The notes: generated by a model from the sequence alone, not told the origin. Shown: positions 1 to 64,000, numbered from the stretch's first letter. The stretch is DNA of 64,000 nt from Armatimonadota bacterium (GCA_046292385.1 JBKBRF010000018.1:55446-119445), one strand, 5' to 3'. Translations and numbers: made by a program.

Positions 1-682
1 ACCCGATCTCCACGCTCTTGAGCTGCTTCCGCGTCGCCACGTCCCAGAGCTGCAGCTCGCCGAACTTGCAGGAGGTGCCGCCCACCGCGGCGAGGGTTTT
101 GGCGTCCGGTGAGAACGCGAGCGACTCGATCCGCTGGCTGCGCCCCACCAGCCGGCCCAGCAGGCCGCTGCCGTCCGCCTTGTGCAGCAGGATCTCGCGG
201 TAGCCGGCCACCGCCAGCGTCTCGCCGTCCGGGGAGTAGGCGAGAGAGGAGATGACCGGCGGCTGCGTGTAGACCGGCGGGCGGCTCGGCCCGATCGGGT
301 CGTTGGTCACCGGGGTGTCGTCCCGGGCGCCCTGCTCGATCCAGAGGCGGATCGTCTCCACCTCCCTGGCGTTCAGCGGCGGCATGTCTTTCGGCATGCT
401 CGGGTTCTTACCGCTGATCAGCTTGTAGAGCGGGCTGTCCGCCGGCTTGCCGGAGACGAAGCCCGGGCCGAGGGTGCCGCCGGACTTCAGCGCCGCGTAG
501 GTGACGACGCTCAGCTTGCCGCCGCGGATGGACGGCTGGTGGCAGCCGGCACACTGCCGCTTCAGGATCGGCTGGACGTCCTTATGGAAGCTCACCGCCG
601 CGGGCGCGGCGGAGGAAGCTCCGCCGAGGAGCGCGAGGAATCCGGCGGTGACGCCGGTAAGGCTGAGGGTGACGCGAAGCAT
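1..682 (-). CDS. Secreted planctomycete-type cytochrome c domain + WD40-repeat protein (partial, runs off the left edge)
   Basis: Manual translation from ATG at 682: MLRVTLSLTG...VSFHKDVQPILKRQCAGCH...IRLWIEQGA. Shows a signal peptide, a CxxCH heme motif and WD40-like repeats (LAYSPDGETLAV, LAFSPDAKTLAA, QLWDV). Absent from the ORF track because there is no stop in the window. Confidence 0.85.
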   Translation of the reverse strand, partial: MLRVTLSLTGVTAGFLALLGGASSAAPAAVSFHKDVQPILKRQCAGCHQPSIRGGKLSVVTYAALKSGGTLGPGFVSGKPADSPLYKLISGKNPSMPKDMPPLNAREVETIRLWIEQGARDDTPVTNDPIGPSRPPVYTQPPVISSLAYSPDGETLAVAGYREILLHKADGSGLLGRLVGRSQRIESLAFSPDAKTLAAVGGTSCKFGELQLWDVATRKQLKSVEIG

Positions 683-800
683 AGGAGACTGCGTTTCGAA
701 GCCGCGCAGGCAGGACCACAGGACGCCTGTGCCGGCGTACTCTGTGAGAACCCCGCCCGGTGGCAGGGTTTCTCGTTTCTGACACTTATCGCCCGGGCAC

Positions 801-1766
801 TTACCGGCGGCCGCGCGCCGGAGCCTTCGCCGGGCGGACCATCAGCCAGTTCACGACCTTCTTGTCGCTCTCGGCCTCTTTCACCGCCTGCTCCGCGATC
901 TTCTGGGCATGGCTGCGCATGAACTGGCTCACCACGTACCCCTTCAGGTAGAGCGTGTCGCCGTCTTCCACCACGCGGATCTCGTTCCCCGGGCGATCGA
1001 GCGTGTCGTCGAAGGCGAGATCGATCTGCACCGCCCCCGCGACGTCTGCGCCCTCGCCGCCGCCAAAGAGCCCGCCGCCGCCCGCGGCACCTGCCTGCAT
1101 CGCCTGCCCCAGCAGCCCGGCCAGCCCACCGCCCGCCGCCTTGCCGCTCTCCTCGATCTCCTTCTGGAGGTCGAACGGGCGGAGGTCGGTCATCGCGCCG
1201 ATGGTGCGGACGTTCACCAGCGCCAGCTTCAGTTCGGATTCCTCGGTCATCTTGCCGCCGCCGCCGAAGAGGGCGCCGAAGTCCGGCTCCGCGTCTTCAT
1301 CCTCTTCGTCTTCGTCCTCGTCCGCTTCTGCCTGCGCGGCCATCGCGGCGAGGTCGAGAGTGGGCGCCTCGTACCGGTACGTCACCAGGAAGGTCTCCCC
1401 GCCCAGCACCAGCGTCTGGCCGCGCGTGTAGGAAACCGGATCTTCCTTCTCACCGCCGCCGAAGAGCGAGCCCAGGAGCGACATCCCGAGCATCGCCGCC
1501 GCGCCGTCGTCCGCGCCGCCCTCGCCCCCGGCTTTGCCGGCGTTGGCCGCCATGCCGAGCTGCATGAGCTGCTTCATCATGTCCATGCCGTCGCTTTTCG
1601 GCGCGGCATCTTTGATCCGCATCCGGCGCCACTGCGGCCCGAGTTCCTTGAGCTTGAGCGTGTACGGAAGCTCGGCCCCGAAGACCTGCTGGTCCGGCGA
1701 GACCGACTGTGCCGCCGCCGGAGCGGCGAGCGCGAGCGGAAGGAAAAGGAGCAAGGCGCGCTTCAT
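801..1766 (-). CDS. Secreted hypothetical protein with acidic tract and C-terminal BON-like domain
   Basis: Signal peptide MKRALLLFLPLALAAPAAA; C-terminal IRVVEDGDTLYLKGYV...VVNWLMV resembles BON. Confidence 0.7.
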   Translation of the reverse strand: MKRALLLFLPLALAAPAAAQSVSPDQQVFGAELPYTLKLKELGPQWRRMRIKDAAPKSDGMDMMKQLMQLGMAANAGKAGGEGGADDGAAAMLGMSLLGSLFGGGEKEDPVSYTRGQTLVLGGETFLVTYRYEAPTLDLAAMAAQAEADEDEDEEDEDAEPDFGALFGGGGKMTEESELKLALVNVRTIGAMTDLRPFDLQKEIEESGKAAGGGLAGLLGQAMQAGAAGGGGLFGGGEGADVAGAVQIDLAFDDTLDRPGNEIRVVEDGDTLYLKGYVVSQFMRSHAQKIAEQAVKEAESDKKVVNWLMVRPAKAPARGRR

Positions 1767-1939
1767 CGGGAGGTCTCCAAAAGGGTCACACCACTAACGA
1801 AGCAGTTCGCAGCGCCGCGAGGGAGTTCCTACCGTGAGCAAGATGGAAGAGGGGAGATGGGAGAGGAAAGAGCGCTCGTCGGAGGTGTGTGCGGCCGGGC
1901 GCGATTTCGGTGGTCGTGAATGGGGTGCAATAATGGGGT

Positions 1940-1985
1940 GCAATAAGGAAGGGCAGGCGAGTCTTCGCCTGCCCTTCCTTATTGC
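1940..1985. terminator. Perfect 21-bp inverted repeat downstream of the sulfatase (probable terminator)
   Basis: GCAATAAGGAAGGGCAGGCGA-GTCT-TCGCCTGCCCTTCCTTATTGC. Confidence 0.6.
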
Positions 1986-2020
1986 GTTCTGGTCTCCGGA
2001 ATGGAATGGCGGGGTGGGCG

Positions 2021-3583
2021 TCAGTCGTCCCCCTCCGCATCCTTCTCGAGCGGCGCATTCGGCGCGTTCCGCTTCGGCAGCCACGCGGCGAGCTGCGCTT
2101 TCACCTCCGCCAGCTCCTTCCGGTCCGCCAGGTTGGTCCATTCCTTGGGGTCGTCCTGGTGGTCGTACAGCTCTTCGGCACCGTTGGCGTACCGGATGTA
2201 GCGCCAGCGCTCGGAGCGGACGGCGTGGTTATTGCGCCCGTAGGTGGTGACCACCGGCCGGTCCCATTCGGCATACGGGCGGCGAAGCAGCGGCACCAGG
2301 CTTTGCCCCTCTACCCCCTCGCCCGGCGGCAGCCCGCACAACTCGGTCAGGGTGGGATACACGTCGAGCAGGCTCACGGTGCGCGGGCTCGTCTGCCCCG
2401 GGCGCGTCACTCCCGGCGCCACCACCATCAGCGGCACTCGGGTCGCTTCCTCCCACAGGGTGAACTTGCGCCAGTGCTGCTTCTCTCCCAGGTGCCAGCC
2501 GTGGTCGCTCCACAGGACGATGATGGTGTTCTCCGCGTGCGGGCTGCGGTCGAGCGCGTCGAGCACGCGGCCGACACAGGCGTCCGCGAAGGTGATGCTG
2601 GCCAGGTAGCCCTGCACCGCCTTCTCCCAGTTGCCGGACTCGACGACCTTCCTGTGGTCCCCCTCCGGCCGCGCCAGCCGCCGGCCGGGGGCGGGCACGT
2701 CGTCCAGGTCCTGCGGGTTCACCACCGGCAGTCGGATCGACGCCTCCGGGTACCGCTCGAAGTAGGGGCGCGGAACGAACCAGGGGAGGTGCGGCCGGTA
2801 GATGCCGACCGCCAGGAAGAACGGGTCTTCGTGCTCTCGCTGCAGATACTCGGAGGCCCAGTCGGCCACCTTCCAGTCGGCCATCGCCTCATCCGGCGCG
2901 TCGATGGGACCCCAATCGAAGTGCGCGGTCTTCGGAATGCCGTTGAGCGGGCGCTGCTTCGGAACGGGATCGCCGGCCGGCCTGGTGTAGTAGTCCCACG
3001 AGCGCTCGTCGTTCTGGCCGCCGTGGAAGATCTTCCCCACGCCGGCCACGGTGTAGCCGTTCCGCCGGAAGTGCTCCGGCAGCATCACCGCCTGCGGCAT
3101 CGCCGGCCGCCACGCGTGGTCGTTCTCGTAGACGCCCGTGGTCGACGGCCGCAGGCCGCTCAGCAGCGCCACGCGTGAGGGATTGCACGCGGGAGCCGCC
3201 GTGTGTGCGCGCGTGAAGAGCACCCCCCGCCGGGAGAGCCGGTCCAGGTTGGGCGTGCGTACGCCCGGATAGCCGCCCATGACTCCGACCCAGTCGTTCA
3301 GGTCATCGACCGCGATGAAGAGGACGTTCGGACGCGGCGCCGGCGCGGAGGCTTCGGCGGTTCCGGTGGCTGCCGCCGCCTCCGCGGCGACGTTCGCGCC
3401 GGCGCGCGCCCCGGCGCTTAGGGCCAGGAAGACGGCCAGCAGTACCCCCGCCCCGAGCCGCCGCCCGGGTGCCGGGCTCTCGGCGTCGTGAGCTCGCAGA
3501 GGAGCCCCTCGCCCGCTCCGTTTCAGGCGCGAAACGGCCCGGGTAAGGGCCAGACGAAGGGGAGGAGGAAGTTGGATGCCCAT
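2021..3583 (-). CDS. Sulfatase (FGly-dependent, choline/iduronate-sulfatase-like); start uncertain
   Basis: PNVLFIAVDDL, CNPSR formylglycine motif, GKIFH, RPHLP, SDHG, EELYD. Confidence 0.9.
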   Translation of the reverse strand: MGIQLPPPLRLALTRAVSRLKRSGRGAPLRAHDAESPAPGRRLGAGVLLAVFLALSAGARAGANVAAEAAAATGTAEASAPAPRPNVLFIAVDDLNDWVGVMGGYPGVRTPNLDRLSRRGVLFTRAHTAAPACNPSRVALLSGLRPSTTGVYENDHAWRPAMPQAVMLPEHFRRNGYTVAGVGKIFHGGQNDERSWDYYTRPAGDPVPKQRPLNGIPKTAHFDWGPIDAPDEAMADWKVADWASEYLQREHEDPFFLAVGIYRPHLPWFVPRPYFERYPEASIRLPVVNPQDLDDVPAPGRRLARPEGDHRKVVESGNWEKAVQGYLASITFADACVGRVLDALDRSPHAENTIIVLWSDHGWHLGEKQHWRKFTLWEEATRVPLMVVAPGVTRPGQTSPRTVSLLDVYPTLTELCGLPPGEGVEGQSLVPLLRRPYAEWDRPVVTTYGRNNHAVRSERWRYIRYANGAEELYDHQDDPKEWTNLADRKELAEVKAQLAAWLPKRNAPNAPLEKDAEGDD

Positions 3584-3848
3584 AATTAAGAGACGCCTCG
3601 ATATCTGTGGCCGAGAAAAGTCCTGGGAGTATGTTGTCGAGTCTGCCGGAGAGCGCTTCGAAGTGACCGCCCGCCAGATCGGCCGGGACGATCCGACCTA
3701 TCTCTGCTCCTGCGGGGTCTGCGTGGAAGGCGAGAACCCGCCCGAGCTCTTCTTTTTGCCCGACTTCAATTCTCCGTGCGTGCACATCGCGGAAGCGCAG
3801 CGGGACCTCAGCATCGCTCGCCAGGCTGCCGCCCAGATGGTCAACTGA
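3576..3848 (+). CDS. Small SWIM-like zinc-finger protein
   Basis: Strong RBS GGAGGAGG; YLCSC...PCVHI (CxC-Xn-CxH). Confidence 0.65.
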   Translation: MPIIKRRLDICGREKSWEYVVESAGERFEVTARQIGRDDPTYLCSCGVCVEGENPPELFFLPDFNSPCVHIAEAQRDLSIARQAAAQMVN

Positions 3849-4101
3849 ACGCTCGAGGGACAGGCCGTTAGCAGGTGGACAGGTTGCAGGTTCGGACCCC
3901 GCTTAGCGGCGGCAAACCTGCAGCCTGGTTACCGGCAAACCTGAAGCCAGTCCCAGGCTCGCTCCCCTGCTTCTGCTCCCTCGATTCCGCCTTGCGGGCC
4001 TCTCCCGCCCTCATCGGATCAGACCCGCGCCTAGCCTGGCGCGTTCCCGGGTTGCCGGGGCGCGCCACTGTTTGCGAAGATTCTACTCACCCGCGGTTCG
4101 G

Positions 4102-4130
4102 TTGACGCTCCCGCGGGGCTTGCCTATACT
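4102..4130 (+). promoter_or_regulatory. Sigma70-type promoter of guaB
   Basis: TTGACG-17 bp-TATACT. Confidence 0.75.
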
Positions 4131-4178
4131 TCCCCAAATACCAGGAATGACACGGCGAGCGAGATGGCAGGAGGTCGC

Positions 4179-5699
4179 ATGAGCACGCTGGTCGAAGCCC
4201 AGCTCGACGGGGTCGACGCGGAAACCTTATTTAGTTCCGGGATCGGCCTGACGTACGATGACATCATCATCCTCCCCGGTTACATAGATTTCCCCTACAC
4301 TGACGTCCGCCTCGAGACGCACCTCACCCGCAATATCCGCATCAAGCGTCCCCTCGTCAGCTCCCCGATGGACACGGTGACCGAGTCACAGATGGCCATC
4401 ACGCTGGCACTCCTCGGCGGGATCGGCATCCTCCACTACAACAACTCCGTCGAGGAGCACGTGGAGATGGTCCGCAAGGTGAAGCGCTACGAGAACGGCT
4501 TCATCACCGACCCGGTGGCGCTCTCCCCCAACCACCAGATCCACCACGTCGACGAGATCAAGGCGCGCCACGGCTTCTCCGGGATCCCGATCACCGAGGA
4601 TGGGACGCTCTCCACGCGGCTGGTTGGGATCGTCACTAACCGGGATACCGACTTCATCAAGGACCGGAGCTGCCCCCTGCGCGAGGTGATGTCGACCGAC
4701 CTCATCACCGCGCCCAAGGGGATCACCCTGAGCGAGGCGAACCGGATCCTCCGCTCCACCAAGGTCGGCAAGCTGCCGGTGGTCGATGAAAACGGCCGGC
4801 TGGTGGCGCTGGTGGCCCGGCGCGACCTGCTGAAGAACCAGAACTTCCCGGACTCCTCCAAGGACGCGGGCAAGCAGCTCCTCTGCGGCGCGGCGGTCTC
4901 TACCCGGGACGAGGACCGGGAGCGGGTCGACGCCCTGGTGGAGGCGGGCGTGAACGTGCTGGTGGTCGACGCCGCCCAGGGGCACTCGATCTACCAGCAG
5001 CGGATGCTCGCCTACATCAAGAGCCGCCACTCGCACGTCGACGTGATCGCCGGCAACGTGGTGACCACGCAGCAGGCGGAGACGCTGATCCACAGCGGAG
5101 CGGACGCCCTCCGCATCGGCATGGGTCCCGGCTCCATCTGCATCACGCAGAACATGATGGCGGTCGGCCGGCCCCAGGCGACCGCGGTCTACAAGACCGC
5201 CGCCTTCGCCCGCCGCTACGGCGTGCCGGTGATCGCGGACGGCGGCGTGAACGGCATCGGCCCGATGTCGAAGGCGATCGCCCTCGGCGCCAGCTCCGTG
5301 ATGGTCGGCAACCTGCTCGCCGGCACCGCGGAAGCCCCCGGCGAGTACTTCTACGAGAACGGCGTCCGCGTGAAGCGCTACCGCGGCATGGCGAGCCTCG
5401 AAGCGATGGAAGTGGGCGGCGCCAAGCGCTACCTCTCCGGCGAGCGGGACGTGGTGAAGGTGCCCCAGGGCGTCACCGGCACGGTGGTCGACAAGGGCTC
5501 CCTGGTCGACTACCTCCCCTACCTGATGAAGGGCCTGCAGCAGTCGCTCCAGGACATGGGCTTCCGGGACATCCCCTCGCTCCATACCGCCCTCTGGGAC
5601 GGCCGCCTCCGCATGGAGCGCCGCACCCCGAACGCGGCGGCGGAGGGCAGCGTCCACAGCCTGGTCAGCTACCAGCAGCCCCGCTTCGGCATCCGCTAG
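4179..5699 (+). CDS. guaB: Inosine-5'-monophosphate dehydrogenase with CBS pair (eukaryote-like type)
   Basis: [19 protein letters not shown] catalytic Cys loop, ADGG, YRGM. RBS AGGAGG before ATG 4179 (ORF also open from 4164). Confidence 0.97.
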
Positions 5700-5721
5700 A
5701 GTCCGGGGTTTCTTGGGAGTT

Positions 5722-5756
5722 GCAGGGCCGTCCGGTGGGACGGCCCTGTGCTTTTT
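5722..5756 (+). terminator. Intrinsic terminator of guaB
   Basis: GCAGGGCCGTCC-GGTG-GGACGGCCCTGT followed by GCTTTTT. Confidence 0.8.
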
Positions 5757-6011
5757 CTGGGTCGAATCGCGGGTTTGTCGGCGGGGCGGAAGGCAGCGAT
5801 GTCACCGCCGGTTCGCCCCCGCGCCCCCTCACTTGCTCGTCGCACAGCAGCGACCATCCCGAGCGTCCGACCCCGCGCCCTTGTGCCGGGAGACAGCCCT
5901 CACGCGACGAAGGCCCTCCGCCGGCCCTCCCACGCCCTTCGGGCTAACGGGCCGCTCCGGAAGTGCGCTCCGTTGAGCTCATCCCGCGCCACCCCGCCCT
6001 ACCACGACAGA

Positions 6012-6519
6012 GGCTGAGTTCACGGGCCGCCTCCCGGCCCACCCGTACGGGTGGTAAACCTTCGAGCGTCCCGAAAGCGTTCGGGACACATGTGGCGCCC
6101 TGCGGGCGCCTCGGTTTCTGGCTTCTACCCAGGCGGCGCGTCATCTCACTTGACGCTGGCACTATCGGCGGGCGGCCTGCCTATGGAGTCCGGAGGCGGT
6201 GCCGGAGGCAGCGACGGAGGGCTCCACTTGTGGCCACCCCTGGCGAGGGGTGGCTGCTTGAGCCGAGGGGAGCGGCCCGTGAACCTCGGCATGGTGGAAA
6301 ACGTGGTTGTCGATCGCGGAACGCAGCATGGCGGGGATCACGCCCGGAGCAGCCCGCTAGCGGAGCCGAAGGCGGAGCGTGAATGGGCAGCGGAGGGCCA
6401 GCCACGCGGGAGGGCCGCTCCCCTCGGTGAGGGCACGGGGAGTACCTTCGGAGAGATGCCGCAGCCGTAGGCGAATCCATGTCACTCCACGGACACAGGA
6501 CTCGCTCACAACCTCAGCC
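6012..6519. other. Hairpin-rich intergenic element bounded by inverted repeats (structured RNA or MITE-like)
   Basis: TTCACGGGCCGC (6019-6030) is the exact reverse complement of 6272-6283; 6263-6278 pairs with 6412-6427; at least five local hairpins. Confidence 0.45.
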
Positions 6520-6570
6520 AACGAAAGAGCACACCCTTTCCACGCCCTGCCGCGCCAGAGGTAACCCGAG

Positions 6571-7680
6571 ATGAAGACCCCCGCAGCCGTTCTGTATGGT
6601 CTGAACCAGCCGTTCGTGGTGGAAGAAGTGGAGCTGGACCCGCCCGGCTCCGGCGAGGTGCTGGTGGAGATGGCCGGCGGCGGGATCTGCCACAGCGACT
6701 GGCACGTGGTCGACGGCGTGATCCCGAAGCCGCAGCCGATCATCCTGGGCCACGAAGGCTCGGCGCGGGTGCTGGAGTGCGGGCCGAACGTCTCGCTGGT
6801 GAAGGCGGGCGATCCGGTGGTGCTCTCGTTTCTGCCGGAGTGCGGCGCCTGCTACCAGTGCATGCGGGGCAAGGCGAACCTGTGCGATGGCTCCATGCAG
6901 TTCCGCAGCGGCGTGCTGGCGGACGGCACCACCCGCTTCCACCGCAACGGGACCCGCATCCACCACTACAACGGCGTCTCGTCGTTTGCCCAGTATGCGG
7001 TCGTGCCGGAGCGCGCGTGTGTGCCGATCGATCCGCGGGTGCCGCTCGACAAGGCGGCGCTGATCGGCTGCGCGGTGAGCACCGGGGTCGGTGCGGTCAT
7101 CTTCAGCGCCAACGTGCTCCCGGGCTCCACCATGGCAGTCTTCGGGGCCGGCGGCGTGGGGCTGAACACGGTCCAGGGCGGCGCGCTGGTGAACGCCACG
7201 CGGGTGATCGCGGTCGACGTGAACCCGAACAAGCTGGCGATGGCGCGCCAGTTCGGCGCCACCGACACGGTCGACGCCCGGGAGCAGGACCCGGTGCAGG
7301 CGATCCTGGAGCTGACCGGCGGCCGGGGTGTCGACTACGCCTTCGAGGCGATCGGCCGGCCGGAGACGGTCCGGCAGGCGTTCGAGTCGCTCGGCAAGGG
7401 CGGCACGGCGGTCGCCATCGGCATCGGCTCGAAAGACGCCTGCATCGAGATCCCGCCGCAGCACCTGGTCTACGGCGAGCGGCGCCTCGTCGGCTGCTTC
7501 TACGGCTCCGCCCGACCCCGCGCCGACTTCGCCCGCTTTGCCGACCTCTACCTCGCCGGCCGGCTGAAGCTGGACCAGCTCGTGACCCGGGAGTGGGGTC
7601 TCTCCGAGATCAACGAGGCGTTCCGCGCGATGAACGCCGGCGAGGTCGCGCGGGGGATCATCAACCGGTATACCGCGTAG
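6571..7680 (+). CDS. Zn-dependent alcohol dehydrogenase (class III-like MDR)
   Basis: GICHSD, GHEG, CGACYQC...C structural zinc, GAGGVG. Confidence 0.95.
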   Translation: MKTPAAVLYGLNQPFVVEEVELDPPGSGEVLVEMAGGGICHSDWHVVDGVIPKPQPIILGHEGSARVLECGPNVSLVKAGDPVVLSFLPECGACYQCMRGKANLCDGSMQFRSGVLADGTTRFHRNGTRIHHYNGVSSFAQYAVVPERACVPIDPRVPLDKAALIGCAVSTGVGAVIFSANVLPGSTMAVFGAGGVGLNTVQGGALVNATRVIAVDVNPNKLAMARQFGATDTVDAREQDPVQAILELTGGRGVDYAFEAIGRPETVRQAFESLGKGGTAVAIGIGSKDACIEIPPQHLVYGERRLVGCFYGSARPRADFARFADLYLAGRLKLDQLVTREWGLSEINEAFRAMNAGEVARGIINRYTA

Positions 7681-7717
7681 GGTCGGGGGTCGGGGAGAGC
7701 TTGCTTCGTCGCTCGGC

Positions 7718-7862
7718 CGCGAGGCATTGAAATACCTCGCTGGAAGGCCTGCGGCCAAGCGTCCTCCGGACGCCCAAACCAGGCCTTCTCAGTCCGCGAA
7801 GGCGGTCCCCCGTCCGGGGGATAAAACTTCGTGCCGTGGTTGCCGCGGTTTCAACCGCCCGC
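7718..7862. repeat. REP-like family A element (inverted TTTCAA-core palindrome pair)
   Basis: Shares CCTGYGGCCAAGCGTCCTCSGGACGCC and ACTTCGTGCCGTGGTTGCCGCGGTTTCAACCGCCC with the copy at about 39809-39902. Confidence 0.75.
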
Positions 7863-8819
7863 CGGAACCCCCTTCCACGGGTCGATCCCCTGCTCCAGGC
7901 GCCCCGGCACCGTCTCGATCGTAAAGTCGCCCAGCTCGGCACCGGCCTCCAGCTCCTCCCACGACAGCGGACAGGAGACGGTGGCGCCGGGCTTAGCGCG
8001 GACGCTGTACGGGCTGGCGGCGCTCTTGCCGAGGGCGTTCTGCTCCGCGTCGACGTAGACCTGACCTTTCTCCCGCTGGGCGAGGGAGCGCTCCACCGTC
8101 GCCAGCTTCGGGTTCGCCGCGGCGACGGCGCCCGCGACCTCGACCGCGAGCGCGTGGGAGGCCCCGTAGGTGGCGCCGGGCTCCAGCCGGACGTAGACGT
8201 GCAGCCCGCGGGAGCCGGAGGTCTTGAGATACGGCCGCAGCCCGCGCCGGTACAGCTCCTCCCGGACGAGCTGGGCCACGCGGACGATCGTCTTCCAGGT
8301 CGCGTCGTGCGGGTCGAGGTCGAGCACGAGCCAGTCGGGCTGCTCCAGGCGCTCCACCCGGCTGTGCCACGGGTGCTGCTCCACCGTCCCCAGGTTGACC
8401 AGGTAGAGGAGCGAGGCCGCGGAGCCGTAGACGGCGTAATCGATCTCCCGCCCCTGCTCGCTCGTGAGCCGCGCCACCGGCAGGAACTCGGGGCCGGACT
8501 CGAGGTCGTGCTGGAAGAACGGCGGGAAGCCGACCCCGCGCGGGTACCGCTTCAGGATCGCGGGCCGCCCCTCCAGGTACGGCAGGATCGCCCCGGCGAT
8601 CCGCAGGTAGTACTGGAGCAGGTGCCCCTTGGTGATCCCCTCCTTCTTCCAGTAGACGCGGCCGAGGCTGGTGAGCGCGACCCGCTCCTCCCCCAGCGCC
8701 AGCACCAGGTCGCCCCGCGGGCACTCCTGCGCCAGGAACTCCTCCGGGGAGATCGCCCCTTCCGCCGGCGGCATCGGCGTCCGCTCGATCTTCCCCGGCT
8801 GAACCTTGTTTCCCGCCAT
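7851..8819 (-). CDS. Stand-alone LigD polymerase (primase-polymerase) domain protein
   Basis: [53 protein letters not shown]. Confidence 0.93.
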
Positions 8820-8873
8820 CGCTGCGCCTCCCGCTTCGGGCTACCCCCGGTCGAACGGCGGGAAACCGGGCGC

Positions 8874-8918
8874 AAAAAGGAGAGGGGGCCGGAAGGATAC
8901 CTCCTCCCGACCCCCTCT
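8874..8918 (-). terminator. Intrinsic terminator of nrdJ
   Basis: Minus strand AGAGGGGGTCGGGAGG-AGGTAT-CCTTCCGGCCCCCTCT followed by CCTTTTT. Confidence 0.7.
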
Positions 8919-8950
8919 GCGTCCTCAGCGCTCTCTGCGGTGAACGGACT

Positions 8951-11821
8951 CTAACCGCAGCCGCTGGTGGCGCCGCAGTTGTCGCAGCGGTAGCAGGCGC
9001 CGGCGCGGACCATGATCATCCCGCACTCGCTGCACGGCGGGGCGTCTTCCTGCAGCTTGGCGACGCTGTGCAGCAGGTCCATCTTGTCGACCGGGTGCAC
9101 GTGGCCGTTTCCGTTGCCGTTCACGTGACCGTTCGTGCCGTTCGCGTGCTTGCTGACCGGCGCGTCCTCGGCCTTCTTCGCCGCTTCGACCATCGTCATC
9201 TCTTCCTGCGGCTGCTCTTCGCGGTCGAGGAACCGGCCGCCGAGCCAGCGGAAGATGTAGTCCATGATCGACTTCGCGAACGGGATGTCGCGGTTGTTGG
9301 TCCAGCCGGACGGCTCAAAGCGCATGTGGCTGAACTTCCGCACCAGCACTTCCAGCGGCACGCCGTACTGCAGCGCCAGGCTCACGCTGGTGGCGAAGGC
9401 GTCCATCAGGCCGGAGATGACGCTGCCTTCCTTCGACATCGTGACGAAGATCTCGCCCGGCATCCCGTCCTCGTAGAGGCCCACGTGGAGGTAACCCTCG
9501 TGGCCGGCGATGCTGAACTTGTGCGTCACGCTGTTGCGCTCGTCCGGCAGGCGGCGGCGGTACGGCTTCGCGGGGAGCTGCGCCACCGCCTGGACCACCA
9601 CTTCCGCGGCCGCGCCCTCCGGCTTCTTCTTCGCCAGCGCCGTGGAGAGCGGCTGGGTCCGCTTGCTGTTGTCGCGGTAGATGGCGATAGCCTTCAGTCC
9701 CAGCTTCCAGGCCTGGTAGTAGGCGTCCGCGATCTCCTCGGCGGTCGCCTCCTCCGGCACGTTCACCGTCTTGGAGATGGCGCCGGAGAGGAACGGCTGC
9801 GCCGCCGCCATCATGCGCACGTGGCCCATGTGGTGGATCGAGCGGGTGCCGTTCTGCGGCCGGAACGCGCAGTCGAACACCGGCAGGTGCTCTTCCTTCA
9901 GGTCCGGAGAGCCCTCGATGGTGCCGTGCTCCTCAATGTACTCCACGATCCGGGAGATCGCCTCGCCGTCGTAGCCCAGCTTCAGGAGCGCCTTCGGCAC
10001 CGTCTGGTTGACGATCTTCAGCACGCCGCCGCCGACCAGCGTCTTGTACTTCACGAGCGCGATGTCCGGCTCGATGCCGGTGGTGTCGCAGTCCATCATG
10101 AAGGCGATGGTGCCGGTCGGCGCGAGTACGGTCGCCTGGCTATTGCGGAACCCGTACAGCTCCCCCAGCTCCAGCGCGTCGTCCCACACTTCGCGGGCGG
10201 CGGCGCCGAGCGTCTCCGGCAGCAGGGAGTGGTCGATCTCCTCCACCGCGTCCCGGTGCATGGAGATCACGTCGAGCATCGGCTCCCGGTTGCGGCGGTA
10301 GCCCGCGAACGGCCCCAGGTGCGCCGCGATCTTGGCCGACTGCCGGTAAGCGGAGCCGGTCATCACCGCGGTCAGGACGCCGGCCAGCGCGCGGCCCTCG
10401 TCACTGTCGTACGGATGGCCCAGTGCCATCAGCAGCGCGCCGAGGTTGGCATAGCCGAGGCCGAGCGGCCGGTAGTCGTGGCTGTTCTCCTCGATCTTTT
10501 CCGTCGGGTAGCTGGCGCGGTCGACCACGATCTCCTGGGCCGTGATCGTCACCTCGCAGGCGTGGACATAGCCGTCCGCGTCGTAGCTGCCGTCCTCGCG
10601 CAGGAACTTCAGCAGGTTGACGGAGGCGAGGTTGCACGCCGTGTCGTCCAGGAACATGTACTCGGAGCACGGGTTGCTGGCGTAGATCCGGTCGGTGTTC
10701 TTGCAGGTGTGCCACCGGTTGATGGTGGTGTCGAACTGCATGCCGGGGTCGCCGCAGACCCAGGTCGACTCGGCGATCTGGCGCAGCACTTCGCGGGCGC
10801 TTAGCGCCTGGCACTTCTCGCCGGTCGTCACCAGGCGGGTCCAGTACTCACCGCCGCGGTCCGCCGCCTGCATGAACTCGTCGGTCACGCGGACGCTGTG
10901 GTTGGCGTTCTGGAAGAAGACGCTGTCATAGGCGCCGCCGGGCACGTTGAAGCCGCCGTCGTAGCCCGCCTCGATGAGGGCCCACGCCTTCTTCTCCTCG
11001 TCCGACTTGGAGTTGACGAACTCCAGGACGTCCGGGTGGTCGACGTTCAGGATCACCATCTTCGCCGCGCGGCGGGTCTTACCGCCGCTCTTGATCACGC
11101 CGGCGAAGGCGTCGTACCCCTTCATGAAGGAGACCGGACCGCTGGCGACGCCGCCGCCGCTGAGCCGCTCCTTGCTGGAGCGGATCCGGGAGAGATTGCT
11201 GCCCGCGCCGGAGCCGCCCTTGAAGAGGCGCGCTTCGGTAGCGGCGAGCCGCATGATGCTCTCCATGTTGTCGTCCACGGAGTTGATGAAGCAGGCGCTG
11301 CACTGCGGGCGCGGGTTGTCCTTCAGGCCCACGTTGAACCAGACCGGGCTGTTGAACGCCATCTTCTGGTGCAGCAGCAGGTGCGTGAGCTCGGCGTGGA
11401 AGATGTCGCCGTCCTCTTCCGTGGCGAAGTAACCGCCGTCCCGCCCCCACTGGGTGATCGTGTCCGCCACGCGGGAGATGAGCTGCTTCACGCTTCGCTC
11501 GCGCTCCGGATCGTCCAGGTGGCCGCGGAAGTACTTGGAGACGACCACCTTGGTCGCCTGCTGGCTCCAGAAGGCGGGGATCTCCACGTCCCGCTGCTCG
11601 AACACCTTCTCCCCGCCCTCGCCGCTGATCGTAGCGGAGCGGAGCTCCCACTCCACCTCGTCGAACGGGTGGACGCCCGCCTGGGTGAAGCGGCGCTGGA
11701 AGGTGAGGCCGCGGAGGTTCTGTTCGTCTCCCCCGCCGCGGCGCCCGCGGCGTCGGGAGCTATTGCGAGGCTTGCCCTCGGAGGCGCGGGCCGCGCCGAG
11801 TCTGTCTTCCGTGACTGCCAT
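8951..11821 (-). CDS. nrdJ: Vitamin B12-dependent (class II) ribonucleotide reductase
   Basis: FNSPVWFN, QCSACFI, GGKTRRAAKM, SNPCSE (intact, no intein), APTGT, C-terminal zinc ribbon; RBS AAAGGCTCC region, next to nrdR. Confidence 0.97.
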   Translation of the reverse strand: MAVTEDRLGAARASEGKPRNSSRRRGRRGGGDEQNLRGLTFQRRFTQAGVHPFDEVEWELRSATISGEGGEKVFEQRDVEIPAFWSQQATKVVVSKYFRGHLDDPERERSVKQLISRVADTITQWGRDGGYFATEEDGDIFHAELTHLLLHQKMAFNSPVWFNVGLKDNPRPQCSACFINSVDDNMESIMRLAATEARLFKGGSGAGSNLSRIRSSKERLSGGGVASGPVSFMKGYDAFAGVIKSGGKTRRAAKMVILNVDHPDVLEFVNSKSDEEKKAWALIEAGYDGGFNVPGGAYDSVFFQNANHSVRVTDEFMQAADRGGEYWTRLVTTGEKCQALSAREVLRQIAESTWVCGDPGMQFDTTINRWHTCKNTDRIYASNPCSEYMFLDDTACNLASVNLLKFLREDGSYDADGYVHACEVTITAQEIVVDRASYPTEKIEENSHDYRPLGLGYANLGALLMALGHPYDSDEGRALAGVLTAVMTGSAYRQSAKIAAHLGPFAGYRRNREPMLDVISMHRDAVEEIDHSLLPETLGAAAREVWDDALELGELYGFRNSQATVLAPTGTIAFMMDCDTTGIEPDIALVKYKTLVGGGVLKIVNQTVPKALLKLGYDGEAISRIVEYIEEHGTIEGSPDLKEEHLPVFDCAFRPQNGTRSIHHMGHVRMMAAAQPFLSGAISKTVNVPEEATAEEIADAYYQAWKLGLKAIAIYRDNSKRTQPLSTALAKKKPEGAAAEVVVQAVAQLPAKPYRRRLPDERNSVTHKFSIAGHEGYLHVGLYEDGMPGEIFVTMSKEGSVISGLMDAFATSVSLALQYGVPLEVLVRKFSHMRFEPSGWTNNRDIPFAKSIMDYIFRWLGGRFLDREEQPQEEMTMVEAAKKAEDAPVSKHANGTNGHVNGNGNGHVHPVDKMDLLHSVAKLQEDAPPCSECGMIMVRAGACYRCDNCGATSGCG

Positions 11822-11893
11822 AAAGGAGCCTTTCGTAGCTTATTAAGAGGCCGTGTTCTTCACGGCGTTTGCAGCATTGCGGCGCGTCGAACA

Positions 11894-11941
11894 CGCCGCC
11901 ATCTGGTGGGCTAGGAGCGCGTAGCACCCCACAGGTAGTGG
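11894..11941. promoter_or_regulatory. Tandem NrdR boxes upstream of nrdJ
   Basis: CGCCGCCATCTGGTGG (11894-11909, degenerate) and ACCCCACAGGTAGTGG (11926-11941), starts 32 bp apart. Confidence 0.6.
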
Positions 11942-12021
11942 TCGGCATCTCCGCTCGTTGCTTACCGGCCGATTTAGGACCGGAAACCGATTTCGTTCGT
12001 CCGAGGGGCTGTTTCGTCCGG

Positions 12022-12534
12022 CTAAGCCGGCTCCGACCCGCCTCGTCGTGCCTGGCGGCGCCCACCGGGGCGCCCTCGTCTGGATTCCGGACGCAGGACG
12101 TCGAGCAGCTCGTGGAACTGCGTCAGGTCCTGGAAGTCCCGGTAGACCGATGCAAATCGCACGTAGGCCACCGGGTCGATGCCGCGCAGGGCATCCATCA
12201 CCATCTCTCCCACCACCGCGGCCTGGACCTCATGCTCGCCGCGATCGTAGAGATCTCGCTCGATCTGGTCGACGATCCCCTCCAGCGTCTCCTGGCTGAC
12301 CGGCCGCTTGCGGGCTGCCAGCTCCAGGCCGCGGAGCACCTTCTGACGGTCGAAGCTCTCCCTCCGGCCGTCCTTCTTCACCACCTTCACCCGCCGCTCG
12401 TCGATCTGCTCGTACGTGGTATAGCGGCGCCCGCACCCCAGGCATTCCCGGCGGCGCTTGATCGCCTCGCCCTCCCGCACCATGCGGGACTCCAGGACTC
12501 GGTCTTCCAGGAATTGACAGAATGGGCACTTCAC
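12022..12534 (-). CDS. nrdR: Transcriptional repressor NrdR
   Basis: GTG start giving MKCPFC...RRRECLGCGRRYTTYE; ATP cone VVKKDGRRESFDRQK; VAYVRFASVY. Confidence 0.97.
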   Translation of the reverse strand: MKCPFCQFLEDRVLESRMVREGEAIKRRRECLGCGRRYTTYEQIDERRVKVVKKDGRRESFDRQKVLRGLELAARKRPVSQETLEGIVDQIERDLYDRGEHEVQAAVVGEMVMDALRGIDPVAYVRFASVYRDFQDLTQFHELLDVLRPESRRGRPGGRRQARRGGSEPA

Positions 12535-12592
12535 GGCAAGGGGTGAGACGGGCCACTGAACCGCCGCCGCCACTTACTTGTTCGGCAGGCTG

Positions 12593-12672
12593 GCGCTACA
12601 TGTAGCAGGCGATTCTCAGCACCGCACTACATCTGGTGTGAAAAGTCTATACCACCCCGCGCCGGAAGCCAA
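12593..12672 (-). promoter_or_regulatory. nrdR promoter with two NrdR boxes
   Basis: Minus-strand TTGGCT-17 bp-TAGACT (12672-12644); boxes GCACTACATCTGGTGT (12624-12639) and GCGCTACATGTAGCAG (12593-12608), starts 31 bp apart. Confidence 0.75.
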
Positions 12673-13015
12673 CCTCTTTTTGCTCGCGGAGCGGGCGGGC
12701 GCGGTTCGGCCGGGGCGCCGCGGGAGCCGTCCGGCCGGCGTCCTCGCCCGGCAGGTATGCCCTATGTCCGGCCCCCCGTACCGGCACTCCTGCCGGGCTC
12801 CCGGAGCCCCACGCGTAGCCGGAGGAGAGAAAGATTGAGAACCCGATTCGCCGCGGCGGAACTCGTGCGTGAACGTACGCTCCGGTAACCTCTTGTTACG
12901 ATTCCTGGTCCGGTTAGGAGGCCGCGGCGGCGCTCCCGGGCGGTTTTCCGCTCTGGTCCGAGATTGAGGGTGAGCCGGCCCGGAGACCGGGTAAACCTGC
13001 GGTTGGAGGACCGGG

Positions 13016-14290
13016 ATGCGGCGCGAGCGAGCCTTTCAGCTATTGGAGATGTTCGAGGTCCCGATCATCGGGGGCCGTTGGCTGCTCGTGGCAGCGGCCG
13101 CCGTGGAGACCGTACTGGTCTACTTCAGTGAAACGCTCTCCACGCAGGCAATCACCGCGCTGGTGCTCCTGGCGATCTACAGCGCGATCTCGCTGGTGGC
13201 GGTGCACCGGCTCGACCTCCGCCGCGTGCCCCTGGGATTGATGCTGCTGCTGGACCTCGTCTTCGTGGCGCTGGTGGCGGAGTACACCGGACGGGCCCAC
13301 AGCCCCTTCCTGGGGCAGTACTTCCTCATCATCTTCGCCGGGGCGCTCTTCTACGGACTTAGGGGTGGGGTCCTGGTCGGCTCCCTCGCTTCGGTGGCGA
13401 CGCTGATCCTTGCGTGGAGGGACCCGGGTGGCATGTCGAGTGAGATCCGGGATCTCGTTCCTTACTTCCCTATCAGCGGCCTCTTCACCGGGTACCTAGT
13501 TGACCGCCTGCGGGCGTCGGTCCGCCGCTATCAGGAGACGCTCGACCTTACGCGCGAGGCGGATGTGCGGGAGGAGGGCGTGCGACGGGACATGAAGCTG
13601 GCCCGGAGGATGCAGGAAGCCACGCTCCCCAAGGCGCTTCCGCAGCGCGCCCCGTTCGAGATCGCCGCGCGGTTCGAGCCGGCGCGGGAAGTGGGCGGCG
13701 ACTTCTACCAGTTCCTCCAGTCGGAGCAAGTCCTGGGCGTCGTCATCGGGGACGTCGCCGGAAAGGGGGTCCAGGCGGCGCTCGCCTCGACCAGCATCGG
13801 GCACCTGTTCCCGTGGCTGCGCCCGCTGGATGACCCGGCCCGGGCCCTGGAGGATTTGAACCGCGACCTCGTCGAGCGTCTTCCCCGGGAAGCGTTCGCC
13901 AGCCTCACCCTGGCGGAGTTGCTGCCGGAGCCGGGGGTAATCCGGCTCTGGAACGCGGGCCATCCGCCCGCGATGCTCTGGAGTGCCGGGACGAAGCAGG
14001 TATCGGAAGCCCAGGTCTTCAACCTGCTGCTCGGCATCGCCGCGGAACGCTCCTACACCTCGGAGACCCTGCCGTTCGGGCCCGGCGACGTGCTGCTCCT
14101 GTACTCCGACGGGCTGATCGAAGCTCCGAACGAGCGGGGCGAGCAGTTTGAAACCGAGCGCGTCGCCGAGTGTCTGTCCGGCTCAGCCGGGGAGCCGGCC
14201 GAGGCGATTGCCGAGAGCCTGATCCGCGCCGTCACCGGCTGGGGAACCGTGATCGACGACCTGACCGTGGTAGTAGTCAAGCACCTCTGA
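13016..14290 (+). CDS. Membrane-bound PP2C/SpoIIE (RsbU-like) serine phosphatase
   Basis: About 5 TM helices, then EVGGDFY, IGDVAGKG, NAGHPP, YSDGL, DDLT. Confidence 0.92.
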   Translation: MRRERAFQLLEMFEVPIIGGRWLLVAAAAVETVLVYFSETLSTQAITALVLLAIYSAISLVAVHRLDLRRVPLGLMLLLDLVFVALVAEYTGRAHSPFLGQYFLIIFAGALFYGLRGGVLVGSLASVATLILAWRDPGGMSSEIRDLVPYFPISGLFTGYLVDRLRASVRRYQETLDLTREADVREEGVRRDMKLARRMQEATLPKALPQRAPFEIAARFEPAREVGGDFYQFLQSEQVLGVVIGDVAGKGVQAALASTSIGHLFPWLRPLDDPARALEDLNRDLVERLPREAFASLTLAELLPEPGVIRLWNAGHPPAMLWSAGTKQVSEAQVFNLLLGIAAERSYTSETLPFGPGDVLLLYSDGLIEAPNERGEQFETERVAECLSGSAGEPAEAIAESLIRAVTGWGTVIDDLTVVVVKHL

Positions 14291-14340
14291 GCCGTGCTTT
14301 CGTGCGGCAGAAGCAGGGAAATCGGATCCGCTCGCGGCAA

Positions 14341-14369
14341 TTGACCTGCCCAGAACGCCTATCTATAAT
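14341..14369 (+). promoter_or_regulatory. Sigma70-type promoter of topA
   Basis: TTGACC-17 bp-TATAAT. Confidence 0.8.
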
Positions 14370-14503
14370 GACCCGACACGCTTGGAGCCCCGGTTCCAGG
14401 CGTCAAGCTCCCGACATTTTTCCGCCGGATCTAAGATCCGGATGGCCGATCTGACCCGGCCGGTACCGGCCCGTGCCGCCGCCGCGAGCACCCGGAGGTT
14501 CTG

Positions 14504-16918
14504 ATGTCCAAGACCGCCAGGCAAAAAGACCTGATCATCGTCGAGTCTCCCGCCAAGACGAAGACGCTCGCCTCTTTCCTGGGGAACAACTACGACATCC
14601 GCGCCTCCATGGGGCACGTCCGCGATCTGCCGAAGAGCAAGATCGGAGTCGACGTGGAGCACGGGTTCGAGCCGAGCTACACCACGATCCCGGAGCGGCG
14701 CAACGTCATCTCCGAGCTGAAGAAGGCGGCGGAGAACAGCCGCACCGTCTACCTCGCCTCCGACCCGGACCGCGAGGGAGAGGCGATCGCCTGGCACCTG
14801 GCGGAGGTGCTGAAGGCGAAGAACATCCAGCGCATCGAGTTCAACGAGATCACGAAGCGCGCCGTGCAGGATGCCCTGCAGCACCCGCGGACGATCAACC
14901 TCGACCGCGTCAACGCCCAGCAGGCGCGGCGCGTGCTGGACCGGCTCGTCGGCTACAAGCTGAGCCCGCTGCTCTGGAAGAAGATCCAGAAGAACCTCTC
15001 CGCCGGCCGCGTGCAGAGCGTGGCGCTGCGCCTCGTCGTAGAGCGCGAGCGGGAGATCCAGCGCTTCGTCTCGGAGGAGTACTGGTCGCTGGCTGCCCAG
15101 CTCACTCCCTCCACCAAAGAGCATCCGTTCCTGGCGCGGCTGGTGCAGGTGGCCGGCAAGAAGGCGGAGCTGAAGGAGCAGGAGAGCGTCGAGCAGATCG
15201 TACAGCGCCTCGGCTACACCATCACGCGCACGGAAGAGGGCAAGTTCGCCGCCGCCGCGCTCCAGTCGGCCGCCGCGCCGGAGTGGCGCGTCAGCGACGT
15301 GCGGCGCAAGGAGCAGAAGCGCAACCCGGCGCCGCCGTTCATCACCAGCACCCTGCAGCAGGAGGCGGCCCGGAAGCTCGGCTTCAGCGCCCGCCGCGCC
15401 ATGCAGACCGCCCAGCAGCTCTACGAAGGCGTCGAGCTCGGCGGCCAGGGACACGTCGGTCTCATTACCTACATGCGAACCGACTCGGTCACCGTCTCGC
15501 AGGATGCCCAGGCGGAAGCACGCGACTACATCGCGCAGCGCCACGGCGACCGCTACGTGCCGGAGAGCCCGCGGCAGTACAAGGCGCGCAAGGGCGCCCA
15601 GGAAGCGCACGAGGCGATCCGCCCCACCTCCGTCTTCCGGACGCCGGACCAGGTTCGAGAACACCTGACCTCGGATCAGTTCCGGCTCTACCAGCTGATC
15701 TGGCTTCGCTTCGTCGCCAGCCAGATGGCCTCCGCGGTGTTCGACGTGACGACAGTCGACATCTCGGTGCTCGACCTCCTCTTCCGCGCCACCGGCCGGG
15801 TCGTCAAGTTCGACGGCTTCATGGCGATCTACACGGAAGGGCGGGACGACCGCACCCGCGAGGAGCAGGAAGAGGACGACGACGAAGGCCGCACCCTGCC
15901 GGCGCTCTCCGAAAGCGATCTCCTGCGGCTGCTGCAGCTCCTGCCGGGACAGCACTTCACCGAGCCGCCGCCCCGCTTCACCGAAGCGACGCTGGTCCGC
16001 GCGCTGGAAGAGAAGGGGATCGGCCGGCCCAGTACCTACGCCCAGATCCTCTCCACCATCCTGGACCGCGGCTACGTGCTGCTGGAGGAGAAGCGGTTCA
16101 AGCCGACCGACCTCGGCTGCGTGGTGAACGACCAGCTCGTCCGCCACTTCCCGGACGTGGTGAGCGCCGACTTTACGGCGAAGATCGAGCAGCACCTGGA
16201 CGACATCGCCACGGGAGAGCGCGAGTGGGTACAGGTGCTCCAGGAGTTCTACGATCCGTTCCAGCACGACCTGGAGCGGGCCGAGACCGAGATGGAGCGC
16301 GTGAAGCCGGAAGCGGAAGAGACCGACATCCCCTGTCCGCAGTGCGGGCGGAACATGCTGATCCGCTCCAGCCGCTACGGCAAGTTCCTCGGCTGCTCCG
16401 GGTTCCCGGAGTGCCGCCACACCATGCAGATGGCGCCGGAAGGCGGTGAGGAAGGCGCCGAGGAGACGATGGACTGCCCGGACTGCGGCAAGCCGATGCA
16501 GAAGCGCCGCGGACGCTTCGGCGAGTTCTGGGGCTGCACCGGCTATCCGGAGTGCAAGAAGATCGTCGACCCGAAGAAGAAGGACCTGCCCCCGCCGGAT
16601 CCCGACTTCTCCATGCCCTGCCCGCGCCCCGGCTGCGGCGGCACGGTGACGGCGAAGCACTCCCGCGCCGGTAAGGTCTTCTACGGCTGCTCCAACTACG
16701 CTTCCAAGCCGAAGTGCGACTACGTGGCGTTCTCGCGCCCGCAACCGGACCAGCCGTGCGAGACATGCGGCTTCCCGAAGGCGGAGCAGGTCTTCCGCGG
16801 CCAGAGCAAGGGCTTCAAGTGCACCAACTCCGCCTGCGCGGAGGGTCCGGCGCCCGCCGCCAAGAAGGCGGGAGGGAAGACGCCTCGCGGCCGGGCGAAG
16901 GCTTCGGCTTCCAAGTAA
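14504..16918 (+). CDS. topA: DNA topoisomerase I (type IA) with C-terminal zinc ribbons
   Basis: LIIVESPAK, SDPDREGEAI, SAGRVQS, ITYMRTDS, EAHEAIRPT, GIGRPSTY, repeated C4 zinc ribbons. Confidence 0.98.
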   Translation: MSKTARQKDLIIVESPAKTKTLASFLGNNYDIRASMGHVRDLPKSKIGVDVEHGFEPSYTTIPERRNVISELKKAAENSRTVYLASDPDREGEAIAWHLAEVLKAKNIQRIEFNEITKRAVQDALQHPRTINLDRVNAQQARRVLDRLVGYKLSPLLWKKIQKNLSAGRVQSVALRLVVEREREIQRFVSEEYWSLAAQLTPSTKEHPFLARLVQVAGKKAELKEQESVEQIVQRLGYTITRTEEGKFAAAALQSAAAPEWRVSDVRRKEQKRNPAPPFITSTLQQEAARKLGFSARRAMQTAQQLYEGVELGGQGHVGLITYMRTDSVTVSQDAQAEARDYIAQRHGDRYVPESPRQYKARKGAQEAHEAIRPTSVFRTPDQVREHLTSDQFRLYQLIWLRFVASQMASAVFDVTTVDISVLDLLFRATGRVVKFDGFMAIYTEGRDDRTREEQEEDDDEGRTLPALSESDLLRLLQLLPGQHFTEPPPRFTEATLVRALEEKGIGRPSTYAQILSTILDRGYVLLEEKRFKPTDLGCVVNDQLVRHFPDVVSADFTAKIEQHLDDIATGEREWVQVLQEFYDPFQHDLERAETEMERVKPEAEETDIPCPQCGRNMLIRSSRYGKFLGCSGFPECRHTMQMAPEGGEEGAEETMDCPDCGKPMQKRRGRFGEFWGCTGYPECKKIVDPKKKDLPPPDPDFSMPCPRPGCGGTVTAKHSRAGKVFYGCSNYASKPKCDYVAFSRPQPDQPCETCGFPKAEQVFRGQSKGFKCTNSACAEGPAPAAKKAGGKTPRGRAKASASK

Positions 16919-17132
16919 GGATGAGCTTGCGGCCGGGGGCCTCGCGTCCCCGGCCGTTTCTCATCGTCCCCCTGGCTTTTCCAGGTCTCTGCGGGAGCCC
17001 TTCCCGACCCGTGAGGCGCATCCCGCTCCCTCGCTCCCGCCGGCGGCCCTCCCGACACACTCCGCCGCCCCTTTCCGTTTCGCTGCGGTCCGTCAGCGGG
17101 CCGCAGCCGGGTTCCGCGTCTCACCGCCGACG

Positions 17133-17172
17133 AGAAACGGGGGCTACGCAAATGAATGCGCAGCCCCCGTTC
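17133..17172 (-). terminator. Probable terminator between convergent topA and Gfo/Idh/MocA genes
   Basis: AACGGGGGCTACGCA / TGCGCAGCCCCCGTT stem. Confidence 0.55.
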
Positions 17173-17288
17173 TGTTCGGCTCGCCGCGCTCTGGGGAGAC
17201 TCCCCATCGCCAGGCTCACCGAAATCGGGTCGAAGTAGCGGCCAAACGAGCCCCTACACCCTAACCCCTAAACCCTGGTCCCTGGGCG

Positions 17289-18608
17289 CTAGCCCAGCTT
17301 CCACTTGCCGCGGTAGGGACGATTCAGCATGCGGTTCGCTTCGTCGTCGTCCTTGAACTTCTCGGCCTTCGGATCCCACTCCATCTTCCGGCCGCCAAGG
17401 CGCAGGGAGATGTTGCCGATGTGGCAGACGGTCGCGGAGCGATGCCCCACTTCGGCGTTACAGATCGGGTCCTTCCGGCTCTCAATGCAGTCGAGCCAGT
17501 TCTGGTAGTGGTTGTCGCTCTTGTAGAGGCGAATCGCGCTGCTGGGCAGCGGATCGTCGAGCAGGCGCTGATCGCTCGCCTCGATCTTGCCGCGGGTGAC
17601 GAAGATCCAGCCGTCCTCGCCCTCGAAGCGGATCCCGTTCTCGCCCCGGTGGGTGGCAATGAGCGGCACGCCGTTCGCGTAGGTGTAGGTCACCTCGAAG
17701 TCGGTCGCCGTGTTGTAGCCGCGGGCATCTGCCGGGAGCACGCCGCGGGACTCGACCCACTGGGGACCGCTCTCGTCCATGCCGAGCGCCCACTGGGAGA
17801 TGTCGAGGTGGTGCGCGCCCCAGTCGGTCATCATCCCGCCGGAGTACTCATACCAGTGGCGGAAGCTGCCGTGGGTGCGCTCCGGCACGTACTCCGCCCA
17901 CTGGGTGGGGCCGAGCCAGAAGTCCCAGTCGAAGTCGCTCGGGACTGGCTTCACGGCGAAGGGTCCGCCCTTGGAGCCGTTCGGCAGCCGGGCTTCCACT
18001 CGCTTCAGCTTGCCGATGCGGCCGTTCCGCACCAGCTCGCAAGCGAGGCGGAAGCGCGCGTCGGACCGCTGCTGGCTGCCGGTCTGGAAGACGCGGCGGG
18101 TCTTGGCCTGCGTCTTCACGATCGCCTTGCCCTCGTCCACCGTGAGGGTCAGCGGCTTCTCGCAGTAGACGTCCTTGCCCTTCTTCATCGCCTCGACGGC
18201 GATGATGGCGTGCCAGTGGTCCGGCGTGCCGATGACGACGGCGTCCACGTCCTCGTCCCGGAGCAGCTCACGGAAGTCGTGGTACTCCTTGCAGTGGCTG
18301 CCGAACGAGTTGGCGGCTTCCTTGGCGTGGGTGTGGTCCACGTCGCAGCAGGCGACCACTTCGACAGCGTCTTTGCCGGTGTTCTTGATTCCGCGGGTGA
18401 CGCCGAGTCCCTGGCGGAACCCGCCTTTGCTGCCGCCGGGGCCGATGCAGGCGATGTTGAGGCGCTCGTTCGCGCCGGTGCGCTTCTTGCGGCTACCGTT
18501 CTCGCCGGCCTGCGCCTCGCTGGCATACCACGCGGGAAGCGTGGTGAGCGATGCGACAGTGGCGGAACGGATGAGGAAATTGCGCCGCGAAAGGTCGTTC
18601 GAGCTCAA
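17289..18608 (-). CDS. Tat-exported Gfo/Idh/MocA oxidoreductase
   Basis: SRRNFL Tat motif, GTPDHWH, CEKP, DWGAHHLD; TTG start at 18608 after AGGAG. Confidence 0.92.
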   Translation of the reverse strand: MSSNDLSRRNFLIRSATVASLTTLPAWYASEAQAGENGSRKKRTGANERLNIACIGPGGSKGGFRQGLGVTRGIKNTGKDAVEVVACCDVDHTHAKEAANSFGSHCKEYHDFRELLRDEDVDAVVIGTPDHWHAIIAVEAMKKGKDVYCEKPLTLTVDEGKAIVKTQAKTRRVFQTGSQQRSDARFRLACELVRNGRIGKLKRVEARLPNGSKGGPFAVKPVPSDFDWDFWLGPTQWAEYVPERTHGSFRHWYEYSGGMMTDWGAHHLDISQWALGMDESGPQWVESRGVLPADARGYNTATDFEVTYTYANGVPLIATHRGENGIRFEGEDGWIFVTRGKIEASDQRLLDDPLPSSAIRLYKSDNHYQNWLDCIESRKDPICNAEVGHRSATVCHIGNISLRLGGRKMEWDPKAEKFKDDDEANRMLNRPYRGKWKLG

Positions 18609-18938
18609 GTCTCTTCTCCTCGATGGGGTTCTGTACAAAAACTCGCTGAGTTCTCGCTAAGGGTAGGTTCCGGGTCGGAGAAGCCGTCCCCTCCTTCTGC
18701 CGGCGGTGGCGCATATTGAGGAGTAGTTGGCTTCTCGGACATAGTGCGTCGTGTATCCAGCTGGGCGACGCAGCGGCGCCTGCCGTGCGCGGCACCCTGC
18801 GGGCGGTCCTGAAACTTTCTTTCAATGGCCTCTCCTCCGGGTAGTCTGGCTGGGCCGGACCGTAAGCTCCGGTTCAGTCTCAACGGGCCTGGCACCTCCA
18901 CTCCTCTCGAGGGCCTCCCGCATCGACCCGGGAATACG

Positions 18939-20699
18939 ATGAACGCCACTTCTGAAAACCTCCCGCCGCGCGAGCCGAATCGCGGTCGCGGCACCACCGG
19001 ATTGCTGTTGTTCGTAGCAGCCCTGTTCCTTGCGGCTGCGGCCGTGTTCTTCGTGGGCACTCCGGAGACCCGCGCGCAGGAGCCGGTTGCCCGGTTCGCC
19101 GTCATTGGGGACTTCGGCCAGGCGGGCCAGCCGGAGGCGGACGTCGCGGCCCTGGTGAAGAGCCTGAACCCGGACTTCATCGTCACCGTGGGCGACAACA
19201 ACTACCCGAGCGGTTCCGCGGCGACGATCGATCAGAACATCGGACAGTACTATTCCGAATTCATCTATCCCTATACCGGCAGCTTCGCTCGCTCTCCGGT
19301 CGCGGAGAACCGGTTCTTCCCTACCCTCGGCAATCACGACTGGAGCTCCACCTCTGGGTACCAGCCGTACCTGAGCTACTTCACGCTGCCGAACAACGAG
19401 CGCTACTACGAGCTGGCGCGGGGGCCGGTCCACCTCTTCGCTCTCAACAGCGATACGCACGAGCCGGATGGAACCAGTCGCACCTCCGTCCAGGCCAACT
19501 GGCTGCGGCAGAAGCTGCAGGCTTCCACCGCTCCCTGGAAGCTGGTGTTCCTGCATCACCCGCCTTACTGCTCGGACGGATCCACGAGCGGAGTCCGCTG
19601 GCCCTACCACGACTGGGGAGCGACGGCCGTCTTCGCCGGCCACGAGCACGTGTACGAGCGTCTCGTCCGTGACGGCTACCTGTACTTCGTCAACGGCCTG
19701 GGGGGTGGCGAGATCCATCCGATGAATGACCCGATCACCGGGAGCATGTTCCGGTACGACCAGGACTATGGAGCGCAGTTGATCACTGCCGGCTCCCAGA
19801 GCCTCACCTTCGAATTCTTCAGCCGCACGGGCGCGCTGATCGACTCCTTCACGCTGGGTACTCCCGCTCCGGCAGCGCCCGGCAGCCTGGCCGCTGCCAC
19901 CGTCTCTTCGTCGAAGATCAGCCTCACCTGGAGGGATAACTCGACGACCGAGACCGGCTTCAAGATTGAGCGCTCCACCGATGGCAAGACGTTTAGCCAG
20001 GTCAAGGCGGTGGGGGCTAACGTGACCAGCTACCTCAATACCAGCCTGGCCGGAGCGACGACTTACACCTACCGCGTGCGAGCCTACAACGCGGCAGGAA
20101 ACTCGACCTACTCCAACCTGGCTTCCGCGCAGACCTGGGGGCCACCCACCTCCGCCCCGAGCGAGTTGACGGCTGCGAGCGTCTCGACTTCGAGGATCAA
20201 CCTGGCGTGGAAGGACAACACCACGACCGAAGACGGCTTCAAGATCGAGCGCTCCGCAAACGGAGGTACCTTCACGCAGATCAAAACGGTCGGGGCGAAC
20301 GTCACCAGCTACGCCAACTCCAGCCTGGCTGCGGAGACGGCTTACACCTATCGCGTGCGCGCGTACAACGCGGCCGGGAGCTCGCCCTACTCGAACACCG
20401 CCTCCGCGACCACCTGGGGCCCGGCAGCGCCCAGCGGCCTGACTGCCACGGCCGCCTCTTCTTCGAGGATCGACCTGGTCTGGCAGGACAACTCCGCCGT
20501 GGAGGATGGCTATCAGCTCTACCGTTCGCTGGACGGGTCGAGCTTCAGCCTGATCGCCTCGCTCGGCGCGAACGTGACCAGCTACGCCGGCACCGGCCTA
20601 TCCCCGTCGACCCGGTACTACTATCGGGTGCGCGCTTTCAACGCGAAGGCCACTTCGGGATACTCGAACGTCGCCAGCACCACCACGCTGGCGCAGTGA
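18939..20699 (+). CDS. Secreted metallophosphoesterase with three fibronectin type III repeats
   Basis: GDFG, GDNNY, GNHD, HHPPY, GHEH motifs; three repeats of APxxL...W.DN...Y.YRVRA.N; start placed at internal ATG. Confidence 0.9.
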   Translation: MNATSENLPPREPNRGRGTTGLLLFVAALFLAAAAVFFVGTPETRAQEPVARFAVIGDFGQAGQPEADVAALVKSLNPDFIVTVGDNNYPSGSAATIDQNIGQYYSEFIYPYTGSFARSPVAENRFFPTLGNHDWSSTSGYQPYLSYFTLPNNERYYELARGPVHLFALNSDTHEPDGTSRTSVQANWLRQKLQASTAPWKLVFLHHPPYCSDGSTSGVRWPYHDWGATAVFAGHEHVYERLVRDGYLYFVNGLGGGEIHPMNDPITGSMFRYDQDYGAQLITAGSQSLTFEFFSRTGALIDSFTLGTPAPAAPGSLAAATVSSSKISLTWRDNSTTETGFKIERSTDGKTFSQVKAVGANVTSYLNTSLAGATTYTYRVRAYNAAGNSTYSNLASAQTWGPPTSAPSELTAASVSTSRINLAWKDNTTTEDGFKIERSANGGTFTQIKTVGANVTSYANSSLAAETAYTYRVRAYNAAGSSPYSNTASATTWGPAAPSGLTATAASSSRIDLVWQDNSAVEDGYQLYRSLDGSSFSLIASLGANVTSYAGTGLSPSTRYYYRVRAFNAKATSGYSNVASTTTLAQ

Positions 20700-20840
20700 G
20701 GTGAATCTTCCGGGCCGGCCAGCTCCCTGCCGGCCCGGTTAACAGCCGCTCTGCGACACTCCAGCCAGCCTGCCGTAAACTGACCTGTGGCGGGGTGTGC
20801 CGGGCGACAGCGTTCGCGACTCCCCCAGAGGCAAAAAACC

Positions 20841-21227
20841 ATGCGCTGCGAGAAATGCGGGAGCGAGAACCCCGGAGAGAAGAAGTTCTGTGGTGACTGC
20901 GGCACTGCGCTCGCCAGGACCGCGGCGGGAGTGGAAGCGGGCCCGGAACCGGGCGTCTACTACTGCGCCCGGCACAAGAAGGAGCAGACCCGCGTCACCT
21001 GCGGTCGCTGCGAGGCGCCGGTCTGCACCCGGTGCGCGGTCTACGGGCCGGTGGGGGTCCGGTGTCGCGACTGCGCCAGAAACCGCGTGCCCCTCCGTCC
21101 CCGGGGGCTCCTGCACAGCGCCGGAAGCGCCGTGGAGCGCAACGCCGGCCGCACCGTCTGGTACCTGGCGATCTGGTACTTCATCGTGAGCGCCGTCAGC
21201 AACCTGTTCGGGGGGAGCGACACCTGA
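20841..21227 (+). CDS. Zinc-ribbon + B-box-like zinc finger membrane protein
   Basis: CEKCG...FCGDCG; CARH...CGRC...CTRC...CRDC; C-terminal hydrophobic helix. Confidence 0.75.
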   Translation: MRCEKCGSENPGEKKFCGDCGTALARTAAGVEAGPEPGVYYCARHKKEQTRVTCGRCEAPVCTRCAVYGPVGVRCRDCARNRVPLRPRGLLHSAGSAVERNAGRTVWYLAIWYFIVSAVSNLFGGSDT

Positions 21228-21280
21228 TCGACGATGAAGGGTTGATTGAACCGGGAGTGTCGACCACTTCTCGGGTGGAG

Positions 21281-21437
21281 GCGTATTGCGTAGCGCGTAT
21301 TGCGTAGCGGCCGGCCTGTCCCTCGTGACGGACAATCCTGCCGGCCGAGGCGCTGAACGCCTGCATCTCGCCCGGCACTCCGCTGCCGCATAGCGGTAGC
21401 TGCGCCTCGCTACGCAATACGCGATACGAAATACGCG
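21281..21437. repeat. Family B palindromic element (heptamer-tailed), diverged copy
   Basis: CGTATTG-CGTAGCG ... TGCCGGCCGAG / CTCGCCCGGCA ... CGCTACG-CAATACG tails; between convergent genes. Confidence 0.8.
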
Positions 21438-21444
21438 CTGTGCG

Positions 21445-22551
21445 CTACGCGATACGTGCGATGTCCTCGCTCATCGGCTCCGGTCGCTCGTACGGTGCCG
21501 TGGGCTCCAGGGCCTGGCCGGTGGCGGAGGACTCCAGAAAGCCCTGCATCAGGTCCAGCACGGCGAACGCCTGCTCCGCGCTGGCGCGGTGGGGACGGCC
21601 GGAGCGGAGGGCGTGCGCCATGTCCGCCAGGCCGACGGCCCGGCCGAAGCCGGCCGGAGACGCATGGGGAAGCTCCCGCCACTCCCCCTCCCCTACCCGG
21701 CGAAGCTGCACCGCGCCGTCGAAGGTGTTGGGGTCCGGAACCTTGAGGGTGCCTTCGGTGCCGTAGAGGGTAATCGGGAACCCCTTCTCATACGTGGGGT
21801 TGGCGGTCGCGAAGCTGGTCGTGAGCGTCCCCAGCGCGCCGTTCTGGAATTCCAGCGTCGCGCAGACGTGGTCGGGGGTCTCGACCGTAATCCGCTTCCC
21901 GCGCTTCGGCTCGCTGGTGATGGTGCGCTCCGGGATTGCCACCGTCGCCATCCCGCTGTAGCGGCGCACCGGGCCCAGGAGGTTCAGCAGCGCCGTCAGG
22001 TAGTACGGCCCCATGTCGAACATCGGGCCGCCGCCGGGCTCGTAGTAGAACTCCGGGCTGGGATGCCACGACTCATGCCCCGGGCAGAGCATAAAGGCGG
22101 TAAAGGCGACCGGCCGCCCGATGAGCCCGTCGTCGACCGCCTTCCGTGCCGTCTGGATGCCCGCGCCGAGGAAAGTGTCCGGCGCGCACCCCACCCGCAG
22201 GCCGGCGCGGCGGGCAGCGTCGAGCACCGCCTTTCCCTCGGCGCGGGTGACCGCCAGCGGCTTCTCGAGGAAGACGTGCCTCCCTCGCTCCAGCGCCGCG
22301 AGCGTCACCGGCGCGTGCGCCCGCGGCACAGTGAGGTTCAGCACCACCTCGAGGTCCGGGGCGGAGAGCAGCGCTTCCGGAGAGAGCACCCGCGGGACGC
22401 CGAACTCCTCTGCTCGGACGCGCGCCTTTTCCTCGTCCAGGTCCGCGCACGCCGCCATCCGCAGGATCGGCAGCTTCGCCGCCATCCGGAAGTACTGCGC
22501 GCTGATGGCGCCGCATCCAATCACGCCCACGTTCACTGGTCGATCAAGCAT
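21445..22551 (-). CDS. Gfo/Idh/MocA oxidoreductase
   Basis: GVIGCGAIS, NLTVP, EKP, CAPDTFLG, DMGPYY. Confidence 0.93.
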   Translation of the reverse strand: MLDRPVNVGVIGCGAISAQYFRMAAKLPILRMAACADLDEEKARVRAEEFGVPRVLSPEALLSAPDLEVVLNLTVPRAHAPVTLAALERGRHVFLEKPLAVTRAEGKAVLDAARRAGLRVGCAPDTFLGAGIQTARKAVDDGLIGRPVAFTAFMLCPGHESWHPSPEFYYEPGGGPMFDMGPYYLTALLNLLGPVRRYSGMATVAIPERTITSEPKRGKRITVETPDHVCATLEFQNGALGTLTTSFATANPTYEKGFPITLYGTEGTLKVPDPNTFDGAVQLRRVGEGEWRELPHASPAGFGRAVGLADMAHALRSGRPHRASAEQAFAVLDLMQGFLESSATGQALEPTAPYERPEPMSEDIARIA

Positions 22552-22942
22552 TCTGATCCGAGTCCGAGTCGGGATCTACGTCACTTGGCAGGCGTCTCTG
22601 CCGAACTTGCTGTCTCTCGACGATTGTAAAGCGGTGCAACGCTTCGAAATCTGGGCGTCCCAGTAGCTCCAAGAGGATGTCAGCCGGCTCTTCTGCGTGT
22701 TTCGGCTGCAATCGAAAGTAAATCACTCCCGGAACGCCGAGTTGCCGAAACCGGAACACCAGTTCCCCATAATCACGATCGAACGTCAGAATGACACGGG
22801 CTTGCTCTGCCGCAGAGCGGAGCACTACCTCATCCTGCGCTCCCGGGGCTGACAATGCCACCGAATCGACCTGAAAACCGGCCGACATCAACTTCCGCAC
22901 GCTCGGCAACGGAAAGTTCTCATTCGCCAGGAAACGGATCAT
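22544..22942 (-). CDS. DUF5615 PIN-like putative toxin
   Basis: MIRFLANENFP...ILTFDRDYGELVF; ATGA overlap with the upstream DUF433 gene. Confidence 0.85.
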   Translation of the reverse strand: MIRFLANENFPLPSVRKLMSAGFQVDSVALSAPGAQDEVVLRSAAEQARVILTFDRDYGELVFRFRQLGVPGVIYFRLQPKHAEEPADILLELLGRPDFEALHRFTIVERQQVRQRRLPSDVDPDSDSDQNA

Positions 22943-23178
22943 GCGGCCGGATCGAGAGTAAGCAGGACTCCATCTCGGGTACACTCCTGCGCATATGCGA
23001 AGACAGCCCGCAGCGCCGCGGGGGTAAGGGTGGGATAGCTATCCAGCACCTGTGCTTCCGTCCATCCCGCCGCGAACAGGCCCAACAGGAACTCGACAGA
23101 AAGGCGCGTTCCGCGGACCACCGGCTTGCCTGCGAGGATCCCCGGATCAGTGTGAATGTAGTCGCCCCAGTTCATCAC
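22939..23178 (-). CDS. DUF433 putative antitoxin
   Basis: IHTDPGILAGKPVVRGTRLSVE...YPTLT. Confidence 0.9.
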   Translation of the reverse strand: MMNWGDYIHTDPGILAGKPVVRGTRLSVEFLLGLFAAGWTEAQVLDSYPTLTPAALRAVFAYAQECTRDGVLLTLDPAA

Positions 23179-23460
23179 CTAAGCCCCCGATTGTGGTTGC
23201 CGGAAGCCCCCGCTCAACTGATAAGCCGCCTGCCGCCCGATGCGCAGCGTGTACACGGTGGCGCCTGGGATCTCGTCCATGAGGCGAGTGGTCGCGGTGA
23301 GGTCGTCCTCCGCGATCTGGTAGCGCCCGCTCATTACGTCCAGTGCGAGAAACTGCCCGCGGTGGGTCTCCTCCAGGCGAGAACGAAGCTCTCGCTCGTA
23401 CAGCGCCTCACCGCGGCGGCCGATCTCGTCCGGTGTCATCGCAGATTGTAACCGTGTCAT
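23179..23460 (-). CDS. Small hypothetical protein (DUF5678-like)
   Basis: GEALYERELR...HRGQFLALDVMSG...TLRIG pattern. Confidence 0.65.
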   Translation of the reverse strand: MTRLQSAMTPDEIGRRGEALYERELRSRLEETHRGQFLALDVMSGRYQIAEDDLTATTRLMDEIPGATVYTLRIGRQAAYQLSGGFRQPQSGA

Positions 23461-23499
23461 GCCGGTATCATATCCTTGCCAGCGGGAACACCCCACCCC

Positions 23500-24456
23500 T
23501 TACTTCGCGGGGAAGAACGGGAAGAGCTTGCGGATCTCCTCTTCGCCGGGGCGGCGTCCGTACTCGCAGATCTCGAACGCTTCCGCGTAGCGGAACTGGG
23601 GGGCGCGGTCCGCGCCGTACCACTTCGCGAGCGCCGCGCGGTGGCGGTTGGCGCTGTTGGCGTTGCGGTTGCGGAAGCCGTCCCGCACCGCGGCCCGCCG
23701 GCGCTCCTGGCCGGCGGCGTCCTTCGGCAGGTTAGCGGCGTTGCCGTTGGCGCCGCCTTCGTAGAACTGGGAGACGAGTGCGTCGAGCGCGTCGAGCTTC
23801 TTCTCGATCACGTCGTCGATACCGACCACGATGTCGGCCGAGAACGGGTTCGGCTTCTGGAATCCGTCTTCGTTGTAGAGGAAGACCGGGTTCCGCGTGA
23901 GGTAGGGCGTGTCCGGGCAGAAGAACGGGACGGTGACCATGTAGGCGGCGTCCTGCACCAGCACGCCGACGTACCGGTGGTCCGGGTGGTAGTCGTTCGG
24001 GCGGTGGCTGATCACCACGTCGGCGTTCCAGTCGCGGATCAGCCGCGTTACGGTGCGCCGGTTCTCCAGCGTGGGGAGCAGCTCGCCGTCGTGGACGTCC
24101 ATCACTTCGGTGTCGATACCGAGGATCTTCGCCGCCTGCTCCACCTCCGCGCGGCGCCGGATGGCGAGCGCTCCGCCGGCCATCTGGAAGTGGCCGATGT
24201 CGCCGTTGGTGCAGGAGACGAACTTGACCTTGTGCCCCTGTGCGGCCCACTTGGCGGCGCAGCCGCCCTGGCGGATCTCGCAGTCGTCCGGGTGCGCTCC
24301 GAAGGCGATGATGCGCAGCTTGCCGTCGGTTGCCGGCGGCCGGGCCGTCGGCTCCTGCGCGGCGGCGGTGCGGCCGAGCGCGGTATCGATCGTGAGCGCG
24401 GCGGCGGAGCCTGCCAGCAGTGCGGCAAAGCGGCGGCGGTTGATGGGGGCGGTCAT
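23500..24456 (-). CDS. Tat-exported PIG-L family deacetylase
   Basis: NRRRF Tat motif, GAHPDD, YHPDH, AEAFE. Confidence 0.9.
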   Translation of the reverse strand: MTAPINRRRFAALLAGSAAALTIDTALGRTAAAQEPTARPPATDGKLRIIAFGAHPDDCEIRQGGCAAKWAAQGHKVKFVSCTNGDIGHFQMAGGALAIRRRAEVEQAAKILGIDTEVMDVHDGELLPTLENRRTVTRLIRDWNADVVISHRPNDYHPDHRYVGVLVQDAAYMVTVPFFCPDTPYLTRNPVFLYNEDGFQKPNPFSADIVVGIDDVIEKKLDALDALVSQFYEGGANGNAANLPKDAAGQERRRAAVRDGFRNRNANSANRHRAALAKWYGADRAPQFRYAEAFEICEYGRRPGEEEIRKLFPFFPAK

Positions 24457-24654
24457 GGCGGTTCTCCTCCCGGTGGGCGGGACGCGAGGCGAGGTCGACT
24501 ATGGCTCAATTCCCGGTTTAATCGGGATCTCCCTGCCCTCCCCGGTCGGAGCATTCCGGAAGGATGCTCCGGGCTGCGGCGCGAATCAGCAGGTGCCGGC
24601 CCGAGGCTGGGCCGCGCCACCTTCAGTCGCTGAATCACGCGGAGCCGCGTCTCT

Positions 24655-27369
24655 ATGAATAGCCTGACTCTCCTTACCCTGCTCTCCGGCATCACCCTCG
24701 CCAGCGGCCTGGCCGCGGGCGCGGGCGCCGCCGCCGATCCGCCCCTGGCGGTGGGTCAACTCCAGTGCGAGTACCTGGTGAACCCGCTCGGCCTCGATAC
24801 CGCCCGCCCGCGACTCCGGTGGGTGCTCACCTCGCCGCGGCGCGGGGAGCGGCAGACCGCCTACCAGGTGCTGGTCGCCTCCACGCCGGAGCTGCTGCGG
24901 CGGGACCGGGGCGACCTGTGGGACAGCGGAAAGGTGCCTTCGGACCAGTCCGCGCAGGTCCCGTACGGCGGAAAGCCGCTGGAGGCGACCCAGCGGGCCT
25001 ACTGGAAGGTCCGCGCCTGGGGCCGCGACGGCGGCAAACCGACCGCCTGGAGCGAAGCGGCCTGGTGGGAGATGGGGCTGCCGCGGCCGGAGGACTGGCA
25101 CGGAGAGTGGATCGGCCGGACGCGCGAGACGGAGTACCAGCCCGCTCCGCTGCTGCGGCGGGAGTTCAACGTAGACGGGCGGGTGAAGCGCGCCCGCGCT
25201 TACGTGAGCGGCCTGGGCTACTACGAGCTGCGGCTGAACGGCGAGAAGGTGGGCGATCATCACCTCGATCCTGGCTACACCCGCTACGACCGCCGCGCGC
25301 TCTACTCCACGTACGACGTCACCCCGCTGCTGCGGCGCGGCAAGAACGCGGTCGGCGCGATGCTCGGCACCGGCTGGCACAACGTCCACACCAAGGCAGT
25401 CTGGTACTTCGACCGCGCTCCCTGGCGGGCGGCTCCGCGGCTGCGGACGGAGCTGCGGATCGAGTACACCGACGGCCGCACGGAGACCATCGTCTCCGAT
25501 GAGAGCTGGAAGACGAGCACCGGCCCGGTCGTCTTCGACAGCATCTACGGCGGGGAGTCGTACGACGCCCGCGAAGAGAAGGCGGGGTGGGATCGCGCCG
25601 GCTACGACGACCGCGGCTGGCAGTCCGCCCTGGTGGTCCCTGCCCCCGGCGGCGCCGTCTCCGCGCAGCAGATGCCGCCGATCAAGATCACCGACACGTT
25701 GAAGCCGGTCCGCGTGACGGAGCCGAAGCCGGGCGTCTTCATCTTCGACATCGGCCAGAACATGGCGGGTCACGCGCAGCTCCGGGTGGAGGGTCCGGCC
25801 GGGACGAAGATCACGCTGCGGTACGGCGAGCGGCTCCACCCGGACGGCACCCTCGACCGCGCGGCGATCGCGCAGCACATGATCAAGGACCCGCCGCAGC
25901 GGTTCCAGACCGACGAGTACACGCTGAAGGGCGACGGCACCGAGGTCTGGGAGCCGCGCTTCACCTACCACGGCTTCCAGTACGTGGAGGTGACCGGATT
26001 CCCGGGCAAGCCGACGCTCGATAGCCTGCGCGCGCGGGTGGTCCACTCCGCCGTGGAGCGGGCCGGGGAGCTCGAAACCTCCAGCGAGCTGGTGAACCGC
26101 ATCCAGCGGGCCACGCGCTGGGCCTACCTGAGCAACCTGCACAGCATTCCGACCGACTGCCCCCACCGGGAGAAGAACGGCTGGACCGGCGACGCACACC
26201 TGGCGGCGGAGCTGGGCATCTTCAACTATCACCCGGCGGCGGTCTACACCAAGTGGATCCAGGACCTCTCCGATGAGATGCGGGAGAGCGGCGAGCTGCC
26301 CGGAATCGTGCCGACGAGCGGCTGGGGCTACGAGTGGGGCAACGGCCCCGCCTGGGACAGCGCCTTCCTTCTGATTCCCTGGTACCTCTACCAGTACTAC
26401 GGCGACACCCGCATCCTGGAGACGAACTACCCCAAGATGCGGCGGTACGTCGATTACCTCACCACCAAGGCGAAGGACGGCATCGTCTCGATCGGCCTGG
26501 GCGACTGGGTAGCGCCCGGACCGACGGCACCGACGGAGGTGACCTCGACCGGCTACTACTACGTCGACGCGCGGATCGTAGCCGACACCGCGCGCCTGCT
26601 CGGCAAAGAAGCCGATGCGAAGAAGTACTCCGAGCTGGCGGACAGCATCCGCGACGCCTTCAACCGGACGTTCTTCAAGCCGGAGACGGCGCAGTACGCC
26701 GACGGCAGCCAGGCGGCGCTCTCCTGCGCGCTTTACCAGGGACTGGTGCCGAAGGGCGAGGAGCAGCGGGTGCTGAAGAACCTGGTCGCCGCGGTGGACA
26801 AGCACGACGGCCACGTCTTCGCCGGCATCCTGGGGACGAAGTACCTCCTCCACGCGCTGCGGGACAACGGCCGGCCGGATGTCGCGTATCGGGTGACCGC
26901 GCAGACTACTTTCCCGAGCTGGGGCCACTGGCTGGAGCAGGGCGCCACCACCCTGTGGGAGGCGTGGAACGGCACCGACTCGCGGAACCACATCATGTTC
27001 GGCGACGTGAGCGCCTGGTTCTATCGGGCGCTGGCGGGCATCAACCCGGACCCGGCCGGTCCCGGCTTCAAGAAGGTGATCATCCGGCCCTACCTGCCGG
27101 AGGGGATGACCTTCGCCCGTGCTACCTACCCCAGCATCCACGGCACCATCCAGAGCGGCTGGACGCGGGATCGGAGCGGCGTAACGCTGGCGGTCACGAT
27201 CCCGGCAAACAGCAGCGCCACCGTCTATGTGCCCGCCGCCGAGAACCACCGGGTGATCGAGGGCGGCCGTCCTGCGGAGACTGCCGAAGGGGTCCGCTTC
27301 CTGCGGCGAGAGGGCGAGGCCATGGTCTACGAGATCGGCTCCGGCAGCTACCGTTTCCAGGTGCGTTGA
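24655..27369 (+). CDS. Alpha-L-rhamnosidase (GH78), secreted
   Basis: PTDCPHREKNGWTGD, FTYHGFQY, GATTLWE, SRNHIM; signal peptide. Confidence 0.93.
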   Translation: MNSLTLLTLLSGITLASGLAAGAGAAADPPLAVGQLQCEYLVNPLGLDTARPRLRWVLTSPRRGERQTAYQVLVASTPELLRRDRGDLWDSGKVPSDQSAQVPYGGKPLEATQRAYWKVRAWGRDGGKPTAWSEAAWWEMGLPRPEDWHGEWIGRTRETEYQPAPLLRREFNVDGRVKRARAYVSGLGYYELRLNGEKVGDHHLDPGYTRYDRRALYSTYDVTPLLRRGKNAVGAMLGTGWHNVHTKAVWYFDRAPWRAAPRLRTELRIEYTDGRTETIVSDESWKTSTGPVVFDSIYGGESYDAREEKAGWDRAGYDDRGWQSALVVPAPGGAVSAQQMPPIKITDTLKPVRVTEPKPGVFIFDIGQNMAGHAQLRVEGPAGTKITLRYGERLHPDGTLDRAAIAQHMIKDPPQRFQTDEYTLKGDGTEVWEPRFTYHGFQYVEVTGFPGKPTLDSLRARVVHSAVERAGELETSSELVNRIQRATRWAYLSNLHSIPTDCPHREKNGWTGDAHLAAELGIFNYHPAAVYTKWIQDLSDEMRESGELPGIVPTSGWGYEWGNGPAWDSAFLLIPWYLYQYYGDTRILETNYPKMRRYVDYLTTKAKDGIVSIGLGDWVAPGPTAPTEVTSTGYYYVDARIVADTARLLGKEADAKKYSELADSIRDAFNRTFFKPETAQYADGSQAALSCALYQGLVPKGEEQRVLKNLVAAVDKHDGHVFAGILGTKYLLHALRDNGRPDVAYRVTAQTTFPSWGHWLEQGATTLWEAWNGTDSRNHIMFGDVSAWFYRALAGINPDPAGPGFKKVIIRPYLPEGMTFARATYPSIHGTIQSGWTRDRSGVTLAVTIPANSSATVYVPAAENHRVIEGGRPAETAEGVRFLRREGEAMVYEIGSGSYRFQVR

Positions 27370-27395
27370 GGTGTCGGCGATAAGATCTGCCGAAT

Positions 27396-27497
27396 TCGCG
27401 CCTCGGGCTGAAGTCGAGGCTACAGAGAGCAAAGCTTGCCTCCGCGGGCTCAGACCTGCCGGTCCGAAAGCACCGCAGTACTTACGTCGCACCCCTT
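27396..27497. repeat. REP-like family A element (GTAG-headed palindrome)
   Basis: TCGCGCCTCGGRCTGAAGTCGAGGCTACAGAGAGC...ACTTACGTCGC shared with 39701-39800. Confidence 0.8.
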
Positions 27498-27669
27498 AGT
27501 CTGCCCGCCAGACCGACCTGCCCTCCGGCCGCGGCCCTTCCGGAAGCTCCGGGAGGGCCGCGGTGCTTTCCGCCCGGCTCAACCGACCGGGCGCTTCGTT
27601 TCCCCGGGAGCAGGGCTCGGGTAACACCCTCCGAGTCCTGGGAGAGCGAAGCGCGAGCGGAAGGGAGGC

Positions 27670-28200
27670 GTGATGAGGATTCTGACGACGATTGGCCTGG
27701 CGTTAGCCGTGATGGGGCTAGCCGGATGTAACCAGAACCGAGAGAGCCAGGTCGACGACCAGGTAGCCGGATTCCGGGAGCAGGTGCAGACTGCGACCGA
27801 GCAGGCGCAGTCGGCGGCGAGGAATGCCGCTCTGGAGAGCAAGATCAAGACGGTCCTGCTGAGCCGCAAGGGGCTGAACGCGAAGGAGATCGACGTCCAG
27901 GCGCAGGGCGACCGCGTGGTGCTGAAGGGCGACGTAGCGGACGTGGCGCAGGCCCGCCTGGCGGAAGAGACCGCGATGGAGGTGGAGGGCGTGACCTCCG
28001 TCGACAACCAGCTGATGATCCGCGTGCCGGCCACGCAGGTCCCCGTGACCCCGCAGACCCGCGAGCCGCTGATCCCGCAGACACGGGAGCCGGTCCCGGC
28101 GCCGGGCACCAATCCCGGCCCGTTCGGACCGGAGCGGTTCAACGAGACGCCGTCGCAGCCGGCTCCGCTGCAGCCGCAGCGGCCGCTCTCCCCTCGATAG
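27670..28200 (+). CDS. BON-domain lipoprotein with Pro-rich tail
   Basis: Lipobox LAGC; IDVQAQGDRVVLKG...VEGVTSVDNQL; RBS GGGAGG. Confidence 0.85.
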   Translation: MMRILTTIGLALAVMGLAGCNQNRESQVDDQVAGFREQVQTATEQAQSAARNAALESKIKTVLLSRKGLNAKEIDVQAQGDRVVLKGDVADVAQARLAEETAMEVEGVTSVDNQLMIRVPATQVPVTPQTREPLIPQTREPVPAPGTNPGPFGPERFNETPSQPAPLQPQRPLSPR

Positions 28201-28249
28201 ACTCTGGGCGCGGCCGGGAGCCTGCGTGGCTTCCCGGCCGCCTGCAGCG

Positions 28250-28555
28250 TCACTCGTCCTCGTCTTCCACCAACTCCTGGCCGGCGGTGTCGACGTGCGT
28301 GCTCACTCCCCCGCCAATCGCGTGGGGATGATGCAGGACGCTGGGACGCACGCGCGGGGCGGTGAGGCCGGTCAGTCCTTCCTGCCCCACGATGTCGGCG
28401 GGGCGGTTCTCGTCGACGGCGCCGGGGCCGCTCACGGGTGCCGTGGCGGGTTCACCCAGACCGCTGCCGATCGGCCGCGGCGCTACTTCCTCGGCGGCGC
28501 CTACGTCCTGGTCGCGCCGCGTGCCGCGGTCCGGTCCGTTCGCTGCTTCGCGCAT
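28250..28555 (-). CDS. Hypothetical, probably disordered protein
   Basis: AAGGAGG RBS upstream; no recognisable motif. Confidence 0.55.
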   Translation of the reverse strand: MREAANGPDRGTRRDQDVGAAEEVAPRPIGSGLGEPATAPVSGPGAVDENRPADIVGQEGLTGLTAPRVRPSVLHHPHAIGGGVSTHVDTAGQELVEDEDE

Positions 28556-28609
28556 CTCGAGGTCCTCCTTACCGGAGGCTATAGCCCGGGCGCGCCGGTG
28601 ACAAAACGC

Positions 28610-31078
28610 TCAGCGGCTCAGCAGCTTCAACCCTTCTGCCGCGCTCGCGCGGATCGTCTCTTCGGAGCTCTGCGCGGCCTGTTCCAGGATCGGGCGCGCC
28701 TCGCTCCCGCCGATGCGAGCCAGCGCGCGGCCGGCGGCGGGGCCGACCGCCGTATCGGCGAGGAGCGGCTGCAGCGCCGGGAGCGCGCGGCGGTCGTCGA
28801 ACCGCACCACTGCGGAGATCGCGGAGCGCCGTACTTCCGCGGAGGGGTCTCCCAGCGCCCGCAGGCTCTGCTGCAGCGCCTTCTCTCCACGCAGCTTGCT
28901 CAGGGCGTCGACGATCACCGCCTTCCGCAGTGGCCAGAGCTGGGTTGCCTCGTAGGCCCGGATCAGGGCGTCGACATCTCGCGCGTTCCCGAGCCGCCCC
29001 AGTGCGCGCGGCACTTCATGGTTCGTCTCGTCCCCCCGCTCCAGCTCCCGGAGCAGCGCCTGCCGGGCGCGCGGGCCGCCCAGCTCCCCCAGCGCCGCGG
29101 CCGCGGCACGACCGTATCCCTTCTGCGGCAGCAGCACGATCAACGGCTCGACGGCGCGGCTGTCGCGGTTGGCCCGCGCGATCCGGACGGCAGACAGCTC
29201 CGGCTGCGGTCGCGACAGCTCGACCAGCGCGGCATCCTTCGCTTCCCGCTCTCGCCGGAGCCGAAGGAGCGCTTCGAACGCGGCCTCGCGCACCGCGGGA
29301 TCGGTATCGGCCGCCGCCCGCACCAGCGCGGCCACCACGGGCTCGCGGTCGCGGGCGTTCGGAAGCCGGGCGAGCTGCTGCACCGCGCTGTAGCGCTGGG
29401 AGCTGAGCGGGCGCTCCAGCGTCCGAATGAGCGCGTTCTCCGTTTCGTCTCCAGCGGCAGCGGGGGCGGAAGCCTCCGCGGAGAGCACCTCTCCGTCCGA
29501 GCTCCGGTCCGGGCCATCGACTCGTGAGCCGGTGGCGGGCCCCGGCTCGACGCCGAGGACCGCGCTCGCCTCCGTGCTGAAGACGCGGCGCTGATCCGCC
29601 AGCTCGAGTCGCTCCAGGGAAACAAACGCGGGATCGACGAACGCCACGCGAGCGCCCATCTCTCGCGTAGCGGCGATCAGCCACGGCACCGCCAGCTCGT
29701 CCTGTCCGCCATCAGCCGGAAGTGAGACGACGCAGCCCTGGCCGGCCGCGTACCGCTCGCGAACCCCGGCGAGCACGCCGCTGACGTTCAGGCAGGTGAC
29801 GGGTCCCTTCAACTCCAGCACGGCAACGCCCTCGCGGGGCGCCTCCCGCGGCTCCGCCAGTACCGCGGCCGCGGAGCTGCCGATCGGCGTGGCGAGCGTC
29901 TCCCCCGCTGCCTCGAGCCGCAGGTAGAGCTGGTCCACCAGCCCAGACTGCGCCGCCTGCGGCTGTGCCGGGCGGAGGTCTTCCCCGCGCAGCGCCTCCG
30001 GAAAGACAAGCCGCACCCGGGCGGAGCCGCCGGCGGCGATCTCCACTCTCGGGAAGGGAGCGTTCACCTCCGCGTCGAGCCCGGGCGGGCAGAGGTGCAG
30101 TGGGGACACGGGCGCCTCCGCGGGGCGGGGCTCGAACTCCCGGCCGCCGACCAGCAGCCGGAAGGCGTCCCCGCCCACCGAGAGCGTCGTCGTGCCGGAG
30201 CTCCTGATTTCCGCATCGACGATCAGCGTGGCGGTCCCGCGGCCGAGCGCGAGCTGCGCGTGGCGGATCTCCAGGCTCACCGCCTTCCCACGGGAGGGGA
30301 GTGACGCCGCGGAGAGCTGCCAGCTCGCGAGCAGCCGCTGGATCGGCCCCAGTCCGGTGGTGCTAAGGGTGCCGCCGATCAGTGCCACCACCGCGACCGC
30401 CACCGCCAGGGCCGGATAGAGAGTGCGCCGCCGCCGCAGGGGAGCGGTCTGCGCCCCGGCGGGCTGGAGCGCGCTGGGGTACCCCCCGGCCGGCATCGGT
30501 GCCGGCGTGGCCGCCGCGGCAGCGCCCCCGGCAGACGCAGCCGGAGCGGCCGGCGGCTCGGCGCGGAGACGGAAGAGGCGGTAGCAGGGCTCCTCCGCCT
30601 CGCCGCGCACGAGAGGCCCGGTCGGTTTCAGCGACTCCGCGCCGAGCTCGAAGAGGGTGCGGAGCTCCTCGAAAACCTCCGCGCTCAGCACCATCTCTCC
30701 GGCGGGCGCCCGCTCCTGCGCGATCCGGGCGGCGCGCTCCGCGGCGGCCGCGCGCGGACCGGCGGGGGCTCGACGGGCAATTCCGGCGCTCGCCGGCACG
30801 GAGCGGTCGGCGAAATCCGCCGCCATTTCGAGCAAGGCGTCCGCGCACGCGACTGCCTCAACCGGCCCCGGAAGCGAAAAGAGCAGGCCGAACGGCTCCG
30901 GGCGGAGCAGGCGCCCGCCGCGCGCGGCGGCTTCGGCGGTCGCCAGCTCCAACAGCTCCCGGGGGAAGCCGCGTCCACGCGCCCGGCTCCCGCTCGCCGG
31001 TCCGAGATAGAGGAGCACCTCCGGGTGCCGCCGCCGGGAAAACGCCTCGAACTGCTGATCGCGTGCCTGCGGGTCCAA
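28610..31078 (-). CDS. Membrane protein: degenerate cyclase-like domain, TM, Ig-like, STAS-like and HEAT repeats
   Basis: PBS-lyase/HEAT repeats (DPAVREAAFEAL, AAAALGELG, DPSAEVRRSA); TM LAVAVAVVALIGG. Start placed at TTG 31078 because the longer ORF runs through a repeat and moxR. Confidence 0.7.
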   Translation of the reverse strand: MDPQARDQQFEAFSRRRHPEVLLYLGPASGSRARGRGFPRELLELATAEAAARGGRLLRPEPFGLLFSLPGPVEAVACADALLEMAADFADRSVPASAGIARRAPAGPRAAAAERAARIAQERAPAGEMVLSAEVFEELRTLFELGAESLKPTGPLVRGEAEEPCYRLFRLRAEPPAAPAASAGGAAAAATPAPMPAGGYPSALQPAGAQTAPLRRRRTLYPALAVAVAVVALIGGTLSTTGLGPIQRLLASWQLSAASLPSRGKAVSLEIRHAQLALGRGTATLIVDAEIRSSGTTTLSVGGDAFRLLVGGREFEPRPAEAPVSPLHLCPPGLDAEVNAPFPRVEIAAGGSARVRLVFPEALRGEDLRPAQPQAAQSGLVDQLYLRLEAAGETLATPIGSSAAAVLAEPREAPREGVAVLELKGPVTCLNVSGVLAGVRERYAAGQGCVVSLPADGGQDELAVPWLIAATREMGARVAFVDPAFVSLERLELADQRRVFSTEASAVLGVEPGPATGSRVDGPDRSSDGEVLSAEASAPAAAGDETENALIRTLERPLSSQRYSAVQQLARLPNARDREPVVAALVRAAADTDPAVREAAFEALLRLRREREAKDAALVELSRPQPELSAVRIARANRDSRAVEPLIVLLPQKGYGRAAAAALGELGGPRARQALLRELERGDETNHEVPRALGRLGNARDVDALIRAYEATQLWPLRKAVIVDALSKLRGEKALQQSLRALGDPSAEVRRSAISAVVRFDDRRALPALQPLLADTAVGPAAGRALARIGGSEARPILEQAAQSSEETIRASAAEGLKLLSR

Positions 31079-31094
31079 TTGCGGCCTCTGTTCT

Positions 31095-31232
31095 CGTATT
31101 CCGTATTGCGTAGCGGGACGCTTGCACTTCTTCACAGAACGTCGTGCCGGGCGAGACGCTTCTTCAGCGCTTCGCTCGGCACGACGTCCTGCAAAGCGGG
31201 ACCAGCCACTCGCTACGGAATACGCAATACGC
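31095..31232. repeat. Family B palindromic element (heptamer-tailed)
   Basis: CGTATTC CGTATTG CGTAGCG ... GTCGTGCCGGGCGAGACGCT / AGCGCTTCGCTCGGCACGAC ... CGCTACG GAATACG CAATACG. Confidence 0.85.
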
Positions 31233-31275
31233 GCTGCGATTGCTCCCGCGAGACGCGCCGCGTTCGGGAGACAAG

Positions 31276-32244
31276 CTATCTCGGAACCGACACCCGCTGG
31301 AGAATCGCGCGGATCGCCTCTTCCGGCGTCTGGCCATTCGCCTCCGCTTCCGGCTGCAGGACGATCCGGTGCCGCAGGGTGGGGATCACCATCGACTGCA
31401 CGTCGTCCGGCGTCACGAAGTCCCGCCCCGCGAACGCGGCCATCGCCTTGGCCGCGAGGAGCAGGTGGATACCGCCGCGGGGACCGCAGCCGACCATGAT
31501 CTCCTCGGAAGCGCGGGTGGCGCCGACCAGCTCCCGAACGTAGGTCACCAGCTCCGGGCGCATCGTCAGGCCCTTCACCGCGGACCGGCACCGCTCGATC
31601 TCCGCGGCGGACATCACCGGCTGGATCGCGGAGTGCTCCACGTTGTGCGGCTCCTGGCCCTGGTTGTACCGCTCCAGGAGGCGCTCTTCCTCTTCCGGCG
31701 TGGGATAGGTGACCACTACCTTCATCATGAACCGGTCGAGCTGGGCCTCCGGCAGCGGGTAGGTCCCCTCGTACTCGATCGGGTTCTGCGTGGCGAAGAC
31801 GGTGAAGTTGGGCGAGAGCGGGTACGGCTCACCGTCGATGGTGCACCGCCGCTCCTGCATCGCTTCCAGGAGCGCCGCCTGCGTCTTCGCGGGGCTCCGG
31901 TTGATCTCGTCGCCCAGGAGCAGGTCGGTAAAGACCGGCCCCTTCCGCAGCACGAACTGGCTGCGGGAGAGATCGTAGATGTTGGTGCCGATCACGTCGG
32001 ACGGCATCAAGTCCGGCGTGAACTGCACGCGGCCGAAGTCGAGGCTCATCGCCCTCGCCAGCGCGCGCACCATCAGCGTCTTGGCGGTGCCGGGCACCCC
32101 TTCCAGCAGCACGTGCCCCTGGCAGTAGATCGCCGCCAGAAGCGACTGCAGCACCGCTTCCTGCCCTACCACCACGGTGCGGACCTGTGCCAGGACCTGC
32201 TCTGTCTTTGCCTGGATCAGGTCCAGTCCCTCGGAGGTGATCAT
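31276..32244 (-). CDS. MoxR family AAA+ ATPase
   Basis: GHVLLEGVPGTAKT, RVQFTPDLMPSD, DEINR, ATQNPIEYEGTYPLPEAQLDRF. Confidence 0.96.
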   Translation of the reverse strand: MITSEGLDLIQAKTEQVLAQVRTVVVGQEAVLQSLLAAIYCQGHVLLEGVPGTAKTLMVRALARAMSLDFGRVQFTPDLMPSDVIGTNIYDLSRSQFVLRKGPVFTDLLLGDEINRSPAKTQAALLEAMQERRCTIDGEPYPLSPNFTVFATQNPIEYEGTYPLPEAQLDRFMMKVVVTYPTPEEEERLLERYNQGQEPHNVEHSAIQPVMSAAEIERCRSAVKGLTMRPELVTYVRELVGATRASEEIMVGCGPRGGIHLLLAAKAMAAFAGRDFVTPDDVQSMVIPTLRHRIVLQPEAEANGQTPEEAIRAILQRVSVPR

Positions 32245-33572
32245 TCGGTCTGTGTTCCCTTTCGCGCCGGGCGCTTCCCGTGCAGCGCCTGGTCGACTTG
32301 CGTGAGCTGCGCGCAGACCTGCAGGGCTTCCTCTTCGGAGAGCTTCTCTCGCGCCAGCACCGCCTCTGCCTCTAACACCGCCTGCCGCGCTTCCACCGCC
32401 GGGCGGCCGGTGCGGCGCTCGTAGCGGCGGCCGATCTCGTCCAGGTCGGTCAGCCCGTCCACGCGCAGCGCGCCGTTCAGGCGGCGGCGGAAGTCGGCGT
32501 AGATCGTCGCCACCGCCTGCCGGCTCATTCCGGCGCTCTGGTAGAGCGCGGCGACGGCCTCGACGTATTCCTTACTGTCCCGCCGCGAGTCCCGCGCCAG
32601 CGGCTCCGCCGGCCCGAAGCGGGTGCCGGTGCGCCAGAAGACGAGCGCCACCAGCAGCAGCCCGTAGAGGATGACGGGGGTGAGCGCGCGGTCCCGGATG
32701 TAGGCCATCACGCCCCGGTCCGGGTGCCGCTTGTGGTACTCATCGAACCAGAGGGTGCCGCCCGCCGGCAGGAGGCGCGTCAGGTTGACCACGAACTGCA
32801 GGTTGTCCGCCTGGGTCAGCCCGAGGTTGCTCGCCGGGTAAACGTCGTTCACCGCCACGTAGAGTCCCTTCCCCTGCGCCGCACTCACCACCTGCGGATA
32901 GGAGATCGGGCCGTACTTCCGCTCGAACAGGGTGAGCCACTCCTCCGCCGGAATGGCCGGGATCGGCGGCTCCGGCTGCGGCGGGAGCGCCTCCCGCATC
33001 GCTTCCGGCACGTCCGGATCGTGGTCGAGCCGGCCGAACTTGAATCCGAAGTCGCCCCCGGTCTTGAACTCTCGCACGCGGGCCGCCAGCGCGCTCGGCT
33101 GCGCCGGCTCGGCCGAGCCGGTCGCCTTCGACTTCGGCGCCTCCACGATCAGTCCCAGCGCGCGGAAGAGGCTGTTCGGCTCTCTGGTCATGATCACGGC
33201 GACGTTGCCGGCGCGGACCCAGCGGTCGAGCGCCTCGATCTCGTACGGCAGCACGTCGCCCCCGGTGCGGCCGAGGAGCTGCTCCTTCCCTTCCGGCGCC
33301 AGGAGGAGCAGGACGCCCGGCTCCTTCAGGTGGGAGAAGTCCCGGTCCCAGACCTGCGGCCGGTGACCGAGCCGCTGGAGCACCTGGAAGGCGACGGCGG
33401 CACCCCGGTCGTCGGTCCGCCCGACGGAGTACTCCGGACTCCCGGTGCCTCGCCGGGCCTCTTGCGCCCAGAGCAGCCCCGCCCCTACCAGGAGGAGGGC
33501 GGCCACCGCGGCGAGCCAGGCGAGCGGGCCGACCGAAGCGAGCGGGCCAACGGAAGCGAGCGGCTTACGCAC
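32241..33572 (-). CDS. DUF4350 domain membrane protein
   Basis: N-terminal TM, LWFDEYH, RFGP...EYVEAVAALY; GTG start overlaps the upstream stop; ATGA overlap with moxR. Confidence 0.8.
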   Translation of the reverse strand: MRKPLASVGPLASVGPLAWLAAVAALLLVGAGLLWAQEARRGTGSPEYSVGRTDDRGAAVAFQVLQRLGHRPQVWDRDFSHLKEPGVLLLLAPEGKEQLLGRTGGDVLPYEIEALDRWVRAGNVAVIMTREPNSLFRALGLIVEAPKSKATGSAEPAQPSALAARVREFKTGGDFGFKFGRLDHDPDVPEAMREALPPQPEPPIPAIPAEEWLTLFERKYGPISYPQVVSAAQGKGLYVAVNDVYPASNLGLTQADNLQFVVNLTRLLPAGGTLWFDEYHKRHPDRGVMAYIRDRALTPVILYGLLLVALVFWRTGTRFGPAEPLARDSRRDSKEYVEAVAALYQSAGMSRQAVATIYADFRRRLNGALRVDGLTDLDEIGRRYERRTGRPAVEARQAVLEAEAVLAREKLSEEEALQVCAQLTQVDQALHGKRPARKGTQTE

Positions 33573-35439
33573 GCGCGGCCCCCATTCCCGGCGGCGGGGT
33601 GCCGAGCTCCCGGACTCCGCGCTCGAACTCGCGGTAGCTGCGCTCGTCGCAGGCGTGGCCGCCGTACCAGACTTCATCGAACATCCGCGTCAGCCGGCGG
33701 AGCGTCCCCTGCGCCTCCGGCTCTCCCCGGAACTGCCGCACGTAGACCCAGTTGGTGAGCGCGCGGTTGTAATCGATGCGCCGCTGCCGGTGCAGGTGGA
33801 CCAGCGTCGCGAGATAAAGCGCCCGCACCGCCTGCCGCGCGTCCCCCTGCCCCAGCCACTGCTGTGCGAAAAGCTCCCACTCGTCGACGGTGTGGTCGAG
33901 GGCGTTCTCGGTCGCGGACGCCTCCAGCGGCGGCGCGGCGGCGGTGGCAACCGCCGGGCCGGCCTCCCGCAGGGGCCGCTCCACCAGCCAGCGGGCGAAG
34001 AGCACGACGACGGCGATGACCGCCGCCGCCAGCACGATCCAGAGCAGCGGCTCCAACCAGGCGCCGCCGCCCGGCAGCGACCAGTTCGGCGCCTTCACGT
34101 TCGGCTGCTGCGGCTTGAAGAGCGTCTTGTTCAGCCAGTCGGAAAAGCTCTTCCACCACCCCTTCGGCGCGCGGCTGTCGACGCGGACCAGGTCCCGCAG
34201 CTCGGCCCGCCCCGCCAGCGGCTGGAACTCCGGCTGCGCCAGCACCTGTCCCAGCGCCTCCTTTGCGCTCACCGCGCCGCCGGCCGCTCCCGCGGGGGGC
34301 ACCGCCCGACCCGTCCAGGCCACCCCTCCCAGGGAGCGCTCCACCGCTTCGAGCTTCCGCAGCACCGCCTGCTTCTCTTCGGCGGAGTCCCAGGCGCGCG
34401 CGCCGTCGAGCCAGTCGTTCTCCACCGTCACCTTCTGCCCGCCGGGGAGGGTGACCACCTGGTCCCGCAGGCGGCGGAGGTCGGAGCGGTCGACCTTGTC
34501 CGCGCTGGGAGCCCGAGAGAGATGCTCCCGAACCTGTCGCACCTCGCGCAGGTACTCCTCTGGGGTTACCGCGTGGGCGGCACCGGGGAGCAGCAGCACG
34601 AGCGCCAGCACCGAGGCGCCCGCCGCCTTGAGCTGCCGCAGGCGGTCGTGGAGATCGGCGCCCTCCCTCCGGATGCGGAGGTCGAGATAGAGCGCCGTGT
34701 CGGCCGCGTTCTTGAGCGGATCGAGGAGCACGAACTGCGTGACCAGGAGCAGCAGGACGTACGTGGGGTTGCGCAGGGAGAGATACGGCGCGAAGCCGCT
34801 GGTATCGATTCCGAGGAAGCCGGAGAGGTTGTGGACGAAGAACTGGACCGCCAGATGCAGGCCGAACACGCCGACCGCCCAGAGCAGCGCGAAGAGCGCC
34901 CACAGCCCGAACGCGCGGCCGCGGTGCCCCTCCAGCAGCCGCCAGCTCCGGCGCAGCGCGCCGGCCGGCGTCCGGCCTTCATCGACCAGCGACGGCAGCG
35001 CCACCCACCAGGAGGCGGCGAGCCAGAGCCCCGGCGCGGCCAGGCAGCTCGCGGCCAGCCACGCCCCCGAGAAGGCGGCGAGCCCGACTACCGCGCCCCG
35101 GCCGGCGTACCGGAGGAGGTCGGCTCGACCCGGTACCTGCGTCAGCTCGCCCCGCGTCTCCAGGATGGAGACCGCCACCACGATGGCGCGCGCCGCGCCG
35201 TTCAGCGCCCAGGCCGCCGACATGGCCACCGCCCAGAAGAAGGTGCCCTGGTAAAAGGTCGCCGCTTCCACCTCCCCCACCAGCGTGCCGAGCCAGCGGA
35301 AGTAGGCAAGGAGCAGCAGCGCCAGCGGCAGCGTGCCGACGGTCGACCACGCGTACATCCGCGGCCAGCTCCGCCGGAGCAGCAGCCAGGCGGAATCGAG
35401 CACTTCAACCGTGGAGAGCGGGCGGAGCGTGACGGGCAT
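33565..35439 (-). CDS. Multi-TM membrane protein fused to DUF4129
   Basis: LRPLSTVEVLD, LYLDLRIRREGADL, AVRALYLA...TNWVY...FDEVWYGG. Confidence 0.82.
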   Translation of the reverse strand: MPVTLRPLSTVEVLDSAWLLLRRSWPRMYAWSTVGTLPLALLLLAYFRWLGTLVGEVEAATFYQGTFFWAVAMSAAWALNGAARAIVVAVSILETRGELTQVPGRADLLRYAGRGAVVGLAAFSGAWLAASCLAAPGLWLAASWWVALPSLVDEGRTPAGALRRSWRLLEGHRGRAFGLWALFALLWAVGVFGLHLAVQFFVHNLSGFLGIDTSGFAPYLSLRNPTYVLLLLVTQFVLLDPLKNAADTALYLDLRIRREGADLHDRLRQLKAAGASVLALVLLLPGAAHAVTPEEYLREVRQVREHLSRAPSADKVDRSDLRRLRDQVVTLPGGQKVTVENDWLDGARAWDSAEEKQAVLRKLEAVERSLGGVAWTGRAVPPAGAAGGAVSAKEALGQVLAQPEFQPLAGRAELRDLVRVDSRAPKGWWKSFSDWLNKTLFKPQQPNVKAPNWSLPGGGAWLEPLLWIVLAAAVIAVVVLFARWLVERPLREAGPAVATAAAPPLEASATENALDHTVDEWELFAQQWLGQGDARQAVRALYLATLVHLHRQRRIDYNRALTNWVYVRQFRGEPEAQGTLRRLTRMFDEVWYGGHACDERSYREFERGVRELGTPPPGMGAARA

Positions 35440-35519
35440 CGGTCGATCTTACGCGGGCGGAGCTGTCGATTTCAGGTTAGCAGGTTGATGATGGCGGGTC
35501 CGTGCGGCGGCTGGCGTTT

Positions 35520-35546
35520 GGCGTATCGAGTATTGCGCAGCGACCG
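35520..35546. repeat. Partial family B end
   Basis: GCGTATCGAGTATTGCGCAGCG resembles the left arm of family B. Confidence 0.45.
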
Positions 35547-35604
35547 GCTTTCGCGTGTTTCCGGTGACTGAGTGCCGGGCGATGTGCTGCGCGCCTGCTT
35601 CCGG

Positions 35605-35937
35605 TTACGGCGGGGTGACTCCCGACGGGAGGGAGGTCCGCAGCAGCGCGAGAAGGTAGCCAAGCACGAAGAAGACGAGGGTAGCCCCCACCGCGCCGCC
35701 GATCGCCAGCGGGATGCCGAGCGCCGCCTCGCGCGCCGGCGACTCGACCTGCTCCGCTTCCGGCTCCACCGCCGACTGCAGGCAGCGGATGCAGTAATTC
35801 ATCCGGTCGATGCGCGTGGAGCACTCCACGCAGACCACGGCGCGGCAGCCGACGCAGACGCCCACCCCCTCCCGGTCCGGGTGGTTGGCGCAGCGGAGCG
35901 CCCGCGGCTGAGGCTGTGGGTGAGCGTGGAGGGTCAT
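35605..35937 (-). CDS. B-box-like zinc finger membrane protein
   Basis: CANHPDREGVGVCVGC...CVEC...YCIRC; C-terminal TM. Confidence 0.78.
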   Translation of the reverse strand: MTLHAHPQPQPRALRCANHPDREGVGVCVGCRAVVCVECSTRIDRMNYCIRCLQSAVEPEAEQVESPAREAALGIPLAIGGAVGATLVFFVLGYLLALLRTSLPSGVTPP

Positions 35938-36203
35938 CGTTCTTTGAGTGCGGAGTCGTCGCCGCCCCCAGTGCGGTTCGACCTTGCCGGCGGCGGCACC
36001 TCTAGTTCTTGCGTACCGCTGCCCGCTCCGACGCAGGAAACCCGTGAAGCGGGGTGGAACAATGCGGCCAGAATAGCCGCCTGCGTCGTCTTCCTCGCCG
36101 TCTCCCCGCCAGCGCCTGCGCCGAGCAGCCTCGGCACGCGCTCTCCGTCGAGAACAGCACCCCTCCCCGCGCCGGCGGCCCCCATCTCCAGGAGTACGTG
36201 TCG

Positions 36204-37832
36204 ATGTCGACAGACCTCAATACCGCCGCCGCGTCGGAGAAGCTGCCGGATCCGGGCGAGCTGCCCGCGTGGGAAGTCGGCGAGCTTCCCGCGCCGGTCC
36301 CCTTCGGGTGGAAGAACGTTCTCGCCGCCATCGGGCCCGGCATCATCGTGCTGGGCGGCAGCATCGGCACCGGGGAGTGGCTGATGGGCCCGGCGGTGAC
36401 GGTGCGGTTCCAGGGCGCCATGCTCTGGATCGCCACGCTCGCGATCTTCTTCCAGTCGTTCCTGAACATGGAGTGCGTGCGGTACGCGCTCTACACCGGC
36501 GAGCCGATCTTCACCGGCTTCCTGCGCTCCAAGCCGGGCCCCAAGTTCTGGGCGGCGATCTATTTCATGTGCGATCTCGGGATGTTCTTTCCCGCGTTCG
36601 CCGGGGCGTTAGCGCAGCTCCTCGTCGCCGGCTACCTGGGACCGGACGCCACGCTCGGCTCCCAGCACGGCTTCGCCATCATGGCTACCGGCATCGGTGT
36701 GACGGTCATCGGGTTCGTGTTGATGCTCTTCGGCGGAAAGATCTACAACACGCTCCTCGCCTGCATGACGTTCAAGGTGCTGTGGGTCCTCGGGTTCCTG
36801 ATCTTCATCGACTTCTTCCTGGTCGGTTGGGATCACTGGAAGCTGGTGCTCCAGGGGTTCTTCTTCCCGTTCAATGAGAACGGCTTCATGATGCCGAAGG
36901 ACCTGAAGTTCTCCGACTGGACCACCATCGCCGGCTTCGCCGCGTTCGCGGGCGCGGGCGGCCTCTCCAACGCTACCTTCAGCAACTACGCGCGGGAAAA
37001 GGGCTGGGGCATGGGCGCCCACGTCGGATGCATCCCGTCGGCGGTCGGCGGCGTGGAAGTGGAGCTCTCCCCGCTGGGGAAGGTCTTCCGCGTCACCGAC
37101 GAGGCGATGCACCGCTGGAAGGCGTGGTGGAAGTACGTCCACTTCGACCAGTACGCGGTGTGGGTGGTCGGCTGCTTCGCGGGCGTGATCCTGCCGGCGG
37201 CGATGTCGATCCGGATGCTCGATCCGGAGATGGTGAAGAGCGCCAAGGACTGGGAGATCGCCTCCATGCAGGCGAAGGGCATCATGGCGAACATGTCCGG
37301 CAACCCGATGCTCTTCTGGTGGCTCACCCTCTTCACCGGCTTCCTGATCATCTGGTTCACCCAGGTGCAGGCGATGGACCACGTCACCCGGCGCTGGACC
37401 GACATCCTCTGGACCGCCAGCCCGCGCGCCCGCGAGGCCTCCGGGGCCGGCGGCGTGAAGAAGGTCTACTACGGGATCCTGCTCACCTACGCCTGCATCA
37501 ACATCGCGGTGTTGATCATGAACCAGCTCATCGGCGGCACGCCGTTCGGGATCGTGATCCTCACCTCCGTCACCAGCGGCTTCGCCACCGCCGTGAGCGC
37601 CATCCACACCTTCTACGTGAACAAGCGCTTCCTGCCGAAGCAGCTCCAGGCGTCGTGGTGGCGCACCGCCGGCCTGCTGGCCTGCGCGGTGTTCTACCTG
37701 ATCATGACGACGCTGGCCGGATACGGAAAGATCTCGTCCGAGCTGGCGAAGCGAAACGCTCCGCCGGCAGCCGCCGCGCCCGCGGTACCCAGCGGCACAC
37801 CCGCCAACCCACAGGCCGCCGCGATACGCTAA
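36204..37832 (+). CDS. Nramp/APC-superfamily-like membrane transporter
   Basis: [17 protein letters not shown] and about 11 TM helices; AGGAG RBS. Confidence 0.8.
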
Positions 37833-37911
37833 CCGGGCAGGTTTCCGGGCATGGGCCGGCGGCTCCCGATTGGGCCGCCGGTCCGTTCCCGACCATTTTC
37901 CGGGAGGCACA

Positions 37912-38319
37912 ATGGCAGCAGAGCGTTCCTTCGTGATGATCAAGCCGGACGGCGTCCGGCGTGCGCTGGTGGGCGAGTGCATCCGCCGGTTCGAGCAGCG
38001 CGGCCTCAAGATCGTCGAGCTGAAGATGCTCACCGCCGGCAAAGAGCTGGCCGAGAGCCACTACGGCGCCCACCGCGGCAAGCCGTTCTTCGAGGGCGTG
38101 GTGGAGTTCATCACCTCCGGTCCGGTTGTCGCGATGGTGATCGAAGGCGAGAGTGCCATCGCCGCCATCCGGCAGATGGTCGGCGCCACCCGCCCCCTGG
38201 AGGCGGCGCCGGGCAGCATCCGCGGCGACTTCGCGCTGGAAGTGGGCGAGAACATCATCCACGCCAGCGATGCGCCGGAGACGGCGGAGCAGGAGATCGC
38301 CCTCTGGTTCGGGGCCTAG
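37912..38319 (+). CDS. ndk: Nucleoside diphosphate kinase
   Basis: [27 protein letters not shown]. Confidence 0.97.
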
Positions 38320-38329
38320 GAGCGGGGCG

Positions 38330-39622
38330 ATGAACCGCGCAGCCTCACAGGCACTCTTCGAGCGGGCCACGCGGCTCATCCCGGGCGGCGTGAACAGCCC
38401 GGTCCGCGCCTTCCGCTCCGTGGGCGGAAACCCGCTCTTCATCCGCGAAGCGCGCGGGGCGGTCCTGGTCGACGCCGACGGCAACGAGTACCTCGATTAC
38501 GTCGGCTCGTGGGGTCCCATGATCCTCGGCCACGCCCACCCACGGGTGCTGCAGGCGGTGCACGCGGCGGTCGACCGCGGCACCAGCTTTGGCGCGCCGA
38601 CCGAGCTGGAGGTGCAGCTCGCGGAGAAGATCGTCGCCGCGGTGCCCTCCGTGGAGGTGGTCCGGCTGGTCAACTCCGGCACGGAGGCGGTGATGTCCGC
38701 GCTGCGGCTGGCGCGCGGCTTCACCGGGCGGGACCGGATTCTGAAGTTCAACGGCTGCTACCACGGCCACTCGGACGGGCTGCTCAGCAGCGCGGGGTCC
38801 GGGCTCGCCACGCTCGGCATTCCGGACTGCCCCGGCGTCCCCGCCGCCTTCGCCTCGCTCACGACCAGCGTGCCGTTCAACGACCTCGACGCCGTTCGGG
38901 AGACGTTCCGGGAGGTCGGCGGCGAGATCGCGGCGGTGATCGTGGAGCCGGTGGCAGGCAACATGGGCTGCGTGCCGCCGGAGCCGGGCTTCCTGGAGGG
39001 CTTGCGGGAGATCACCGCGCAGCACGGCGCGCTGCTGGTGTTCGACGAGGTGATGACCGGCTTCCGCCTCGCCTACGGGGGCGCGCAGGAGCGGTTCGGC
39101 ATCACGCCGGACCTGACGACGCTCGGAAAGGTGGTCGGCGGCGGCTTCCCCCTGGCGGCGTACGGCGGCCGGCGGGAGATCATGCAGAAGATGGCGCCGG
39201 CCGGGCCGGTCTACCAGGCGGGGACGCTCTCCGGCAATCCGGTGGCGGTGAGCGCCGGGCTGGCGCAGCTCGAGCTCCTGGAAGACGGGACGGCCTATCC
39301 GCTGCTCGAGGCGCGCGGTCAGCAACTCGAAGACGGGCTTCGCGCGGCCGCGGCGGAGGCGGGAGTGCCGTGCGTGGTGAACCGGGTCGGCAGCATGATC
39401 ACCGGCTTCTTCACCGATCGGCCGGTCCGCCGCTACGAGGACGCCCGCACCTGCGACACGGAGCGGTTCGGCCGCTTCTTCCGCGCCATGCTCGACCGCG
39501 GCATCTACCTGGCGCCCAGCCAGTTCGAGGCGGCGTTCATCAGCACCGCGCACTCCGAGGCGGACATCCAGCGTACCGTGGACGCCGCGCGGGAGTGCCT
39601 CCGGGAGATCGCCGCCGGCTGA
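38330..39622 (+). CDS. hemL: Glutamate-1-semialdehyde 2,1-aminomutase
   Basis: PGGVNSPVRAF, SWGP, SGTEA, FDEVMTGFR, GKVVGGG, YQAGTLSGNP. Confidence 0.97.
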   Translation: MNRAASQALFERATRLIPGGVNSPVRAFRSVGGNPLFIREARGAVLVDADGNEYLDYVGSWGPMILGHAHPRVLQAVHAAVDRGTSFGAPTELEVQLAEKIVAAVPSVEVVRLVNSGTEAVMSALRLARGFTGRDRILKFNGCYHGHSDGLLSSAGSGLATLGIPDCPGVPAAFASLTTSVPFNDLDAVRETFREVGGEIAAVIVEPVAGNMGCVPPEPGFLEGLREITAQHGALLVFDEVMTGFRLAYGGAQERFGITPDLTTLGKVVGGGFPLAAYGGRREIMQKMAPAGPVYQAGTLSGNPVAVSAGLAQLELLEDGTAYPLLEARGQQLEDGLRAAAAEAGVPCVVNRVGSMITGFFTDRPVRRYEDARTCDTERFGRFFRAMLDRGIYLAPSQFEAAFISTAHSEADIQRTVDAARECLREIAAG

Positions 39623-39690
39623 ATCCGTTGATCGGCGGGAGTTGACTCCCGCCGGAACCAGGATCGGTAGTTTGCGGGTGGGCGGGAAGT

Positions 39691-39908
39691 GCTACCGGAG
39701 TCGCGCCTCGGACTGAAGTCGAGGCTACAGAGAGCGAAGCCCGCCTGCGCGGGCTCAGTTCTGCCGCCCCCACAGCCTCGCTGAACTTACGTCGCTCCCC
39801 TTCCCGGACCTGTGGCCAAGCGTCCTCGGGACGCCGGAGCCGGGCCCATCTGAGTGCCCGGAGGGGCACTTCGTGCCGTGGTTGCCGCGGTTTCAACCGC
39901 CCGGTAGC
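39691..39908. repeat. Complete REP-like family A doublet (REPIN-like)
   Basis: Left half matches 27396-27497 and right half matches 7748-7862; flanked by GCTACCGG / CCGGTAGC. Confidence 0.8.
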
Positions 39909-39959
39909 TACCATGCGACTAATCGGTGAGCTATCGTAACTCCCGGACTTCCTCAACAC

Positions 39960-39999
39960 GAAAGGCCGAGGCAGGTAAACCGCCTCGGCCTTTCTCTTT
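39960..39999. terminator. Bidirectional terminator between hemL and the sigma factor gene
   Basis: GAAAGGCCGAGGC-AGGTAAACC-GCCTCGGCCTTTC then TCTTT. Confidence 0.75.
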
Positions 40000-40023
40000 A
40001 TAGTGAACGCGCTCGCTCGGCGG

Positions 40024-40623
40024 TTACGCCGCCAGGGCCAGGGCGTCGTCCTCCAGCCGCTCCCGCAGCTTTCGGAAGATCGCCTTCTCCCGGGAGTAGA
40101 CCCCCTGCCGGGTCAATCCGAGGTCGCGCGCGATGTTCTCTACGTTCTCGCCGTCCAGGTAGTGGCGGCGGATCAACTGCTGCTGCTCCGGCTCCAGCGT
40201 GTTCAGCGCCGATTCCAGCGCCACCTGGCGCTCCGTCTGGAGCAGCGTCCGCTCCACGTTCTCATCCGCCGGCACCTGGTCCACGAACCGGTCTTCGCCC
40301 CCATCATCCTTACCGCCGGAGATGAGCGAATCGAGGCTGAGTGTCACCTGCTCGCGCTCTGGGCGCCACTCGCGGTTCACCCCACGAATGATCATCCGCT
40401 CGATCGCGCGGCAGGCCAGGGTGGAGAACGACGTGTTCCGGGACGTGTCGAATGCGCGGGCCGCGTTGACGAGGCCCAGCATACCCCACGCGACCAGATC
40501 GTCGCGCTCCATATTCCCCACGTAGTACCGCTTCAGGTAGCGGTTGACCATGTACTCCACCAGCTTACGGTTGTCGTTTACCAGCTTTTCGACTTCCGCT
40601 TCACTCCGCATCGGCTGTTTCAT
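40024..40623 (-). CDS. Alternative sigma-70 family RNA polymerase sigma factor
   Basis: Region 2 DDLVAWGMLGLVNAARAFD...FSTLA; region 4 HTH IARDLGLTRQGVYSRE; start at ATG 40623. Confidence 0.9.
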   Translation of the reverse strand: MKQPMRSEAEVEKLVNDNRKLVEYMVNRYLKRYYVGNMERDDLVAWGMLGLVNAARAFDTSRNTSFSTLACRAIERMIIRGVNREWRPEREQVTLSLDSLISGGKDDGGEDRFVDQVPADENVERTLLQTERQVALESALNTLEPEQQQLIRRHYLDGENVENIARDLGLTRQGVYSREKAIFRKLRERLEDDALALAA

Positions 40624-40826
40624 TGCTTCGTGTTTCCTGCTTTTATCTCGCTCGGCCGGCAAACTGGCGCCAGGGCCTCTACCCCTCGGTTTCATTGTTC
40701 CACTAGAGTTTACACTGAAGCAGTAGCAAAAGTAAAGTGCTATCAGAACGCAGGCGCAGACTTTCTGCGGGCGTTTGCACGCGGCCAGTAAGGGTGGGTA
40801 AGATACTGAACGGAGGAAGCGTGCGT

Positions 40827-41249
40827 ATGTCACCCGGTAGTGAGGGCGGTGGGATCGATTATTGTCCCATCGCGGCGACGCTGGACCTGCTCACCGGCAA
40901 GTGGACGCTCCACATCCTGCGGGAGCTGATGGACGGCCGGAAGCGGTTCAACGAGATGAGTCGTGCGTTGGGCTGCTGCAGCTCCCGCACGCTCTGCGCG
41001 CGGCTGCGCGCGCTGGAAGAGGAAGGTATCCTCGTCCGCGAGGTGAAGAACACGATCCCCCCCTGGGTGGAGTATGAGCTCACCGAGAAGGGCCAGGCGC
41101 TCAACGCGGTGATCGACAGCATCGTGCTCTGGGGCAACCGCTACATGCTGGACAAGTGCGCCTCCGGCTGGAAGCACGCCGTGAGCGACGATCACCCGGA
41201 GACGGAGACCCCCAACGGCTGCTGCGTGGAGGACGTTACCGAGGAGTAA
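40827..41249 (+). CDS. HxlR-family winged-helix regulator, Cys-rich
   Basis: CPIAATLDLLTGKW, RF, PPWVEYELTEKG; GGAGG RBS. Confidence 0.92.
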   Translation: MSPGSEGGGIDYCPIAATLDLLTGKWTLHILRELMDGRKRFNEMSRALGCCSSRTLCARLRALEEEGILVREVKNTIPPWVEYELTEKGQALNAVIDSIVLWGNRYMLDKCASGWKHAVSDDHPETETPNGCCVEDVTEE

Positions 41250-41302
41250 CGGATTCTGTCGGAGTCGGTGTGCTGCCGCGCGGAGACGGGGGTTGGCGGT
41301 TG

Positions 41303-41452
41303 GCGTATTGCGTATCGCGTATTCCGTAGCGGCGGGCTTCCTTCGCTCCACCATAAGCCACTGCCGGGCGAGACGCTGTGAAGCGCTTCGCCCGGCACGA
41401 CGTTCTGTGGAACGGGATCAGCGCCTCGCTACGGAATACGGAATACGCAATA
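41303..41452. repeat. Family B palindromic element (heptamer-tailed)
   Basis: CGTATTG CGTATCG CGTATTC CGTAGCG ... TGCCGGGCGAGACGCT / AGCGCTTCGCCCGGCA ... CGCTACG GAATACG GAATACG CAATA. Confidence 0.85.
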
Positions 41453-41457
41453 GCCCC

Positions 41458-42984
41458 CTACCGACCCCGCTCCGCATGCACGACCACCCCCGCACCCTCG
41501 GAAGAAGCGGCGACCGGCAGACACGCCTTCCAGCCTCCGTTGAGCAGCGCCCGCAGCTCCTGCAGCGTCTCCGCGTACTCCGGCTTACCGGCTACGTTGA
41601 CATTCTCCCCTGGGTCGCTCTCGTGGTCGTACAGCTCGTGCCGCACGTGCGTCCGGTCGGCGTTGGCCCACTCGACCAGGCGATAGCGGTCGGTGCGCAC
41701 GGTGTAGCCCATCAGCTCCCCTACCCCGCGCGGTGAGCGAGGGTACTGGCTGATAGCACCCTTCTTCCACGCGCGGTCCGGATTGCGGAGCAGCGGCAGG
41801 AAGCTTGTCCCCTCCATCCCGGCCTGCCGCGGCAGGCCGCACGCCTCCACCAGGCTGGGGTAGATGTCGACCATCTCCACCAGCGCCCGGGTGCGGCTCC
41901 CGGCGGTCTCCTGCCCCGGGACGGAGAGGAGCAGCGGCGCGCGGGTGGAGGTCTCGTAATTGGTGTGCTTGCACCACATCCCGTGCTCGCCGAGCTGCCA
42001 GCCGTGGTCGCCCCAGAGCACGACCACCGTGCGCTCCCGCAGCTTGAGCCGGTCCAGCGCCTGCAGCACCCGCCCGACCTGCGCGTCCATGTAGCTGACG
42101 CTGGCGTAGTAGCCGTGGACCATCTTCCGCGCCTGCGCATCCGAGAGCGGGCCCTGCGCCGGGATTCCGTAGTAGGCGCGCAGCTCGCCGGAGTTGTGGA
42201 CGGCGTAGGCCGGCGCGCCGTCCGGGGCCTGGTCGTTCGCGGCCGGCTGCATCTGTTCCGGGCGGTGGAGGTCCCAGTACTTCTTCGGCGCCACGAACGG
42301 CAGGTGCGGCTTGAGGAAGCCGACCGCAAGAAAGAAGGGCCGGTCCCTCAACCGCTCCAGCGTCTCCACCGCCTGGCGGGCGATGCTGCCGTCGTTCAGG
42401 TAGTCGTCCTCTACCTCCGGCGCCTCCCACGGCAGTCCGCGGGCGCGGTCCGGGTCCCGCCCGGCTTTCCGGAGCTCGTCCCGCTGTCGAGTCAGCACCT
42501 TCTGACCTTCCGGGCCGAACTGCCGCCCGCCCCGGGGCAGGGTCGGGGCGCTCCACGACTTCTCGTCATCGACGCCGGGATGGTAGACCTTGCCGACTGC
42601 CTGCGTGAAGTAGCCCTGGCTCTTGAAGTGCTGCGGCAGCGTCACCACGTCCGGCAGCGCCTTGCGGAAGTGGGTCTGGAGATCGTAGACGCGGGTGGTG
42701 TCCGGCCGTCGTCCGGTGAGCACGGACGTGCGGGAGGGGCTGCAGACCGCCTGCTGCACGTACGCCCGCTCGAAAAGCAGCCCCTCTTTCGCCAACCGGT
42801 CGATGTTCGGCGTCTTCGCCAGCGGGTCGCCGTAGCTGCCGAGCTGCGGGCGGAGGTCGTCGACCGTGATGAAGAGCACGTTGTAGCGCGGCGCCGCGGA
42901 GGCCGGGGTTCGCGAGAACCCGACGACCACCGCGGCAGCGAGCGCGAACAGGAACGGGACGAGACGCCGGGCAGCGGACTTCAT
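41458..42984 (-). CDS. Sulfatase (iduronate-2-sulfatase-like), secreted
   Basis: NVLFITVDDL, CSPSR, GKVYH, KPHLPF, GDHG. Confidence 0.93.
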   Translation of the reverse strand: MKSAARRLVPFLFALAAAVVVGFSRTPASAAPRYNVLFITVDDLRPQLGSYGDPLAKTPNIDRLAKEGLLFERAYVQQAVCSPSRTSVLTGRRPDTTRVYDLQTHFRKALPDVVTLPQHFKSQGYFTQAVGKVYHPGVDDEKSWSAPTLPRGGRQFGPEGQKVLTRQRDELRKAGRDPDRARGLPWEAPEVEDDYLNDGSIARQAVETLERLRDRPFFLAVGFLKPHLPFVAPKKYWDLHRPEQMQPAANDQAPDGAPAYAVHNSGELRAYYGIPAQGPLSDAQARKMVHGYYASVSYMDAQVGRVLQALDRLKLRERTVVVLWGDHGWQLGEHGMWCKHTNYETSTRAPLLLSVPGQETAGSRTRALVEMVDIYPSLVEACGLPRQAGMEGTSFLPLLRNPDRAWKKGAISQYPRSPRGVGELMGYTVRTDRYRLVEWANADRTHVRHELYDHESDPGENVNVAGKPEYAETLQELRALLNGGWKACLPVAASSEGAGVVVHAERGR

Positions 42985-43198
42985 GGGTGGACCGATTCTG
43001 GGTTGGCGGAGCGCAATCGCAATTCTCCTTCGCCGGAGCGCAAGCCCGGCACCGCCTGACGCAGGGGCGGGGAGGAGCTGCCAGCGCTCCTCCCGGCATC
43101 ACTCTAGCGCAGGGTGCGAAGGCCTGTCGCTGCGGGATCCGGGATACGCCCTCTCTGAGGACCCCAGGCGGGTACCCACGTTCCAACGGATCGCCGCA

Positions 43199-45229
43199 CT
43201 ACGGCGAGGGGGGCATCATCGGTCGGTTCACGCGGGGAACGGTCACGGGTACCGTCTTCGCCGGCTGCTCGTTTCCAGCCACGTGGTAGCGGAACTGGTA
43301 GCTGTCCAGTAACTTGGGCGGCCCCGCGGGCACCAATGGGCTCCCGGTGCCGAGCTTCGGCGTGCGGAGCTGGCCATCGGCTCCGGCGAACCCCTGGACG
43401 ATGATCCGCGACATTCCTTCGTCGCCTTCGCTGGTGTAGGCCTGCTGCTGCATCTCTCGTACCGAGAGGCTGAAGCCGCCGCTGGCAAGGTCGCCAGGTG
43501 TGGCCTCCTGCGGATCGCTGGCGAACACCGGCCCCGCCGGCTGGGAATGGAAGGCGGCGGTGAAACCCCCCGCCTGCAGCGGAGAGAGCTGCTGGACCGG
43601 AAGAATACCGCCGTTCAACACTACCTGCCGCTGCTGGGGGAGCAGCGACGCCCAGAACCGCAGGTGGTGCCGCCCGTCGAAGAACCCCCAGGGGCGGGTC
43701 GGCTGCTCGATGCCGGTCCCTTCCAGATACCAGGTCCAGAGCGTGTCGAGCCCGCTTGCCTGGGCATCGGTCAGCGCGGCGGCAAACTGGGCCAGGTCGT
43801 CAAGCCGCACCGCGCCCGCCGCGAGCACGCGCTCCCACCACGGGGTCAGGATCCGCGCCGGCACCTCCATCGGGCGGTCGTAGAACCAGGTACTGCTCCG
43901 GAGGATCAGCAGCTTGCCTTCTTTCGACCACTCGTACCCCAGGTCGTGAGCGATCGCATCCAGGACTTCCACCACCGGCTTCTTGCCGGACAGGCGCAAC
44001 CGGGCTCGGGTGTAAGCATCGGCGAGGACCTCCAGGCCGGTCTCCTGGTGAATCCGGCTCAGCACGGCGGCCAGGGGGGTGCCGCCCGGGGGCGGCCCGT
44101 CGCCCAGCACGATGACCGGGCGGATACCGTCCCTGCGCGGGAGTGCGGGAGCCGCGCCGAGGTCGATCATTTTCTTCAGATCCGGATCGTCCGTCTCGGT
44201 CTTCTGCCGGTTATCGGACAGATCCGGGTCCGAGAGAGACGGAGACCAGACCACCGGAAACGAGGAGCGCCGGCCGTTTCCGTCGCCCCTAAGGCTGCTG
44301 AGCATAAACTCCAGCCGCAGGGACGGCGTGCCGGGAGTAAAGCGTGGGAACCGGGTGCCGGTGTTCTGGGACAGCTTGATCACCGCGGCCGCCTCGACCG
44401 GGAGCAGGTTCTCGGGTGAGAACGGGGCGGCCCCGCCTCCGGTGCCAGGGGCCGGCGCGGCGAGACCGAGTACCCGCACCTCCCCGCTCGTGCGCATCTC
44501 GTCGGCTGCCTGGTGGACGAGATCGGCCAGCCCGGGTGCGAGCCCAGCGCCTACGATCGAGAGCTCACCGCTGCCCAGGAGGGCGGCTGACTGCGGCGGC
44601 GTGAGGCCGCGCCAGAGGGCGGCACACGCCGCCGCCCCGGGGCGCATCGCCGCGCGGAGACTTTCCAGCTCGTCCTGCAGCGCCGCGCGCTCTTCCGGCG
44701 CGGCATCCCGAGCTTTCCGATCCAGCTCGTTCATCCGAGTCATCAGTTGTTCGCGCGGCATGCCCACAAGCTGCGCCACCCGCTCCATCTGCTCCTGGAT
44801 CCGGGCGAGCTGCCGGCTGCGATCGGCCTCCCGGAGGGCCGCCTCCCGCCGCTTCGCCCCGGCGTTCTGCGTCAGCTCGTAGCCGTCTCGCGCGCGGTAC
44901 CACTGGTAATCGAAGTGCTCGCTCAGGCGGGTCAGCACCTCCGCCGCGGGCCGGTCCTTTACCAGCAGCGTCACCTCTTCATCGGCGGTATCCCCGGTGG
45001 TGACGAGCCGCAGCTTGAGCCGCTTACTCAGGTCCGACAGCGCGTCCCGCAGCGGCGTCTCCCGGAGCTCTACGGAGATCTTCTCCTGAAGCCGGGAGTC
45101 CCGCGCCATCGCCGCCGCGCCCGGATCCCGTGCCGCCTGGGGAGCACGCACCTGCTGTGCGCTCACAGGTAGAGCGAAGAGCAATCCCGCAGCGAGCGCC
45201 GCGGCACAGAGCGACCATCGACGGTTCAT
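43199..45229 (-). CDS. Secreted hypothetical protein with STN/secretin-N-like domains
   Basis: Signal peptide MNRRWSLCAAALAAG; LQEKISVELRETPLRDALSDL pattern repeated near PLAAVLSRI. Confidence 0.7.
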   Translation of the reverse strand: MNRRWSLCAAALAAGLLFALPVSAQQVRAPQAARDPGAAAMARDSRLQEKISVELRETPLRDALSDLSKRLKLRLVTTGDTADEEVTLLVKDRPAAEVLTRLSEHFDYQWYRARDGYELTQNAGAKRREAALREADRSRQLARIQEQMERVAQLVGMPREQLMTRMNELDRKARDAAPEERAALQDELESLRAAMRPGAAACAALWRGLTPPQSAALLGSGELSIVGAGLAPGLADLVHQAADEMRTSGEVRVLGLAAPAPGTGGGAAPFSPENLLPVEAAAVIKLSQNTGTRFPRFTPGTPSLRLEFMLSSLRGDGNGRRSSFPVVWSPSLSDPDLSDNRQKTETDDPDLKKMIDLGAAPALPRRDGIRPVIVLGDGPPPGGTPLAAVLSRIHQETGLEVLADAYTRARLRLSGKKPVVEVLDAIAHDLGYEWSKEGKLLILRSSTWFYDRPMEVPARILTPWWERVLAAGAVRLDDLAQFAAALTDAQASGLDTLWTWYLEGTGIEQPTRPWGFFDGRHHLRFWASLLPQQRQVVLNGGILPVQQLSPLQAGGFTAAFHSQPAGPVFASDPQEATPGDLASGGFSLSVREMQQQAYTSEGDEGMSRIIVQGFAGADGQLRTPKLGTGSPLVPAGPPKLLDSYQFRYHVAGNEQPAKTVPVTVPRVNRPMMPPSP

Positions 45230-45252
45230 CGTCCCTCCCTCCACCAGGTGAT

Positions 45253-45405
45253 GTGTAACAAAAGGGATAGGGAGATGGAGCTGGAGATCTGGGGATGGCT
45301 CTGCCTGATGCGGCTCACCCGATGTGAAGTCGCACCGCGACCGGCTCGCCTGCCCCGATTCCATCCCCTTATCTCCAATCCATCCCGTTAGCCCTTTTCT
45401 TACAC
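45253..45405. repeat. ~150-bp element with ~46-bp imperfect terminal inverted repeats
   Basis: GTGTAACAAAAGGGATAGGGAGATGG...GGGGATGG versus reverse complement of CCATCCCC...CCCTTTTCTTACAC. Confidence 0.6.
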
Positions 45406-45503
45406 GGCTCTGTCGCACAGCCAGGCAGCCGCGCGCCTCCTCCGGCTTAGACGCAGTGGAGGCCATTTCCGGATCAGCTTTCTTTGAGGGGGATCTCCGC
45501 GAT

Positions 45504-46076
45504 CTATTTGTACGGGGTACGCATGCCGCGGCGGAAGATGGTGGCGAACGCGCGCAGGATATCGAGCGGGTAGAGCAGGATGCTTCGCCGCCGCGGGGTC
45601 GCGCCGGGGTCCCCGCGGAGGAAGCTGATGAGACCGTCGGCGCGGACGCGGGTGACCATGCTGTCGAGCGAGCGGTAGCGGACCCGCAGCCCGGGGTCGA
45701 GCGCGAAGACCGCCGGGTGCGCGATGCCGCCGTGCTCCCGCTCGTTGAGCAGCCCCCACCCGCGTACCACCTCTCGCCGGGTGTCGCACAGCACGGGAAA
45801 CGGGAGGCTCAGCGACTGCCGCATCGGCTCCGCGCGCTCCGGCGGGTCAACGGAGATGGCGACCACCTCCGCCCCCAGCGCCTGGAGCTCGCCGTAGCGG
45901 TCCCGGTACTCCGCCAACTGGCGGAGGCAGAACGGTCACCAGGCGCCGCGGTAGAAGATCACCACCAGCGTGCGGCCCGCCGCGATCTCCGAAAGGCTGC
46001 GAAGCTGCCCCGTGCTGTCCCTGAGGCTGGCGTCTTCGACCCGAGATCCGACCTCCGGTATCACCCCGTTTTCCAT
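45504..46076 (-). CDS. Selenocysteine-containing peroxiredoxin-like (AhpC/TSA) protein, UxxC motif, 190 aa
   Basis: ATG 46076 (RBS GGGAGAG) reads MENGVIPEVG...VIFYRGAW-TGA-PFCLRQLAEY...VVAISVD...HPAVF, in frame with ORF 45504..45917. TGA is codon 47. Confidence 0.88.
45903..45935 (-). promoter_or_regulatory. Bacterial SECIS-like hairpin
   Basis: CTCCGCC-AGTT-GGCGGAG (45926-45909); the loop starts 16 nt after the UGA and has G in its second position. Confidence 0.7.
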
Positions 46077-46182
46077 AAGCTCTCCCGGCACCGAGTGGTC
46101 GTGTCCTGTTGAAGTGCCGCTCTCAGCTTATCCGCGGCCAGCTCCCTTCGGACGCGCGCGACGACACCGGCGAGGCGCTTAC

Positions 46183-46233
46183 TTTAGCCTTCTGCCTTTT
46201 GCCTTTAGCCTTTTGCCTTTAGCCTTTTGCCTT
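46183..46233. repeat. Heptamer tandem repeat (about 7 x TTTWGCC-like)
   Basis: TTTAGCC TTCTGCC TTTTGCC TTTAGCC TTTTGCC TTTAGCC TTTTGCC. Confidence 0.9.
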
Positions 46234-46922
46234 TAGGAGGTTCGCTGCGGCTTCGGATCGCCGCGGTGGGCCAGGTGCCCGGGCTCGGCGACCGGCTTTT
46301 CCACCGGCCGGTGGGCGACCTTTCGGAGGCGTGCGGGGGCCTCATGGCGCCACCGTTCCCGGTACCGCTCTCCGAAGAGCTTGAATCCGAGGGCGGACCA
46401 CCAGTTCGGAAAGTCGCCCAGGCGCCAGTGCGCCTCGATCTTGAAGCGCACCTCGCCGGTCGCGTGGTCCTTCGTCAGGTAGAACCACTCGTACCCGCGC
46501 TCGATGTGGCCGTCTAGCGTGTCGTACCGGAATCCGAAGACGGTCTGGTCGTCCTTCGTCTCCTCGCGGATGCTGTGCACGCGCACACCGGAGAGGAACC
46601 GGAAGCCCAGCACCTTCAGCTCCAGCAGCATGTTGCGGCCGACGAACGGCGCGTTCGGATCGAAGTGACCTTCCACGATGCACGGATCGGAGAAGTCGTA
46701 GTTCATCAACCCCTGGCGCGCGCGGGCGAAGATACCGTCGGGCAGAGGCGGGCCTGGCGGCTCTCGGCCGATCACCTCTTCGGTGCCGTCGACCGTCCAC
46801 CCGTGCTCCGGTTCCATCTCCGCTACCGGGGTCTCGAAGTTCACCTTCCGGTGCGACAGCTCCGAGAGGTAGTACTTCATGGTCTCCTCGGTCCAGCCGC
46901 TCCCGAAGCGCCACAGCGCCAT
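46233..46922 (-). CDS. DUF1990 family protein
   Basis: FARARQGLMNYDF, FGFRYDTLDGHIERGYEWF. Confidence 0.8.
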   Translation of the reverse strand: MALWRFGSGWTEETMKYYLSELSHRKVNFETPVAEMEPEHGWTVDGTEEVIGREPPGPPLPDGIFARARQGLMNYDFSDPCIVEGHFDPNAPFVGRNMLLELKVLGFRFLSGVRVHSIREETKDDQTVFGFRYDTLDGHIERGYEWFYLTKDHATGEVRFKIEAHWRLGDFPNWWSALGFKLFGERYRERWRHEAPARLRKVAHRPVEKPVAEPGHLAHRGDPKPQRTS

Positions 46923-47030
46923 CCGCTCCCCCCTCCTCCGGTATCTGTCGGGCCTGCGCCCGATACTCCGTTGAGGAGTTACCCGGATTCGGCCCTTACT
47001 CCAGCATCTACCAGGTGGGCTCCAAAACGC

Positions 47031-47069
47031 AAAGGGGGCAGGGCGCCTCTCCGACGCACCCTGCCCCCT
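47031..47069 (-). terminator. Probable terminator of the GQGF-repeat gene
   Basis: AGGGGGCAGGG / CCCTGCCCCCT stem with a T-run on the minus strand. Confidence 0.55.
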
Positions 47070-47091
47070 CTCGCCAGGTCTGCCCGACGGA

Positions 47092-48252
47092 TCAGGCGCC
47101 GCGACCGAGCGGCAATCCGGCGGTCTGCGTCTTCGGGTAGAGCAGGAAGCCGCCGCGCATCGCGCGGATCGGACGGCCGGTGACGAGGTGGTAGAGCTTC
47201 ACGGAGACGCGGCCGTCCCGCTTGCGGGTCAACGTGGCGCCGTAGAAGTACTCGCCTCCCCTGGGATGGCGCACGGTGACGACCCCCTCGCCGCCTTCAC
47301 CGTAGAGGCCCTCGACCACCGCCTTGGCGCCGGTGACCAGCAGGCCGGTACCGGCGATCTCCCGAGCCTCCTCACCCAGCGCCGCGGCGGCCTGCTCGTA
47401 CCGCTTCTCGTAGGCGCCGCGATCGCGGTCGAACTTCTTCGCGAGCTGGCTCTCGTCGAGCAGGCTCTGCACGCGGGCGACCTCTTCTTTCGGCAGCTGG
47501 AGCATCTGGGTCTGCTCCACGTCCTCCGCGGTGCTGCCGCGCGCGGCCCAGATCGCAAACTGGAGCGTGTTCTTGCGAGAGAGACCCTTCTGCTCCGCCA
47601 GCGCGAACATCCGGTCCGCTTCCGCGGGCAGCGGCTGCGCGGCCTGCCCCTGGGGCGTGATGGTGTCGCCGCGGCCGATGGCGACTCTCACCGGCTCTCC
47701 GGAGAGGTTGCCGAGGTAGAGGTCGAGCGCCAGGCTGCCGTCGCGGCGGATCGGATCGAACGAGTCGCTCCGGCCGCGGATGGCGACGATCCCCTCTTGC
47801 AGCGCCCGGGCGAGGGTGAGCGTGCGTCCGCCGGCAGTAGCAACCTGCGCGTCGTCCCCGCCGGTAAAGCGGGTCGTCTCGTTCGGGGGATCGGAGAAGA
47901 GGTCGGTGCAGTACGCGGCCAGCTGGACCGTCTGCCCCGGGTTCAGGCTGAACATACCGCCCTGCCCGAAGCTGCCGCCCTGGAACCCCTGTCCAAACCC
48001 CTGGCCAAGCCCCTGGCCGAACTGCGTGCCCTGCCCCAGGCCCTGGCCGAATCCCTGGCCCATCCCCTGGCCGAAGCCCTGGCCGAAGCCGCGCCCGCCG
48101 AACGCCTGCGCGAGCAGGAGCGGCGCCTCGCCGCCGGAGCCGGTCGCCGCGGGATCGGCGGGCACCGCCGGCGCCAGGCAGAGCGAGCCGCAGAGCAGGC
48201 CGGCCGCCAGCGCGAGCGCGGGCCAGCGGCCACCAGAATTCGAGTTTGCCAT
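47092..48252 (-). CDS. Secreted protein with (G-Q-G-F/L/M)n repeats and a putative thioester domain
   Basis: Signal peptide; 12-bp-period repeats at about 47960-48105; AYCTDL...PP and LQFAIW motifs; RBS GGAGGAG. Confidence 0.7.
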   Translation of the reverse strand: MANSNSGGRWPALALAAGLLCGSLCLAPAVPADPAATGSGGEAPLLLAQAFGGRGFGQGFGQGMGQGFGQGLGQGTQFGQGLGQGFGQGFQGGSFGQGGMFSLNPGQTVQLAAYCTDLFSDPPNETTRFTGGDDAQVATAGGRTLTLARALQEGIVAIRGRSDSFDPIRRDGSLALDLYLGNLSGEPVRVAIGRGDTITPQGQAAQPLPAEADRMFALAEQKGLSRKNTLQFAIWAARGSTAEDVEQTQMLQLPKEEVARVQSLLDESQLAKKFDRDRGAYEKRYEQAAAALGEEAREIAGTGLLVTGAKAVVEGLYGEGGEGVVTVRHPRGGEYFYGATLTRKRDGRVSVKLYHLVTGRPIRAMRGGFLLYPKTQTAGLPLGRGA

Positions 48253-48365
48253 GGGGAAATCTCCTCCGCCGCCACCGGCGGGACACGCGATCACCAATGG
48301 GACGCGCTGTTGCTGAAAAAAGTAGCAAGGGTTTCCGGGTGCGGTTCGGGAACGTCCCAGCGACG

Positions 48366-49124
48366 ATGTTAGAGAAGACCTTTTGCCACGTGGAAGGAGT
48401 CGGCTACCGCACGGAGCGCCGGCTCTGGACCCAGGGCGCCGACTGCTGGCGCACGTTCCTGGACCGCCCCACCGATTTCAAAGTCTCCCGCGCCCGGCTG
48501 GCGCCGATGCTGGCGACGCTCACGCAGTCGGAGACCGCCCTGCAGCAGGGCCGCTACCGGTTCTTCGGAGAGCGGCTGCCGTCTCGGGAGCACTGGCGCG
48601 CGCTCCGCGCCTTCCCCTCGGATCGCATCGCCTATCTCGATATCGAGACCGACGGCGGGACCGACTTCGACAGCGTGACGGTGATCGGTCTCGCGCGAGG
48701 CGGGCAGCTCCACCAGTTCGTCCGCGGTGAGAACCTGCTCGAATTCCCGGAGGCGCTGGACGACGTAGCACTGCTCGTTACCTTCTACGGGGGCGGCTTC
48801 GACATCCCCGTGCTGCGCCGCGCCTTTCCCCGCCTGCCGTTCGACCAGCTCCATCTCGACCTCTGCCCCACCCTGCGCCGGCTCGGCCTGAGCGGCGGGC
48901 TGAAGAGCATCGAGCGGCAGCTCGGCATGGCGCGCGGCGAGGAGACGACCGGCCTGAGCGGCTGGGACGCCGTGCGCCTCTGGAGCGAGTGGCGCCGTGG
49001 ACGCGAGGAGTCGCTCCACACGCTCCTCTCCTACAACGCGGAAGACGTGCTGAACATGGCGCCGCTGGCCGACTACGCCTACACCGGCCTGAGCAGCCGG
49101 ATCCTGGAGGAAGAGCTCCGATGA
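48366..49124 (+). CDS. RNase H-like (YprB-like) exonuclease domain protein
   Basis: [31 protein letters not shown]. Confidence 0.85.
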
Positions 49125-49576
49125 GAGGATCCGCGGTGCCGGTGGAGGTAACCCGGCTCCCGGGCGCGGAGGATCTGCCGCTGCCGGAGTACGCCACTCC
49201 CGGCTCGGCCGGGGTCGACCTGCGCGCGGCAGTCTCCGGGGAGGTGGTGCTGCAGCCGGGCGAGCGGCAACTGGTCCCGACCGGCCTGCGGATCGCTCTG
49301 CCGGACGGGTACGAGGCGCAGGTGCGTCCCCGCAGCGGCCTAGCGGTGCGGCACGGGATCGGCATGGTCAACGCGCCGGGTACGATCGACAGCGACTACC
49401 GCGGGGAGATCCAGGTGCTGCTGATCAACCTGGGTCAGGAACCGTTCACCCTCCGCCGGGGCGAGCGGATCGCGCAGCTGGTGGTGGCACCGGTCGCGCG
49501 CGTCGAGTGGCGCGAGGTGGAGGAGCTCCCCGACACCGAGCGCGGAGCCGGGGGATTCGGGCACACGGGGCGGTAG
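49121..49576 (+). CDS. dut: dUTP diphosphatase
   Basis: [36 protein letters not shown]. Confidence 0.97.
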
Positions 49577-49633
49577 CGTTTTGCTCTACGGGCGCGACAG
49601 TCTTCGGGGACGGCAGTGCTTCGGCGTGGGAGA

Positions 49634-49793
49634 CGTATTCCGTATTGCGTATTCCGTAGCGGCGGGCCTCCACCGCATTCCAAACGTCGTGCCGGGCGAG
49701 ACGCTTCTGAGGCGCTCCGCCCGGCACGATGATTTCGCCACGAACTGCAGGCGCACCGCTACGGAATACGCGATACGCAACATACGCAATACG
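49634..49793. repeat. Family B palindromic element (heptamer-tailed)
   Basis: CGTATTC CGTATTG CGTATTC CGTAGCGG ... GTCGTGCCGGGCGAGACGCT / GCGCTCCGCCCGGCACGA ... CCGCTACG GAATACG CGATACG... Confidence 0.85.
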
Positions 49794-49856
49794 ACAACCG
49801 CTCGCTACGAGTGTTGAGCGCCCCGCAGCAAGCACAGCCCTACGTTAGCGAACAGA

Positions 49857-50741
49857 TCAGCGCCACGAATAAGCAGTCTGCCCCGCAGCCCCCATCTCAC
49901 TCGCCAGCGCCTCCAGCTTCTGGACCCGCTCCTGCGTGGACGGGTGCGTGCTGAAGAGCGAGCGGAAGCTGCTGCCGCGCAGCGGGTTGACGATGAACAT
50001 GTGCGCCGTGGACGGCTCCGCATGCATCGGCCTCACCTCCACCGCGCGCTCCAGCTTCTGCAGGGCGCTCGCCAGCGCGAGCGGCCGGCCGCAGATCTCG
50101 GAGCCGGTGCGGTCCGCCTGGAACTCGCGGGTGCGGGAGATCCAGAGCTGGATGATCGTTGCCGCGATCGGCGCTACGATCACCATGATCAGCATCCCGA
50201 GCGGGTTCGAGTCTTCGTCCCGGTCGCGGCCGCCCATGCCGGCGAAGAGCAGCGCGTACTGACCCATGTGCGCGATCATCGTCACGGCGCCCGCCATCGT
50301 GGCGGCGATGGTGCTGATCAGGGTGTCCCGGTTCTTGATGTGCGCCAGCTCGTGCGCCACCACCCCCTCCACCTCTTCGTGGCTCAGGATCCGGAGCAGC
50401 CCTTCGTTCACGGCGACCGCGCTGTGCTGCGGGTCCCGTCCGGTTGCGAAGGCGTTCGGGGTGGGGTCCTGGATCACGTAGAGCTTCGGCATCGGCAGGC
50501 TCGCACGCTCGCACAGACGCTCCACCATCCGGTACAGCTCCGGCGCCTCGGAGGGTGAGATCGGCTGGGCGCGATACATCGCCAGCACGATCTTGTCCGA
50601 GAACCAGTAGGAGCCGACGTTCATCACCAGCGCGAACCCGAATGCGATCACCATGCCGGTTGGTCCGCCGAGCCAGCGGCCCAGCAGCACGAGCAGCACG
50701 GTCATCACCGTAAGCAGCAGCGCCGTCTTGACGTGGTTCAT
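49857..50741 (-). CDS. htpX: Zinc metalloprotease HtpX (M48)
   Basis: PNAFATGR, HELAH, SRTREFQAD, FSTHP. Confidence 0.95.
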   Translation of the reverse strand: MNHVKTALLLTVMTVLLVLLGRWLGGPTGMVIAFGFALVMNVGSYWFSDKIVLAMYRAQPISPSEAPELYRMVERLCERASLPMPKLYVIQDPTPNAFATGRDPQHSAVAVNEGLLRILSHEEVEGVVAHELAHIKNRDTLISTIAATMAGAVTMIAHMGQYALLFAGMGGRDRDEDSNPLGMLIMVIVAPIAATIIQLWISRTREFQADRTGSEICGRPLALASALQKLERAVEVRPMHAEPSTAHMFIVNPLRGSSFRSLFSTHPSTQERVQKLEALASEMGAAGQTAYSWR

Positions 50742-51038
50742 GGAAGCGTTTGTCTCTCCTGTCGGATACCGTTCTGTTTCAGGGGGTTGGTACCGTCTCT
50801 CCCGTTCATGATAAACGGGGAAGCCCGCCGGTGTAGCACCGGGCGGGCAGCGTACCCTGCGGTAAATCCGCTGAGTTTTGCGGAAAGCGGGTTATCTCGT
50901 CGGGAGGATACGCGAGACTTGGGTGGCTTTCGAGAATGAGTAGGAGAAGGAGAAGGAGTTTATGCCCGGAGGGCTGCCCATCCCCCTAATCTCCGTTCCC
51001 ACATCCCCTCATCCCCTGAAAAGGTTCGGGAGGCCACC

Positions 51039-51827
<789 letters not shown>

Positions 51828-51847
51828 CTCGAGCCTCCCAACCGGTG

Positions 51848-53485
51848 TTACTGCGCGCCGTAGAGCCGCAGGAGCTCCGCTTCCGCCTCCGGAGTCCAGT
51901 AGCGGCCGCCGTCGAGGCGCTCCGCGATCGAGGGGTGGCGCTGGGCCAGCTCTTCGATCGGCAGCAGCGGGAGATCGCGGCAGTGAGGATAGACCACGGT
52001 TTTGCCGAGGAAAGTCGCATCCCGCACGGCGGCCAGGCCGTCTCGCACGGTGCCGATCCCGCCGACCGCCGCCACGACGCGATCGGTCTCCAGTTGGCCG
52101 GCCTCCACCTTGTCTACGATGCTCCGGAGATCGGCGATCTTGCTCCCGCTGGTCCCGATCAGCCGCACGCCCTCGCTCGCCACCCGGCCGATGTCGAGAC
52201 GGGCGGTGGTGCCGACCGGAACGCCGGCAAAGACGTTCATCGCGCCGCCGTGGGCGAGGAGCTCGTAGGCTCGCTCGATCACCGCCGGCGCCGGGATCAC
52301 CATCACGATGTCGTCGCAGCCGCGGCCGCCGGTCTCCTGGCGGACCCGCTCGTAGACCCCTTCGCCCAGCTCGCGCGTGTCGAGGAGCACGAATTCGATG
52401 CCCCGCTCGCGGGCCGGGCCGGCGAAGCGGCGCTCCAGCTCATCCAGGCGCGGGCCGCCGTTCTGCGAGACGAGCAGCCGGGCGGGAGGGTGCGGCAGCG
52501 AGAGCGCGCGCTGCACGTGCATCTGTCCGAGCGGGCCGCCCGCCCCGATGATCCAGGTCGTGCCGCCGGGGGCCAGGTCGGTGGTACGACCCCAGCCGTA
52601 GGCGTCACCCTGAGGGGCGCCGGTGTACCAGTGGTCCCGGTAGTGGACGCTGCCGATATCGATCGCCGCCGGACCGCTCGGCCCGCTGCCCTGGATGGCG
52701 AAGACGCCGCCGGTCTTGAGCAGCGCGGAGAGCGCCTGGACCAGCTCCGGCCGCGGCATGCCGTAGATCAGGATGTCGTCGAAGCCGTCCGGGTGCTCCG
52801 CCTGCACGGCCTCGACGCCCGCGGCGATCCGCGCGGGATCGGAGAGCCACTCGTCCAGCAGGGTCAGCGTGGTCGGCTGCGAGAGCTGCTTTATTTCTTC
52901 CGCGAGGTCGCCGGCCTGCATCGCCTCCAGCACGACCACCAGCGAGGCCCCGCCCGGTTTCGGCGCCGTGCGGGGCTGGTAGCGGTAGGCCGCTTCGACG
53001 CACGCCCAGGGCTCGCAGAGCGCCGCCTGCGCGTGGCTGACCCGCTCCGCGATCGGGAGCAGGTAGCAGCCCTCGTCGCCGTCCAGGATCTCGCGTCCGA
53101 TCACCTGATACTGGCTGTAGCCGCCCGGCAGCCGGTAGCCGAACGCCATGCCTTCGCCCTGGAAGTAGACGTCCGCCTGGATCAGGAACCGCTGGCCCGC
53201 CTCGAACTTTCCGCGCAGCTCCTCCCCCACCTCGACCACCGTCATCGCGGTCTCGTGGCCCATCACCACCGGGTCCTGTTGCAGGTCCCGCCCTTTCAGC
53301 CGGGGGTGGTTCCCCCCCAGGTTCAGGATCTTGATGTCGCTGAAGCAGATGCCGCAGGCATCGATGCGGACCAGCAGCTCGCCGGGGCCGGGACGGGGCA
53401 CGTCCCGCTCCGCCAGCGACACATTCTCCAGGCCGGCGCCGGTTAGCTCCCAGCGCAGGTGCCGAGCGGGAAGCTCGAGGCTCAT
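51848..53485 (-). CDS. Zn-binding dehydrogenase (L-sorbose-1-phosphate reductase-like), extended
   Basis: CGICFSD, MGHE, FLIQAD, ALCEPWAC, GAGGPLG, GTSGS. Confidence 0.8.
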   Translation of the reverse strand: MSLELPARHLRWELTGAGLENVSLAERDVPRPGPGELLVRIDACGICFSDIKILNLGGNHPRLKGRDLQQDPVVMGHETAMTVVEVGEELRGKFEAGQRFLIQADVYFQGEGMAFGYRLPGGYSQYQVIGREILDGDEGCYLLPIAERVSHAQAALCEPWACVEAAYRYQPRTAPKPGGASLVVVLEAMQAGDLAEEIKQLSQPTTLTLLDEWLSDPARIAAGVEAVQAEHPDGFDDILIYGMPRPELVQALSALLKTGGVFAIQGSGPSGPAAIDIGSVHYRDHWYTGAPQGDAYGWGRTTDLAPGGTTWIIGAGGPLGQMHVQRALSLPHPPARLLVSQNGGPRLDELERRFAGPARERGIEFVLLDTRELGEGVYERVRQETGGRGCDDIVMVIPAPAVIERAYELLAHGGAMNVFAGVPVGTTARLDIGRVASEGVRLIGTSGSKIADLRSIVDKVEAGQLETDRVVAAVGGIGTVRDGLAAVRDATFLGKTVVYPHCRDLPLLPIEELAQRHPSIAERLDGGRYWTPEAEAELLRLYGAQ

Positions 53486-53505
53486 GCGTCTCCTCGGATC
53501 GGTGG

Positions 53506-56500
53506 TTACGGGCTCGCTCTGAACGATGACGACTCCAGCGTTACCGCGAGGATCTTCACCGCAGGCTGCTTCGGGAAGTCGATCCCCACCAGCGTGTGGA
53601 GCGTATCGGTCGGGATCGTGTAGTGATTGATGTAGCACGAGGTCTGCGTGTCGTCACCCCGCGCGGTGTGCCGGTGCGGGGTCTTGAACGCCACGCGCTC
53701 GCCGTGCTTGGGCGCTTCGTTCCAGTGGGTGAGCTTCAGCTTCTTGGTCGCGGTGCTGCCGTCCGAGTAGGTCAGCACGAACTCCGCTTCCACGTCCGGC
53801 TCGGTGCAAATCGCCATCAGGTGCACCGCGGTGCGCTGGATCCCGGCGAACCGCAGCTGCTGCCCCTGGGCGCGGACCATGTTCGGCACCTGATTGTTCT
53901 TGTTCGGATAGGAGAAGCAGACGCGGGAAGCTTCCAGGTCGTTGAGCGGCTTCACCCAGAGACCGCTCGGGTAGAGCGGGCTGTAGTTCGGCTTGCCGTC
54001 CGGCGCGGGGCGGTTCACGTAGGGCGGCAGGTACTCCGCGGGCAGCGTGTTGCCGCGGCCGTCCAGGTCCCCGTCGGTACGGTCGACGTCCTGGGAGATG
54101 CCGTCCAGGTTGTAGTACGCGTTGATCGGCAGCGGGGTGAACGTGGGGCTGAAGATGTTGACCGGGATCACCAGGATGTCGCTGCCCTTGCTGACCAGCC
54201 CGGTGCTCGCGTGGAGACCGTCGTGGCTGAAGTCGAGCACGCAGTACATCGGGCCGAAGTAATAGGGCACGCGGACCGGCACCTCGCGGAGCACCACGGG
54301 GCGGGTGATCGTCTCCGTGCGGAACTTCTGGTTCTTCTTGCCCTTCTTCTTCTCCTCGCCGTTGAACGCGCGCTCGAAGGCAGTGTCGATCGGGACCTGC
54401 GTCTCGAACCGGGAGTAGGGCGGCACGTCCTCCGGCAGCGGCAGCGAGTCGTCGTTCCACGCCGCCTCGGTCCCGTCCATGTAATACCAGTGGACGACCA
54501 CCTTATCCCGGTCTTTCTTCCAGGTCTCCGGTCCGCGGTTCAGCAGGCCGACGGTGATCTTCTCGGTGCGTCCGGCGACGAGCTGCGGCGGCAGGTTGCA
54601 GCCGAGGAAGTGGGGCGCCGGGTCGCGGTCGAGCACTTCCACCGGCTCCCGCAGCTGCGAGGCGCCCGCGCTGCTGAGATACTTCTGGCCGTCGTGGAGG
54701 TCCCACTCCAGCAGGTAGTCCCAGTCATCCTTCGGCGACCAGGTGGCGAACGGCTTCCCCTGCGCGTCGACGGTCGCGACCGGCACCTCCAGCTCGAGGA
54801 TCTTGCCCGGCTCCACGTCGGCCGGCAGCGTGACCTTCGGGCCCTCCACCAGCACGGTATCCGAGTCCTGCGCGCCGCCCTTCAGGTAGGTGCTTACCTT
54901 GCGCCAGCGGTAGCCGACCGCATAGGTCCCCTGCTTCCAGGTGTCGGCGCCGTCGTTGCGCACGCGGAGCTTCGCCGGGTAAGACGCGCCGGAGCGGGTC
55001 ATCGTCGGCATGGTGCTGCTGAGCCAGTAGGGGCGGGCCGGCACGGAGGGGCCGACCGTCACCGGGATCCGGTGCGGCGCGGCGCCGGCGGCGTCGAAGA
55101 GCAACTCCTCGGTGCCCTGCCGGCGAGTCATCCGGAACTCCAGCTCGTACTCGCCCGGAGGGAGCGGCTTCCCCTCCGCCAGCGGCGCCGTGACGCCGAT
55201 GACGTAGGTCTTCACCTCTCCCCGCGACTGGCCGCGGCTCACCACGCTGGCGCCGCGCTCACCCACCGGTTTCCCGTTCTGGAGCCACTGGTAGGAGAGT
55301 GACGCCAGGTTGAGCCCGTTCCAGTCCTCCGTGCCGGAGTTCTGGACCACCACCTCCACCTGGTAGATGCGGCCCGGCGTAATGGCGCGAGGCGCGGTAG
55401 CGCGGAGGAAGTCGGCCGCGTAGTCTTCCGACTGCTTGTAGTCGAACACGCCGCCCTGCACCAGGTCGCGGTAGAGCAGCCCGTACTCCAGGCTCGGCGC
55501 CACGTCGCTGCCGTGCGCGAAGTTATTCCAGGAGTCGATGAAGACCCACTCCGGCTTCTCCTGGATGATGCGGCGGAAGTCGACGATCGTCTGCTGGCCG
55601 TTATCGCGGGAGCGGATCTTCGCGCCCGCGCCCTGGGAGGAGGCGTCGTAGCCCGGCCCGAAGCTGCCGGTCCCGATCCAGCCGTCCTTCGCCAGCACGG
55701 CGCCCTGCTGGGCCGCGGGGTACGGCGCTACGGCGTCCAGCGCGGTCACGCGGGTCGCCAACTCCGGCGTGCCGACCCAGACGAGCCCGGCGCCGAACTC
55801 CTGCGCGAAGCGGCGGTTGCAGTAGGTGAGAAAGCTGTTGTCCGCGTCCTTGACCGCCGCGTCGCTCATCAGCCGGACGATGTAGGCGACTCCGCGCGTG
55901 GTCCCGGTCGCTTCCGCGGCACCGGACTTCGCGATCTGGGAGGCAGGGAGCTGTACGGAAGCACGGAACTCCGCCGGCACGTGCAGGTAGAAGTCCCGGA
56001 TCATCCCGTAGAGGCTGCGCTGCACGTCCTGCTGCTTCAGGTCGACCGGCCCGCCGTACTGCGTCGCCAGGCCGCCCAGGTCCAGTCCCAGCGCGATCTG
56101 CGGGTGCTCGTGCGCCTTATGGGTGAGCGGCGTCGGACCCTCGGTGCGGAGCTCCTTCAGCGCCTGGGCCATCACGTCGAGGCCCTTGATCGCATACGCC
56201 CGCCGGTTTTCGACGTCGCCGCGGTAGACCGCCAGCGCCACGTCGATCCCGCCGCCGGCCATCAGCTGGAAGTTGTTGCGGTGCCACTGGGCGCGGTCGA
56301 AGCTGATCCAGGGTCCCACGCTCTCCCAGGGGTGATGCGTGAGCGTGGTAACGCCCTGCGAGTTCCGGAGGTGGGCCGTGGGGAGCGCCTTTCGCGGGTC
56401 GCCCTGGTACCAGTAGTAATAGGTGGCAAAGACCAGGCGCTGCGTGGACGGCTGCTTCGCGGCGCTGGGGGCTGGGCTCTCCTGGGCGCGGGCCATCGTG

Positions 56501-56589
56501 CCGCAGCCGAAGCCGGCGGCGACCGCCAGCCCCAGTCCGAGCGCGGCCAGGCTCCGGCCGAATCCTCGCTTGATGTTCGGGTAACGCAT
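53506..56589 (-). CDS. Secreted GH99/DUF5010-like TIM barrel with three NBR1-Ig-like domains
   Basis: Signal peptide; ATYYYWY, GIDV, GPGYD, SWN; three repeats of N.G...W...Y/HW. Confidence 0.7.
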   Translation of the reverse strand: MRYPNIKRGFGRSLAALGLGLAVAAGFGCGTMARAQESPAPSAAKQPSTQRLVFATYYYWYQGDPRKALPTAHLRNSQGVTTLTHHPWESVGPWISFDRAQWHRNNFQLMAGGGIDVALAVYRGDVENRRAYAIKGLDVMAQALKELRTEGPTPLTHKAHEHPQIALGLDLGGLATQYGGPVDLKQQDVQRSLYGMIRDFYLHVPAEFRASVQLPASQIAKSGAAEATGTTRGVAYIVRLMSDAAVKDADNSFLTYCNRRFAQEFGAGLVWVGTPELATRVTALDAVAPYPAAQQGAVLAKDGWIGTGSFGPGYDASSQGAGAKIRSRDNGQQTIVDFRRIIQEKPEWVFIDSWNNFAHGSDVAPSLEYGLLYRDLVQGGVFDYKQSEDYAADFLRATAPRAITPGRIYQVEVVVQNSGTEDWNGLNLASLSYQWLQNGKPVGERGASVVSRGQSRGEVKTYVIGVTAPLAEGKPLPPGEYELEFRMTRRQGTEELLFDAAGAAPHRIPVTVGPSVPARPYWLSSTMPTMTRSGASYPAKLRVRNDGADTWKQGTYAVGYRWRKVSTYLKGGAQDSDTVLVEGPKVTLPADVEPGKILELEVPVATVDAQGKPFATWSPKDDWDYLLEWDLHDGQKYLSSAGASQLREPVEVLDRDPAPHFLGCNLPPQLVAGRTEKITVGLLNRGPETWKKDRDKVVVHWYYMDGTEAAWNDDSLPLPEDVPPYSRFETQVPIDTAFERAFNGEEKKKGKKNQKFRTETITRPVVLREVPVRVPYYFGPMYCVLDFSHDGLHASTGLVSKGSDILVIPVNIFSPTFTPLPINAYYNLDGISQDVDRTDGDLDGRGNTLPAEYLPPYVNRPAPDGKPNYSPLYPSGLWVKPLNDLEASRVCFSYPNKNNQVPNMVRAQGQQLRFAGIQRTAVHLMAICTEPDVEAEFVLTYSDGSTATKKLKLTHWNEAPKHGERVAFKTPHRHTARGDDTQTSCYINHYTIPTDTLHTLVGIDFPKQPAVKILAVTLESSSFRASP

Positions 56590-56802
56590 CCACAACCTCC
56601 GCGTCGTCCTGGCGCCAGGCGGAATCAGCGACCGCGCAGAGCCGCAGCCGGGCCGATACTATCTTCGGCCGCCGCAGGGAGAGCGCCTCCCGGCTTGGAG
56701 TTCTATCTCAGCCCCTTTCGAGTTGATTTCTTCGGGCGGAGCGGGGCGGCGGCGCGGAAACGGGCCCGCCCGCGGTGAACGGCACCACGAGGAAGCAACG
56801 GT

Positions 56803-58176
56803 ATGATCGGTATCATCCTGGCCGCGGGTGCCGGCCGCAAGATCTGGCCCTACGCCGAGGTGCGGAACAAATGCGCGCTGCCGGTGGCCAACGTCCCGTG
56901 CGTGCGCCGGCTCGCCGAGCAGCTCCTCGGTGCCGGCTGCGAGGGCCTCGCCGTGGTGGTGGGACCCCACGCCGGCTCCGTCCGCGCGGCGCTGGCCGGC
57001 CTGGAGCAGCGCGTCACCTGGGTGGAGCAGCCGCAGCCGGAGGGGACCGCGGCCGCAGTGGTGCGCGCCCTCGCCGCCGTGGGCGAAGGGCCGTTCCTCG
57101 TCACCTACGGTGACGTGGTTACCACGCGGGAGACGATCGCCGCCCTCGCCGCGTCCCTGCGGGAAAGTGAAGCCGCGGCGACCGCAGTGGTGTCGCCGCT
57201 GGCGGGGGCCGACCCTGGCGAGTGGCTGACTTCGGAGCTCCGCGGCGGCGCCCTGGCCGGTATCGAGGGTCACGGGCGAGACGGCACGCACCGGCTCTGC
57301 GGCCTCTATGCGTTCCAGCCGGCGGCGGTCCCCTACCTCCGCGCCAACCCCGGGCTGATGACGCACGTTCCGGTCGGCGGCATGCCGCCTCTCGAGGCGG
57401 AGGTGGCGGAGTCGATCGCGCGGATGGTCGACGAGGGCCTCCCCGTGCAGGCGCTGGAGGCGCATCGCTTCGCGCTCGATCTCGATAAGCCGTGGCACAT
57501 CCTGGAAGCGAGCCAGGCGGTGCTGCGGGACATGTCTGCGCGCTGCGAGGGGGACCGGGTGTCGCCCGGTGCGAAGATCGCGGCTAGCGCGGAGATCCAC
57601 GGCCGCGTCGTGCTGGAGCCGGGAGCGGAGATCGGCGAGCGGGTGGTCGTAAAGGGCGACGTCTGGCTCGGTCCGGGAGCCTCCGTCACCAACGGCTCGA
57701 TCTTGAACGGCAGGTGTATAGTCGGCGCGAGGACCGGCGTCCGCGACTACGCACTGGTGGGCGAAGACTCGGTGCTCGGTACGGACACGATCTGCGGCCA
57801 CGGCGCCGAGCTCGAGGGCGTGCTCTTCGACGGCGCCTATCTCTACCACTACTGCGAGATCTACGGAGTGGTCGGGGCGAAGGTCGACATCGGCGCCGCC
57901 ACCGTCTGCGGCACCCTCCGCTTCGACGACGGCGCCGCGACCCACCGCATCCACGGACGCCGGGAGCAGCCGCGCGTCGGCGCGAACGCCAGCTACCTCG
58001 GCGACTACAGCCGCACCGGTGTCAACGCGATCCTGATGCCCGGCGTCAAGGTCGGCGTCTACTCCTGCGTCGGGCCCGGCGTGGTGCTCCAGGAAGACCT
58101 CCCCTCTCGCGAGTTGGTGATGGTCAAGCAGGAGCTGGTCCGTAAGCGCTGGGGCCCGGAGCGATACGGCTGGTGA
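56803..58176 (+). CDS. Sugar-phosphate nucleotidyltransferase with left-handed beta-helix (GlmU-like)
   Basis: IILAAGAG, KCALPVAN, QPQPEGTA, YGD, hexapeptide repeats. Confidence 0.85.
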   Translation: MIGIILAAGAGRKIWPYAEVRNKCALPVANVPCVRRLAEQLLGAGCEGLAVVVGPHAGSVRAALAGLEQRVTWVEQPQPEGTAAAVVRALAAVGEGPFLVTYGDVVTTRETIAALAASLRESEAAATAVVSPLAGADPGEWLTSELRGGALAGIEGHGRDGTHRLCGLYAFQPAAVPYLRANPGLMTHVPVGGMPPLEAEVAESIARMVDEGLPVQALEAHRFALDLDKPWHILEASQAVLRDMSARCEGDRVSPGAKIAASAEIHGRVVLEPGAEIGERVVVKGDVWLGPGASVTNGSILNGRCIVGARTGVRDYALVGEDSVLGTDTICGHGAELEGVLFDGAYLYHYCEIYGVVGAKVDIGAATVCGTLRFDDGAATHRIHGRREQPRVGANASYLGDYSRTGVNAILMPGVKVGVYSCVGPGVVLQEDLPSRELVMVKQELVRKRWGPERYGW

Positions 58177-58294
58177 GCCAGTAAGCCGGCCGCGCCCAGC
58201 TCTTACTCATTCTCGTTCTCCTTCTCCTTCTCAGTTCGAACGGTCCGGAAGTCCAAGTCGCGTTACCCCGTGGTCCTGCGATCCCCTCTCAACC

Positions 58295-59515
58295 ATGCCC
58301 AGCTTCCTCACCCACCTGGAATGCACGCTCTGCGGCCGCGAGTACGACGCGGGCCACCTCCAGAACCTCTGCACCGACTGTGCCCGCCCGCTCTACCCGC
58401 GCTACGACCTCCCGGCGATCCGCGCGGCGGTGAGGCCGGACGATCTCCGCACCCGGGAGGCGAGTCTCTGGCGCTACCGGGAGCTGCTGCCGGTGGACGA
58501 CTCGACCGAGATCGTCTCCTTCGGCGAGGGGTGGTCGCCGCTGCTGCCGTGCCCGCGGCTGGCGGCGGCCCTCGGGATGGACGAGCTGCTGGTGAAGGAC
58601 GAGGGGCAGATGCCGACCGGCAGCTTCAAGGCGCGCGGGATGGCGGTCGCCGTGACGCTGGCCAAGGCGCTGGGCGCGACCACCTTCGCCGCGCCGAGTG
58701 CGGGGAATGCGGGTGGGGCGATGGCGCAGTACGCGGCGCGGGCGGGGCTGGAGAGCTACGTCTTCATGCCGGCCGACGTGCCGCAGATCAACCGGATCGA
58801 GTGCGTGATGGCCGGGGCGCACACCTACCTGGTGCGCGGACTGATCACCGACTGCGGCAAGATCGTTCGCGAGGGGACACCGGTGAAAGGCTGGTTCGAT
58901 CTCTCCACCCTGAAAGAGCCGTACCGCGTGGAAGGCAAGAAGACGATGGGCCTGGAGCTGGCGGAGCAGCTCGGGTGGACGCTGCCGGACGTGATCCTCT
59001 ACCCCACCGGCGGCGGGACGGGGCTGGTGGGGATGTGGAAGGCGTTTGCGGAGCTGGAGGCGCTCGGGTGGATTGGCAGCGAGCGCCCGCGCATGGTGGC
59101 GGTCCAGAGCGAGGGCTGCGCCCCCATCGCTCGCGCGTTCCACGCGGGCGAGGAATTCGCCCAGCCGTGGGAGGGAGCCGAGACGATGGCGAGCGGCATC
59201 CGCGTGCCGGCGGCGGTCGGCGACTTCCTGATGCTCCGCGCCCTCCGAGAGAGCGGCGGCACGACGGTGACCGTCTCCGACGCGGAGATCGCCGCCGCGA
59301 CCCGGCTCATCACGGAGCTGGAAGGCATCTTCGTCTGCCCGGAGGGCGGCGCGGTGGTAGCCGGGCTCCAGAAGCTGCGCGCGAGCGGCTGGATCAAGCC
59401 GGAGGAGCGGGTAGTAGTCTTCAATACCGGGACCGGGCTAAAGTACCCGGAGTGTTTCCCGGTCGAGCTGCCGGTGCTCGACCCTGCCGGTCCGATTGAC
59501 TACGCCTCGCTGTAA
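58295..59515 (+). CDS. thrC: Threonine synthase
   Basis: GEGWSP, PTGSFKARG, SAGN, EGKKT, PTGGG, TGTGLK. Confidence 0.9.
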   Translation: MPSFLTHLECTLCGREYDAGHLQNLCTDCARPLYPRYDLPAIRAAVRPDDLRTREASLWRYRELLPVDDSTEIVSFGEGWSPLLPCPRLAAALGMDELLVKDEGQMPTGSFKARGMAVAVTLAKALGATTFAAPSAGNAGGAMAQYAARAGLESYVFMPADVPQINRIECVMAGAHTYLVRGLITDCGKIVREGTPVKGWFDLSTLKEPYRVEGKKTMGLELAEQLGWTLPDVILYPTGGGTGLVGMWKAFAELEALGWIGSERPRMVAVQSEGCAPIARAFHAGEEFAQPWEGAETMASGIRVPAAVGDFLMLRALRESGGTTVTVSDAEIAAATRLITELEGIFVCPEGGAVVAGLQKLRASGWIKPEERVVVFNTGTGLKYPECFPVELPVLDPAGPIDYASL

Positions 59516-60189
59516 TGACTGACCCACGCACGCTGCCCGACGCCGTCATCTTCGACATGGATGGACTGCTGGTCGACACGGAGACGTGCGACTATCACGC
59601 CTGGCTGGAGCTGCACCAGGCGCACGGCCTGGAGCTGACGCTTCCGGACTATTGCCACCACGCCGGGCTCTACGGCTCGTGGGACCGGATGTACGCGGCG
59701 GTCGCCGCCCACAGCGGAGTGCCGGCGGACCAGCTCCACGCGCGCCGCGAGCCGCGGTTCCGGGAGCTCGTTTCGGCCTGCCTCGAGCCGTCGCCGGAAC
59801 TGCTGCGGCTGCTCGGCGAACTCAAGGAAAACCAGGTGCGCCGTGGAATCGCCTCCTCATCCGACTCGGATTGGGTGGCCTACTTGCTGGAAGGAACCGG
59901 CCTGCGTTCCTACTTCGAGGTCGTCGCCACTGGCCACGACGTTGCCCATCGGAAGCCCGCGCCGGACGTTTACCTCCTGGCGGCGGAGCGGCTGAAGGTG
60001 GATCCAAAACGGTGCGTCGCGCTGGAAGACTCGTGCCACGGCATCGCAGCGGCGCAAGCGGCGGGGATGCGGGTGATCGCCATCCCGAACCTCGTCTCCG
60101 CGCACCAGGACCTCTCCGCAGCCGATGCGCGCGTGGAGCATTTCGGGGACGTGACGCTGGAGATGCTGTCCCGGCTGGTCACGCCGTAA
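59515..60189 (+). CDS. HAD-family phosphatase
   Basis: FDMDGLLVD, KPAPD, LEDS. Confidence 0.93.
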   Translation: MTDPRTLPDAVIFDMDGLLVDTETCDYHAWLELHQAHGLELTLPDYCHHAGLYGSWDRMYAAVAAHSGVPADQLHARREPRFRELVSACLEPSPELLRLLGELKENQVRRGIASSSDSDWVAYLLEGTGLRSYFEVVATGHDVAHRKPAPDVYLLAAERLKVDPKRCVALEDSCHGIAAAQAAGMRVIAIPNLVSAHQDLSAADARVEHFGDVTLEMLSRLVTP

Positions 60190-61112
60190 TGCACGACCAG
60201 CTCTTCAAGGAGCTGCTGCAGGGCTTCTTGCCGGAGGTGATGCGCCTGTTCTTCCCGGAGCAGGCGCGTAGGATCGACTGGTCCAGTCTCCAGTTCGTCA
60301 ACACGGAGCTCTTCTCCAGCGGCACGCAAGGCTCCCGGCGAACGGTCGACCTCGCCGCCCGGGTGCGCACGCTGGAGGGAGAAGCGGAAGAGCTGCTGGT
60401 CCACGTGGAGATCGAGTCCGATCTTCGGGCTGGCTTTCCGGCTAGAATGTTCGAGTACTACATGCTCCTGCGGCTCCGCGACCGGCTGCCGATCTTTCCG
60501 GTGGTGATCACCCTGCGACCGGGGTTCGGCGGCATCACCTGGGGCGAACACGAGGAGCTGGTGCTGGGACAGCAGATCGCACGGTTCCGGTATCGCCTCA
60601 TCTCGCTGCCAGATCTTTCCCGCGAGGGTTTGGATCGGAGCAATCCGGTGGTTCACGCGCTGGCGCCACTCCTCTCCGGCCGCCCTGCGGACCCGCTAGA
60701 CTTACTGGTAGAATCGCTCCTGGGTATAAGCGAATCGGAAACGAGTGAGAGCCGCCGGGACCAACTAACGAGCTTTCTGCACAGTTACGTCCCGCTGTCG
60801 GCTGAAGAGTTAGAGAAACTGCTTCAGCGCCTGCGCGTGAGTGGTCTGGAGGCGGAACTGATGACGAACCCCTGGAAGGAACTGGGTGCCACGTACGGGA
60901 TGCGCGAGAGCCTGCGGCAGATTCTGCAGAGCCGTTTCGGCAGTGCTCCGGAATCACTCCTCGGGGCGATCGGTCGCATTCACGACCAGGAAGCGCTGCT
61001 TCGCGCCATCCGTACCGCCTCCACTGCGTCATCCCCGGAAGAGGTCGAGCGGGAGCTTCCGAGCACAGGCAGTCTAGAGTCGGCTCGAACGCCGGGCAGC
61101 GAGTCCGAGTGA
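60189..61112 (+). CDS. Rpn/YhgA-like recombination-promoting nuclease (PD-(D/E)XK)
   Basis: MHDQLFKELL, VDLAARV, LVHVEIES, RMFEY; C-terminal LQSRFG module; TAATG coupling. Confidence 0.8.
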   Translation: MHDQLFKELLQGFLPEVMRLFFPEQARRIDWSSLQFVNTELFSSGTQGSRRTVDLAARVRTLEGEAEELLVHVEIESDLRAGFPARMFEYYMLLRLRDRLPIFPVVITLRPGFGGITWGEHEELVLGQQIARFRYRLISLPDLSREGLDRSNPVVHALAPLLSGRPADPLDLLVESLLGISESETSESRRDQLTSFLHSYVPLSAEELEKLLQRLRVSGLEAELMTNPWKELGATYGMRESLRQILQSRFGSAPESLLGAIGRIHDQEALLRAIRTASTASSPEEVERELPSTGSLESARTPGSESE

Positions 61113-61519
61113 GCTCCACGAGAGAGAGACTGCGCGTGGCGGGAGTAATCCTGCACCGGGACGGGAGGGTCCTGCTCCAGCACCGGGACGACCGCCCCGA
61201 TATCGTTTCCCCCAATCTCTGGGTGATCTTCGGCGGTCACCTGGAGCCCGGCGAAGAGCCCGAGGCCGGCGCTCGCCGGGAGATCCAGGAAGAGCTGGGG
61301 CTGTCGCTGGAGCCTCCGCTCGAGTTGTTCCACCACGACGACGACGGCAACCGCGAGCGCTTCTTCTTCGCCGCGGACTTGCGGGTTCCCATCGCGGAGT
61401 TGACGCTCTACGAAGGCCAGGCGATGGAGCTCCTCGGCCCGGAAGAGATTCGCCGCTATCCGCTGGTGCCGTTCCACCGAGAGCTGCTGCTGCGCTTCCT
61501 CGGCTCCAACGGAACGTAG
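61109..61519 (+). CDS. NUDIX hydrolase
   Basis: GGHLEPGEEPEAGARREIQEELG Nudix box. Confidence 0.92.
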   Translation: MSSTRERLRVAGVILHRDGRVLLQHRDDRPDIVSPNLWVIFGGHLEPGEEPEAGARREIQEELGLSLEPPLELFHHDDDGNRERFFFAADLRVPIAELTLYEGQAMELLGPEEIRRYPLVPFHRELLLRFLGSNGT

Positions 61520-61543
61520 AGGTACCGAAGATTCTCACCGGTG

Positions 61544-61595
61544 TGGACATCCGGATCGAATGCGGGTATACAAGTTTCAGAAGTTTCTGAAACTT
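61544..61595 (+). promoter_or_regulatory. Putative promoter with overlapping 24-bp palindromic operator
   Basis: TGGACA-17 bp-TATACA; AAGTTTCAGAA-GT-TTCTGAAACTT at 61572-61595. Confidence 0.55.
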
Positions 61596-61624
61596 CCGAT
61601 AGGAAGAGCCGCAGGAGGTCAGCG

Positions 61625-62437
61625 ATGGCACGCCCGCCCGTGGAATGGCCGATCCCGATCTACACGCTGGAGCTGCGAGAGCGCACGGTGGGCATCTTTC
61701 GAGTGCCGGCTTCGCGCCTTGCGCGGCAGGTGCCGCCCCCGATCTCGCTGGAGACTTTCGCAGGCACCGGCCTGGTGGCGGTGTGTGTCGGCAGCGCGCG
61801 CTGCCTCAAGCCGGTAGGCGGGGCGGCGCAGCTTGCCAGCGAGTTTCACCTGGTGGAAGTGGTGACCCCGGTTCGCTGGCAAGGAGCGTGCCGGCCGCTG
61901 CTGCGCGGGCTCTTCGCGCTCGACCTGCTCACCGACTGCTCCGGAGTCCGGCGCCTCCTGGAGTGCGGGCTCCAGGTACCGGCGCGCCGCGCGCGGGCGG
62001 AGCAGGAGCTAAGCCGACAGCGCGTCTCCGTCCGCGTCGGAACCTCCTCCGGAGCCGGCTTCGGCCTCGCGGGTCCCGATCCGCTGCGGGAGGGAACGTG
62101 GCCCGAGGGCTCCTGCCTTTCCGGACTGGAGGAGGCCGAGCTCCGCCTCCTGCGGCCGGATAGCTACTTCTTTCCGGATTCTCACCAGCCGCTGGTCCGC
62201 GCAGTGCCCGTGCACCAGTATTCGCGTCTCACCGTGGCGCGCGGGGATTTCGAGATGGCCGCCCCGCTCCTGGCGGAGTTGCTCCGCTGCCCGGAGAGCG
62301 AGATCGTGCCGGACCTTGCCCTCGTCCAGAAGCGATGCACCTACACTATCGCGTTTCCGCCCGAGCGGATCCCCACGGCTCCCGCGGTGGCGCCGCGGCG
62401 GGCTCTGGTCCCGGAGCCGCTCCGATTAGCGGCGTAG
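61625..62437 (+). CDS. Hypothetical protein (DUF2071/acetoacetate-decarboxylase-like fold possible)
   Basis: AGGAGG RBS; FRVPASRLARQVPPPISLETFAGTGLVAV resembles DUF2071 N-termini. Confidence 0.6.
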   Translation: MARPPVEWPIPIYTLELRERTVGIFRVPASRLARQVPPPISLETFAGTGLVAVCVGSARCLKPVGGAAQLASEFHLVEVVTPVRWQGACRPLLRGLFALDLLTDCSGVRRLLECGLQVPARRARAEQELSRQRVSVRVGTSSGAGFGLAGPDPLREGTWPEGSCLSGLEEAELRLLRPDSYFFPDSHQPLVRAVPVHQYSRLTVARGDFEMAAPLLAELLRCPESEIVPDLALVQKRCTYTIAFPPERIPTAPAVAPRRALVPEPLRLAA

Positions 62438-63364
62438 CCTCGGGGTCTCGTCCAGCCAGCGGATCCAGCGCTTGTCCAGCCAGAACTGCCACATCTCCGG
62501 GTGCTCCCGGAGGAACTCTTCGAAGAGGGAAGCCCAGCGCTGTGCGAGGTCGGCGACGGCCGCGTCGCGGTCGTCAGTCGCGTTGACGGAGAGCGGCTTC
62601 AGCGCGCGGAGGTGGTAGACCCCGTTCTCCCAGTGAAAGAAGGTGGGGATGAGCGGCGCGCCGGTGCGGACCGCCAGGAAGAACGCTCCGGCGGGCAGCT
62701 CCGCGTCGCGATCGAAGAGCCGGACCGGAATCCCGGTGCCCCGCTTCTGGATCAGGTCGGGCGTGAGCGCCAGGATCCGGTTCCGCCGCAGCGCCCGGAA
62801 GGCGGCGGTCATCTCCCCCAGCGCCTGCGCCGGCCCCCCCTTGGGCGGACGATAGACGACATCGACCCCGAGGCAGCTGTACCACCGCTGCTTGATCGCT
62901 TCGTATGCGGGCTCCGGCGACTTGCGGACCAGCACGGTGATCGGAAGGCGGTCGGTCCCCACGCCGGCCATGACCTCATGGCAGATCAGGTGCGGGGAGA
63001 CCATCAACGCCCCCTTCCCCTCCTCCAGCGCCGTGTGGAAGCGCTCGATCGGAGTAGCCTGTGGGGCAGTGAACCGCTCCAGTCCGCCGGCGTGGATCCC
63101 GCCCCGGTAGACCACGGCCGAGAACCCGACCAGGTCCCCCAGGCGCCGGAAGTAGGCGTCGACGGTGCCGCGGTCGATCGCCTCGTCGCCCAACGCCGCG
63201 CGCATCGAACGCTCGACTCGGGCGTGCCAACCCGGCACTCGCGCGAGGATGGAGCCGACCAGAGGTCGTGCGCCGAGTGCCAGCGGAGGCGGGAGTCGCC
63301 GGACGCTGCCGGCCAGGCGCGGCAGAAGTGCCGTCCGCAAATTGGATCGCCGCCGAGCCGCCAT
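62426..63364 (-). CDS. Lysophospholipid / lipid A-type acyltransferase
   Basis: SPHLICHE (HxxxxE), GIPVRLFD, PEMWQFW; start uncertain (63364-63433). Confidence 0.8.
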   Translation of the reverse strand: MAARRRSNLRTALLPRLAGSVRRLPPPLALGARPLVGSILARVPGWHARVERSMRAALGDEAIDRGTVDAYFRRLGDLVGFSAVVYRGGIHAGGLERFTAPQATPIERFHTALEEGKGALMVSPHLICHEVMAGVGTDRLPITVLVRKSPEPAYEAIKQRWYSCLGVDVVYRPPKGGPAQALGEMTAAFRALRRNRILALTPDLIQKRGTGIPVRLFDRDAELPAGAFFLAVRTGAPLIPTFFHWENGVYHLRALKPLSVNATDDRDAAVADLAQRWASLFEEFLREHPEMWQFWLDKRWIRWLDETPRLRR

Positions 63365-63481
63365 CTCTCCCGCCCCTCCCCCCACCCCGTAGCCACCGCG
63401 CATGAATGTATACCGTGGTCTGTCCCAACTCACCCCACGGGCGGGACCCGCAATCGTGTTAAATGATCCGGTGGAGCAGGT

Positions 63482-63615
63482 TTGACACCCGCGGGGGCGT
63501 TGAGTAAGATACGCAGGCCAGCCCCCGCGGCCCCCCGGCGAAAGCCGGAGTGAGCCCGAAGTTAGGCGAGAGTTAAAAACTCCCGGTTGACAGCGGCGCG
63601 CGGGACTGGTAAGCT
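63482..63615 (+). promoter_or_regulatory. Tandem strong promoters P1/P2 of a probable rRNA operon
   Basis: TTGACA-17-TAAGAT (63482-63510) and TTGACA-17-TAAGCT (63587-63615). Confidence 0.8.
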
Positions 63616-63874
63616 GATGGAGCGCTCGGGAATGGCCCGGACGGCGGAGACGCCCCGGAGCCAGGACGAGCTTGAGAATTGCAGACCGGCTAGAGAGCCT
63701 CCGCGCTGTAGGGAAACCGAGTGGAGCCCGTCCCGTAAAGGGCGCGCACCAGCAGCAGGCGGGGGTTTTTATGTCGGTTTAGGGCTAGTTGCCTCCGGGT
63801 AAACTAGTTTTCCCGGAGAGATCCGGGGCTCCAGAGAGATCTGGTCCAGGGTCGGCGCGCAGAAGCCGGCGCTG

Positions 63875-63893
63875 GTTCCTTGAAAACTAAACA
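63875..63893 (+). promoter_or_regulatory. boxA antitermination site in an rRNA leader (16S presumably starts beyond the window)
   Basis: GTTCCTTGAAAACTAAACA. Confidence 0.75.
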
Positions 63894-64000
63894 GTGGGAG
63901 ACGCAGCTTTACGCTTCAAGCGCTCTGCCTTCGGGCGGGGCGGGAGAAGTGAGAGAAGTAGCAGGTAAGGTCCACTAGCAGGACTGCGGAGCAATCCGGA

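Follow-up and report, generated by a model that had tools for sequence, protein, structure and literature searches.

A putative UxxC selenoprotein gene of the peroxiredoxin-like thiol:disulfide oxidoreductase family in an Armatimonadota bacterium

The window that we have analyzed, a stretch of 64,000 nucleotides from an Armatimonadota bacterium (GCA_046292385.1 JBKBRF010000018.1:55446-119445), contains on its minus strand a gene that, despite its truncated look, is almost certainly intact, its internal TGA codon being read as selenocysteine (Sec). It is very probably a genuine Sec-decoding gene of the peroxiredoxin-like (Prx-like) thiol:disulfide oxidoreductase family. The specific chemistry of its product is less certain than the decoding of Sec. 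This selenoprotein family has already been published, and the gene described here only adds a member to it.

The reading frame runs from an ATG (46076-46074) to a TAG (45506-45504) with a sole internal TGA (45938-45936), and its read-through translation comprises 190 residues (Table 1). Around codon 47 this translation reads ...LVVIFYRGAW-U-PFCLRQLAEYRD..., the peptide at the TGA being VVIFYRGAW-U-PFCLRQLAEY. The preliminary description of this DNA had proposed that the frame listed as an ORF from 45917 extends over one TGA to an ATG at 46076, giving FYRGAW-U-PFC, and that a ribosome-binding site precedes this ATG. The extended frame and its motif are found exactly at these positions, and a GGGAGAG sequence (46086-46080), which may act in ribosome binding, is present before the ATG. 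In the table-11 ORF list the gene starts at the TTG 45917 and yields a product of 137 aa, an ORF that is an artefact of the TGA being taken for a stop; the list also offers a GTG at 46091 as an alternative start. A scan of positions 45300-46400 found no promoter or terminator. The read-through translation has no signal peptide-like N-terminus, and the gene product is probably a cytoplasmic selenoprotein. Concerning the neighbors of the gene in the window, Pfam recognized a DUF1990 protein upstream and gave no family for the 755-aa downstream protein or for a 401-aa protein.

Table 1. Features of the putative selenoprotein gene (positions counted from the first nucleotide of the window).
Feature	Position	Strand	Evidence
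Complete selenoprotein gene (predicted), 190 codons plus TAG	45504..46076	-	Sequence, PF00578, tblastn of orthologous loci over residues 1-190
Shine-Dalgarno-like GGGAGAG, GGAG core 5 nt before the ATG	46080..46086	-	Sequence; putative role in ribosome binding
In-frame TGA, codon 47, first residue of UxxC (U47-P-F-C50)	45936..45938	-	TGA in 81 of 83 loci, TGC in 2
Cys50 codon TGC, second residue of UxxC	45927..45929	-	Invariant column in the homologue alignment (A5)
Putative bacterial SECIS core: 5' arm 45926-45920 CUCCGCC, loop 45919-45916 AGUU, 3' arm 45915-45909 GGCGGAG	45909..45926	-	Fold, conservation, published model
137-aa ORF of standard gene calling, TTG start	45504..45917	-	ORF list and database protein P0002
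Pro121 codon, within ...GGIAHPAVFALD..., at the position of the peroxiredoxin catalytic Arg	45714..45716	-	Homologue and structure-profile alignments
Subfamily-specific C-terminal tail, residues ~160-190	45507..45599	-	Orthologue conservation

Residues 9-134 of the read-through protein match the AhpC-TSA family (PF00578; 1.1e-27; 96.9 bits, cut-off 26), and Redoxin was also matched. No NCBIfam model reached its cut-off, the best one being a thiol peroxidase equivalog (43.9 against 140). The second-best NCBIfam match was NF040769 (SelL-related redox protein), a Prx-like redox family linked to selenoproteins that resembles our protein in this respect; its match covers residues 13-110 only (43.5 bits, 2.5e-11), and with a cut-off of 120 bits we have rejected membership of this family. 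The AlphaFold2 model, built on a 28-row alignment, has a mean pLDDT of 90.4 and a pTM of 0.88, and places residue 47 directly before the helix 48-59. The top Foldseek matches of this model are all peroxiredoxins (probability 1.00), with a target-normalised TM-score of 0.87 and an rmsd of 2.0 A over 155 columns for Bcp4 (3hjp_A), and in the profile search of solved structures the BCP 2cx3_A from A. pernix ranked first (3.9e-28). The C-terminal tail, with the pattern P-R-R-R...R-A..N..R.G.R.P, is conserved in the orthologues and absent from the more distant CxxC homologues; the model predicts in it a strand (163-165) and a helix (170-183), the pLDDT falling there to 78 and then to 58 at the end.

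The canonical peroxiredoxin active site consists of a PxxxT/SxxC motif and a conserved catalytic Arg. In the alignment with 2cx3_A (P-A-A-F-S-P-V-C), the leading Pro, the Ser, and the peroxidatic Cys are paired with R43, U47, and C50, respectively, and the catalytic Arg (KRAVF) with P121 ('giavPavf' vs. 'MVAKRAVF'). The canonical residues are absent from our protein, Arg43 standing for the Pro, Sec47 for the Thr/Ser, and Pro121 for the Arg. At residue 121 the homologue alignment has R in the T..C-type proteins P0055, P0026, and P0039 vs. P in all the WCPFC-type rows, and the Pro121 column is nearly invariant in alignment A5; the residues R43, D98, N111, and R143 are invariant. Therefore, the term peroxiredoxin-like, used in the preliminary description, holds for the fold but does not extend to the catalytic residues. 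The gene appears to encode a peroxiredoxin-shaped protein devoid of the peroxiredoxin catalytic residues, with a thioredoxin-like UxxC motif and an opposing Pro. Since those residues are missing and a UxxC motif is found, Prx-like thiol:disulfide oxidoreductase is a better name for it than peroxiredoxin.

A genuine selenoprotein could also act as a classical peroxiredoxin, i.e., by a peroxidatic attack on H2O2 aided by Pro, Thr, and Arg. This possibility agrees with the BCP/PrxQ fold and with the existence of Sec-containing TxxU peroxiredoxins, a TxxU paralogue being present in the host genome itself (C41:2746-3117). However, the three positions that define a peroxiredoxin are changed, the Sec occupies the Thr position and not the peroxidatic one, and the model of the Sec-peroxiredoxins (NF040737, peroxi_PrxU) gave 27.1 bits against a cut-off of 270. 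In addition, the UxxC 'Prx-like' proteins have been set apart from the TxxU Prx for that same reason (PMC1088965). A classical peroxiredoxin activity is thus improbable. Glutathione peroxidase-like reduction of peroxides is a separate matter, and it may be counted within the Prx-like oxidoreductase that we prefer.

For this oxidoreductase, the sequence of events would be the following. SelB carrying Sec-tRNA(Sec) would bind the 18-nt hairpin located past the UGA, as in the established bacterial mechanism, and Sec would be inserted at codon 47 instead of termination, all the components being present. The active site would be formed by U47-P-F-C50, at the N-terminus of the helix 48-59. The selenolate of Sec47 would attack the oxidised substrate, Cys50 would resolve the intermediate to yield an intramolecular selenenylsulfide, and a thioredoxin-type reductant would reduce the latter. 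We infer this biochemical role from the residues alone. The chances that the substrate is a protein or small-molecule disulfide seem to be slightly better than even; a hydroperoxide attacked in the glutathione peroxidase style would be a weaker candidate, though one to be taken seriously, and a small remainder would correspond to some other substrate.

The Prx-like thiol:disulfide oxidoreductase selenoproteins have been in print since 2005, and they were reported from the Sargasso Sea and GOS metagenomes (PMC1088965, PMC2398784). Table 2 of the GOS survey counts 225 selenoproteins of Prx-like 1 (pfam00578, UxxC) next to 2,740 homologues with Cys (PMC2398784), and two reviews published in 2022 and 2026 present a "Prx-like thiol:disulfide oxidoreductase, PF00578, UxxC/UxxU" with a predicted function only (PMC9312934, PMC13188914). 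The protein described here shares with Prx-like 1 the PF00578 domain, the UxxC motif instead of TxxU, a bacterial SECIS right after the UGA, the existence of Cys homologues, and a function that is only predicted. It differs in that the members of its clade end in a conserved basic tail of ~30 residues and share an almost invariant SECIS, and in that the clade comes from metagenomes labeled as soil-type and hot-spring (labels as given) and not from marine ones. The putative membership of the Prx-like family, of which WP_010940744.1 is the published representative, is assigned by domain, motif, and published description. Among the papers listed by our literature search, none joined a selenoproteome with Armatimonadota or Armatimonadetes, and no mention of Prx, AhpC, or Armatimonad was found in the passages on BSepDB.

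Three other groups of proteins are also related to this one. The Sec-peroxiredoxins (Prx, TxxU; NF040737) belong to the same Pfam family and have the same overall fold, with Sec in the same active-site turn, but their Sec is the peroxidatic residue at the second position of TxxU, whereas in our protein the Sec comes first and the Cys second; moreover, the catalytic Pro and Arg are replaced in our protein. The Cys-type 'peroxiredoxin-like family proteins' (the name given at NCBI to P0025) share with it the FYRGxW-C-PFC motif, the core fold, and a Pro where peroxiredoxins have the catalytic Arg. These proteins have Cys where ours has Sec, and they contain an additional helical region at the N-terminus and ~22 residues inserted after position 110; the C-terminal tail is missing from them, and they are 27-39% identical to our protein. 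This Cys-type W-C-P-F-C family probably corresponds to PRX_like2 of CDD (cd02970). A cluster look-up of seven homologues yielded 'peroxiredoxin' as their sole name. Finally, the solved BCP/PrxQ proteins (Bcp4 of S. solfataricus, 3hjp; A. pernix, 2cx3/4gqf; BcpB of M. tuberculosis, 5epf) are alike in fold, but they show only 23-29% identity, contain neither CxxC nor UxxC, and have no C-terminal tail, and their catalytic triad is not conserved in our protein.

The TGA codon is conserved well beyond the host. When 41 related genomes were searched, the top two matches beyond the host genome, G002 (42% identity) and G003 (40% identity), which belong to the same family as the host and to different genera, had one TGA each and shared the TGA column (FYRGCW-U-PFCLRQLAEF and FFRGAW-U-PFCLRQLAEL, respectively). 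The search of 401 genomes sampled across the phylum gave 18 matches in 16 genomes at E <= 1e-18; three of them have the TGA, namely those of the host, G002, and G003, all from family f1, and the other 15 cover only residues ~7-161 and have no stop. The metagenomic relatives were found by a scan seeded from truncated Sec-type proteins, and their DNA was fetched with patterns located downstream of the redox motif (the seed being a 9-row alignment). The best 80 of the 177 confirmed relatives have TGA in 78 cases and TGC in two (L120 and L175). Counting the three genomes as well, 81 of the 83 orthologous loci have TGA at this column and the other two have TGC, a ratio that is valid for the clade only and not for the wider family, since the seed was of the Sec type and the best 80 of 177 were taken. 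The tblastn matches of the orthologous loci cross the TGA, from residues 1-10 onward. The metagenomes holding the relatives carry soil-type and hot-spring labels.

A Cys had been expected opposite the TGA in the homologues, and in fact the more distant full-length homologues are all W-C-P-F-C, with Cys at the U column. One contig scan was seeded by a pattern that had Cys at the U column; it returned Cys-type homologues only and is uninformative on Sec forms. Around the orthologous loci a conserved partner gene was not found, the largest cluster of related flanking frames occurring in 9 of the 83 loci only. By eye, the frame looks PhzF-like.

The TGA might instead be a true stop, the locus being then either a pseudogene or the gene of a truncated 137-aa protein initiated at the TTG 45917. 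Table-11 ORF calling yields exactly this 137-aa frame, and truncated calls are found in public databases: in a collection of 5.8 billion proteins, the host's own protein P0002 has 137 aa (99% identity, 72% coverage), and its start, like that of 19 of the 20 nearest homologues, lies 2-8 residues past the U column. The remaining one of the 20, P0005 (186 aa), is a full-length protein that has Cys at this column and carries the C-terminal tail. But this uniform truncation is the way in which gene callers treat any selenoprotein, and thus it is not independent evidence. Against a pseudogene, 81 of 83 loci, at 40-53% amino-acid identity, preserve the TGA together with a conserved hairpin and with an upstream frame that is both open and conserved; as for the 137-aa product, neither the redox motif nor the initial strands of the fold would be part of it. 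Termination at this codon is very improbable.

Recoding of the UGA as Sec is further supported by the RNA that follows it. The 7-bp hairpin noticed in the preliminary description, with its loop 16 nt past the TGA, is present and recurs together with the TGA in 81 of 83 loci, a recurrence beyond chance. This 18-nt element (CUCCGCC-AGUU-GGCGGAG) starts 10 nt past the UGA and consists of a 7-bp stem and a 4-nt loop. The isolated hairpin has a folding energy of -12.8 kcal/mol (z = -5.09), with 0 of 200 dinucleotide shuffles as good, and when it is folded in a context of 66 nt, z is -2.47 and 3 of 200 shuffles do equally well. The bSECIS model, as given in the legend to Fig. 2 of a review (PMC13188914), describes a loop of 3-9 nt on a stem of 4-16 bp with a G in loop positions 1-2, a UGA-loop spacing of 16-37 nt, and an MFE <= -7.5 kcal/mol. 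The hairpin lies within all these published limits (loop AGUU of 4 nt, G at position 2, stem of 7 bp, spacing of 16 nt, -12.8 kcal/mol), in agreement with the bacterial SECIS that had been proposed. Like the bSECISearch consensus, it is a stem-loop that lies within the coding region and directly follows the UGA, with a small loop that has a G and then a U and a spacing within 16-37 nt. It differs in being minimal, with a conserved stem of 6-7 bp, a 4-nt loop, a spacing of 16 nt that is the lower limit, and no conserved lower stem. A stem-loop of the same general kind, immediately 3' of the UGA in the coding region, is the SECIS of the E. coli fdhF type. The lower stem that appears in the fold of the host sequence is absent as a conserved feature among the orthologues, and hence we have excluded it from the SECIS element. 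Searching Rfam with positions 45700-46100 (E <= 10) produced four hits at the level of chance and none to a SECIS family, as expected, because Rfam contains no general bacterial SECIS model.

The alignment of 71 distinct 60-nt segments is ungapped and its columns 19-24 are invariant. The six inner pairs of the stem are formed in 70-71 of the 71 distinct sequences and the outermost pair (13-30) in only 14, and therefore the conserved stem has 6 bp and not 7. When the 3' arm was slid along the alignment as a control, 17-71% of the pairs were formed, vs. 88.1% at the true register. Covariation is sparse, the stem being almost invariant: only 4 cells were changed on both sides, two of them from C-G to U-A at pair 18-25, and, as the sequences are related, the shuffle counts (1-6 of 500) make the support for it look stronger than it is.

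A stronger argument for the SECIS than covariation is the freeze observed at the codon level. In the 76 unique Sec forms, the codons of the stem and loop do not vary: CAG is found in 76/76, TTG in 76/76, and GCG in 70/70 of the Ala codons. Elsewhere in the same genes these codons represent 0.62 (CAG), 0.20 (TTG), and 0.42 (GCG) of their families. The codons flanking the element do vary in these 76 forms, with four codons for Pro, TTC in 46 and TTT in 27 for Phe, and TGC in 54 and TGT in 22 for Cys. It must be taken into account that the frozen nucleotides also encode the conserved C-L-R-Q-L-A, and thus part of the conservation is at the protein level, the synonymous sites alone separating the two. 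Concerning the two TGC forms, in L120 TTG-GCG has become CTG-GAA and the hairpin is lost (z = +0.95), and L175 retains the hairpin sequence.

The host genome (7.04 Mb, 91 contigs, 98.45% complete) encodes the complete Sec machinery. The preliminary description had pointed to selA, selB, selD, and tRNA-Sec, and all of them are present above the curated cut-offs: selA with 577.9 bits, selD with 362.3 bits, selB with 367.5 bits and full length (model positions 2-577 of 581), and tRNA-Sec with 66.6 bits (cut-off 47), which ARAGORN calls as tRNA-SeC with the anticodon tca. The selA, selD, and tRNA-Sec genes are adjacent on contig C11, and selD has an in-frame TGA of its own at KCGG-U-ASK. The homologues, the SECIS model, and this machinery agree in supporting the recoding of the UGA as Sec that was initially suggested.

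We have also considered that the TGA could be read through as Trp, Cys, or Gly, either by near-cognate suppression or in a reassigned code, given that the inserted residue is not discernible from sequence alone. However, long frames end more often in TGA than in any other stop (2558 of the 5375 stop-to-stop frames of at least 400 codons), and thus TGA is an ordinary stop in this genome and the code is not reassigned. Moreover, the column alternates with Cys codons only, the hairpin fits the SelB-dependent SECIS model, and the Sec machinery is complete, all of which make the insertion of another residue highly unlikely.

A sequencing or assembly error for TGC or TGT has a negligible probability: although TGA and TGC are one base apart and TGC occurs in two orthologous loci, the gene has a depth of 51.8 with no differences in the likely source run, contigs from two other studies (X2 record 2 and X3 record 5) span codon 47 with 0 differences, and TGA is found at the same column in 80 further independent assemblies. 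A TGC or TGT at this codon, contemplated in the preliminary description, appeared in none of the contigs from the runs of other studies. Another contig (X4 record 11) spans codon 47 with 9 differences; the listed ones lie elsewhere and those near its ends are not all listed, and it is therefore weaker than X2 and X3. No RNA run was found among the sequencing runs that contain the gene.

The gene encoding this putative Sec-decoding oxidoreductase is not the only one of its kind in the host genome. As many as 12 of the 32 AhpC-TSA matches have one TGA each, and in every case it falls at the redox motif, which is UxxC in nine of them, TxxU in one, and UxxT in two; most of these 12 genes have a hairpin 16-17 nt downstream. 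With at least 12 TGA genes of the AhpC/TSA type plus SelD, the selenoproteome of this bacterium would be rich in paralogues. It had been anticipated that standard gene calling would miss such a selenoproteome, and these 12 genes, together with P0002 and the 19 of the 20 closest homologues that start after the TGA, bear this out.

The annotation of the gene can now be corrected to a protein of 190 residues that includes the active site, vs. a fragment of 137 residues, and 19 of its 20 closest homologues are likewise truncated. The current understanding of Sec decoding remains unchanged by this work. Nonetheless, the gene provides a natural example of a minimal bacterial SECIS that constrains the overlapping codons, with a Cys-converted locus, L120, that no longer has the hairpin. 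It also extends a selenoprotein family that is known mainly from marine metagenomes by a well-supported clade of terrestrial origin, and it indicates that the thiol-redox equipment of the host genome depends largely on selenium. It is conceivable, though on balance rather unlikely, that these genes form a separately definable and uncatalogued clade of Prx-like selenoproteins, cytoplasmic, with a near-obligate Sec (81/83), a conserved basic tail made of a strand and a helix, a SECIS constrained enough to freeze the peptide C-L-R-Q-L-A, and no NCBIfam model, in a terrestrial host whose selenoproteome is unusually rich in paralogues. If this were true, it would suggest that thiol redox chemistry based on selenium has undergone a lineage-specific expansion away from the marine and anaerobic settings in which large selenoproteomes are usually reported.

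Among the loci orthologous to the window selenoprotein gene, only the metagenomic loci L120 and L175 carry TGC (Cys) at the Sec column. The SECIS hairpin has been abolished in L120 by the changes TTG-to-CTG and GCG-to-GAA, and its sequence is retained in L175 despite the TGC, suggesting, because the hairpin is still there, that the Sec-to-Cys conversion is the more recent in L175. The C-terminal tail of the window selenoprotein is specific to its clade, where it follows the pattern PRRR...RA..N..R.G.R.P, and is predicted to form a short strand and then, with lower confidence, an amphipathic-looking helix.

The downstream neighbouring gene starts 37 nt past the selenoprotein stop and encodes a 755-aa protein that has a hydrophobic stretch following the first 80 or so residues and was assigned no family in the Pfam scan. 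Neighbour comparison across loci showed that neither this gene nor the DUF1990 gene is kept beside the selenoprotein orthologues. In a sub-clade of nine loci (L130 and eight other metagenomic loci), a conserved frame that appears PhzF-like by eye lies upstream of the selenoprotein gene. A 401-aa ORF of the window has a GFGQG/GLGQG repeat run near its N-terminus and found no match in the Pfam scan.

The same genome (G000) encodes SelA, SelD, tRNA-Sec and, apart from these, SelB. SelD is a selenoprotein too, its gene containing a TGA at KCGG-U-ASK.

Outside the window, 11 AhpC/TSA-domain hits of G000 contain one in-frame TGA each, located exactly at the redox motif, which is of the UxxC type in eight, UxxT in two and TxxU in one. 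The latter, with the motif STGG-U, is of the true Sec-peroxiredoxin type. For most of the 11, a small-loop hairpin containing G was found 16-17 nt downstream. Counting the window gene, 12 of the 32 AhpC/TSA hits bear a TGA at the redox motif, and the predicted selenoproteome of this bacterium is rich in paralogues.

Location of the features discussed (C, contigs of G000; L, metagenomic loci)
Feature	Location	Strand	Remark
AhpC/TSA hit with TGA	C41:2746-3117		outside window
AhpC/TSA hit with TGA	C17:7123-7503		outside window
AhpC/TSA hit with TGA	C18:43626-43973		outside window
AhpC/TSA hit with TGA	C22:72648-73025		outside window
AhpC/TSA hit with TGA	C6:130728-131090		outside window
AhpC/TSA hit with TGA	C14:76331-76696		outside window
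AhpC/TSA hit with TGA	C14:77522-77887		outside window
AhpC/TSA hit with TGA	C4:280346-280705		outside window
AhpC/TSA hit with TGA	C4:136407-136787		outside window
AhpC/TSA hit with TGA	C13:85065-85388		outside window
AhpC/TSA hit with TGA	C1:280379-280726		outside window
selA, selD, tRNA-Sec	C11:87438-90122		outside window; same strand, head to tail
selB	C16:4680-6554		
Cys-converted orthologous locus	L120:361-402		
Cys-converted orthologous locus	L175:1621-1662		
Conserved upstream frame	L130:193-1471		
C-terminal tail (residues ~160-190)	window 45507-45599	-	conserved, strongly basic
DUF1990 protein gene	window 46233-46922	-	upstream neighbour
755-aa protein gene	window 43199-45466	-	
401-aa ORF	window 47092-48297	-
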